A DNA stretch of 64,000 nt, taken from positions 107,446,001-107,510,000 of the forward strand of contig OZ024741.1 in the NCBI GenBank assembly GCA_964016885.1, given 5' to 3'. The position numbers were made by a program, and so were the translations under genes. This document shows positions 1 through 64,000 of this stretch, one piece after another. Each line of letters begins with the position of its first letter. The stretch's first letter is position 1. The DNA comes from Eledone cirrhosa. Taxonomy: Eukaryota. The notes under the pieces are model-generated. The model was not told the origin of the DNA. It made no database searches and worked only from the letters and a program-made list of their open reading frames with translations.

Positions 1-440
1 TTGCCTCTGTGATTTGTCTAAACATTGCGTCTTTTCTGTGTGTAGATTTTATTTTTATTTCTGTTCTCTAATTTGCCCTTATGTTCTAATTTAGCATTTC
101 TCCACAGCAAAATCCACGTCAATGGATGGGTATAGGGCCACTACATCCATACTACCTATTATACAGTCTGTTAGGTCCATAGACAGGTTATTTTCGCTGA
201 TTCTGCTGAGGAGGTCCTCCGTGCTGTCACATATATCCGGGGACATTTCAATGATGGGGCGTACGATCAGGACGAGAAAGTAGGAAAGTTTGTAGTTGCT
301 AGCAATGTTAGCTCCACAGACTGGCCGTGTTGGTGGTCCTGTGACTGGGTCACTGTTCATCTTGTGGTCTTTTCGAAGCCCATATAACGCTGGCACGTCA
401 TTGTTCCAGGCCTGGTGCGTGTGTTTCTTATTGGCAACAT
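1..440 (-). mobile_element. Penelope-like retroelement reverse transcriptase fragment (degenerate, runs off the window edge)
   Basis: ORF 91..507 contains PALYGLRKDHK, GPPTRPVCGA and GSMDVVALYPSID, which resemble PLE RT motifs 1/2/A. It stops at 91. The ORF's N-terminus (440-520) is a dispersed repeat also seen at ~15385-15460. Confidence 0.7.
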
Positions 441-559
441 GACCCTCCCAAAATATAACAATATCGGTTTCAACACATGTTTTCAGATAAAGAATCTTGC
501 TAAACAAATTCAGAAACGAAATATATATATATATAATATATATTATATATATATATTGG

Positions 560-1745
560 TCATTGTCGGTACACTTTTACATACATTTTGAGTGGCCATT
601 GATGAAGCGGGTGTTTGTCGCTTTTGCCATTCTTTGTATTTCGTCTCGTGCTGTTGATTCACCTAGTATTTTGTCTAGCTTTATGTCAAGAAATTTCTTA
701 AAGACATAAACGTCCACACCATATTGATCTCTCAGATTCTTCGTAGCTTATTAAAGAGCTTGGGGCATTTGAACCCCATACTATTGAGGTATCTAGTTCA
801 TAGTCTATTCTTGAAAGTTGGGAACATTGACACTACAAATTGGCCTCCTGTTCGAGGGTTGGTCCAGCTCTCAATGCCAAAGTTTGGTGCTATTTCTTCT
901 ATGTGTATATTACTGTGTAATTCTTCCGTCTTCTCTCTATGAAGTAGAGCTTTAGTTCTTTCAGCCTGAAATAATAGCTCATCTCTTTCAATCAGGCAAA
1001 CTTCTAAATGTAACTTCGTTGTATTGTTTCGGGTTCTGCAGTTAATTTGACACTATGGGGTGATCACATCTGAGGTGACCACGGCTGAGGACAAAAATTC
1101 TCCAGAGTATCAATATAGTTTCCTAGTTTCGTGTTCTGAAAGTCTTCAGAATTGAACCAGCCAGTCATCTACACATTGGCACTACTTTAGCGATGTGTAT
1201 ATGAAACGATACATCATTTCTCATGTCAATACACGGGTCAAGTATAGATGTCGATTCAGGGATTTCGTTTCTTCTGGGTCCGATATAGCTTTGTTGTAGT
1301 AGCTTTGTGCTGCGGGATGAAAGAGGATGGCTTGAAATCTAGCATTAAACTGCATATTGTTGTCGTCAGCCTATTTGTATATGGCATCAGAATCTTGTAA
1401 GAAGGTAACATCAGACAGATTCTTGATTGCACGTGCTGTTTTCGTGTCTTCCGCATATCTTTTGAGTGGTGCTGTCTGTACAACGGAGCATATGTCTGAG
1501 AGTGCCACCTCAAACAGCAGTGGGAGCCACCACTTGTTACTGATGATTCCTTTGAAAGGGCTCCGTTGGCCGCAACTGTCTGGCTTCTATCTTGTAAGAT
1601 GTAATGAAGCCATCAGATAATATTCCAACTATGCCAAAACTATATCTATATGTATAACCTTGTATTATCAAACTGCACCTTGATCTATATTGTATTTCCC
1701 CTGTGTTTTGATTTCTCCGATATGTTCTTATATACTTCCGTTTTA
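560..1745 (-). mobile_element. Decayed CR1/L2-group LINE, RT and C-terminal part
   Basis: Manual minus-strand translation across stops and frameshifts gives RYAEDTK (YADDTK-like), IYK*ADDNNMQFNA, GSILKTFRTRN and NSMGFKCPKLFNKL..NLRDQYGVDVYVFKKFLD, all typical of CR1-group ORF2 ends. Confidence 0.65.
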
Positions 1746-2988
1746 CTCCATGCATCACCACCCTAGTTATGACGGCATTTTATTTATGTATTTTGCTTTT
1801 TATTTACGTATTTCGCTTATTATTCCTTTTATTTATGTGTTTATTTACTCGCTTTACTCTCATTATATACTTATCATTGTGCTCATTAGCACACGACCCT
1901 AGAATATTACTTTCTGTACCCTTATATCTGTTTATCTTTATTCACTCCTCCTACCCACCCAAGAACCGCACTACATATAAATATAGTCTATTTGCGCATT
2001 TCATCGGGTTTTACCACTTTCAACCTCACATCACGGGTGTGAATATATAATAATCGTTTGGTACACGCGATGATCCGACGGATGTGGCGGCTTACCCGAC
2101 TGCACGCCAGGCACTCGGGTAGATAAGCCTTCCTTGAGTGCTTGGAAAAATAAATTACCCCTTCTTTCGGCCGGCTTTGACCGCCAAGTTAAACTCTAGG
2201 CTTAATCATAACTATTAGCTGTATCATGCCTCCCTCTACTAGCACGTAACTAAATCCCCCTCCTGTGTGAATTACTAGTAATCGTTTATGGCCAGACGGC
2301 GGTGGCGGACTCCCGCTAACCCACCCGATGCACATTCTTGGAGTGCTCGGAAAAATTAATTTCCATTTCTTTCGCTAGACGATATTACTCGGAACGTCTG
2401 ACACGTGGTTAGGGAGGGCTAGCCGGCGTCTGCAGTCGTCGCTGGTTATTGACGGCTATACAAGGACTTAATCTTTACTCTATATCCTACCCTGAAAACT
2501 TATCGTGACTATCTATAATACACTTAAACTTTTCCATATAAGCCTCTTTCTGTAAATTCTTTAACTAAATCTTTCAACCCAAACCTTAAACCTTATTTTT
2601 CTAATTTCATCTTATAACTCTAAACATAAGTTTAACGTTTCTAATTGTTAACCGAATTTTCTGTCCACACATTATACCATACAGACGCCCACTATATATG
2701 TCTTTGTTGAAGATATATGTTCTTTGGAAAAACCATTTTTCGCGGTAATTTCTAGCACGCATGATCAGCCTGATTGAGGCATGTCCTCAACGCTGACATT
2801 CCTCTTTGATGGAGAGGTAGTAGCACATTATAAGCTTGCGCCCCCTCACCAGATGGTCATAAGTAGACTTAATAATCAACACTTGAGGGCGGCCGACCGT
2901 GGTAGAAGCTGCTAAATAATCGGTCGTCCTCTTGTCTCTGATTTTAAGCCCCATAGATTTTATGTTATATTCCTTTGTTATATTTTGA

Positions 2989-3245
2989 ATACCTGATGAT
3001 GTCACTGGATTCATACTGAACCCGGTCATTGAAGTGATCATTGTATAATAAACCTTTCAAGGATTTACACCAGTCCAACCTCCTCTTATTTTATAATAAT
3101 TAACTCCGTACTCGCACTACCAACTACACTAACGAAGACAGGTGAGTTGCATTACATTATGCTCTCCATAATATTACATCGAGGTTGACCATACGGAATG
3201 ACCAGTTCTATCCAGTGGCGAACCAACAAACCTAAATAAATAAAT
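2989..3245 (+). mobile_element. PLE pseudo-LTR-like segment: degenerate hammerhead motif followed by a GTGAGT splice-donor-like site
   Basis: atac-CTGATGA...GAAG-tgatca-TT-gtat (stem I atac/gtat, palindromic stem III), then ag|GTGAGT at ~3141, ending in (TAAA)n(TA)n. The layout is the same as 36030-36300. Confidence 0.35.
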
Positions 3246-3247
3246 AA

Positions 3248-3305
<58 letters not shown>

Positions 3306-3347
3306 CTTCAAAATATTAATAAATATAGACATTCATGTGATCAAATA

Positions 3348-3413
3348 TATTTTATTATACATATTTCAGAGGTACTGAGCTATTTCAACACTACGTCCTC
3401 ATCAGATAAAATA
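3348..3413 (-). ncRNA. Minimal type I hammerhead ribozyme motif
   Basis: Minus strand: tattttat-CTGATGA-gga...tct-GAAA-tatgta-TA-ataaaata. Stem I is a perfect 8 bp and stem III is short and palindromic. Confidence 0.7.
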
Positions 3414-4295
3414 AATTGATGTCTGACATACCTTGACTGTATTGATGGCTAAAATTCAGTCATGGCAGTGATTAATTATGATAAAACTCAATATTTATAT
3501 ACCTTAAGTTGAAACATGAAAAGTTACATATAATACAGAGGGTACGTATGAGATTGTGTATAAAAATATATAATAATAAATAAATAATAATAAATATAAT
3601 ACATAAAACTACTTAACTGTTAAAAATTTAAATAATAAAATATTCATACCTCCGTATTGTAGATAGAGCAAGCGAGAGAGCGAAAAAAGCTAACCGGAGG
3701 AGAGAAAGAAAAGGAATAGATTTGATAATAAAAACAAAGAAAGGGAGATATGTGAGATAGCGAGAGAGGTAATCAAAGGATAGAGAGAAGAAAAGGAAGT
3801 AGGTTTAATAGTAAAAACAAAGAAAGGAAGATGCTTATGGTAACGTATAGATAACGTATAATTACATAGGGGGAAGGAAGATCTAGGTATATGATGCGTG
3901 ACCGTTTATTTTCAAATCTTAAGTTAATTAGAAATAATCAATTAATTAAATAACTTGAAATTTTAGACTATAAAATTTGAAAGAATCTATATTATTGTAT
4001 CAAAGTTAAAGCAAATGTAACGTGAAAGAGATAAATTAAAGTTTATCATAACTCCAAGGGTAATCAAGAGTATATTTAAAAGTATATTTAAATTAAAAAA
4101 TATAGTCAATAATTTAGTTAGAAAGAATTAAAATTACAAAATGGTATTAACTAACCATATAGCTTATAAATGTATTTAATAAGATATTATTAAACCAGAT
4201 TTATTTAGATATACGCATTTGTATAATTTATATATAAACTATAAGATTTAAGGTTTAAGTCGATATTTGTCAATTATATATAATATTAATTATTA

Positions 4296-7125
4296 GTTAT
4301 CATGGAATTGCCGTATCAGGTTCAAAAACTTTGTCGGGCATCCAAACTTCGACAGGATCGACCAGAGGGCTTCCCTGTTGACAGTGTCGAAGGCCTTCGT
4401 CAAGTCTATGAAAACGGCAAAGAGGTCCATGTTCTGCTCGACACACTTCTGCACCGGGCGTACAGAGAAGATCATGTTGATCGTGCTGCGGTTTAGGCGG
4501 AACCCACACTGAGCCTCAGGCAGGTTGTCCTCCGAGATGTTGGCATTGAGGCGGTTGAGCATGACCCGAGTCAAGACCTTCCCAGCGATGGACAGGAGAG
4601 AAATGCCCCGATAGTTGCCACAGTCAGTTTTGCTGCCTTTGTTCTTAAAAGGCGAGACAACTGTGGCATCCCTGAAGTCTTTGGGCACCTCTTCTTCCTC
4701 CCATATGCTGACGAGGAGGGTGTGGAAGGCCACCAGGGCAGCTGGACCGGCCGACTTGATATCTCGGCAGGAATCCCGTCCTTCCCAGGGGCCTTTCTTG
4801 AGCTGGTCTGGTTGATTGCCTTCGTGACTTCATCCAACGTGGGGGGAAGGTCGAGGCTGCCGATTACGGGCTTCTGTGGGACCTGGTCGAGGGCGGCAGG
4901 GTCGACAGTGAAGGGCCTGTTGAGCAGGTTGCTGAAGTGCTCTCTCCACCTCGAGTTGATGCTGCTCTTCTCCTTCAGCAGGATCGAGCCGTCAGCAGAC
5001 AGCAGCGGTGTGGTGACAGGCTTGGGGGGTCCGTAGACGTCCCCGATGGCGCTGAAGAACAACTTGGAGTTCTTTGTGTCAGCGTATCTCTCGACTTCTT
5101 CGGCCTTCTTTTCCCACCACTTGTCCTGCATTTTGCGTAGCGCTGCTTGGGTCTGCCTCTGGAGGCGCTTGAAGCGGTCGCGCTTCGAGGTGGAGCAGCT
5201 GTCATTCTGCCACTCAATGAAAGCCCTCCTCTTCTCGTCAAGGAGTTGTCTGATGCGCTCATCGTTTCCATCAAACCAGTCCTGGTGGACTCTCTTCCTC
5301 GGCCCGATGGTTGCCTTGGCTGACTCTGTCACCAGCGACCTGAACTGGTCCCACTGTTGAGTTGGGGGTCCAGTCAGTGGTCCATGGGCAGTCAGCCGGC
5401 CGTCCAGGTCTTCCGCGAACGCATCACGATGCTCTGGCTGCTTGAGTCGTGCGACGTCGAAAGCTGGCCTACAGACTTTCGGAGTCTTGCGATGCGTTGG
5501 GGTGATGTGCAGTAACAGGATGGTCCTGACAAGACGATGGTCGGTCCAACACTCTGCATCACGAATGGCCCTGCTGATTCTGACGTCACGGATGTCCCTC
5601 CTGCGGCATATGGCAAAGTCAATCAGATGCCACTGTTTGGATCTGGGGTCATCCATGTCGTCTTGAACTTGTCTGCCTGGCGGAACAGTGTGCTGGTGAT
5701 GGTGAGGTCGTTCTCGGCGCAGAAACTCAACAGTATGAGGCCGTTAGAGTTCACCTGTGCCGTGAGGTCCCAGCACGCCTCTTGAGTTGCTGCTGTTAGA
5801 CCCGACTCTTGCGTTGAAGTCCCCCAGTAGGATGAGTTTATCGCTTGGGGGGACGCCCTTCACGGGTGCGTTGAGTTCCCCGTAGAAAGCGTCCTTTGCT
5901 TCATCGCTGCTGGTGAGAGTGGGGTGTACGCGCTGATGACTGTGACATGCCGAGATGGGTCGAGGGGGAAGCGGAGCTTCATCAGCCGCTCACTCACAGG
6001 TGTTGGGAGGTCTGGTAGCTGCTTGCAGAGTGAAGTCCTGATGGCCAGGCCTACCCCGTGGATTCTGTCCTCGTCCTTTGCATTGCCCTTCCAGAAGAAG
6101 GTGTAGCCTCCTTTCGGTTCTGCTACTGATCCTTCTTCGGCAATTCTAGTCTCGCTGAGGGCGGCTATGTTGATATGGTAGCGAGCTAATTCCCTTGCTA
6201 TGAGGGAAGTTCTTCTCTCTGGCCTCAAGGAGGTTTCCCTATCCATGAGGGTGCACACATTCCATGCGCCAAAAATCAAGTTCTTCTTTCTATTATGTTG
6301 GTTTCGACCGCTTACAAGGGTAAAACCGCCAGCCGCGGTAGACTGGCCGGCTTTATGTGGGACGAGCATTGGGTTAGAGCTCCTTTTACCGCCCCTACCC
6401 TCGTGTGAGGATGAGCAGTGCTCCCCTGAAAAGGGCTGCTTAGTCGCCCGGTGGAATGCCTGATCTCATCTGTCATCCCAGGGTCAGGAGGAGAACGACT
6501 TGCGCATCCAGGCCGCCCACGTATGGGTTTGAAACTGGCAACTCCCAGAGGTTACCTCCACCTGTTACCTCCGCCTCTCGCCCATCGCCGCAGGGCTTTG
6601 GGACTGCACGCTAAAGAAGAAACCTGTGCGGGAAAGGTTTATAGTGGGAGGGCCAGTGCACAGTGACGGTCTAACTCACTCGGCCGTAGAAGCCAGAATC
6701 CGGTGGTACGACGGACCGTCACGACCAAGGACTTATTTGGCTGCAGTGGATGGCCACGACGCCTGTAGTGCCTTGCTGTGCCCTAGCGCTCCACACCGCC
6801 TGCTCTCACCGCCTTCGTGACTGTTGGGACGATGTTGTCATCCTCCACTTACTCCTCCGGGTCCAGTCTTCGCATGCAAGGGCAGGCATCCGCTATCTAA
6901 CTCACGGGGGTGGATTCAGACCCGTCCGGCTACCCTCAACCTGGTTCGGCCCGCCAGCCAAGGCGGTTTACCAGGGTGTGGCCGCTGTCGCACGCTACAG
7001 CTTCTTGTGGTCACAGGTGAGAACTGAGTGTCAGGTGGGACCCAATGCAGGATGAGCTGTCCTGAAAAGGGCATCACTAATCCCCTCCCCTACAGAGGTA
7101 TATGCCCCTTCCTGACACCCCAGGG
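4296..7125 (-). mobile_element. RTE-clade LINE: 5' UTR, APE endonuclease and N-terminal half of RT; frameshifted, 3'-truncated
   Basis: ORFs 5860-6369 (GAWNV, IAALSETR, GYTFFWKG, HGVGLAI), 4571-5656 (WHLIDF, WTDHRLV, KAPGKDGIPAE) and 4293-4733 (CGNYRGISLLS, QCGFR, FIDLTKAFDTV). It is markedly GC-rich relative to its flanks. Confidence 0.92.
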
Positions 7126-7189
7126 ATATACACACGTATATACATACACATACATATGTACATGTGTATATACATATTTACACATTTTT

Positions 7190-7372
7190 GGAAGGCCCTT
7201 GACTCTTATCAGTTCTTCCGCCCTTTGTCAGGTTTTGTTTTTTGTCCTACAGGGTGTCCAAAATCACCCTCCTCACCAAGTAAACTTGGTGGAGTTGCCA
7301 GTTTAGTCGCCGACGACCCGATCATGCGACAGGTTGTACTGGTTTACATGTTACCAGTAGCACTCAAGAGTA
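7190..7372 (+). repeat. Partial copy of a ~530-bp dispersed repeat (others at 14227-14690, 54332-54863 and 63780-63931)
   Basis: Matches the reverse complement of 54332-54510 (gtcgccgacgacccgatcatgcgacaggttgtactggtttacatgttaccagtagca). Confidence 0.7.
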
Positions 7373-7951
7373 TATATATAGTGGCGGACTGTGTCTAAAA
7401 ATATTGGTTGCCAAGAGATGAAAGGGCACACCTACATATAGAATGTTAACATTTAATTTTTATAATTAATAAATAACATTTTCGAAAAATACAGAAGTGG
7501 AAACAAAACAGTGCAATCAAATTTTTGCGGAAAAATATCTTACCTTCTCCAATAAAAAATATGTATTTTACGAAATCCATAGACTTTCAATAATGACCAG
7601 AAGTCGACCCAATATGTTACTAATAGGTCTAGGAAAGCCATGAACGACACCACATCTTTTTAACTTTGATTTTGAAAGTAGGTTTATAATTATCAATTTT
7701 ATTTATACCTTTGTAGCGGTCTCGGTGGCCTAGTTGGAGGAATCATAGACTGTGGTGATCCTGGTCGGGAGTAGGGTTCCCGGTAAACCTTTTCAGTTTT
7801 TTACTATTGGTTGTAAAACAAAAACTGAAATTCGTACTTATAAACCTATATTCAAAATGTTTAAAACAACGTGTTGTGGTGTCGTTCATGTCTTTCTTAA
7901 TGTTATTGCTCCTACCTAAGGTCGACTTCTAAATAATATATACATATATAT

Positions 7952-8020
<69 letters not shown>

Positions 8021-8064
8021 ATACTTGGGGAGGGTCATATTTGTGTAATATTGCCAGAATTAAG

Positions 8065-8095
<31 letters not shown>

Positions 8096-8371
8096 ATGCA
8101 CATATAAGATATAGGTATAGATTTTACATAAACAGATGATTGCCGGTTAAATACAAATTTTACTTTTTCTTTTTATTTTCTTTGCCTTATAATAAATACC
8201 ATAGTAAGTTAGTATGTTTCGAAAATTAAAAAAAATATATATATAAGGAGAATATAAATACTCAACTTTTTCCATTTCTCTGAGGGTTCTAAACCCCACT
8301 ATCAGGCTAAAAATTTCTTTAGTCTAAAGCTTATATTTCTAATTTGAAAGCTTATATTTCTAATTTGAATT

Positions 8372-8570
8372 AAATAATTGTTTCTACTTTTGGCACAAGG
8401 CCAGCAATTATTCCTGTACATTACTGGTACTTTATTTTATCGACTCCGTAATGTTGAAAGGGAAAGTGAACCTCAGCGGAATTTGAACTCAGACTATAAA
8501 GGAGCGTAAATCTATGCTGCAAAACATGGCATCCGACTTTCTATCGATACTGATAATGATTAATCACCTC
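8372..8570 (-). mobile_element. tRNA-derived SINE
   Basis: Reverse complement has a GAGTTCAAATT B-box, the core ctttc..cattacggagtcgataaaataaagtaccag and the tail ggccttgtgccaaaagtagaaacaattattt. Confidence 0.8.
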
Positions 8571-9000
8571 AAGCGCTAAAATTACTGAAATCAATGAAAG
8601 AAAAATAGTGTTTACCTTGCATTTAGAAAAACTTGACACGTTGATTTGGATTTCAAGTAAAGACAATAAAAAGAGCTTACTTACTTCATCGGTGAATCGA
8701 GATTTCAACACACGCACGTGGAAATCTATGTGAGGCATATCCAATATCAAAATCCGATAAGTATATATCTTTTCAAAGTTATATACCTTCCCTTCACAAT
8801 GTTTTGAAACAGACTTTTAAGCAATGAAATTAGAGCTTTAAAGAGGATATTTACGAGAGACATAAAAACATAAAAACAAACACGTATCCATAACTTGCCA
8901 CAATTACACACACAGGCACACACTCACGCGCGCATACACATACACACATATATATATAAATATTAAAGTCAATTTTATTTCACATTCTATTTTGTTACAG

Positions 9001-9090
9001 AGAACAAAACGACGAATTGTCAACGAATTGTGAACCGTGATGGCAATGCGAGTGGAATGTTAAACAAAACCTTAGGAGATCTCGTAGCAG
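9001..9090 (+). CDS. Internal exon of a stargazin/TARP-like (CACNG, claudin superfamily) gene, first extracellular loop
   Basis: Acceptor ttttgttacAG ends at 9000 and donor GTaggt starts at 9091. The 90-nt phase 1-1 exon is open (NKTTNCQRIVNRDGNASGMLNKTLGDLVA-E), carries a Cys at the expected ECL1 position and joins the next exon in frame. Confidence 0.7.
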
Positions 9091-9178
9091 GTAGGTGCAC
9101 TGCATGACTGAGTGAACACTCACTAGCACATTCTTATATAAGCACACATTCACAGACTCACACACATACACACGCACG

Positions 9179-9257
<79 letters not shown>

Positions 9258-9689
9258 GCTACTACGTAATTGTAGGCTTTTCCACTAATTAATTGAAGGA
9301 ACAAGATGGGGAGAATGGGGAGAATGGGAAGTCTTTCCCAGCCAAGTTATGCAATCTTATAACATGTAATTCTTGCACTATGTAATTCTTGTAATACTTG
9401 GGTATTGTTGTGATGAAACTCTACCATTTTTCTTTCAATATTTCATTCGAGTTGTTCATAATACACTTGTGTTGAAGGATAATTGAAGTATGGAATTAAA
9501 ATATGTCTGCAAGCCAAAAACCCTCTTATTGATTTTTTGTTTCTTCGGAATATTTATACATCTGTGAAAAAATCTTGTTTATAAACGCTGGAGCATGTTT
9601 TATCAAGAACAATGTAACAATTATATATGGAATGAGATTATGATTTAAAGTTAAGATGTGTGATCCAAAGCTATTTTAAAAACAGTTTA

Positions 9690-11750
9690 CAAAAGATTTT
9701 CCTCAAAATTAAAAACAAATATTTTCCTATATCTCTAAAAAATTTCCCTGAAATATTTTCCTCAAAATATTCTATTATCATTATTATTACAAGAAATACT
9801 CTCTCTAAATTATTAACATTTCTTTTTCAATAGTTTTCGAAATATATTTGTAAATAACCTTAATATGTTTCCAAAATTGACTGAAAATTTTCTGAAAAGT
9901 TTTTGGGAAATCTTTTCACATAAATTTTGCTAAAATATTTGAAAGATTTTGGGAATATATTTTGATGTCTTTTTTTAATAAATTTGAAGACACACTTTTG
10001 AGAATAATTACGTTTCGTGTATAATTTGACACATTTTAATTTCGCATAACCTGAACAATCTAAATTATCTTTAATATTTCATCAAAAAAATTTTTCTTCA
10101 AAAGATTTTGTATGAGATATAATAAGCTTTCAACATTTTTCTCAAAATTATTCACCAAAATGTTTCTCAAAGATTTTCCTAAAACTTTATCAAATATTTT
10201 CTTCAAAATTATTTTCGAAATGAGTTCAACAAAACTTATTTTAAGAATTTTCCTCAAGATTTTCTAACTTTTTTCTGGAACATTTCCTTAAAATAATTCA
10301 GCTCTCAAAATTATCCAAAGTTTTCAAAACATCAAAAAATATTTTAAATCTAATTTTCTCAAACTTTTATCTCCAAACGAAAACCAAACATTCCTCCATA
10401 ACTTTTCAAAATTTCTTTAACGTTTTTCTCAAAATGTTTCAGATAATTCCCTCAAAATTTTTTTAAAGACTTTATCAAAATGTTTTGCAAAACTTTCACG
10501 AACAAGTCTGTCAAAGTTCTAAAGAAATGTTATCACTTTTCAAAAATTTTACTTCAAATGAAAACTTTTGAGAAAAATTTCAAATGAAATTTTAATAGTT
10601 TAAAAAGAAAATATTGGGGAATATTTTTCAGGAGACCATTTGAAATTTAGAAGTGAAAAATAAAAAAAAAAAGATTTGAAAAATATTGGGGAAATTATTT
10701 GTAAAAATTGTTTCAGAAAAATTTGAGTAAAATATGTCCGACCCTCTAATAATTCCTAGAATGTTACGGAAATTTAAAGAAAACTTTGATGAAGTAATTT
10801 TGAAAAACTTTGAAGAGAATCATTTGAGAATATTTTGTTGAATGTTGTTTTCAAAATTCTTTTCATATTTCATTTTATGAGCGTTGACATAATTTAGTTT
10901 CAATTAGCCTTTACAAACTAAATTTCTCGCCATATCTCACAAAACCTTTGCTTCAAAAGATTTTTAAATATTTGCTTTAAAATATTTAATGAGACTTAAT
11001 ATTTTAACTCCAAAATATTCCTCATTAGTTTTGAAAAAATGTTCGTGAAAACTTTCTTTAAATAGTTTCTGAAAATTTAAAAAAAATCTTAATGAAAACT
11101 TTCTTAAAATATTTTCTCAAAATTATTCAATAATTTCCCCAAAATGTTTCTCAACGATTTTCCTAAAATTTTATTTAATTTCGAAATGATTTCAACAAAA
11201 ATTATTTAATGAATTTTCACACTCTTTTCACAGAAAGTTTCCAAAACGTCAAAAAATTATTTTTTTTATCTAAATTTCTTTAAATTTTCTCAAATATTTC
11301 ATCAAAACTCTCCATACAAAAATATTCCTCCAAAACTTTTCAAAATTTCTTAAAAGGTTTTCTCAAACATTTTCAAATATCTTCAGCGAAATTTTCTTCA
11401 AAATTCTCCCTAAAAGATTTTCAAAATATTTCATAAAAATTTCTGAAATTTTCCTAAATAATTTTTCAAATATTTTCTTCAAAATTTAAAATTTTATCAA
11501 AATACTTTTGAAAGCATTTCTCCATTTTATTTTTTCGAAAGATTTCCCAAAAATGAAGATTTTTGAAAACATTTTAAGAAAGATTTTAATGGAAATTTTG
11601 ATGGTGTTTCAAAAACTTTGGAGAATATTTTTCAGGAAACCTTTTGAATTTTAGAAAAAAATTTAAATAAAATTGTTGAAAGATTTTGAGGAAAACATTT
11701 TGAGAATAATTTTGTAGAAAATGTTGATGAAAGAATATTAAAATAAAAAA
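9690..11750. repeat. AT-rich A/T-tract low-complexity repeat containing a diverged ~1-kb duplication
   Basis: Recurrent ttttctcaaaa and ttttgagaaaa motifs. 10139 ttctcaaaattattca...caaaatgtttctca recurs at 11114, and 10620 gaatatttttcagga recurs at ~11622. Confidence 0.6.
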
Positions 11751-12430
11751 ACAATTGTATTGGTGTTCCTACAGAGCCGTATATCTATAAATGTACGTAC
11801 AATATATTAAATAATATATGGGATATTTATGAAAAAGATTTGAAGGCCTTTCGCTATGAATTTTTAATGTCGTGACAAACGTCACACACATATCCTCAGC
11901 AAAAGCAGGCGGAAAGAATCGACAATGCATCGTCTCTCACTGTTTACTGGTTACAACGACTACATATCTCCTTACATTCGTTGAGGTTAAAATAAGGTAG
12001 AATCTTATAGATTTTTGTTTTTGTTTATGAGAGGTCGCTGGCGAGGCTTAAATAAAAAAAAAGTGGTATAATGAAAGTGTTTTACTTTGAACAATATACA
12101 GAATGTTTATGAAAAAAGATTTGAAAACGTTTCGCTATGAATTTTTAAGTTTGTGACAAACGTCACACACTTAAAGTTGCTAACATTTTTTTTTAATTCA
12201 GGGGAAAAATCATTCTACACGTTGTCTATGCATTCTGGTCAATTAAAGTCAAAATATTAGTAGCCACTCCAATTTCATACGTTCGTTTCGTATATCATTG
12301 AGTGTTGATCTAATATTTGGGCAAATGTTTGAGAAAATGACTTCGATAAATTTCATATACATACTAAACTCGTATACATCGAGTATCGCTATGAATATAT
12401 ATATATAAATCTTTATATATTTAATTTCAG

Positions 12431-12565
12431 AATCAGTCAATTCAACATGTGCATTTGCGGTCGTATCACTGGTACTTGTCGTATTCTCCGCTATTATTGG
12501 TCTTATAAGCAACGTCCGCTATGACAGTTATATCTTGCTTTCTTCCATTTTATTCGTAATTTCAG
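12431..12565 (+). CDS. Internal exon of the stargazin/TARP-like gene (TM2-TM3)
   Basis: Acceptor ttaatttcAG and donor GTAAGA. The 135-nt phase 1-1 exon encodes SVNSTCAFAVVSLVLVVFSAIIGLISNVRYDSYILLSSILFVIS-G, matching the CACNG TM2/TM3 pattern (..FPxVSL...SGIFFILSG). Confidence 0.85.
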
Positions 12566-12718
12566 GTAAGATTTTATCGTGGTTTTTAAGAAGAGACAAC
12601 CATTGGTATATGTATGCATCACTCACTCACTCACTCTCTCTCTCTTTCTCTCTCTCTCTCAGCCCCCCTTCTTTTCTCTCTTTCTCTCTCTCTCTCTCTA
12701 GATATATGTATATATATA

Positions 12719-12749
<31 letters not shown>

Positions 12750-13028
12750 CGTATATATATATATATACGCTGGGTGTGGCGTACTGGGGCACTGCAGTTA
12801 TTGCCATTCACTCTATCGTCATCCGTTCTTCGTTGGCTATTACTGAATGCGGGACTTTGATGTTGGTGCCCACATATGAGTTTCTGTTCCTGTTACAGGC
12901 TCATCTGTTTTCCTGTACACCAAAATGTCCTCTTTTGAAAATACATACAACAATTCGTTCTATATTAATATTCCCAAAACTGAGATTATGTTTACACACA
13001 TATATATATATATATATATACGAATATA

Positions 13029-13420
13029 CGAGGGTAATCCCAAAAGTAAGGTCTACAAAGCGATGGGGACGCAGAGAAACTGTTCGTACGGCTGTTGGGA
13101 ACACTGTTGTGATTGGTGCTTCCTTCACTCCCAAAACAAGCATGCGCGCGCTTCGCTGGGATGATCAATCTTGGCTTGGCAGCCGTGAGAATGGAGCTCC
13201 CATTGAACGCTACCGCCAAGTGCGAATTTCGCGCAGTTATTATATAGAGGGCAATCCCAAAAGTAAGGTCTCCTTCCGAGGAAAACATGCGTAAATATCG
13301 GCGGATCACTCTGGATGCTCTCTGCATTTTGGTTCCTGAGGTTTCCCGACGCACCATCCACAGGATTTTAACGGAAAAGTTGCAATATCGGAAGGAGACC
13401 TTACTTTTGGGATTGCCCTC

Positions 13421-13421
<1 letters not shown>
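13029..13421 (+). mobile_element. Internally deleted mariner DNA transposon with an extra internal TIR copy
   Basis: TA-flanked TIRs CGAGGG(T/C)AATCCCAAAAGTAAGGTCT. Internal remnants MELPLNATAKCEFRAVI and ENMRKYRRITLDALCILVPEVSRRTIHRILTEKLQYRK resemble mariner transposase HTH regions. Confidence 0.85.
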
Positions 13422-13462
<41 letters not shown>

Positions 13463-13465
<3 letters not shown>

Positions 13466-14126
13466 GAGAAAAATACTGCAGGTCGCACATGGTAACATGT
13501 AATAAAATAAGTCCCTCATCAGTGATTTGCCGAAGATCATAGATATTTCATTGCATTAAAAATCATATATCTCACTTCGGTGCAATAATAACCAAAATAA
13601 GTTATTAGGACAATTAAAACGCGTAAAGCGAGTGAGACAGGAGAACAACAGAAAATATAGCATACCTTAGGGGAGAGACAAGCTTCAAAAATTATTCGTT
13701 TAGCATAAGCTAGGTGAATATATGAGAGCTGAGAGAATAGTACCAACATAAACGAAAGCTATTGAGCAGAGAGAGAAAAAATAGCGTTCGTGAGTGCAGG
13801 ATGAAATGAAGAGAAGAGGGAGAAAAACAGTGAGTGAGTGAAAGTGTGAGGAAGAGTTAACGGACAAGACAGAGGGGGAGAAACAGAGAGAATGGGGGAA
13901 CAGTAAGAGAGAGAGAAAAAAACACAGAATCGCAGTGGTAAATATATGTATAAAAATAGAGAAAAATACTGCAGGTCGCACATGGTAACATGTAATAAAA
14001 TAAGTCCCTCATCAGTGATTTGCCGAAGATCATAGATATTTCATTGCATTAAAAATCATATATCTCACTTCGGTGCAATAATAACCAAAATAAGTTATTA
14101 GGACAATTAAAACGCGTAAAGCGAGT
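13463..14126. repeat. Non-coding element with 171-bp apparently identical direct repeats (period 493 bp)
   Basis: 13463-13633 matches 13956-14126. It is bounded by (TA)n on the left and (CA)n(TA)n on the right. Confidence 0.85.
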
Positions 14127-14137
14127 TATACATACAC

Positions 14138-14226
<89 letters not shown>

Positions 14227-14227
<1 letters not shown>

Positions 14228-14690
14228 TCCTACATACATACATACATGGTGGCTGCCAACTCGTTTTCGAGTACGGCCACTACTTTATATCCATGTAGGA
14301 GAACCCCTACCGATGCGCTGAACGAGTGTGACTTTTTAGTCCAGCCAGCGACTTGAAAACTCTGGTACAAACACTACACTTGTGACAATGATTGACACAC
14401 AGTGCTGGGCCCATGGTACCATGTGACGAGAAGTGCAGAGAGATCTCCAGATACAAAGCAATGCCTGTGCCGTTAAGCTTTTATAGTGAGCAAAGGCACT
14501 GCACAAAGTCAGTCCCACTCTCTTAACCAAGATGATATTTACCAAAAAGAAGAACAAGTCAACATCATTGGATACCATCAGGGTTGCAGGTGTTACATCA
14601 GAGTTTTCCTTCTCCTAGAATTCTGCCTTGACAAAGGCTAAGGGGTCATCTCTCCCGGTGATTTTGGATGGCCATTGACTCTCAAGAGCA
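14227..14690 (+). repeat. Diverged member of the ~530-bp dispersed repeat family (possibly RTE-associated)
   Basis: Shares atggtggctgc, aagcaatgcctgtgc and cccactctct with the minus strand of 54332-54863, and ends in (CATA)n. Confidence 0.5.
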
Positions 14691-14786
14691 TACATACATA
14701 CATACATAAACCCACACAAATAAATGCATTTACTGAGTAAATAACATACATGTGTACGTTGCTTCTATCTCTTTTTTATTCTACAG

Positions 14787-15091
14787 GACTTACTCTGGTA
14801 GCTGGACTGATTATGTTCATATCAGCCGTTAATGACGAAGTGTCGCACCTACCTGCCGCTAACGATCCGCATCCTACAATCAGCTATTCTTTCGCTTGGT
14901 CTTTTTTTCTAGCAGGATTCAGTTTCTTCTTGGCTGAAGGCACCGGTGTAGCAGGAATCTATTTATTTTTCCGCCGAAATTCCAGTCTCGATGACATGAT
15001 TCATATTATTCCAGGTTTGGAGGAAAAAGTTCCACCAGAGCAACGAAAAGCGAAAAATATTGGTTACCCCAATTTCAACATTATATCATGA
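14787..15091 (+). CDS. Terminal coding exon of a voltage-dependent calcium channel gamma subunit / TARP (stargazin)-like protein
   Basis: Acceptor cttttttattctacAG (phase 1). Encodes GLTLVAGLIMFISAVNDEV...SYSFAWSFFLAGFSFFLAEGTGVAGIYLFFRR, matching the CACNG pattern GLxxxxGxxxYISxxNDE...YxYGWSFxxAxxSFxxxExxGVxxVYLF. TGA ends at 15091. Confidence 0.9.
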
Positions 15092-15324
15092 TGTTTACTA
15101 GATTATCGTAGAGTAAGAATCAATACGAAGAGCATAAATGACCATGTTGCGCTATTATTTTTATACAAAGCCTTACTAAAAATATTTATCTGGTCCGAAT
15201 GCCTGATTCAGTAGGTATTCCTGATCATATACTAGGTTTTGATTTCCTTCCACTTCACTATTCATACGTACATTCACACACACACACGTACACACACACA
15301 CACATACATACATATATACATACA

Positions 15325-15359
<35 letters not shown>

Positions 15360-15457
15360 TGTTATACTTTGGGACTCCCCCCCCCCCCAAAGTATAACAA
15401 TATCGGTTTCAACACACGTTTTCAGATAAAGAATCTTGCTAAACAAATTCAGAAACG

Positions 15458-15501
<44 letters not shown>

Positions 15502-15613
15502 TGCCAGGTGGTGCTTTTTGTTAGACATGGCCTCGGCCAATACTGGCCAAAACCTATCAAAGTTATGAAAGTTTTATATATATATATATATATAAGCTGA
15601 AAAGACTTTGTAT

Positions 15614-15651
<38 letters not shown>

Positions 15652-15676
15652 TGTAATAAACAACATAAGATAATTA

Positions 15677-15736
15677 TTTCATTTACCAGTGGTTTCTTGA
15701 AAGCAAAGAAATTTGCTTTCAGTCATCAGAATGAAA
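15677..15736 (-). ncRNA. Type I hammerhead ribozyme motif inside a fold-back element
   Basis: Minus strand: tttcatt-CTGATGA-c-tgaaagcaaa-tttc-tttgctttca-a-GAAA-ccactgg-TA-aatgaaa. Stem I is 7 bp, stem II is 10 bp with a closing mismatch, and the cleavage triplet is GUA. Confidence 0.75.
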
Positions 15737-16096
15737 GAATTCTGGTGTATTTATTGACAGTGGATTTTAAAAACCACTGGTAAATGAAATAATTATCTTA
15801 TGTTGTTTATTACATAACTATTAAGCTCTGTAACCTACATAGATCTCTCTTTTTTCCTGGACCTTTCCGACGGAAATACTTCATTTATATATATATATAT
15901 ATTTATATATAAGATACAAAGTCTTTTCAGCTTTTGAATACAAACAGCGGAGAATGTGAAATTAGATAGTAAAAATAGTGACTCTCTTGTATTTTTGACT
16001 AAGTAAATTAGTTTAATTGGAGTTATTAAAACCCACAGAAATAGCAAAATGGATGAGCATTGACGTACATAGGACACGAACCCACATTTCTGGCTA

Positions 16097-16177
<81 letters not shown>

Positions 16178-16216
16178 GAGGAGGTTATAGTTCACTTGAA
16201 GCATTGTGTAATGAGG

Positions 16217-16646
16217 TATAAACGTTTGAATATGTGTAATAAGGCCAAAACAATGCAGTTATGGACATAGAAAAAGGAATGCAATAGTGAAAGATATTGA
16301 TGAGAATTCGTCTTTCACCTTGAATTTATTTAAATGTCCTTAATTTTCGAGATAATATCTCTTCTTCGGAGGGAAGTAAAGGTCTCAAACCAGCGTCTTT
16401 AAATCTCTAGCCAAGCCATGCCTCTATACTATTTCCGGTCAGCATGGCTTGGCTAGAGATTTAAAGACGCTGGTTTGAGACCTTTACTTCCCTCCGAAGA
16501 AGAGATATTATCTCGAAAATTAAGGACATTTAAATAAATTCAAGGTGAAAGACGAATTCTCATCAATATCTTTCACTATTGCATTCCTTTTTCTATGTCC
16601 ATAACTGCATTGTTTTGGCCTTATTACACATATTCAAACGTTTATA
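16217..16646. repeat. Palindrome with ~205-bp arms and a 20-nt spacer, between (TA)n tracts
   Basis: 16217-16421 is the reverse complement of 16442-16646. Confidence 0.9.
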
Positions 16647-16686
16647 TATATGTATGTATTTATATATATATATATATGTATGTATT

Positions 16687-16761
<75 letters not shown>

Positions 16762-16844
16762 TTATATATATATATATATATACTTATATATATATATATA
16801 TATATACTTATATATATATATATACATATATACATATATATATA

Positions 16845-16899
16845 TATGTATATATATGTAACACACACACACATATATATATATATGTATATATATGTA

Positions 16900-16931
<32 letters not shown>

Positions 16932-16944
16932 GTATATATATGTA

Positions 16945-16978
<34 letters not shown>

Positions 16979-16981
16979 GTA

Positions 16982-17022
<41 letters not shown>

Positions 17023-17253
17023 TGTAACACACACACACATATATATATATATATATGTATATATATGTAACACACACACACATATATATATATATATATG
17101 TATATATATGTAACACACACACACATATATATATATATATATGTATATATATGTAACACACACACACATATATATATATATATATGTATATATATGTAAC
17201 ACACACACACATATATATATATATATATGTATATATATGTAACACACACACAC

Positions 17254-17270
<17 letters not shown>
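16845..17270. repeat. ~40-bp compound minisatellite built from (TA)n/(CA)n
   Basis: The unit tatatatgtaacacacacacacatatatatatatatatg repeats about 10 times. Confidence 0.85.
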
Positions 17271-17352
<82 letters not shown>

Positions 17353-17571
17353 TATGTATATATGTATGTGTATGTATATGAACAATTAAAACAGAGCACA
17401 TGTAGGTTTTATCGTTTTCTGTGTGAAAGAGAGATTGTCTATTTGATCAAATCGTAAATACAATTTACAATAAACCTTATTGAATTTTGGAAGTACTGGA
17501 CGTGCTTGAAATTTGAAAATTTCTCCAAAAGTCCCAAATGCAGATAATGACTGATATCAGTTGATCACTTT

Positions 17572-17645
17572 AAATAATTGTTTCTACTTTAGGCACAAGG
17601 CCAGCAATTAACCAGTGCATTACTGGTACTTTATTTTATCGACAC
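17572..17645 (-). mobile_element. SINE 3' fragment
   Basis: taattgtttctactttaggcacaaggccagcaatta...ctggtactttattttatcgac, the same family as 31627-31830. Confidence 0.75.
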
Positions 17646-18087
17646 TTTAAATAATGATTAAAAAAATGGTGTGAATTACTTGAGAGACAGAAAAAAAGGT
17701 GAAAGATGAAAAAATGAAACAGAAATAATATTCTTAATCCTTTATTCAATACATATTTGTATCGCTGAGATTTCAATAATCTATAAAACAAGAAACCCAC
17801 CAACAAAATATAATATAAACATAAATGTAAAATTGCATTAAAAAAGTCGTGTTATTTTCACCGAAGTTCACAAGTTCAGATGACGTTAATAACTTTGGTG
17901 TGCTGCAAAATGTAGAGAAAATTACTACCTTTACGATGTACCCTGATTTTACATAATGACCTTAAGTTCATGCAGGGGTACTTCTCCTCCGAGGCGGACT
18001 TAAATTTTACCTGCATTGAAAGATTTGAAAACAGTTCCACCAATGTTGTTTTTCTATTTCTCCCTTGATTCATCAATTTATATGTTT

Positions 18088-18163
<76 letters not shown>

Positions 18164-18832
18164 ATCGTATTTACCTTTAATAATTACCACCGTATTATTT
18201 TCCCCAATGTATTTAGCTGAAATACGTTTATATTTTATGGTAATAACAATTATAACAAAAACTATAATAAAAACAACAAAAATATAAAAAAAAAGCATAG
18301 CAACAATAATAACAACAATGGCAGCTAAAGATTTTCAGAATACCCATTTTCATCCTTCACTGTTATGCAGTGTCTTGAGTATACAAAGCGATGTTTATTG
18401 GTTGTGGTGCTTTGTGCCTTTGTGCCTCAGAGTGTAATATACTAATTCAACAAAAACAACAAACAACACAAGATTACCAACAAAGATATTTCTGCTATAT
18501 GCGCAAGGTCTACAATTTGTTTTGGCGGGGAGGTGGAGGAGAGGATTAAATCGACCATAGTATGTTACTGGTGCTTTGATTTATCGAACCCGTATGGATG
18601 AAAAGCAAAGCTAAACTTGGCATGATTTCAACTCAGAATGTAAAGGGATGTTACTATATTGTCCAACACTGAAGCTTCAGTAACTTGGTCATCTTCATCA
18701 TCATCATCATCATCATGTTTTATCGAGGTGCATGTATGTTTGAAATTTGAATTGTTGGAATTCAAACGTAGAAATCGTTAAAAATAATATTAGCTTTACA
18801 AATCGGGTAAAATATTTCAAATATATACATAT

Positions 18833-18965
<133 letters not shown>

Positions 18966-19215
18966 TATATCACATACTTACGTATAAACAACCACTAAGG
19001 CAAATATGTGTATACACACCTCCGTAAACAGCCACCCCGCCAAAAAAATAGATACTTTCGTAAAGATTTACTTTACACAATTGGGTAAAAAATGCCCATA
19101 TTTGGACAACGGAATCTCCTGGCGATTACAATTTTTTTCCACCGCCTAAACATCTACGATTTCGCTGGAACAAGCTGTTGAAACGGCAAGAGCTCAGCCG
19201 ACGGGGTCCCGACTC

Positions 19216-19282
<67 letters not shown>

Positions 19283-20433
19283 TATGTATATATACACACA
19301 CATATATTTGATAATCGGCAATGGTCAGGTTACATATATAATAACCAATTTATTGTCAATATTGTTGCCACTGCAGTGTATTTTTTATTTCAAATTAGAG
19401 ATTAAACTCACTTCTAAATAAATTGACCTAGTAAATATATATTTATCGATCACTTATCATTGAAAACTCATCAGAAATCTGATGATGCAGGGGGAAGCAC
19501 TCTTGAAGATTACTATATTTATCTCTCTTTACAGTAAAATCTACGACGAGAATAATGGTTTCTCTCACTATAATTTATTTGTATATATAAATGATCTTTT
19601 TTCAGAACCGTTTAGAGGATATGAATATTATTGAACGTTTTAGAGAATGAAAAATGTTCTACATATCACTGAGAATGGAAATATATAAAAAATAGTAATA
19701 AATTCGTTATGTCCACGACACAATTAATGCTTGAACAACGTAAAATCCCACCTAAACATAGATAACCGTTCAGCCGAATCGGACTCTCATTTTAAACGAC
19801 AGACATACATGGCTAATGCTGAACTCAGATTTATTTTTAACGGCAAACGAAAGACTAAAGACGAATTTGTATACAGGGATTCAGCTGAAGTGAATATAAA
19901 CACACCACTTAGACATAGACACACACACACATATCTATACATATTGTCTGGATGACCACAAATCAGAGTAGTACTCGATGGTCGGTAAGTTACAGAGTGG
20001 GTATATTAATAGGGTGGATGTTCGACAGCGTGGTTGGGGGGTTTCAGTTTAACGTCGGGGAAACCTTTTAGTATTTCCAATTAATGTATATATATATTAA
20101 ACGTTACCTTGTTATCCTATATATCGTCCACTGATGATTTATAAGTGCCCACCTAAATATATTCTTACATGAATATATATTAGGCTTCTACATAAACTGG
20201 AAACATTCTCCCAAACTTGTAGAAAACTTATAATGAAACAATTGTTTGGAAAGAGAGATATACTTTAACTTTAATTATATCTCATAAAATAATACAACTG
20301 GTTTTTCCACATTATACATATTGTTAGCACCCCAAACACTTAAATTGGGTTTATATTTTAATATAACCTAATGTTTGTTGAGTGAGATGGTTACCAGTCA
20401 GAGTTTAGCTTTAAACTATCTCTGTTATTGTAT

Positions 20434-20489
<56 letters not shown>

Positions 20490-20492
<3 letters not shown>

Positions 20493-21285
20493 GATTTGAT
20501 CTCCGACATGCATTTGACAGATTTGCAGCCGGTTGCTGAATAGCAGGAATGACAATTAGTGCTGCGAATATTGAGATACTCGTCCTCACAAAGAAGCCTG
20601 CGCAGTTCACTCTACATATGAATGGAGTTCCGTCGAAGCAGGTGAAGAATTTCAAGTACCTCAGGGACGTGTTCATGAGTAATAGAAGGCAGTAATAATT
20701 GCAATAATTGCAGGAGCTGGTGCAGTAATGCACCATCTTCAACATTCGTTCACCAGAAGAAGGGAGGTAGGTGTAAAAGCCAAACTCGCTATCTTCAAAT
20801 CCGTATTCATGCCAGCCTTTATCTATGGTCATGAATATTGTATTATAACCAAAGGAATATGATCACTATAACAAGCGATGGAAATGGGGTTCCTCCGATG
20901 GGTCTTTGGAGTAACCTCACTCGATAGAGTACATATCTCAGAGATCAAAGATTCGTTCAGTTAGAACCACAATTTCTCCGAATTGAGAGATTACTGCTCC
21001 GATACTACGGGCATGTCTCAAGAAAGAATCGCTGGACAGATATTGCGGGCAAAATCAACAGCCAGGAGGCGCTGGGGTTGACTTCGAGCATGATTGTTCG
21101 ATGAGCTCAGCTGGTCTTATCTAGGATTCAAACTGGATCAAATGGAAACTGTCGCACCTGATATGACCCGCTGGAAAGAATGATTGAGGGCTCTACCCCC
21201 ACAACCCTCTTAGGAATAAGTTTGAAGAAGAAGAAGAAGAAGAAGAAGAAGACGAAGAAGAAGAAGAAGAAGAAGAAGAAGAAAA
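20490..21285 (+). mobile_element. Decayed 3' fragment of an RTE LINE with a (GAA)n tail
   Basis: Similar to 27390-28080 (aagcaggtg.agaa.ttca.gta, gtgtaaaagccaaactcgctatcttcaa). Ends in (GAA)n. Confidence 0.7.
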
Positions 21286-22060
21286 CAAAATATATAGAGA
21301 GAGGGATGGAAGAAAGACAGAATGTAAAAGAAAGAAAAACGCCAGCCTGGACTGTTCCATACCAATATTTACCCACTTTTCGATGTACATCAGCCCCGAC
21401 ACACACCCACAGATGAACACAGACACACTCACATACACACATACATAAACATACACTACATATACGCATACACACACATACTAACACATGCGTTCAAGAG
21501 ATGCATTAAAGACTGTAATTCAGCTTCACTTTCCACTTATACAATACATTTTAATTAATTAAAATTTCTAGATTTTCCTTTTTACCAGTCTAATCCATTT
21601 AGAAAATTATACATTTCTCAGTGAAGGGAGGAAGGGAAAATCGATTATTTTCCTCATAGACTGGTACACTTTATTTTATCGTGCCCGAAAGGATGAAAGG
21701 CAAAGTTGACCTCGGCGGGATTTGAGCTGAGAACGTAAAGATTCTGTAGAAATTCCACAATGCATTTTCTTTGATGCTATAAAGATTCTTCCAGTCCAGC
21801 AGCCGTATCCCGTGGCTAAATACTACCTGTACCCATTCATATGTAAACACATACATATGAACACACATTCTTACATATATGTACACATTAACACAAATAA
21901 GGATCACCGCATTAACACACACATACATTCACACTCAGACAGCTACGCATACGTACACGTACACACATACGCGTTCTCGTTCTCTCATTCTGTGTGTTTC
22001 TATCTTTTTCCATCTCTGTTTTTATTTTTCTTTCTTCCAATTCTCTCTCATATACTAGAC

Positions 22061-22690
22061 CAGAGGTTCTCAAAGTGGGCACTATGCCCCCCCCCCCCCC
22101 CGGGGCGGTGGGAAGGTCCAAAGGGTCCGGGAGCCTAAAGGGACTGTGGGGAGTATGGTAGAGATGATATAATAGTATATTAAATATCAAATGATATATA
22201 TATATATAATGTTATACTATGTATAACATTATATATCTTTTATTTTACTATATATATATATATATATATAGTATATATATACACATATATACACATATAT
22301 ATATATATACACACACACATATATATATATATAGTAAAATAAAAGATATATAATGTTATACATAGTATATGGATTGGCAGTATCAGTAGAGGGTCGGACA
22401 CCATGCTTTGCAGCAAAGAGTTAAGGCCCTTTATGGTCTGAATTCAAATCCCGTCGAGGTTAACTTTGCTTTCATCCTTACGGGTCGATAAAATAAAGTA
22501 CCAGTAATACACTGAATTAATTGCTGGCCTTGTGCCAAAAGTAGAAACAATTATTTATTATATATAAATTAACGATTTTATTTATTATATATTATTTACA
22601 ATTTGCGTGTAGGCAGGTCACTCTGGTGCGCACTGAGGGTATTACATGGCCGTGAGGGGGGCGGTGGCCCCAAAAGTTCGAGAACCTCTG
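22061..22690. mobile_element. hAT (Charlie-like) non-autonomous DNA transposon with a nested SINE
   Basis: TIRs CAGAGGTTCTCAAA...TTCGAGAACCTCTG and a perfect 8-bp TSD TACTAGAC at 22053-22060 and 22691-22698. Confidence 0.9.
22370..22556 (+). mobile_element. tRNA-derived SINE nested in the hAT MITE
   Basis: ggattggcagtatcagtagag...gaattcaaatcccg...tttcatccttacgggtcgataaaataaagtaccag...gtagaaacaattattt. Confidence 0.85.
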
Positions 22691-23157
22691 TACTAGACGG
22701 GAACTATTTAAAGCCTGTTGAATGAACTGTATTTATAACTCACAGAACGAACCTTATTGTGTCAAACTGAATCTCCCTGAGAATGACGTTAATCGTACTT
22801 GCGCGTTAATTTCAGGAGCAGGCAGTTGGGGATCGAACAATTGGGCACTTACAATCGAAACCGACGGAGATCCATTCCATTCCATTTCATAATTTTCACA
22901 ATGGGCTCCTTCTTTCCCTTTGCCAATCTCCCCCCTCTCTATCTCTGTCTCTCTCTCTCTTTCTCTTCCATACACCTTTTTCTTTTTCACTGTCATTCCC
23001 ATTCTCTCTCACACTCTGTCTCTCTCTCTCTCCATTTCTCTCTCCCCCTTCTCTCTTTCTATCTGCCCCTTTCTCTTATTTACTCCTTCAATCTCTCCCT
23101 TCCTCTCCTGCCCTTTATGAAACAGAAACAAAGACCACGATTGAGTTGTCTCTACCA

Positions 23158-24495
23158 CAACCAGCAACTCACACGTCTACCTCAACACACACACAACCAA
23201 TAAGTCACACGTCTACCTCAACACACACACAACCAATAAGTCACACGTCTACCTCAACACACACACACACAACCAATAAGTCACACGTCTACCTCAACAC
23301 ACACACACACAACCAATAAGTCACACGTCTACCTCAACACACACACAACCAGCAACTCACACGTCTACCTCAACACACACACAACCAATAAGTCACACGT
23401 CTACCTCAACACACACACAACCAATAAGTCACACGTCTACCTCAACACACACACAACCAATAAGTCACACGTCTACCTCAACACACACACAACCAATAAG
23501 TCACACGTCTACCTCAACACACACACAACCAATAAGTCACACGTCTACCTCAACACACACAAAACCAATAAGTCACACGTCTACCTCAACACACACACAC
23601 ACAACCAATAAGTCACACGTCTACCTCAACACACACACAACCAATAAGTCACACGTCTACCTCAACACACACACAACCAATAAGTCACACGTCTACCTCA
23701 ACACACACACAACCAATAAGTCACACGTCTACCTCAACACACACACAACCAATAAGTCACACGTCTACCTCAACACACACACAACCAATAAGTCACACGT
23801 CTACCTCAACACACACACAACCAATAAGTCACACGTCTACCTCAACACACACACACACAACCAATAAGTCACACGTCTACCTCAACACACACACAACCAA
23901 TAAGTCACACGTCTACCTCAACACACACACAACCAATAAGTCACACGTCTACCTCAACACACACACAACCAATAAGTCACACGTCTACCTCAACACACAC
24001 ACAACCAATAAGTCACACGTCTACCTCAACACACACACAACCAATAAGTCACACGTCTACCTCAACACACACACACACAACCAATAAGTCACACGTCTAC
24101 CTCAACACACACACACACAACCAATAAGTCACACGTCTACCTCAACACACACACAACCAGCAACTCACACGTCTACCTCAACACACACACAACCAATAAG
24201 TCACACGTCTACCTCAACACACACACACACAACCAATAAGTCACACGTCTACCTCAACACACACACACACAACCAATAAGTCACACGTCTACCTCAACAC
24301 ACACACACAACCAATAAGTCACACGTCTACCTCAACACACACACACAACCAATAAGTCACATGTTTACCTCAACACACACACACAACCAATAAGTCACAC
24401 GTCTACCTCAACACACACACACAACCAATAAGTCACATGTTTACCTCAACACACACACACACATATATACATATACAACCAACAAGTCACACGTC
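23158..24495. repeat. 36-40-bp minisatellite array (~35 copies)
   Basis: Unit AACCAATAAGTCACACGTCTACCTCA(AC)n with variable (CA) length. A variant head, ACCAGCAACTC, recurs. Confidence 0.95.
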
Positions 24496-25271
24496 TCTCT
24501 CTCTCTCGACATACACAGACATACAGACACAAGGCAGACATAGACACAGACAGACAAACGCCCACACAAACATACACGCATACAGGCACAGACATAGAGA
24601 CACACACACAATCATACATGCACACATACATACACACACATAGACACACTGGCAGACACACATACACACAGACAGGCACACCTACATAGACAGACACACA
24701 CACACAGACAAAGATACACACATACACACACACAAACAGACACACACAAAGGCACATACACACACACACAGACACACAGACTGACACACATACACACAAA
24801 CACACAGACAAATACACTCATATACTTACATACAGACAGAAACAGTGATATACAGACAAACACACAAGCTTAACAGGAGGTAATACGGAGGCCGTGTCAT
24901 TTAGTAAATATGAATAAAACAAATCCCTCCTCAACCCCGTCGTGACACGTGACCTTTGACCAGTCAAACGACGTCAGCCGTCAGTCCTCAACCTGCTCCT
25001 TCATTACGGCTTATCCAACACCTGTCGTTAGTCACTGGTCTACATCAAACAGTTCACCCCTTTTGAACTAACTGTAGATTACCACCACCACCACCACTTA
25101 TACAACCACGATCATCACCCCCCCACCCCCCACCAAAGTCAACTACCACTAATACCACCATACTTATTTATCTATTTAATTAATAATCATAATTATCGTT
25201 CTTCCATCTACCTGAAAAACATCATTTGTCTGAGCCTTTGTTCTGAATTAATCCCTCTCCCCATCCCTCTC

Positions 25272-25316
<45 letters not shown>

Positions 25317-25489
25317 GTTATTCCGGGTTGAATCGGAGGTAACCACAGTAAGTAAGGTACTCAATACATAGCAGAGTATAACAGTTTTAATATAGATGAG
25401 ATTCTACAGGACTAGAACTGTTTCATTCATTAGAAATCATCAGGATGATTTCTAATGAATGAAACAGTTCTAGTCCTGTAGAATCTCCT

Positions 25490-25562
<73 letters not shown>

Positions 25563-26029
25563 AGAGAGAGGATGAGAGAAAAATATACATGTCTTTGTCT
25601 ATTAATGTGACACCCAGATCACCCATCCAACGACACGTCACGATCCACTGATCCATATTTGCAGGTGTACGGTTGTCACTTAGTCGAGGAGCGTACTTCG
25701 TTCACAGTTTAACAAGTACTGCTGATTACTGTGTTTTATTGTTTGACACTCTGGACATATTACACTCTCTCCTATTCGGGATCTTTCGGATCATATAATT
25801 TTTGTCATCAACACTCATGCTCTAAACCCAATAGGTACTAACTCTCCATAGAAATAGTTCTTGGGAGTGTCGTAATCGGAACTAAATACAGAAAGACTGT
25901 GAATATAAAAAAAAAGTTTTATATAAATCTCACGAATTATCGAAGCATTGAGAGTGTTTAGAATTCAAATTCTGAGAGTCCCAACAGAAACAGAGATTAA
26001 TTGAATTTGTTATTTTCTGAGAATTCTTC

Positions 26030-27831
26030 TGTTCGAGAGGTGCTGAGCTTTCAACTGATCACCATATAGTTATCTGCAACTTGAGACTACCTAATTCCAG
26101 AGAAGCCCACAAAACTGGCTGGTCCAGATCGACCAACATGTTAAAATGGGAAGCCTTGGTGGATAAGGAAGTCAGGACCAGGTATACAGATACTATTGCA
26201 TCCAAATCCAGAGAACTCCCTGAGCAAACTGAAGACGTTGAATCAGCGTGGAGACTGTTCAAATCAACTATTTCTGCTTCAGCTGTTAAATGCTCTGGGT
26301 GAAAGCGGCTTTGTGTGGTGCCGTGTGGCAGGAGGATCTTTGAAAATAAGTCCTCCTTGCAGTAAAAACATGCGCGGAAAATCGCTGCAGAGACAGTAAA
26401 GGCGTCCAAAGTTATGACACGAGAGGACTTAAACTGCAATCCGACGTCAGAATAGCAAATAAAGTGTTCTGGCACAACATTCACCGACTTCGTAATAAGA
26501 AGTCCACCTCCAAACCTGCTATGAGGAACGCGTATGGAGTTCTCCTCTCTTCAGTGAGGTGCATCAAACGAGGTTCAGCAGCATCTTCTGATGTACCACG
26601 AGGTGTATCTGGAAGCGATGGCTAATATTTTGGAGATTGAGGTCACAAGAGCAATTAAAGGCATCAAATGTGGCAAGGTCGCTGTGGAGGAAGGAATAAG
26701 TTGTTAAAAGCCTTAAATAGGGACGGTATTCTCTGGTTGACTCGTGTGCTGGGTGGCCTTGATCTCTGGAAAAGCACCTAAGCAATGACAATCGGTAGTG
26801 ATAATCCCAATTTTCAAAAAGGGAGACAAGAGTGATTGTTTCAATTATAGATGAATTTTCTTGTTAAGCTTCCCCACTAAAGTCTATACTAAGTGTTTGG
26901 CAAGGAAGTGTAGGGAGATTATCGAATACAAGCTAGCCGATGAAGAGTGTGATTTTCACCCCGTACGCAGCACAGCCAACCAAATGTTCACACTGCTGCA
27001 GGTCTTTGAAGAATCGTGAGAATACTGACAAGAGGTGTATGGTAGCTTCATAGATCTCGAAATTGTATACGACCGTGTTCGACGACGGGGCATACTGTAG
27101 AAGGTTGTGTAGGAGTATGGGATTGATGGACACCTTCTTGTTGCTTTGATGTCTCTATGCGAATGCCCGAGTATTTGTGTTCGGTTAAATGGTGCTAAAT
27201 CCAAACCATTCAATGTGGGTGTAGGACTGCACGAGGGTGCATGCTGTCACCTCTCCTGTTCATGATCTTCATGAGCTGGATTGATATGCACAGCAGATTT
27301 GGGAGTGGTATCAAAATTAGTGGGTGTAGGATCAGTCGGCTGGAATTTGCAGTCGGCATGTTATTACTTGTTTCGTCAGAAGTTGATCACCAAGTAGTTG
27401 ATAGGTTTGATGTCGTGTGTTGCATGGCTGGATTGAAAATTAGTGCTGCGACGAGTGAGACACTCGTTCTTCCAAGGAATCTGGCGCAGTGAACTGTACA
27501 TGTGAGGGGAGTTCCTCTGAAGCAGGTGGAGAAGTTCAGGTATATCGAGGCGGTGTACATGTGTGATGGAAGGCAGGAGGCTGAATAAAGTGCAAGAATT
27601 GCGGAGCTAGTATCGTAATGAGCCAGCTTCAAAATTTGGTAATCAGAAAAAAGGAGGTTGGTGTAAAAGCCAAACTCGCTATCTTCAATTCGGTATTTGT
27701 GCCAATACTTACCTTTGGTCATGTATCTTGTAAAATGATCGAAGAATATGATCGTGAACACAAGCGGCCAAAATGGGGTTCCCCGATGGTTCTTTGGAGT
27801 AACTTTACTCGATAGAGTGCTTAGCTCGGAG

Positions 27832-27896
<65 letters not shown>

Positions 27897-28090
27897 CCAG
27901 GGAGAGCCCTTACCTCACTGAATTTAGAGATCATGCGATTAGAATGTCTCAGGAAGTAATCGCTGGACAAATTTTACGGACAAAACCAACTGGCAGGAAA
28001 CCCATGGGGAGACCCCGATCAAGATGTTTGGATAACCTCCATGAGCTCGGTTCGTTCTGCTGCTGGATCAATTGGAAACGATTTCTTCTG
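26030..28090 (+). mobile_element. Decayed RTE-clade LINE (end of APE, RT and C-terminus)
   Basis: Remnants across many stops and frameshifts: STDHHIV, IIPIFKKGDKSDCFNYR, FIDLE..YDRV, GCMLSPLLFMIFM, QVEKFRYI and GRKPMGRPRSR. Confidence 0.85.
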
Positions 28091-28469
28091 ATAGGACCCG
28101 TTGTGAAATACAAACGATACTGTTATGTCTGTGAAATACAAACAATAATGTTATGTCCTCGAAACATATACCAATATCTATTTGAAGTTTTAAAAACATT
28201 TATTTCTTACATTGGCACAACGCCACACATCTATATATTCACTAGAATCATCGACACACAGCACCCTAATCCATATATAAGAAACAAACCTATTTTATCA
28301 ATTCCGGAAGAATGAAAAACAATGTCGCTCCAAGTGAGATTTCATGAGGAATGAAACCAATATTGATTATTTTAACCTTGGCAGATGATCAGAAGAAGAC
28401 AGATCTGTGAATTTGAATAAAAAATATTCCACTACCTGAGTGTTGTTTATATTACTGATTCCGGATATG

Positions 28470-28690
28470 CTGCTGGAATAGTAGATTCGATAGACCGTCG
28501 CATAACATGCTTTCCATCATTCGTTCCAGTACTCTGCGTCCTGATTTCAAATCCTGCCATGGTCATCTTTTCCTTTCACCCCACCGGGGCTGATAAGATA
28601 AAGTGCCGGTAAAGTGCTGGGGTTCATGTAAGTTACGTACCCATCACATTAAAATTGCGACCGTATGCCCTAATTAGAAGCAATTATTTA
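28470..28690 (+). mobile_element. Diverged SINE
   Basis: tcctgatttcaaatcctgcc...tttcctttcacccc..ggggctgataagataaagtgcc...aattagaagcaattattt. Confidence 0.6.
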
Positions 28691-29394
28691 GCCTGGACGG
28701 ACAAATAGCAAAGCTAATATTATTGAAATATGAACGCAGTTCGTAAATGGATGTAAGAAGATGTCACTATATAACATATATTTTGCGTACATGTACTGAG
28801 TCTTCATTAATGAATGCATTTACTTTAATGTTACCAGAAACCATAAGCTTTTCAAACTGTCACTCTTTCCTTTTACCCCTATCAACGTTTTGTGAGTAAA
28901 TTAAAATCCATTTTCCTTTGTTCAGTAATTTGAGTTTATATAGCTTTAACATTATACAGAAAAGAGAAATTGACTGACAAACTTGTATAATGTAATAAAA
29001 TCAGCGAAGAAAACTTAATTCGATATAAGAAGCCATTATTTTAATACTGCTGTTGCAGCTGCTACAAGAGTGAGGAATAGTTGAGAGACAAATTACGAAG
29101 TTTTAAGAAAATATTAGTCACGAAAATGTTTTGCCACGAACCATAGAAAAGTAGATGGTGGACCGCATGTTTGAGACCCCCTACTCTATAGCAAATTTAG
29201 TGTTTACTTTTTATAAATATTCTCTGTTAAGACCAAATATATTATTGTGTTGATATCGAGTATCGAGGATGTCAAAATAAACTTAAAGAGTGATTTAGTC
29301 TCTGGAGTACCATAATGAAAATAGTTTAAATGTTCCTAAAGCAAATATCTGATTTGCCGATTTCTGCGTTATAGATGATGCGTATACAGATGAT

Positions 29395-29650
29395 GATGTT
29401 TTTGATGAAGCTGGTGATAATGATGATGATGTCTATAATGTTATTGTTGTTTATGAAGACGATGACGATGATGATGATGATAACAATGAAGAATATGATG
29501 ATGATGATGGTGGTGTTGATGATGAATATGATGATGATGATGATGACGATATTTATTATGATGATGACGATGATAATGATGATGATGATGACGATGTTTA
29601 TATAGATGATATTGGTGATGAAGACGATGATGGTGGTGACGACAAAGATG
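29395..29650. repeat. Degenerate (GAT)n microsatellite
   Basis: Imperfect GAT repeats that produce the poly-Met pseudo-ORF. Confidence 0.9.
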
Positions 29651-30374
29651 AGTTTATGAGAGAAACATTACCATAACACTATAAGATAACACTATTGTGT
29701 AAAATAACGTGACTGGTGAAAGGAATAGGATTATTGACGATAGATGAAACGTTGAAAGTTGGTAGAAGTAAAGGACAAACGTGTAAGAGTAATACTATTC
29801 AAATTCCAATATTAAACTCTAAAGGATAAGGAAAAGTGACTTCCCTTCACTCTTCGCCTCTTTCCATATCCCTAATCCTACTTCTAACCCTGATCCTTTC
29901 CTTAACCCTGACCAGGAAGGATAAGAGGAAATACATCGATAGCTTTGTCGATAAAGCAGATGGAAATATCAACACGGATTTCGGACATTGTAGGAAGTCT
30001 GCATATAGGGAAGGAAAAGCAATTTCAAAGAGTAAAATATAGCTGAGTATGTATCAGAAACAGAAATAGAAAGCTCTTATTGAAGGATACAAATACGAAT
30101 ACAGTATGAGAAGAATGGAATATACATTACAAAAGTTTCATATATCATTTACACTAACTCTAAGCATTACTTCAATGGACAATACTTAACATATACATTG
30201 TGGATATTGATAGAACTCGTTAAAAATATAAAACTCCAAAAGAAGAAAGACAGAGAGGCAATCATTTTATATAATACACCAAGTACGTTAAAAATTATTC
30301 AGTAAATCTGTGAAGAAAATAACGTATGATAAATAATTCAATAGTAAAAAATCAAATGTATTTTTTCTCCTGAA

Positions 30375-30590
30375 AAGCGGTGGATTGTATCGTTAGTGTG
30401 TTGGACAAATACTTTGCGGTATTAGTTCCGGTTCTTTATGTTCTGAGTTCAAGTCCCGCTAATGTCAACGTTACCTTTCATCCTTCCTAGCCCTATGAAA
30501 TAAAGTATCAGAACATCATCCGGGATCGATATGATCGATTTTCCTTTTTCCCCAATTCACTGGACTGATGTTTAAATTAGAAGCCATTAT
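30375..30590 (+). mobile_element. Diverged SINE
   Basis: gcggtggattg...ttctgagttcaagtcccgc...cctttcatcctt...aaattagaagccattatt. Confidence 0.7.
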
Positions 30591-31173
30591 TTCCACTGAA
30601 TGAATTTTTTTAGAAAATGATTGATGCTACATTTCCATACAGATTCATGCAAAATTACTAATCAACTCACCGCCTCACTCACTTCAAACATACATGCAGG
30701 CATATTAATGCGCATATACACACACCGGTACTTGTACAATAATACGTATACGCACACACACTTGCACATACAGAGTGATGCGAATATACACACAACTACC
30801 CATGTACACCAATACGCATACACACACACACCAACGCGTTTCTCCTATTAAGAATACCACATATAATCACTCTCTTGTTTTCAGTCATTCACAAAATGGC
30901 CAACATGTAGTGCCCTACATGTGGGACTTACCGTCTCCCTTTATTTGTTAACGTTTTTCTTTGTTCACTGTTTCATATATTTTATGAAGAAATGACTTTG
31001 TCGGAAAACTCAAAATAACTTTATCCACGTCTCGTAAGTGTCATGCTAATAACCTCTTGTTACTCATTCTGTTATTCAGACTTTCTCTCTCCATCTGCCT
31101 GTTTGTCTCCCACTTGCTGTCATTCCCTCTCTCGCCCATTCTCGCTATTGCTACATATACCCCCCCCCCACAC

Positions 31174-31225
<52 letters not shown>

Positions 31226-31416
31226 TAAAAGGAAAAGAAAATGCTGAAAAATTGTTCCCAGTGAAAAATAGAAAACTAAAACTGAATACTAACCAATACT
31301 TATTACTAATTTTTATTTATTCCTAATTAAACTATTTTTCACTGGGAACAATTTGTCAGCATTTTCTTTTCCTTTTACCTATATATCACAACTCTTGTGT
31401 TACACCTCTATTCTTT

Positions 31417-31481
<65 letters not shown>

Positions 31482-31626
31482 AGATTTGAATGGATACAGT
31501 TTAGTTGAAAGGAATTTATTGACACGTGTTTCTATAACAGTTACATAACCTAAAACAGCTGCTATCTACAAACTTTTAGTTATGCAGACATTCAATATTT
31601 CAATGTTATTATTTACTGTCATTTCA

Positions 31627-31830
31627 AGGGCGGTAGATTGGCAGTATCGGTAGAGAGTCGGACACCATGCTTTCCAGCATAGTTACGTCCCTTTACGATC
31701 TGAGTTCAAATCCCGCCGAGGTTGACTTAGCCTTTCATCCTTACGAGGTCGATAAAATAAAGTACCAGTAATGCACTGGGTAATTGCTGGCCGTGTGCCT
31801 AAAGTAGAAACAATTATTTACTGTCATTTC
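31627..31830 (+). mobile_element. Full-length tRNA-derived SINE with target-site duplication
   Basis: A/B-box-like head (tggcagtatcgg, gagttcaaatcc). Flanked by the direct repeat ATTATTTACTGTCATTTCA, with the empty site present in the right arm at ~36042-36066. Confidence 0.92.
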
Positions 31831-32396
31831 ATCAGAATAATATTACTGAGGACCTATTTAGTTTTTATAGAGAATATTAGGAGGGAGGGGTGAAGTTGTT
31901 AGAAGAATAGTTGAAGGAGTGGTTTTTCGATAGCAGTGAGAATTCTTGGTGGCAGTGAGTAATTAGATTCCCATCTGTTGTTTTGACATTTTTTATAGAA
32001 TATATTATTGGTTATTTTTCTAAATCTATAGAAGGATTAGAGATAGTAAAGATATGCGTGGTTGGTTTTGTGTTTGCACTTAATTAACATTCAGACTTAA
32101 ATTTTTCTTTCAAGTGTACGTATCCTTTCACCCACGCATTCACAAACAAATATATTTGCACACCTCTACAAAATACATATACTCACAATTCACATATTCA
32201 TACTTACATATATATACACATGCATACACATATATATACACACATGTATTCATGTACATACATACGCGCTCATGTGTATACATTTTCATACTCAACTTAT
32301 CTTTATATACACACGTATAGACACACACATATATACATACATACTCTAGTCCATGTGTACACACATACACATACATACACATCCATATACACATAT

Positions 32397-32495
<99 letters not shown>

Positions 32496-32738
32496 GAAAC
32501 ACACAGATACATGCGGACACACACATATATACATGAATGCATCCGCACCCAACTGTGAGTTAAGGGTGCCAACTTCACCGATGTTGCTCAATGAATGACT
32601 GGGACAGACCAATTCAGTTTGAACTAGACTGAACCAGTATCAGAGTTAAAAATACATTATGAAGAGAGAAGAAACATTTAGATATAATTAGTAATAATTT
32701 ATTACTAATTATATCTAAATGTTTCTTCTCTCTTCATA

Positions 32739-32835
<97 letters not shown>

Positions 32836-33082
32836 CACTTTAATACATGAATACACTTACATCTAACTATACACATCAAACATATATATATATTTACTTA
32901 TTTATATACATTTTCACATATATATACATACTTATGGACGTTTTTAGACACATTCATTATCGCATATTTGTACCTATTCTCATCAGCATATCTTTCCATT
33001 ATTAGTGTGGTAATTTAAGGTTATTAATATATGTTGAGAAGAGATTGTTTTTATATTTTTCTAACTAGATTAAGGTTTATAT

Positions 33083-34675
33083 ATGAACTTAATCCTTAAA
33101 ATTAAATTCAAAGGACGCAACACCAACAGCAAATTACAGAAAGATATAAAAAAACTACTGGACGACCTTAAAAACACCAAAGGAATTGTAGTAAAAGCGG
33201 ACAAAACATCAAACCTTTACACTATGGATTGCACTACATACAACAACTTCATTCGAAAAGAATTACATAAAAAATATAGAAAAACGAGTGAAGTAACCCT
33301 TAAGCACATCACTGATGAGGCATGCGAAATAGTGAAAAATCTCGGAATCGAAGATAGGACAGGACCACTCTTACCGGCGGTACCCACCTTCAATCTTAAG
33401 GACCACAAGGTAAACTTTGATAATGACCCTAAAATTAGATTAATCTGCCCCTCTAAATCAGATATAGGTAAAATAAGCAAATATATCTTAGATAGAATCA
33501 TCCCCCAAATTAAGGCTAAAGTTAACATTAAACTCTGGGGGAAGACCCAAGAAGCAATAAGATGGTTTAATAGCATTAGCAATAAGAATAAATCTAAGTT
33601 TATCCAGTTTGATATCGATGAATATTACTCATCGATATCACCTGAAACTTTGAATAGAGCCATTAAGTTTGCTAAGGATAACTCTGACCTTACAAACGAT
33701 GAAATTAAGATTATATTAGAAGCTAGGAAAACTATAGTCAAATTTGAGAACAGTTATTGGGTACGTAAAGATAGACCCTCTAACTTTGACAAAACAATGG
33801 GCTCTAACGATTCGGCGGAAATAACTGATATTGTGGGGTTATTTATCGCCTTTAGACTCCAGGAAAAATTCAGCAATCTCCACGGCGGAATATACCGCGA
33901 CGATGTTCTCCTCCTAGCTAAAAACCTTAATAACCAAAAACTAGAAAAACTACGCAAAGATATAAGAAAACTACTACTCGAAATAGGACTAACTATAACA
34001 TATGAATACAACCTTAAAGTAGTTAACTTCCTGGATGTCACACTCAATTTAAACTCTGGTTTGATTAAACCGTTTCATAAATTGAATGAAAATCTCAAAT
34101 ACGTAAATGTTGGGTCTAACCACCCCATCTCTATAATTAAATCTATCCCTAAAAATATTTCCCTTAGAATCTCGGGTCTATCTTCTAACATACAAGTATT
34201 TAAGGAACACGCCGAGTACTACGATAACGCCCTTAGTAAAGCAGGCTACCTCAACAAAATAGAGTACATAGATGGGAACAATCAAAACACCCAAAATAAA
34301 TCCCACATAGGTAGATATAATAACACAACACCAAACCACACTTACTACCATAGTATGCACACCAGTAAACCAACAAACAAAACTAATAGAAAGCGATGCA
34401 AAGAGTACTTATGGTATAACCCCGAATACAATAGTTCCATTAGTACAAATTTACCAGTACTCTTCTTTAAAATAATTAAAAGACATTTTCCCACATCACA
34501 CAAATACCACAACATCCTAAACCCTACCACTATAAGACTGTCATACTCTACAGCGTTAAACCTTGAACAACACATAAAAAAGATCAATACTAGAAGGTTA
34601 AACGAAAACACTAAGAACTTAAGTACAAAGAACACAAAAAAAAACAGTAAACAATACACTACAGAACATAAATAA
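33083..34675 (+). CDS. PLE reverse transcriptase (probably 5'-truncated), frameshifted from its endonuclease
   Basis: 530-aa ORF with VKADKT, LKDHK, PKIRLI, FIQFDIDEYYSSI, TMGS, GIYRDD, VNFLDVTL and GSNHP. Confidence 0.92.
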   Translation: MNLILKIKFKGRNTNSKLQKDIKKLLDDLKNTKGIVVKADKTSNLYTMDCTTYNNFIRKELHKKYRKTSEVTLKHITDEACEIVKNLGIEDRTGPLLPAVPTFNLKDHKVNFDNDPKIRLICPSKSDIGKISKYILDRIIPQIKAKVNIKLWGKTQEAIRWFNSISNKNKSKFIQFDIDEYYSSISPETLNRAIKFAKDNSDLTNDEIKIILEARKTIVKFENSYWVRKDRPSNFDKTMGSNDSAEITDIVGLFIAFRLQEKFSNLHGGIYRDDVLLLAKNLNNQKLEKLRKDIRKLLLEIGLTITYEYNLKVVNFLDVTLNLNSGLIKPFHKLNENLKYVNVGSNHPISIIKSIPKNISLRISGLSSNIQVFKEHAEYYDNALSKAGYLNKIEYIDGNNQNTQNKSHIGRYNNTTPNHTYYHSMHTSKPTNKTNRKRCKEYLWYNPEYNSSISTNLPVLFFKIIKRHFPTSHKYHNILNPTTIRLSYSTALNLEQHIKKINTRRLNENTKNLSTKNTKKNSKQYTTEHK

Positions 34676-35162
34676 ACCACACCTAAGTTCGTCCGCAATA
34701 CTACTCCAGAGAAAACCCAACGTACACAACTGTAACTGCACCTATCCTGACAACTGCCCCCTCGGCAATAACTGCCTGGAAAAAAATATTATTTATAAGT
34801 GTACCATTAAATCCGGAGGCAACGAGTGGTATTACGTGGGATCAACGGCAACATCGTTTAAATCTCGATTGTATAGGCATTCTTACTCAATAAAACACCA
34901 GAGCCAAAGAAATGTAACAACTTTAGCAGAAAAAGCTTGGACGCTCAGGGATAGCGATCAAAAGTTTACCCTAAAATGGGAAAAATTAGCTAAAACCCAA
35001 AGCTTTTCCAGGAGCCAAAATTTCTGCAAATTGTGTAATCTTGAGATTTATTACATAATCACACACAAGAAGAAACTGCTGAATAACAGAATTGAACGAA
35101 CATTATTCTGCCGTCACAGAACTAAAACCCTTTTTTCCCACTACAAGCCGAATATTACATAA
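34645..35162 (+). CDS. PLE Cys-rich linker and GIY-YIG endonuclease (continues the RT after a +1 frameshift)
   Basis: Open frame reads CNCTYPDNCPLGNNCLEKNIIYKC...YYVGSTATSFKSRLYRH...CKLCNLE...LLNNR...CRH. Confidence 0.88.
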
Positions 35163-35429
35163 AAGAGGGACATCCCCCAACTATATAAACCTTAATCTAG
35201 TTAGAAAAATATAAAAACAATCTCTTCTCAACATATATTAATAACCTTAAATTACCACACTAATAATGGAAAGATATGCTGATGAGAATAGGTACAAATA
35301 TGCGATAATGAATGTGTCTAAAAACGTCCATAAGTATGTATATATATGTGAAAATGTATATAAATAAGTAAATATATATATATGTTTGATGTGTATAGTT
35401 AGATGTAAGTGTATTCATGTATTAAAGTG

Positions 35430-35470
<41 letters not shown>

Positions 35471-36030
35471 ATGTATATATGTGTATATGGATGTGTATGT
35501 ATGTGTATGTGTGTACACATGGACTAGAGTATGTATGTATATATGTGTGTGTCTATACGTGTGTATATAAAGATAAGTTGAGTATGAAAATGTATACACA
35601 TGAGCGCGTATGTATGTACATGAATACATGTGTGTATATATATGTGTATGCATGTGTATATATATGTAAGTATGAATATGTGAATTGTGAGTATATGTAT
35701 TTTGTAGAGGTGTGCAAATATATTTGTTTGTGAATGCGTGGGTGAAAGGATACGTACACTTGAAAGAAAAATTTAAGTCTGAATGTTAATTAAGTGCAAA
35801 CACAAAACCAACCACGCATATCTTTACTATCTCTAATCCTTCTATAGATTTAGAAAAATAACCAATAATATATTCTATAAAAAATGTCAAAACAACAGAT
35901 GGGAATCTAATTACTCACTGCCACCAAGAATTCTCACTGCTATCGAAAAACCACTCCTTCAACTATTCTTCTAACAACTTCACCCCTCCCTCCTAATATT
36001 CTCTATAAAAACTAAATAGGTCCTCAGTAA

Positions 36031-36088
36031 TATTATTCTGATGAAATGACAGTAAATAATAACATTGAAATATTGAATGTCTGCATAA
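36031..36088 (+). ncRNA. Hammerhead-like motif in the PLE 3' pseudo-LTR
   Basis: CTGATGA-aatg...catt-GAAA-tattgaatg-TC with a GUC triplet and palindromic stem III. Stem I pairing is poor. Confidence 0.45.
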
Positions 36089-36329
36089 CTAAAAGTTTGT
36101 AGATAGCAGCTGTTTTAGGTTATGTAACTGTTATAGAAACACGTGTCAATAAATTCCTTTCAACTAAACTGTATCCATTCAAATCTTTCTATTTTTCTCC
36201 GGATTACTTTTGGAACTACAACTGGAACCGTCGAGCAAACTCTACGTGAGCTGATAATCTACTGTGTGTAATATTTATATTACAACACAACGGAAAATAC
36301 TGTATATATATATATATATATATATATAA

Positions 36330-39056
<2,727 letters not shown>

Positions 39057-39091
39057 CGTATATATATATATATATATATATACATATACAT

Positions 39092-39215
<124 letters not shown>

Positions 39216-39255
39216 GATATTAAATAAATGGAAACTATATTTATAAAACCATATT

Positions 39256-39321
39256 TATTTCATTATATATATTTCAGGGATATCATATTAACAATATGTT
39301 ATGCCTTCTTCAGACAAAATA
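39256..39321 (-). ncRNA. Minimal type I hammerhead ribozyme motif
   Basis: Minus strand: tattttgt-CTGAAGA-agg...cct-GAAA-tatata-TA-atgaaata, in a ~155-bp island between two long (TA)n tracts. Confidence 0.75.
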
Positions 39322-39365
39322 CAATATAGACAGTTTTATAAATAAATAGATTTAAATATAACTTT

Positions 39366-39550
<185 letters not shown>

Positions 39551-39553
39551 CAT

Positions 39554-39654
<101 letters not shown>

Positions 39655-40502
39655 TATATTAATCATATGTTCATATTGGCAACAACGCAGTACGCCATTT
39701 TTCATTCACATATATGTTTCCCCTTCGCTGTTCGTATTTTTTCTGTCACCTTACTGCTATCCTCTTTCTCTCTATTCCACACAAGTGAAAGTATAAGGAA
39801 AAAATATTAAATCGAAAATGCAACTGGAGTCTTTTGAAGAATATTTATTTGGTTCCTTTACCAGTTTTGCAGTTCTTGTGCTTTTGAAAAGTAGAATTGA
39901 GATGGAAGGGTTGTGGTTTTTCTCGAATCTGGTTGGTGTTCGAATGTTACTTCTGTTTTAAATGGAAAAATGTGGCTCGAAATGCTAGGTTTTTAGAAAA
40001 GTAATTTGGTTGGTTGAAGACTGTCACATGAATAAGTATAATAAATTTCGCGCCAGTTCGCGTTACAAAGTTCTTATTATATTTTCCTTTTAAAAAAAAG
40101 AGGGGGGGGGGGGCTCAGATTGTTTTTCATTTATGAGTGAAATTTGGTTGGTTGATGCAGTCACGTGAATAAGCACATCAACTTTCGCGCCAGTTTGTGT
40201 TTGAGTTTCTTTTTACTTAAAAAACTGGCTCAAAAAAGTTTTTTTTATAAATGTAATTTGATTGATTATAAATGAAATTATGACTGTCACGTGAACAAGT
40301 ACATTAAATTTCGCGCCGGTATTTGTGAATTTTTTTGTAGCCATTTAGATAATGTTGTGCCCCCAAAAAGATAATGGCCAAGAAAAAAGGGATGGGGAGA
40401 ATTGTTTTGGTAAAGTGAGTATGGCTGATGTGCTGAAGTGTCAAAATTCAGACTTTCTGTTGAAATAAAGAAAGTAGAGATAAGTATTTTTATTTGTGTG
40501 CT

Positions 40503-40578
<76 letters not shown>

Positions 40579-40610
40579 AGCACACAAATAAAAATACATA
40601 TCTCTACTTT

Positions 40611-40677
<67 letters not shown>

Positions 40678-40719
40678 TAGGTAAATATACACGGGTGTGT
40701 ATGATTATGTATAGAAGAT

Positions 40720-41478
40720 TATATTAATAAGAGGAATTCCAACTCTGTCTGATTTACTCGTTTTATTTACAATCCTTTAAAATATATATAATATGGTATT
40801 ATAATGAAATAGTATGATAGAATATTAAATTCTAAGTGTTAATTGAACAAGTACTTTCATGCTTTCGCAATCTTCAGGTTCATGATATGTGGTGACAGTC
40901 GAGTTTGCAATTTTCAACTGTAATGAGATGGGTAAATTTACTACCTTTTATACATTTTATACAGAGAAAAGTGGCTCCAGAATGCAAAGCCCTGTAAACT
41001 GTATTTCGACCAATCAGTGTGTAGTTTCACTGAATTACTACAGCTGATTGGTTTAAGCGTCACGGCTGGTTGAGCATGCTAACGTCCAATAGTCATACCC
41101 AACGTATCAATTGTTTTGCTTTTTGAAATGATGAAAATAGCATTTTCTATTAATCATCACCATCAACATCACTTTTATTATTATTATTATTGTTGTTGTT
41201 AGTGGTTGTTGTTAGTGGTTGTTGTTAGTGGTCGTGGTCAAAATGTATAAAAGGTAGTAAATTTACCCATCTCATTACAGTTGAAAATTGCAAACTCGAC
41301 TGTCACCACATATCATGAACCTGAAGATTGCGAAAGCATGAAAGTACTTGTTCAATTAACACTTAGAATTTAATATTCTATCATACTATTTCATTATAAT
41401 ACCATATTATATATATTTTAAAGGATTGTAAATAAAACGAGTAAATCAGACAAAGTTGGAATTCCTCTTATTAATATA
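40720..41478. repeat. Fold-back element with ~239-bp inverted arms, each carrying a minimal hammerhead motif
   Basis: 40720-40958 is the reverse complement of 41240-41478. The motif tgaac-CTGAAGA-ttgc-gaaa-gcat-GAAA-gtac-TT-gttca lies at 41316-41354 (+) and 40844-40882 (-). Confidence 0.85.
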
Positions 41479-41839
41479 TATATATATATATATATATAAC
41501 GCGAGTGTATAAGGATTCTCAGGGAAATGGGAAAACTCGGCGTATGGAAGCTGTTCGAACAGCAAAATGCCGCCGAATCGCGACCTTGGGTAAAATATTA
41601 CCTCTAAGGGCAGAGATCAGCGACTAGATGTGAGTTGACTCGACTCGAAGGAAGGAAGAGAAGATAGGAAGAAGGAAAAAGAATGTATGAGAGTGACATG
41701 TCGCAAACATTATATAATTCTCTTCAGATCTCAACCTCCTGCAGTTTCGACGAATTAATGAGATTACAGCGGGGAATAGGAGGCTCGTAACGGAGAAACA
41801 AATATCTTCGTTCATAAAATGTTTGTGTTGGGACATGTT

Positions 41840-41870
<31 letters not shown>

Positions 41871-42607
41871 TAGAGAGAGAGAGGGGGGGAGTGCGTCTGA
41901 TCGACCCCAAGTTGTATATATATAAATATATTATAACTTATTCCACTTTCTCCTCGGTTACTTACTTACATGCGACATTGTCCTGTGTCCCAACTTCTAT
42001 CGCTATGTTTACTTCGTTTTTTCCTCTTTTCCTTCTTTTCTTCTTCGTCTCTCTTCACTATCACTTCTTTCCCTCCTGACCTCATGATGGATAAAAGGCC
42101 ATGGGTGCGCTACAGAACGATGTGTTCTGTTTTAAGCGCCGAAACATCTATTGTCTGTAGCAACCGCTGATGAAGGGATACTTTCTTCTCTTGTTTACGC
42201 CCTGTTTACCTTCTAACACTTATATATATATGGATATATATATATATACATACAGAGATTGAGAGAGAGGGTATGAGAGAGGCTTTGTCAAAGAGACATA
42301 CCAAAACATACGCAACATTTTCACATTCAAAAATTATGTTTATGTATGTATGCATGTATGCATGTATGTATGTATGTATGTATGTATGTATGTATGTATG
42401 TATGTATGTATGTATGTATGTTTGTTTGTATGTATGTATGTTTGTATGTTTGTATGTATGTATGTATGTATGTATGTATGTATGTATGTATGTATGTATG
42501 TATGTATGTTTGTTTGTATGTATGTATGTTTGTATGTTTGTATGCATGAATATATTATTTGTATGCAAAAAAGTTTGAATGCTTATATGTACGTACGAAT
42601 GCATTTA

Positions 42608-42688
<81 letters not shown>

Positions 42689-43138
42689 CAAAGGAATTGT
42701 GGTAAGGAACCAGATGGATCATAACGCACCAGCGTACTCAATAGTTAGGGTAGTAGAGTGGGAAATAGGAAAAAGTATGACCCCGACGGCAGAGCTCAAT
42801 CCGTTTCGACGGCTATTTCTGGACTAGAAATAGCCGTCGAAAAGGTTTGAGCTCTGCCGTCGGGGTCATACTTTTTCATATATATATATATATATACATT
42901 CAAATATATATATATATATATATATATGCAAAAGTTCTATTTAAATTGTTGGGATACAACAAGCAAATATTTTTATAACTGATATAAAGCACTCAACAAG
43001 TATTTGGAGTAAACATACGATATTAACAAATGGAAACTATATTTATAAAACCATATTTATTTCATTATACATATTTCAAGGACACCAAGTTAAATTATGG
43101 TGTGGATTTATAAATATAGTTTCCATTTGTTAATATCG

Positions 43139-43191
<53 letters not shown>

Positions 43192-43404
43192 GTGTGTGTG
43201 TATGTATGTGTGGATGTATGTGCGGATGTATGTACAATGTTAATCTCGACAGGGCTTGAATTCAGAATGCAAATGACAAAAACAAATACCATACTGGTAT
43301 TTTATGTGAAATTTTACCAATTCTGTTAATTAATTCACCTTATATACTATATAAATAACAATTTCTAATTTAGGCACACGGCCAACAATATACTATAAAA
43401 TTAA

Positions 43405-44335
43405 TTCGTTCTGCTTTTGGCACAAGGCTAGCAATCTGATTTGAAGGGAAAGTCGATTAAATTAACTCCAGTGCATTACTGGTACTTTATTTTACCGACC
43501 CAGTAAGGATGAAAGGCAAAGCTAACTTCGACGAGATTGGAACTGAGAACATAAAGGACCGTTACTATATACCGCAAAATAGGTTGTTCTGCGCTCTACC
43601 GATACCGCCAATCCACCGCCCTTATATATATACTATGTACTATATACAGATAATAATGGTTTCTGATTTAGGCACAGGCCCAGCAATTTTGGAGGAGGGG
43701 AATGTCGATTAAACCGAGCCCAGTGCATTACTGGTGCTTTATTTTATCGATCCCGTAATGGCGAAGGTAAACCTAACCTATGCTGGATTTGGACACATCA
43801 TTTAAAGTGACGTAACTATATACCGCAAAGCATGTTGTCCGACGCTAAACAGAAACTGCTAATCCACCGCCCTCTCTATATAAATAAAAATGATGTTTGA
43901 TTTAGGCACAAAGCCAACAATTTCATAGGAAAGGAAAGTCGATTAAATCGAAACCAGTGCATTACTGGTACTTTAATTTATCCACCACGTAAGGAAGAAA
44001 GGCAAAGTTAACCACGGCACAATTTGAATTCAGAACGTAAAGGAACGCAACTATATCCCGCAAAGCATGTTGTCCGACGCTCTACCGAGACTACCAAATC
44101 TACCGCCTTCTCTCTATATAAATAATAATGGTTTCTTATATAGGCACAAGGCTAGCAATTTCGATAAAATCGACCCCAGTGCGTGACTGGTACTTTATTT
44201 TATCGACCTCGTAAGGATGAAAGGCAAAGTTAACCTCGGTGGTATTTGTACTCAGACTGTAAAGGACCGTAACTCTATGCTGCAAAGCATGGTGTCCGAC
44301 TCTCTAGCGATACTGCCAATCCACCACCTCCTCTT
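43405..44335 (-). mobile_element. Four head-to-tail SINE copies (~240-bp period)
   Basis: ggcacaaggc...ctggtac/gttta...aaggcaaag...tccaccgcc recurs at ~43405-43622, 43650-43872, 43890-44110 and 44125-44330. Confidence 0.85.
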
Positions 44336-44983
44336 TATATCAATAATAACCATAAATATCGCTACCCAACCCCAAAGAAAAAAAACAACAGCAACAAAGC
44401 AAAACAACAAAAAACAAGAAACAATCAAAACTATGTTACTAGCCCAAAGATAAACAGACTAAAACATCCTCATCTATAACCTATTTAACACATCGTCTAT
44501 CTACTTAGCCGTTTCGAAAGATACTTCCCGACGTTACCCATTCTTACTTCAGCTGGTGTAAAGCGGTGATCAGCTGTTCCATAGTGTTTAAAATAGGGAT
44601 TAATCATTGTAAGCTCAGTGATGTGTGTAAACGTGAAGTTATCAGGTTTTTATGTCAATAGATGGATATCCCTGTAGGTAAATAATGTATTTATTGAGAG
44701 AATGGGATAAAAGATACTTTTTTTTTTCTTCCCTGCAATATTTTTTCTCATATTTATTTAAATATACATTGCTCACTTTCACTCACACACACCCACCTAC
44801 ACACACACACACCTACACCACACACCTACACCCCCTTCCATATATATATTCCCACACACACGATGTTAAATATGCAACACAAAAAGTATAAATTATATAT
44901 GTAGCTCCCTCTCTCCCACTATCTCTCCTTTCTTTCTCCCCCTCTCTTCATACACACACACACTCACTCACACACACACGCAC

Positions 44984-45021
<38 letters not shown>

Positions 45022-45138
45022 CTCTCTCACACACACACACTCACACAGACACACAGACATATATATATATATATATGTATGTGTATGTATATAAATGCCT
45101 TATATAATTTTAAATTTATCATAAAAAAAATCTCAAAC

Positions 45139-45169
<31 letters not shown>

Positions 45170-45251
45170 GTGTGTATGTATATATGTAATATATATATAT
45201 ACTCATGTGAGTGTGTATATATGCAATATATATATATATATACATATATTT

Positions 45252-45301
<50 letters not shown>

Positions 45302-45302
45302 C

Positions 45303-45336
<34 letters not shown>

Positions 45337-45599
45337 TTCTTTTTTCACACAGCACAGACACACCCGCCATTAATCTATACACAGCTGTATCTCCACAGGA
45401 CGTTTGTCATTTTTATTACACATTTCATGTCAATAGAAATACAGTGAAAAAGAAACTAGTATAATAACAACAAAAGCCAGAGATTTTTTGTTGTATTCAG
45501 CCATTATATGTGTCTCGTATTTTCTTCATTTCTCTATGTTGTTTTGTCTTACATTTTCTTTTTATAATTTTAAACTATAAAACTTTCACTGGGCAAACA

Positions 45600-46690
45600 T
45601 GAATACTGATTGCTTCGTTGTTTGTGGTACTGTCTTTGTTTGTGTTGTTGTTACTGTGTTGTTTTTGTTGTTGGTTGTCGTGGTGTTTTGGGGGGTTATG
45701 CTGTTGGTGGTAGTGGCGTTGTTACTTATGGTGCTGTTCTTGTTATTGGTGGTAGTTTTGGTTCGTTGGCAGTGGTGGTGTGGTTGTCGGTGTTGATAAT
45801 TTTGTTGTTGCTGGTGATGGTGGTATTGTTAGTGTTGTTATTGGTGTCGTTGATGTTAGTGCTGTTATTGGTGTCGTTGATGTTAGTGTTGTTATTGGTG
45901 TTGTTAGTGTTGTTCGTGGTGTTGGTTTTCTTTGTGTTGTTGATAGTGTTATAGGTACTGTTGCTGTTGGTGGTATTGTTTCTATGCTGTTGGTGTCTTT
46001 AGTGTTAATGGTGATGGGTTTGTTGGTGTTGCTGTTTGGATTGGGATAGTGTTGTTGGTGGTGGTGATGTTTTGTTGTTGCTGTTGAGCCTCGAAAAAAT
46101 GGTATCTTCGCGACTGTAAGAACTATCAACATTGGTCTGCTACTTGATGACTGTCTTGGTGCAAAACATCAGTAACAACAACAACAAAAACAACAAGAAC
46201 ATCAACAGCAGTAATCAACAACACAACTATGACAACCACTATGACTATCATTACATCATTTATTACAACCCCCCATATCTTAATCAGCATCATCAACAAG
46301 GACAATATGATTCTATTTAGTTACGTCATCTGCCACCACTCTCACCACAACTGCCACCATCTTCACTACCATCACTACCACTATCAGTACCACCACGACT
46401 ACAACCACCACCACCAACAACAACAATAACACCTCCAACACCCTCACTACCACAACTTACTCCACATTCACCACATCCTCCATTTCCACCAGCAATAGTA
46501 GCACTACCAGCACCAGCACCACTACCAGCACCAGCAAGATCATCACCAGCTTCTACACCACCAAGCACAAGCAATAACACCATGACCTCCACCACCACTA
46601 CCATCAACGCTACCATCAACGTAATCATCATCATCATCATCACTACCACGATCGCTATCAATGACATTATTAGCAGCAACTGCGGCAGCT
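45600..46690. repeat. Degenerate trinucleotide low-complexity tracts (GTT/GGT-rich, then CAA/CAC-rich)
   Basis: Base composition read directly; explains the poly-V/L/T/H pseudo-ORFs. Confidence 0.85.
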
Positions 46691-47286
46691 GTTACAACTC
46701 TAATAGGTTATGAGATGATATTTTTGGTTAAGTTTTGATAATACAATCGAATTAGTTTTCTCATGAAAACCATACGATAGTGTGAACTGCCTCCAGATAA
46801 ATCTCTTGATTGAACTGACTAAAGCTTATCAACTCAACTTATTATATGATTAAATCTATTTAAATTTAATTGCACATTATTGATTTTTTTTGCTTACCAT
46901 ATGTATAAATGATAGCTTCTCCAGTTCATACAATGACTCGGAAGCTATTACAGAAATTGGATATTCTTCGTATCATTATTTACTATTTATGCTATGCGAA
47001 AAAGAAAAAAAACCCATACCTAATATACATAATTAACACCATCACTTACGTTAACTAGAATGTAAACAAATCTAAACGAAACCCATGCTATTCATGAACT
47101 CAAGCAAATTTAAATCATAATCCTACAATTAGAAGAAGGAGGAGGAGGAGGAGAAGGGGGAGAGGAGAAAGAGAAGAAGAAGAATGGGGGGGGGGAGAAG
47201 GAAAAGAAGAAGAAGGAGGAGGAGGACGAAAAAATGAAGAAGAAAAAGAAGAGAAGAAGAAGAAGAAGAAGAAGAAGAAGAAGAAG

Positions 47287-47359
<73 letters not shown>

Positions 47360-48291
47360 TAATAATTACCACTATGTTTTTCTGTGGTTCTGTATTCAAC
47401 TAAAAAATCCAGTTATACAAACTAAGATCTCATTGAATATGTGATTCAGTAAATTGCCCTTTAACATAATTATTCAAATTTATGCCATTGGCCTCAATGA
47501 CGTATTTCCAGTACACAGGCAGAGACACTCAATCTCTTCATTCTATCTAGTTCTCTCTCTCTCTCACACATACATACTTGCTGTACCAATTGTAAATTAA
47601 ATTCAACATGCTTGCAAAACCATACCTCACCCCACCCATCTAAACAATACTCAACATGCTCTACTTACTGGTGTGGGCGTAACGAAGGTCACCTGGCTGC
47701 AACTGGATTTGTTTTGAAAATGTTGAATCTCTAAAAAGTATTTGCTGACCGACGACTATCTTTGTTGTGTAGCTACAATTTCTATAAATATTACAAATGT
47801 CAAAACCTCCATCTCATTTGCAAAGATTTGCGTACATATATCCTCTTGTTCCAGCAGATATAATTGCGGAAGTGTTATTGCAGATGGATGTGAAGGAGAT
47901 GCGTTGAAACAAGTAGCCCAATGCTGTTTACTTACATTGGCGAAAATGATGTAGCCATCAATATTGGAAAGCATGTACAGTGTGAGGTCAAACTTACTTC
48001 GATTAAAAAAGAAATCAGCATGGAACGATTGTTTTGTCTTTTTGTTATTGGAAGTTTCCCCAACAAGATTGCATCTCAGAAATAAAGAAGGTCACAACAA
48101 GACAGCAAACAACCAGCAACCTATATGTAATATGAAAGAAAGATGTTTATTGGTTGGCTGAATCACACGAAAACTACACACACACACACATACACACACA
48201 TCTAAAGAGAGTGAGAGACACACAAAGGGGGAGGCAGAAAGAGAGAGAGATAGGCCGTGACACAGAGAGAGATACAATTAAAGAGTTAGAT

Positions 48292-48390
<99 letters not shown>

Positions 48391-48744
48391 AAAAGTATCA
48401 GTTGAAGGTTTAGTAATATTGCGTTAACTTTATAAAGTCGTTTTACAGTCTTTGATTTTACAGAACAAAGAAAAATTGATACTATTCGAAATGAATCTAC
48501 TCTCCAGCTTTTATCCATATACCACTTACAGTCCGTACTGACGAAGCAACACTTCAGAAGCAATGTTATGTGGTATATTGGTGTATTTCAGATGACATCA
48601 TTTGGACCTGAAAAAGATCATACTGACTATGGTTATTTCACAACATTTAAAATCCAATGCTACCATGTAATCATAAAACTTCCTTATTAGGTTGGGGGAG
48701 CAGTTTTCTCCCCCAGCCTAATAAGGAAGTTTTATGATTGTATT

Positions 48745-48873
48745 TTTTAATATCTTTCTCACACACATTACGGTCTCACCTCATACCAGACAACACATCC
48801 AATGCAGTCGTTTTATCTTTTATCCGTCTAATCTTAACTGTTATCCCGGGCGAAGCCTGGTACCTCAGCTAGT
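48745..48873 (+). mobile_element. Helitron-like 3' terminus
   Basis: GC-rich hairpin cccgggcgaagcctgg about 8 nt before CTAG, followed by T, which is the canonical Helitron 3' end pattern. No 5' end was identified. Confidence 0.5.
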
Positions 48874-48885
48874 ATATATATATAT

Positions 48886-51800
48886 ATTCACTCGAATTGT
48901 TTTCGCGGATATAGGGGTCATCTCCCTTGTCTAATGCCATGTGCGTTTTTCACCGCTAGTTGACTCCTTTGCCGCCAGGATAAAACTCGTTGACAACGTA
49001 AACTCCGTTCCACTTATTCTAGTAGGCTTTTATATTTATATGTGAGCTGATAGAGTACTGTCTAAGGATTTACAGAAACCCATGAAGCTAGATTTAACAC
49101 CTTTCTAGTGGGTCCGGGTATGATTTTACATTCATTTAAATTATTGACGTATTGTTTTATTGATATTTTTTATCTGTTTGGCCCGAATCTTCCTTTATCG
49201 ATTTTAAATCGTATGGTTGATTGTAGACTTGTTCTATATGTGACGGTATTTTAACGATAGTTATAGCTCTGATTCATCTGAATTATTGAGCCCTCTGCCG
49301 CTCATATCGAATTTCGTTTTTCGTGAACTCGTGCGCCGATTTTTCGATACTCGATCTTTCTAATATATTTAGCTCTGGACATAGCTATCCACCAGTTAAT
49401 TTTATTGCTCATTTTTTGTCGATTCTATTGAGTGATGAATAGCTTTTGTTTTATTTTAACATGTCTATTGAGCACTCTAATTCGATATGTGTATTTCCAC
49501 ATTCACTCGAATTGTTTTCGCGGATATAGGGGTCATCTCCCTTGTCTAATGCCATGTGCGTTTTTCACCGCTAGTTGACTCCTTTGCCGCCAGGATAAAA
49601 CTCGTTGACAACGTAAACTCCGTTCCACTTATTCTAGTAGGCTTTTATATTTATATGTGAGCTGATAGAGTACTGTCTAAGGATTTACAGAAACCCATGA
49701 AGCTAGATTTAACACCTTTCTAGTGGGTCCGGGTATGATTTTACATTCATTTAAATTATTGACGTATTGTTTTATTGATATTTTTTATCTGTTTGGCCCG
49801 AATCTTCCTTTATCGATTTTAAATCGTATGGTTGATTGTAGACTTGTTCTATATGTGACGGTATTTTAACGATAGTTATAGCTCTGATTCATCTGAATTA
49901 TTGAGCCCTCTGCCGCTCATATCGAATTTCGTTTTTCGTGAACTCGTGCGCCGATTTTTCGATACTCGATCTTTCTAATATATTTAGCTCTGGACATAGC
50001 TATCCACCAGTTAATTTTATTGCTCATTTTTTGTCGATTCTATTGAGTGATGAATAGCTTTTGTTTTATTTTAACATGTCTATTGAGCACTCTAATTCGA
50101 TATGTGTATTTCCACATTCACTCGAATTGTTTTCGCGGATATAGGGGTCATCTCCCTTGTCTAATGCCATGTGCGTTTTTCACCGCTAGTTGACTCCTTT
50201 GCCGCCAGGATAAAACTCGTTGACAACGTAAACTCCGTTCCACTTATTCTAGTAGGCTTTTATATTTATATGTGAGCTGATAGAGTACTGTCTAAGGATT
50301 TACAGAAACCCATGAAGCTAGATTTAACACCTTTCTAGTGGGTCCGGGTATGATTTTACATTCATTTAAATTATTGACGTATTGTTTTATTGATATTTTT
50401 TATCTGTTTGGCCCGAATCTTCCTTTATCGATTTTAAATCGTATGGTTGATTGTAGACTTGTTCTATATGTGACGGTATTTTAACGATAGTTATAGCTCT
50501 GATTCATCTGAATTATTGAGCCCTCTGCCGCTCATATCGAATTTCGTTTTTCGTAAACTCGTGCGCCGATTTTTCGATACTCGATCTTTCTAATATATTT
50601 AGCTCTGGACATAGCTATCCACCAGTTAATTTTATTGCTCATTTTTTGTCGATTCTATTGAGTGATGAATAGCTTTTGTTTTATTTTAACATGTCTATTG
50701 AGCACTCTAATTCGATATGTGTATTTCCACATTCACTCGAATTGTTTTCGCGGATATAGGGGTCATCTCCCTTGTCTAATGCCATGTGCGTTTTTCACCG
50801 CTAGTTGACTCCTTTGCCGCCAGGATAAAACTCGTTGACAACGTAAACTCCGTTCCACTTATTCTAGTAGGCTTTTATATTTATATGTGAGCTGATAGAG
50901 TACTGTCTAAGGATTTACAGAAACCCATGAAGCTAGATTTAACACCTTTCTAGTGGGTCCGGGTATGATTTTACATTCATTTAAATTATTGACGTATTGT
51001 TTTATTGATATTTTTTATCTGTTTGGCCCGAATCTTCCTTTATCGATTTTAAATCGTATGGTTGATTGTAGACTTGTTCTATATGTGACGGTATTTTAAC
51101 GATAGTTATAGCTCTGATTCATCTGAATTATTGAGCCCTCTGCCGCTCATATCGAATTTCGTTTTTCGTGAACTCGTGCGCCGATTTTTCGATACTCGAT
51201 CTTTCTAATATATTTAGCTCTGGACATAGCTATCCACCAGTTAATTTTATTGCTCATTTTTTGTCGATTCTATTGAGTGATGAATAGCTTTTGTTTTATT
51301 TTAACATGTCTATTGAGCACTCTAATTCGATATGTGTATTTCCACATTCACTCGAATTGTTTTCGCGGATATAGGGGTCATCTCCCTTGTCTAATGCCAT
51401 GTGCGTTTTTCACCGCTAGTTGACTCCTTTGCCGCCAGGATAAAACTCGTTGACAACGTAAACTCCGTTCCACTTATTCTAGTAGGCTTTTATATTTATA
51501 TGTGAGCTGATAGAGTACTGTCTAAGGATTTACAGAAACCCATGAAGCTAGATTTAACACCTTTCTAGTGGGTCCGGGTATGATTTTACATTCATTTAAA
51601 TTATTGACGTATTGTTTTATTGATATTTTTTATCTGTTTGGCCCGAATCTTCCTTTATCGATTTTAAATCGTATGGTTGATTGTAGACTTGTTCTATATG
51701 TGACGGTATTTTAACGATAGTTATAGCTCTGATTCATCTGAATTATTGAGCCCTCTGCCGCTCATATCGAATTTCGTTTTTCGTGAACTCGTGCGCCGAT

Positions 51801-54275
51801 TTTTCGATACTCGATCTTTCTAATATATTTAGCTCTGGACATAGCTATCCACCAGTTAATTTTATTGCTCATTTTTTGTCGATTCTATTGAGTGATGAAT
51901 AGCTTTTGTTTTATTTTAACATGTCTATTGAGCACTCTAATTCGATATGTGTATTTCCACATTCACTCGAATTGTTTTCGCGGATATAGGGGTCATCTCC
52001 CTTGTCTAATGCCATGTGCGTTTTTCACCGCTAGTTGACTCCTTTGCCGCCAGGATAAAACTCGTTGACAACGTAAACTCCGTTCCACTTATTCTAGTAG
52101 GCTTTTATATTTATATGTGAGCTGATAGAGTACTGTCTAAGGATTTACAGAAACCCATGAAGCTAGATTTAACACCTTTCTAGTGGGTCCGGGTATGATT
52201 TTACATTCATTTAAATTATTGACGTATTGTTTTATTGATATTTTTTATCTGTTTGGCCCGAATCTTCCTTTATCGATTTTAAATCGTATGGTTGATTGTA
52301 GACTTGTTCTATATGTGACGGTATTTTAACGATAGTTATAGCTCTGATTCATCTGAATTATTGAGCCCTCTGCCGCTCATATCGAATTTCGTTTTTCGTG
52401 AACTCGTGCGCCGATTTTTCGATACTCGATCTTTCTAATATATTTAGCTCTGGACATAGCTATCCACCAGTTAATTTTATTGCTCATTTTTTGTCGATTC
52501 TATTGAGTGATGAATAGCTTTTGTTTTATTTTAACATGTCTATTGAGCACTCTAATTCGATATGTGTATTTCCACATTCACTCGAATTGTTTTCGCGGAT
52601 ATAGGGGTCATCTCCCTTGTCTAATGCCATGTGCGTTTTTCACCGCTAGTTGACTCCTTTGCCGCCAGGATAAAACTCGTTGACAACGTAAACTCCGTTC
52701 CACTTATTCTAGTAGGCTTTTATATTTATATGTGAGCTGATAGAGTACTGTCTAAGGATTTACAGAAACCCATGAAGCTAGATTTAACACCTTTCTAGTG
52801 GGTCCGGGTATGATTTTACATTCATTTAAATTATTGACGTATTGTTTTATTGATATTTTTTATCTGTTTGGCCCGAATCTTCCTTTATCGATTTTAAATC
52901 GTATGGTTGATTGTAGACTTGTTCTATATGTGACGGTATTTTAACGATAGTTATAGCTCTGATTCATCTGAATTATTGAGCCCTCTGCCGCTCATATCGA
53001 ATTTCGTTTTTCGTGAACTCGTGCGCCGATTTTTCGATACTCGATCTTTCTAATATATTTAGCTCTGGACATAGCTATCCACCAGTTAATTTTATTGCTC
53101 ATTTTTTGTCGATTCTATTGAGTGATGAATAGCTTTTGTTTTATTTTAACATGTCTATTGAGCACTCTAATTCGATATGTGTATTTCCACATTCACTCGA
53201 ATTGTTTTCGCGGATATAGGGGTCATCTCCCTTGTCTAATGCCATGTGCGTTTTTCACCGCTAGTTGACTCCTTTGCCGCCAGGATAAAACTCGTTGACA
53301 ACGTAAACTCCGTTCCACTTATTCTAGTAGGCTTTTATATTTATATGTGAGCTGATAGAGTACTGTCTAAGGATTTACAGAAACCCATGAAGCTAGATTT
53401 AACACCTTTCTAGTGGGTCCGGGTATGATTTTACATTCATTTAAATTATTGACGTATTGTTTTATTGATATTTTTTATCTGTTTGGCCCGAATCTTCCTT
53501 TATCGATTTTAAATCGTATGGTTGATTGTAGACTTGTTCTATATGTGACGGTATTTTAACGATAGTTATAGCTCTGATTCATCTGAATTATTGAGCCCTC
53601 TGCCGCTCATATCGAATTTCGTTTTTCGTGAACTCGTGCGCCGATTTTTCGATACTCGATCTTTCTAATATATTTAGCTCTGGACATAGCTATCCACCAG
53701 TTAATTTTATTGCTCATTTTTTGTCGATTCTATTGAGTGATGAATAGCTTTTGTTTTATTTTAACATGTCTATTGAGCACTCTAATTCGATATGTGTATT
53801 TCCACATTCACTCGAATTGTTTTCGCGGATATAGGGGTCATCTCCCTTGTCTAATGCCATGTGCGTTTTTCACCGCTAGTTGACTCCTTTGCCGCCAGGA
53901 TAAAACTCGTTGACAACGTAAACTCCGTTCCACTTATTCTAGTAGGCTTTTATATTTATATGTGAGCTGATAGAGTACTGTCTAAGGATTTACAGAAACC
54001 CATGAAGCTAGATTTAACACCTTTCTAGTGGGTCCGGGTATGATTTTACATTCATTTAAATTATTGACGTATTGTTTTATTGATATTTTTATCTGTTTGG
54101 CCCGAATCTTCCTTTATCGATTTTAAATCGTATGGTTGATTGTAGACTTGTTCTATATGTGACGGTATTTTAACGATAGTTATAGCTCTGATTCATCTGA
54201 ATTATTGAGCCCTCTGCCGCTCATATCGAATTTCGTTTTTCGTGAACTCGTGCGCCGATTTTTCGATACTCGATC

Positions 54276-54285
<10 letters not shown>
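48886..54285. repeat. Tandem array of ~8.8 nearly identical 615-bp units embedded in (TA)n
   Basis: attcactcgaattg recurs at 48886, 49501, 50116, 50731, 51346, 51961, 52576, 53191 and 53806. The last unit is partial. Confidence 0.97.
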
Positions 54286-54331
<46 letters not shown>

Positions 54332-54334
<3 letters not shown>

Positions 54335-54856
54335 AGGTCGCTCTCGAATGCTACTGGTAACATGTAACCCAGTACAACCTGTCTCATGGTCGGGTCGTCG
54401 TCGACTAAAGTGGCAACCCCACCAAGCTTGCTTGGCGAGGAGGGTGATATTTGGACACCTTGAGGGATGAAATGCAAGACCCTGCAAAGGGCGGAGGAAC
54501 TCGGCAGAGTCAACGGCTATCCAAATAGTACTTCTTTTTTACCTGGGAGTGAAAGGCCCCCAGTTGTTGTCAAAATACTTTTCTAGGAGAGGGAAACTCT
54601 GAAAAAAAACACAAAAAACCTGCGGCTTCTGAAGCATCCGATGATCTTGACCAGTTCTCCTTTTCAGGCAGTGCTTTCGATGCTCAGAGAGTGGGATTGG
54701 TTGAGTGCAAGGCCTTTCCCCACTTAAAAAAACCTTCAAAGCACAGGCATTGCTTGTTCATGATCTGTTACAGGTTCGTGTGGGTCGCCGTAGCCTGAAA
54801 GTGCACCAGTTTCTTTAATCTGACAAGCGAATGCAATACACTTAGCAGAATTTGCA

Positions 54857-54863
<7 letters not shown>
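54332..54863 (-). repeat. ~530-bp dispersed repeat, fullest copy, between (TA)n tracts
   Basis: One end matches 7190-7372 (inverted) and the other end matches 63780-63931 (direct). Confidence 0.75.
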
Positions 54864-54917
<54 letters not shown>

Positions 54918-55131
54918 AATGGAAGTACAGCATATTAAAAGCAAAACCAGAGCCTCAGCTAAGCCGACGAATGCTTTCAGCAATGCAGCCAAGCACTCGA
55001 CAAGGTATAGGACTCAGAGTAATAACATACAGTTTAAAGGGATTTGCAAAATGAAGACAGCGACCGGTAATTCAGTCGTGGCTCGTAGCAACGAAAGAAC
55101 TGACTCGTGAGAAAGAATTCATACACATATG

Positions 55132-55204
<73 letters not shown>

Positions 55205-55361
55205 GTATATATATATATATATAAGCAAAAGGGATATTCAATTTGTTGGTAATTCAACAAATATAAATGTTTATAACTGATTCAGAGCACTCGACAGTTT
55301 TTCTGGAGTATAATATTCAATGATATTAAATTAATGGAAACTATATTTATAAAACCATATT

Positions 55362-55422
55362 TATTCTATTATATACATTTCAAGGTTACCAAAACCTTGG
55401 GTCGCTTTCATCAGATAAAATA
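55362..55422 (-). ncRNA. Minimal type I hammerhead ribozyme motif
   Basis: Minus strand: tattttat-CTGATGA-aag...ctt-GAAA-tgtata-TA-atagaata. The flank (aatggaaactatatttataaaaccatattta) is shared with 39228 and 43029. Confidence 0.75.
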
Positions 55423-56044
55423 GAAAGTTTGTTTTATAAATTTTGGCATAACCAAGAAAAGATACCTTAACGATTCATGTTTTCCTTGGATATACACGTT
55501 GTATAAACGGAGCTGATCACTTGAACACTGAAAGCTAAATTTAATATAAAGAAGCTAAACTTAATATAAAGAATAATAAAATAGCGGCCGATGGCAACTT
55601 CTTTTTCAGTCTTTTAGGGTTTTCAACATATTTTATAAGTTATTTTATAGTATCGTCGCACACGAGCACATCTTTCTTTATATTAACTTTATCTCTTCAG
55701 CATTTTTAGATACAGAGAGATCGGCTACGTATACACAGTGTCTGTCAAAATCTCAAAGCTGTGATTCAGCTATCGAATTTAAGACGGTAAGAGTTGTCTC
55801 GGTCTCTTGGCTTAAATATTTAACAGTGCTCAACTGGGGGATATGGGGTAGGATTCCTAATAGCGACCGATGGCAAATTCTTTCCCGTCTTTTAAGGGAC
55901 TTCACTCTTTTCTATAAGGTATTTATAGCATCTCCATGCATGAGCACATCATTTTCTATATTAATATACTGTATATACATATAAGATTTTAAGCCTGTAG
56001 CTAGAAGAATAAAGCTGTGTTGACTTAAGAAATCTCAAAGTTGT

Positions 56045-56116
56045 GTAATATTGTTATGTAATATTGTTATGTAAATATTGTTACGTAATATTGTTATGTA
56101 AATATTGTTATGTAAA
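56045..56116. repeat. 13-14-bp minisatellite (~5 copies)
   Basis: taatattgttatg repeats. Confidence 0.8.
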
Positions 56117-56209
56117 TAGATAGATATCTTCTACTGCTTAGAGAGATTTTCTACCACTTTTTGACTATTACACTAGAAACATGCACACACACACAAGCAT
56201 GTGACCGTG

Positions 56210-56242
<33 letters not shown>

Positions 56243-57799
56243 GGATACTATTCATAGTTATGTATATTTTAAACTTTTTATAGTTATGTATATTTTAAAT
56301 TATAAACAGGGAAGGTCAGTAATTTATTACTACCTTATTACCAGTAAGATAAATAGCTCAATGTAATAACATCAGTTGTTCTACAGAGCAGTTATGTAGA
56401 GTTCACAAGAATCAAAGCTATGTTCAAATCATTTATTCACTTACAATTGTTTCATCCAAACCTAGGCTTGGCGTGTTCGGAGCATTTTTCAATGCTTGTA
56501 CATATAATTGACCTCCTATCCAACGCAAGAGACATGCATATACATATATATATATATTGATGTACAGTGGAGTGACATATATTATACTAAACTATATTTA
56601 TACAGCAATTCAAATTCAAAGTCAAAATTAAAATTAAAATTAAAATACATGCGGCAGATAACACAGATAATGCAAGAGGATAGTTCGATAATCAGATCTA
56701 GTAGATAGTGTATGCGTTAGTCATACATGGAGCATGCAAGTGTGTCTCATTTATATACGAGTATTGTGTGGCAAGGTGTTAGATGTAATGCAAGCACTTT
56801 AAGCGGGTAAGCAAGAGTATTATGGTGGTTGTAGAGGTAGGGTATTTTGTATAGATCAAAAAAGTATGTGTACAGAAAAATAAAAATAAAAAGAAAGTTA
56901 TAGTTTTCTCATCCCCCACCATTTTCAGATTCAGAAAAAGGAAGTTATAGTTTTTACATCCATCACATATGTTACGATGAATTCGTATTGAATGTTTGAT
57001 GTAGTAAATGACTGTAACGTATTGAGGCTCAGTGTTATTTAATCCATATTTATAGAATAGGTTCTTTCTGCTGCGAGAATTTACAGTGGTTTATTATCCG
57101 GAAGTAGGTGTGTAATTAAGGGGAGTTAATGCGTAAGGGGAGGTAACTGGCTGATTCTCATAACTAAATTCATTGTTCTAACATACATTATATGGTGCCT
57201 CAATTGAGTCCCTTATATAAAAGGTTATATATTTATATCTAATTTTAAATACAGTCTACTCTATCATAATGTATTAAAGGAATCTATAGGAAGTTGATTA
57301 CTCCTTATTATATAGCGCTATAATTGAATTTCCCACACAAAGTGCTATCTCTTTATATAAAAATTCACTGTAAATACAGTCTACTCTCAAAACATGTCAG
57401 AGGACCAATTAGAATTTTGTCTACATAACCTTTGGTAAGCTATGGAGCAGCGTACGGCTGTTTGCATGATAAAATCAAATGCATCTCTTGGGTAAACAAA
57501 TAAATCCCTCATTCACAATGTCATTAATCTATCCATCAAGTTATACATGCATATATAACTCATATACAATTCATTGCACTACTCTACATATAAGTTAGAC
57601 AGATCCCTTATGTTAATAAATTAATCCTATATATATCTGATGTTATTACTCTATACATTTAATTACAGATGCATATACAATTCACTGCCGTATCTAGTAT
57701 TTAAAGTTTATATAGACTGTATTATATTTCAGTCACTATATAATTATAAGTAATTTAAATTATATTAAAAGTTGGTGTTTGTGGGGATATTTCTAGGGT

Positions 57800-58289
57800 A
57801 TAAAGTTATAGATAGATAGAATGATTTGTGTCGAGGGAAGGGTGGATCAGAGAGTGTGGTGTAGTGGTGTAAGGCATGACCTTGAGGTGTGGTGTTAGAA
57901 GCGGTGATGGGTTCAAGTCTGACATTGTTATATATTGGGTTTAAAGCTTTGGAAGGAGTGTCGGAAGCGGTGCTGGCACGATTGAAACACTTCCGATTTT
58001 TTATTAAGGAGGTTAAGGTTCTAAAAGATTATAGTATGGGTCTCTAGTAGACAGAGGTTACAGAATTTATTAGGTGGTGTGTACGATGCTGCCTTACCTA
58101 TCACTTCCCATTTAAGTGTATATGATCTATTTCTAGTTTTCAGATAGTGTATGTAACTAGATAGTGAAGTGGAGTTGGCTAGACTGTGTTTTTTGAAAGA
58201 ATGAAGATGTGAGTTGTATCTGCCTTGCACCACACTCTCTGATCCACCCTTCCCTCGACACAAATCATTCTATCTATCTATAACTTTAT
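57800..58289 (-). mobile_element. 5'-truncated PLE: GIY-YIG end, 3' UTR and a short 5' inversion
   Basis: RYNSHLHSFK...TSLSSYI...YTLKWEVIGKA..Y......CNLCLLE, followed by LLNKKSEVFQSCQHRF. 58228-58289 is an inverted copy of 57800-57861. The 3' UTR probably extends further left. Confidence 0.85.
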
Positions 58290-58324
58290 TATCGAAAGTT
58301 CGAAAGTTTCTAGTTGATAAGAAA

Positions 58325-58435
58325 ATTAGGATGTTGTAATACAATCCAGAGGTTTGTAGTTATGTAAGAGGTGTTTCCAGACGTGTGGACAATGAGTGAA
58401 GAATTCATTTCTTGATTTTAGGCAATCGCTATTGC

Positions 58436-58440
<5 letters not shown>
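58325..58440 (-). mobile_element. Another PLE endonuclease C-terminal scrap
   Basis: CLKSRNEFFTHCPHVWKHLLHNYKP parallels LLNNRIERTLFCRHRTKTLFSHYKP at the end of the 35162 ORF. Confidence 0.55.
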
Positions 58441-58496
<56 letters not shown>

Positions 58497-59172
58497 AATA
58501 GAGAAAAGTACACAAAGAGATGTGTATTCAATTGTAGAGGACATAATACCACCAGAGTGAAAATCATATAATCTACGAACAGAATGGAAAATGCGCAAGA
58601 ATTAAAAAGATAAATGAAAGTGTACAGACCATTGTTTATAACTATATCTCCTGGACATGCTGGAAGTATGTTTCGCCACAAATTAAGTGTAGAATCATAC
58701 CGCTGATGGCTTATCAACAGGAGGAAACAACGATATAATCCACGCTTCTAAACATATATTAGACAAGGGCAATACCGCATGATGTAGAAAGACAAACCGT
58801 GCGCTATACCTCACATGGTGGTGTGAATGGACAAAAAGCAGCCAAACACCACTCAGCATACATATCGAAGTGAGATAGGAGCCAAAATATCAAATTAAAA
58901 AATGGAGTTAAAGACTCGCATTAATCCCCTAAAATTTAATGTGCTCAAGAGATAGACCCGGGATCTTTATAAGACAGTAAATAGAGAAAAGTACACAAAG
59001 AGATGTGTATTCAATTATAGGGGACATAGTAACACCAGAGTGAAAATCATATACTCTACGATCACAATGGAAAATACATCCATTCTGTTCGTAGAACACA
59101 CATCTCTATGTATACTTTTTCTATTTACTGTCTTATAAAGAGCCCGGGTCTAACCCTTGAGCATTTTTTAAA

Positions 59173-59288
<116 letters not shown>

Positions 59289-59352
59289 GTGTGTGTGCGT
59301 GTGTGTGCGTGTGTGTGTATATGTATATGCATACACACACACATATATATAC

Positions 59353-59388
<36 letters not shown>

Positions 59389-60220
59389 TGTAATACTTGG
59401 GGAGGGTCATATTGTTGTAATAATATTGCCAGAAATAATAACAGAACACACTCACTGTTTGGTTGGTTTTCGCTTCTGTATAAGCGAATTCGTTCTGTTG
59501 TTATTCTAGTTTTTTTATATTACAGAAAATAAATATATAAATAAATATATATATACATGGTTGTGTGTGTGTGTGTATGCATATATGTATATATGTATAT
59601 ATATATATGCATATATATATATATACAAACATATATATATATATATATGTATACACACACAAACAAACATGCATATATATATATATATGTCATAAATGTA
59701 TTTGACAATTGGAATGAAATAATTAGTAGATAGCAAACGAGGATTCTTTTCTAATGGCGATTATATGACGCCATTTTCATGTTATAATGTTTTCCTTTAA
59801 ATGCCTAAAACATTCTGTAATTTTGTCAATTGATAATGTTTCATGTGATATCGTCTTTATACTTTCAGTTGGCGGTAACCATAGTAACATGTCATTGCAT
59901 ACATTCACGTGCGTAGCCACATGATGCCATATATTGTTTCTAAAGCAACTAAATTACACTACGTTTCAGCTTTATTAAACGTACAGACGTTTGTAAAAAA
60001 AAAAAATTGATCAGCGATGAAGTATCAACATATTTATTTAACGAAATCAATTTTTTTCTCCGCTTATAAATTGGCATGGCTCTCTGGTTAAGGGAATAAT
60101 TTACCTAGCCTGATGGTTTCCTTGCTCAGTCACACCGTGTGGCACCTTAGGCACACGTGTATTTTACTATTATCTAGGGATTACCCCTTCTTGTGAGATT
60201 TCGTAGGTGGCTCTGTTTAT

Positions 60221-60260
<40 letters not shown>

Positions 60261-60265
60261 ACACA

Positions 60266-60342
<77 letters not shown>

Positions 60343-60369
60343 GTCCACCACCCCATCCATATATATATA

Positions 60370-60860
60370 TATATTAATAAAAGGAATTCCAACTTTGTCC
60401 GATTTATTCGTTTTATTTACAATCCTTACAATCATTATAATGATATTATAATGAAATAGTGTGGTAGAATATTAAATGTTAAATGTTAATCTTAACGTTC
60501 ATATTCTATGGTGATAGTCAAGTTTGCAATTTTCAACTGTAATGAGATGGCTAAAATGTGTGCCTTATATACAGTAAAAAGGGCCTACAGAATGCTAAAT
60601 TTTGCAAACTGTATTTCGACCAATCGGTGTGTGGTCTCACTAGATTACTAAAGCTGATTGGTTTAGGCGTGATGGTTGGTTGAGCATGTCTATTTGACCC
60701 TATCCAAAGCATCAATTGTTTTGCTATTTTTAGAAATGATGAAAATAGCGTTTTCTAGGGATTTTTTATAAAAAATCTTCAGTAAACATCAACATCAACA
60801 TCACTTTTATTATTATTATTGTTGTTGTTGTTGTTGTTAGTGGTGTTAGTCAACATGGTA
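60370..60860. repeat. Diverged single-arm copy of the 40720 family
   Basis: Shares attaataa.aggaattccaact, tttgcaattttcaactgtaatgagatgg and aaactgtatttcgaccaatc. Confidence 0.8.
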
Positions 60861-61780
60861 CTAGGCGTAGTCATAGTAGAAGTAATACCCCTAAGCATTA
60901 TTATTGTTCATTTAACTTGGGCTGGAATTTATCAATACAATTCTTTTCTTTAATTTTTCTCTTGATTTGGCTGTGTAGTTTGTCGAATGGAAATATTATA
61001 AATATTTTCTAACCACATGCTGCTAGATGGTTACTCAGGGGTATCTGAATGACATTTGGGTGTCTGATTTGCTGTCGGTGCACCGGTACACGTTCCGATA
61101 GTGCATTTCCAGTTTGACGAAGCTATCGATGAGCAAATTGAAGTCGAAATTTCAAAGCTAACGACTGGTAATATAGCTGAAAAACTACGAGAACTATGGA
61201 TTAGAGATATCTCAAAAGAAGAAAGCAAATCAAGAAATTTATGGCAGCAGAAACAATTATTTCTCGACGAATATGCTGCAAATTACGGTAAACACTCTGG
61301 AAATCTGAGAAAAAGCATTAAAAGTGGAGAATCTCGAGAACGATAAACGAGAAAAAATGAAATGAAATTTTATTTCCCACTCTTAGTACGGCTGTTACTT
61401 AAATATAAGTGAGCTAGTAAGCTTGAAACTAGTACAGCGTTCCTTTGTCAGTGTTGAACAAACGAGCAACAATGGTTGCTGGACACTACGGCTTAATACG
61501 GGATGTTTGTTTACAAACACACCGAGCATTATAATAAATGCTCGGTGAATCCATACGTACATATATATATATGTGTGCATGTATGTATATATATATACAT
61601 ACTACTGTACGTCTGTATACATATATGTATGTACGTGTACATACTTATATTTAAGTAACAGCCGTACTAAGCGTGGGAAATTTCATTTCATTTCATTTTT
61701 TCCGTTTATATATATATATATATATATATACAGAAAGAGAAAGAGAGAGCGAAGGAGAGAGAAAAGGAGAGAGAGAGAGA

Positions 61781-61850
<70 letters not shown>

Positions 61851-61913
61851 CTGCGGTGTTAAGATTGGAGTACCCAGTATATATAGAGATGCAGTGAGGG
61901 TATAGCGAGGGTA

Positions 61914-61985
<72 letters not shown>

Positions 61986-62734
61986 TCTCTCTCTCTCTCT
62001 CTCTTTATATATATATATATATGTGTATATATATACATGGGTATGTGTTTTTTCTTTGGTATTCTAATTAGTCCACGTACAGAATCGGAAAAATCAGCGC
62101 AATTATCTGCCATGGATTGATATTTCATTTTATTGATCGCAAAATAATTAATGGCAAAGTTAGTTAACATTAATAATAATATTCGATTCGTTTGCAAATT
62201 AAAAATAAGGTTTTAATTCATAGCAAGAGGCTTTCAAATGCTTATTCGTAAAGATACGCAATATCATTAGGTATACAAAATACAGATACTTATAAATATA
62301 CAGCTAAGCTGGAGCGAACACTTTAATTCTATATCTTGTTCAGGCCGAGCCTTCCTACAGATCCATAAGCAAATGAGGCTAATTAGCCCATGTACATCGG
62401 TGTCAAAACTATATGTTTTCGCCTATATTCAGTTCGAAACACACGTGATAATACACACACACACACACACACACACAATGGCACGCACTCACACACATAG
62501 AAAGAACAGAAATAAGCCTCACACACGCACACACACAAGATCAAGCCACGCACATCTACCAATTTCTTCCCTTCGGCACACATATAGAGAACTACACCTA
62601 TGGCACTCCTATACTCTCCACTTTGGCCTTCCAGGCCGAACCTTTCACACGCCTCCTCTTACCTATCTTTCCTAACATCCTTTCCTAACCCTCACACACT
62701 ACTCATACATCTGCCTGTTCTCTCCCTATCTGAA

Positions 62735-62775
62735 TTTTCTTGATGAAGAACTTCGGCCCGAAACGTTGAACTCTC
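62735..62775 (+). ncRNA. Degenerate hammerhead motif in a PLE-like 3' end
   Basis: ttc-TTGATGA-agaacttcggccc-GAAA-cg-TT-gaa, with C3 mutated and stem II decayed. Confidence 0.35.
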
Positions 62776-62859
62776 CTCCACTTTCTTCAAGCGTGAACCT
62801 AATATAACTGCGTATTTTATTTTTGCATTCCTGTGTTTGTTTTGTTTTGTTTCATATAA

Positions 62860-63046
<187 letters not shown>

Positions 63047-64000
63047 TTATATTTATATTTATTTATTTATAACTGTTGGTCAATCAATAATAAACATGTC
63101 TTGCCAGCTAAATTATTTATATGAATATAATAAAGCAAAAATCAAACCAAACAGTGAGTGTGTTTTACTATTTTTTTTCCAATATTAGAACAACATGACC
63201 CTCTCCAACTATACCAACATAGTATATAGCTATGTCGGAGCACTAATACAAATTCTGAATTAAATGAGTTTTCTCAGCTCATGAATACAGGCTGGGTATC
63301 TATAAGATTCAAGCTTACATTATCCTCAACAAAGATGAGGATATACGTAGACTTTATAACAGCTAATAAGCTACAAATGCGTCGATTACTTCCCCGGTTT
63401 TCGCTGAGGCTGTGTGTGCGACGATGATCACAACCTGAATAGAGTTATTCAAAACAACGAACAGCAGAGGACACGTATCGATCCTAACCGACAGATACCC
63501 CCCACCCCCCCGGAAAACCCCCCCAGTTGATGGATGTGAATCCGAAATATAGGGACAATTAAATTTCTCGTGTTATTATTTTTATTTTTTACGCTCTTTC
63601 CTACGTTCTTCTACACACTATACATCTCAATCTACATTCACTTACATCTCTCTCTCCACCACCGGATCTTGTTACCCGGAGAATTACCCACCTGCATTGT
63701 TGAGGCTTCCAAAACGACCTAAAGAAAATATATCTTATTATTCCACAATGCTTCAAGCAAACTTCTATACTCTCTTAAGTAGCCTTTCCCCACTTAAAAA
63801 ATCTTCAAAACTCAGGCATTGGTTGTTCAGGATATGTTACAGGTTCGTGTGGCTGGCCGTAGCCTAGAAGTGCACCATTTTCTGTAATCTGACGAGCGAT
63901 TTCAATACTTTTAGCAGAGTTTGTAGCCATCATATACATATATATAATTGCCACTAACACTAAGATATCGTTGTACATATCGGTGTATATGAAAACATAA

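What the first reader, a model, noticed from the sequence alone, without database searches (positions are those of the whole stretch)
48886..54285. ~8.8 x 615-bp almost invariant tandem array with both ends in (TA)n
Seen: the units look identical except for a G>A near 50555 and a 1-nt shorter T-run near 54090. The copy number is non-integer, no ORF is called inside the unit, and both ends merge into TA repeats. The unit contains gtgagctgata..tactg, also found at the end of the PLE pseudo-LTR (~36246), and an imperfect ~70-nt hairpin (tcga..gagtg..aatag/ctatt..cactc..tcga). Inference: a very recent single-event concatemer, for example rolling-circle reverse transcription of a ~615-nt circular RNA or iterative template jumping by a PLE RT, which could be a nascent satellite. 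I could not find a canonical hammerhead in the unit.
Basis: partly seen in the sequence, partly recalled or inferred. Interest (0 to 1): 0.75.

Follow-up and report, generated by a model that had tools for sequence, protein, structure and literature searches.

The report
Hidden-hammerhead retrozyme copied by Penelope elements
This repeat is one of at least 742 young insertions of a protein-free 615-base element whose every unit carries a disguised RNA fold predicted to cut itself (a hammerhead ribozyme that the standard RNA-family search missed), and which is likely pasted into TA repeats by a Penelope-type jumping gene copying the RNA, probably round a circle.

Summary
The array is real: 8.78 x 615 bp, two differences, (TA)n on both sides. 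It is not a single-locus satellite. The same 3' junction occurs 742 times genome-wide, 5' ends vary, and rare two-armed copies pair a long and a short end, as coding Hydra-clade Penelope-like elements (PLEs) do here. It is present in all nine window copies, with compensatory changes across relatives down to about 63% identity. Truncated 5' ends pile up 0-23 nt after its predicted cut. Units within an array differ by 0.05%, arrays by 1.85%, and private changes are strand-biased, which points to repeated reverse transcription of one molecule. Verdict: a retrozyme variant, likely Hydra-mobilised. Cleavage, circles and the partner family are not shown. This scan has already noted similar long-armed hammerhead retrozymes and twin start hairpins on other DNA of this and other genomes.

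The parts
48886..54287 (+). Tandem array, 8.78 x 615-nt non-coding unit; RNA sense is + (fixed end on the right)
48872..48886 (.). (TA)n at the variable 5' junction
54279..54331 (+). Fixed 'long' 3' end running into (TA)25; same junction 742 times in the genome
48985..49119 (+). Predicted type I hammerhead, copy 1 (repeats every 615 bp, nine copies): stem I 48985-48989 with 49115-49119; core U3..A8 48990-48996; C.A mismatch 48997/49074; stem II 48998-49006 with 49066-49073; GAAA 49075-49078; stem III 49078-49113; predicted cut after 49114
   Evidence: U3-A8 variant described in PMC3088659 section 8
49115..49138 (+). Zone (unit frame) where truncated 5' ends of other copies pile up, 0-23 nt after the predicted cut
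49042..49052 (+). Motif shared with the window's PLE tail; lies in the loop of stem II; also fits a splice-donor pattern; link to that PLE unproven
49249..49259 (+). Minor 'short' end (12 exact junctions; used by the second arm of two-armed insertions)
49266..49291 (+). Start hairpin 1 (RCTC-stem-TT-GAGY), about 10 nt past the short end
49347..49353 (+). Second copy of the stem I 5' strand just before the long end; predicted decoy that pairs with 49115-49121 and blocks stem I in the full-length RNA
   Evidence: prediction only
49372..49473 (+). Start hairpin 2 with an ~85-nt expanded loop, about 12 nt past the long end; two compensatory changes in family C
32742..36328 (+). Neighbouring Hydra-clade PLE (RT 33074-34675 and GIY-YIG 34623-35162 in different frames, short inverted 5' arm, own minimal hammerhead motif from 36038, ends A 36189 and B 36302). 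Same two-end architecture; probably not the direct partner family

Best explanation
The array is one recent insertion of a non-coding retrozyme: its transcript is predicted to cut itself at an atypical hammerhead into 615-nt monomers that likely circularise, and a Hydra-clade Penelope-like protein likely nicks (TA)n DNA, starts reverse transcription at a fixed site next to a conserved RNA hairpin and copies the same molecule round and round until it stops. Shown here: dispersed young family, fixed 3' and variable 5' ends in (TA)n, PLE-type long/short two-armed copies, conserved hammerhead fold, conserved start hairpins shared with a coding Hydra family, one haplotype per array, strand-biased private changes, 5' ends piled just after the predicted cut. 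Inferred: transcription, self-cleavage, ligation to a circle, which enzyme copies it. Short copies of 0.39 unit are read as run-off from cut linear monomers; long arrays (up to 26.6 units) as copies of circles; some 1.4- and 2.4-unit copies as run-off from partly cut linear multimers.
For: 29 of 33 visible 3' ends of arrays chosen by full-unit match fall at one site, 3 at the short site, 1 elsewhere. Exact junction counts are 742 long and 12 short, reversed controls 0. 6 of 6 two-armed unit loci with both ends visible have one long and one short end, as do 9 of 9 two-armed Hydra loci (three short ends had impure TA). Hydra elements insert in (TA)n (PMC8557442 section 11). Both unit ends are followed by an RCTC..TNGAGY hairpin that a full-length Hydra in L084 carries twice and that recurs in 15 other sequence groups seen at two or more loci, mostly 38-70 nt before a TA run; 1 of 5000 shuffles put it near an end (descriptor tailored on three examples). 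Hammerhead: 7 of 9 aligned monomers pass the descriptor, 0 of 5000 shuffles do (descriptor written after seeing the fold); the isolated 150-nt window stretch folds into the three-way junction unprompted; position 7 varies freely while U3-U4-G5-A6, A9, GAAA and GUC stay fixed in families A, B and C; stem II has 3 pairs changed on both sides. The GUC site was marked before the 5' pile was seen. Sub-monomer ends in a 27-nt window after it: 10 of 27, then 3 of 8 in held-out loci, p=0.005; none at -1 to -8. Within-array divergence 0.05% against 1.85% between arrays, 15 haplotypes in 18 junction-sampled arrays; private T>C 14 against A>G 0, p=0.002.
Against: Stem I is predicted in the isolated ribozyme (mean pair probability 0.79) but not in the nascent, linear or circular full context (0.01-0.03), so cleavage may be slow or absent. 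The C.A or A.A mismatch at the base of stem II and the U3.G8 form (family B, older A) are not among the variants described as active in the section read. Compensatory changes come mostly from one family, so they are few independent events. Controls for the 5' pile are weak: a canonical 310-nt retrozyme has 3 ends at +12/+13 but only 2 of 8 sub-monomer ends in the window (p=0.16), and the window's Hydra family has 0 of 30 near its own cut. In L036 both arms (2.4 and 2.2 units) begin in the pile, which fits a linear multimer template. 7 of 47 private variants are shared by subsets of units, and L034 is a two-haplotype mosaic. No Hydra ORF runs into the unit in 73 loci tested, and no coding family homologous to the unit was found. 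Hammerhead cleavage was not needed for insertion by a Poseidon PLE in vitro (PMC11167929).
Confidence: 0.7

Rival explanations
1. Hydra-mobilised, but with no circle: the templates are linear transcripts (the 5' pile is a transcription start, or a cut in partly processed multimers), and long arrays come from long read-through RNAs or from the RT re-priming on the same RNA.
For: Ends at 1.4 and 2.4 units and both arms of L036 start in the pile; stem I is disfavoured in full context; MRC1-type non-autonomous PLEs form head-to-tail multicopy insertions in a clade that mostly lacks hammerheads (PMC8557442 passages).
Against: Copying multimers cannot lengthen arrays or fix a new variant in all units, yet 13 variants are fixed array-wide in a single sampled array (one in all 26 units of L105) and 18 arrays hold 15 haplotypes (only part of the 742 sites was sampled). 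Jumping between different RNAs would give mosaics, seen once. No promoter likeness to U2 upstream DNA.
Confidence: 0.18
2. Short (1-2 unit) PLE-type insertions are later expanded and homogenised at the DNA level by unequal exchange, slippage or an extrachromosomal DNA circle.
For: 7 of 47 private variants are shared by subsets of units; one mosaic array.
Against: 40 of 47 private variants are singletons and are strand-biased in element orientation (T>C 14, A>G 0), which symmetric DNA processes do not predict; both arms of inverted copies are multimeric.
Confidence: 0.08
3. Helitron-type rolling-circle DNA transposition, a local satellite, or an assembly artefact.
For: A hairpin followed by CTAG, recalled as a Helitron-like 3' end, lies just left of the array (48845-48872).
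Against: It sits outside the array and upstream of its variable end, and the exact pattern was at 0 of the fetched loci; 5' ends are not fixed; inverted long/short arms are PLE-like; lengths and haplotypes differ by locus at 742 junctions.
Confidence: 0.04

Closest known systems
Metazoan non-LTR retrozymes (Cervera and de la Pena 2020, PMC7229834: passages and Discussion read; Li et al. 2026, 10.64898/2026.07.22.740005: first fifth and passages read)
   Same: Non-coding, low-GC tandem repeat with one type I hammerhead fold per unit, monomer to multimer copies, proposed PLE mobilisation through a circular RNA.
   Different: 615-nt unit against ~220-350 nt; core UUGANAA/UUGANGA instead of CUGANGA; C.A or A.A at the base of stem II; 78-nt stem II arm; missed by Rfam and by a canonical pattern; activity and circles untested.
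Hydra-clade EN+ Penelope-like elements (Craig et al. 2021, PMC8557442: section 11 and passages read; supplements not opened)
   Same: (TA)n target, fixed 3' end, 5' truncation, inverted second arm, optional tail, order hammerhead - short end - long end (108 and 221 nt after the cut in the window's family; 142 and 246 nt in the unit).
   Different: No ORF; no coding family with sequence homology to the unit was found; almost always one-armed and long-ended (1 of 93 long-ended copies two-armed).
Poseidon PAc in vitro (Frangieh et al. 2024, PMC11167929: first half read)
   Same: Two internal reverse-transcription start sites that define the genomic tail; AT-rich targets.
   Different: Different clade; tail there 30-40 nt and start sites not homologous to the target, here ~105 nt and short TA microhomology at both sites.
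MRC1 and other non-autonomous Chlamys PLEs (PMC8557442 and PMC9940879, passages read)
   Same: Non-autonomous, multicopy head-to-tail PLE-type insertions.
   Different: Green-algal clade mostly without hammerheads; those elements share 3' sequence with autonomous partners, here only a hairpin signal is shared.

Membership tests
non-LTR retrozyme | non-coding, low-GC head-to-tail repeat at many loci | tested here: met
non-LTR retrozyme | type I hammerhead fold in every unit (three stems, catalytic core, NUH site) | tested here: met
   nine of nine window copies; covariation and shuffles; U3-A8 is a described active variant
non-LTR retrozyme | canonical CUGANGA core with paired 10.1-11.1 | tested here: not met
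non-LTR retrozyme | monomer of about 300 nt | tested here: inconclusive
   615 nt here; PMC7229834 gives ~300 bp as typical but 150 to >1000 nt in its Discussion
non-LTR retrozyme | self-cleavage of the RNA | not testable with these tools
   indirect only: 5' ends pile after the predicted cut; stem I disfavoured in full context
non-LTR retrozyme | expressed as circular RNA | not testable with these tools
   needs RNA experiments; indirect support from one haplotype per array
Hydra-clade PLE dependent | insertion into (TA)n with fixed 3' and truncated 5' ends | tested here: met
   TA at the 5' side in 47 of 60 resolved junction loci
Hydra-clade PLE dependent | inverted second arm with one long and one short end | tested here: met
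   6 of 6 unit loci, 9 of 9 Hydra loci; rare in the unit
Hydra-clade PLE dependent | sequence shared with the pseudo-LTR of an autonomous family | tested here: inconclusive
   only the start hairpin is shared; no wider homology among fetched loci; most Hydra families of this genome were not sampled
autonomous PLE | RT plus GIY-YIG ORF | tested here: not met
Helitron tandem array | fixed 5' end and whole-unit copies | tested here: not met

The most novel reading that the evidence does not exclude
The unit is a self-switching RNA replicon: an active U3-A8 long-armed hammerhead cuts the nascent multimer, a conserved decoy strand beside the RT start site then locks the ribozyme off in the circle, and each genomic array is a direct record of one Hydra RT rolling up to 26 times round one RNA, with its per-pass errors and the in vivo cut site written into the DNA. 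A large class of such ribozymes would be missed by canonical searches.
Probability: 0.3. Interest if true: 0.68.

Novelty: new variant of a known kind. Interest (0 to 1): 0.45.

Why it matters
Retrozyme copying by PLE enzymes from circular RNA is proposed, not shown, in the papers read. This family gives three genomic read-outs that make it testable: where the RNA is likely cut (5' pile), where copying starts (two hairpin-marked ends shared with coding Hydra elements) and how often one molecule is copied (one haplotype per array, strand-biased errors). It also shows that a satellite-like repeat scored as 'no ribozyme' can hide a hammerhead fold that Rfam and a canonical pattern miss. The class is known and this scan has noted sister families already, which caps the interest.

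Tried and rejected
3) The 9-nt likeness between the unit's long end and the window Hydra's end A: not kept in families B and C. 4) Unit as pseudo-LTR of the Hydra in L084: a TA run and another repeat lie between. 5) Splicing of a possible 67-nt intron (donor and acceptor patterns kept in A, B, C): one gapped-pattern search of family A gave 1 match, a TA junction. 6) snRNA-type promoter: no significant likeness of the unit to U2 upstream DNA or to the 427-nt retrozyme. 7) Other families sharing the exact long end: 3 matches, control 3. 8) A-to-I editing scars: not seen among private or array-unique variants. 9) Public runs: no RNA holder listed; 4 of 7 listed runs were laid, contigs only, and a 615-base cycle in two of them is expected from any tandem array; no conclusion on expression or other species. 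10) Rfam gave no ribozyme hit in the unit or in three loci with A, B and C copies. 11) Pfam did not name the PLE frames; the clade call rests on motifs described in PMC8557442. 12) PMC5785218 was not held; supplements of the papers were not opened and may list Hydra consensus ends or similar ribozymes. Searches that showed no paper on this family: (listings only; subscription journals are not covered).
Full report
Observation. The array spans 48886-54287 with nine starts 615 bp apart (8.78 copies). It has one G>A (50555) and one lost T (about 54086), no frame over 62 codons, and (TA)n on both sides. 'Phase' below counts from 48887.

It is a dispersed family. The unit gave 221 matches among 31 scored of 583 candidate regions in the 3.0-Gb own genome. 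In arrays picked by full-unit match, 29 of 33 visible 3' ends fall at phase 476-482, 3 at phase 373 and 1 at 335; one more array ends in an assembly gap; 5' ends are scattered. The exact long-end junction occurs 742 times and the short-end junction 12 times, reversed controls 0. Of 62 junctions sampled in order along one contig, the median length is 664 bp, 35 reach one unit and the longest is 26.6 units. Two sister families have the same layout and the same fixed end: B (609 nt, 83.6% identity) and C (581 nt, about 63% over the aligned part).

PLE footprint. The window's PLE (33074-35162) has the DKT, CxCX5C, CxxC and CxH motifs of the Hydra clade, which inserts in (TA)n (PMC8557442 section 11); intact copies encode 773 aa with an RWK motif. 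Its copies end at A (36189) or 113 nt later at B (36302), and 9 of 9 two-armed loci have one of each. The unit behaves the same way: 6 of 6 two-armed loci with both ends visible join a long and a short end about 105 nt apart. Two internal start sites that define a tail were shown for a Poseidon PLE in vitro (PMC11167929). The unit is mostly one-armed (1 of 93 long-ended copies two-armed), unlike a 310-nt retrozyme of this genome (39 of 42 resolved).

Start hairpins. Following a lead from earlier scan notes, I tested the sequence just past both ends. Both are followed by the same 7-8 letters (34 of 5000 shuffles) opening an RCTC-stem-TN-GAGY hairpin. Hairpin 1 (49266-49291) was placed near an end by 1 of 5000 shuffles. 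The descriptor, tailored on three examples, also hit 15 other sequence groups seen at two or more loci, mostly 38-70 nt before a TA run. A full-length Hydra in L084 carries it twice, 55 nt before its ORF and 58 nt before its TA end. Hairpin 2 (49372-49473) has an expanded loop and two pairs changed on both sides in family C. The window's own Hydra family has no sense-strand match of its own, so it is probably not the partner. No ORF runs into the unit in 73 loci.

The hidden hammerhead. No CUGANGA occurs on either strand and Rfam finds no ribozyme. The isolated 150-nt window stretch folds into this junction by itself. 7 of 9 aligned monomers pass the descriptor (one has a stem I deletion, one a stem II change) and 0 of 5000 shuffles do. 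Among loci that match the scaffold pattern (broken copies are not counted), position 7 is C, G or U, position 8 is A or G, and U3-U4-G5-A6, A9 and GAAA do not change. Stem II has 3 of 8 pairs changed on both sides and stem I varies only between standard pairs, apart from one mismatch and one gap; the covariation score was reached by 1 of 500 shuffles, but the changes come mostly from family C. U3-A8 is a natural, active variant, and a U.U mismatch at the base of stem II is known (PMC3088659 section 8); the C.A, A.A and U3.G8 forms are not described there. All nine window copies keep the motif. Against activity: stem I has mean pair probability 0.79 alone but 0.01-0.03 in full context. A second copy of its 5' strand at 49347-49353, whose core is kept in A, B and C, is predicted to take its partner; this could be an off-switch or simply a weak ribozyme.

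5' ends mark the predicted cut. I noted the GUC site before mapping 5' ends. 10 of 27 sub-monomer copies end in a 27-nt window after it (window set after seeing the data), and 3 of 8 in held-out loci (p=0.005). Offsets over all 94 junctions are 0, +4, +8 and +11 to +23, with none at -1 to -8. A structural stall would act equally on each pass, so two template pools fit better: linear RNAs with a 5' end at the cut, and long or endless ones. Controls are weak: the 310-nt canonical retrozyme has ends at +12, +12 and +13 but is not significant (2 of 8, p=0.16), and the window's Hydra has 0 of 30 near its cut. A transcription start at the same place is not excluded.

One molecule per array. Over 44 arrays (284 monomers; the mosaic L034, a low-quality small contig and duplicate fetches were left out), units within an array differ by 0.05%. 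The 18 junction-sampled arrays differ from each other by 1.85% and hold 15 haplotypes. 13 variants are fixed in every unit of just one sampled array, one of them in all 26 units of L105. Private changes are T>C 14 against A>G 0 (p=0.002) and G>A 10 against C>T 5, as expected from errors or damage on a first-strand cDNA (inference); 40 of 47 are singletons and 7 are shared by subsets. Copying existing multimers cannot make this pattern without repeated one-unit bottlenecks and re-expansion; a circle is the simplest source. L036, with both arms of 2.2-2.4 units starting in the pile, suggests linear multimers are used too.

Comparison and verdict. It works like the non-LTR retrozymes of PMC7229834, whose Discussion proposes PLE copying of circles, and fits the PLE-origin claim of the 2026 preprint. 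It meets the structural tests except the canonical core; cleavage and circles are untested. Eight paper searches showed no description of this family (listings only), and a look-up by sequence found no earlier scan note on it. Sister retrozymes, long-armed hammerheads and twin hairpins were noted on other DNA; these are unchecked AI notes, not independent support. Earlier notes call the host cephalopod-like; I did not check this. New variant of a known kind; interest 0.45.

Noticed in passing
L225:2015-2623 (-), L209-L233: Sister family B, 609 nt, 83.6% identical, 2530 search candidates, same ends; core UUGAGGA (U3.G8).
   Followed up: yes
L254:1451-2031 (-), L250-L274: Sister family C, 581 nt, about 63% identical, 3173 search candidates, mostly 1-1.5 units; also has a CUGAUGA block with no GAAA partner and a perfect hairpin right after the cut that competes with stem I.
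   Followed up: partly
window 49042-49108: Splice-donor and acceptor patterns 67 nt apart are kept in families A, B and C; no spliced copy found in one search of family A.
   Followed up: partly
L118:4779-5393: An inverted, decayed Hydra RT fragment lies 39 nt from the array's 5' junction; could be a mixed two-armed insertion or an insertion into an old copy.
   Followed up: no
L034:1996-9625: Array of 12 units made of two haplotype blocks, next to an assembly gap.
   Followed up: no
L096, L097, L175: Other hammerhead retrozymes (310, 427 and 511 nt); the 427/511 type has an octamer-like box; the 310-nt long junction occurs 1022 times.
   Followed up: partly
L142, L162, L184: TA-ended elements with the start hairpin and hammerhead-like cores changed at position 4.
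   Followed up: no
window 36330-38878: A second, decayed Hydra-like PLE directly after the first one's TA run.
   Followed up: no
window 33074-35162: The window's Hydra family is young and abundant (150 scored EN matches at 97-100% identity, 1115 exact B junctions); the window copy is 5'-truncated and frameshifted near 34640.
   Followed up: partly
window 48845-48872: Small hairpin followed by CTAG just left of the array, recalled as a Helitron-like 3' end.
   Followed up: partly
window 23156-24459: 36-bp minisatellite, 35 copies.
   Followed up: no
window 4571-6465 (-): Open frames with a weak APE-type endonuclease match, likely a LINE fragment.
   Followed up: no
L275-L286: U2 snRNA genes in a 2.2-kb tandem cluster.
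   Followed up: no
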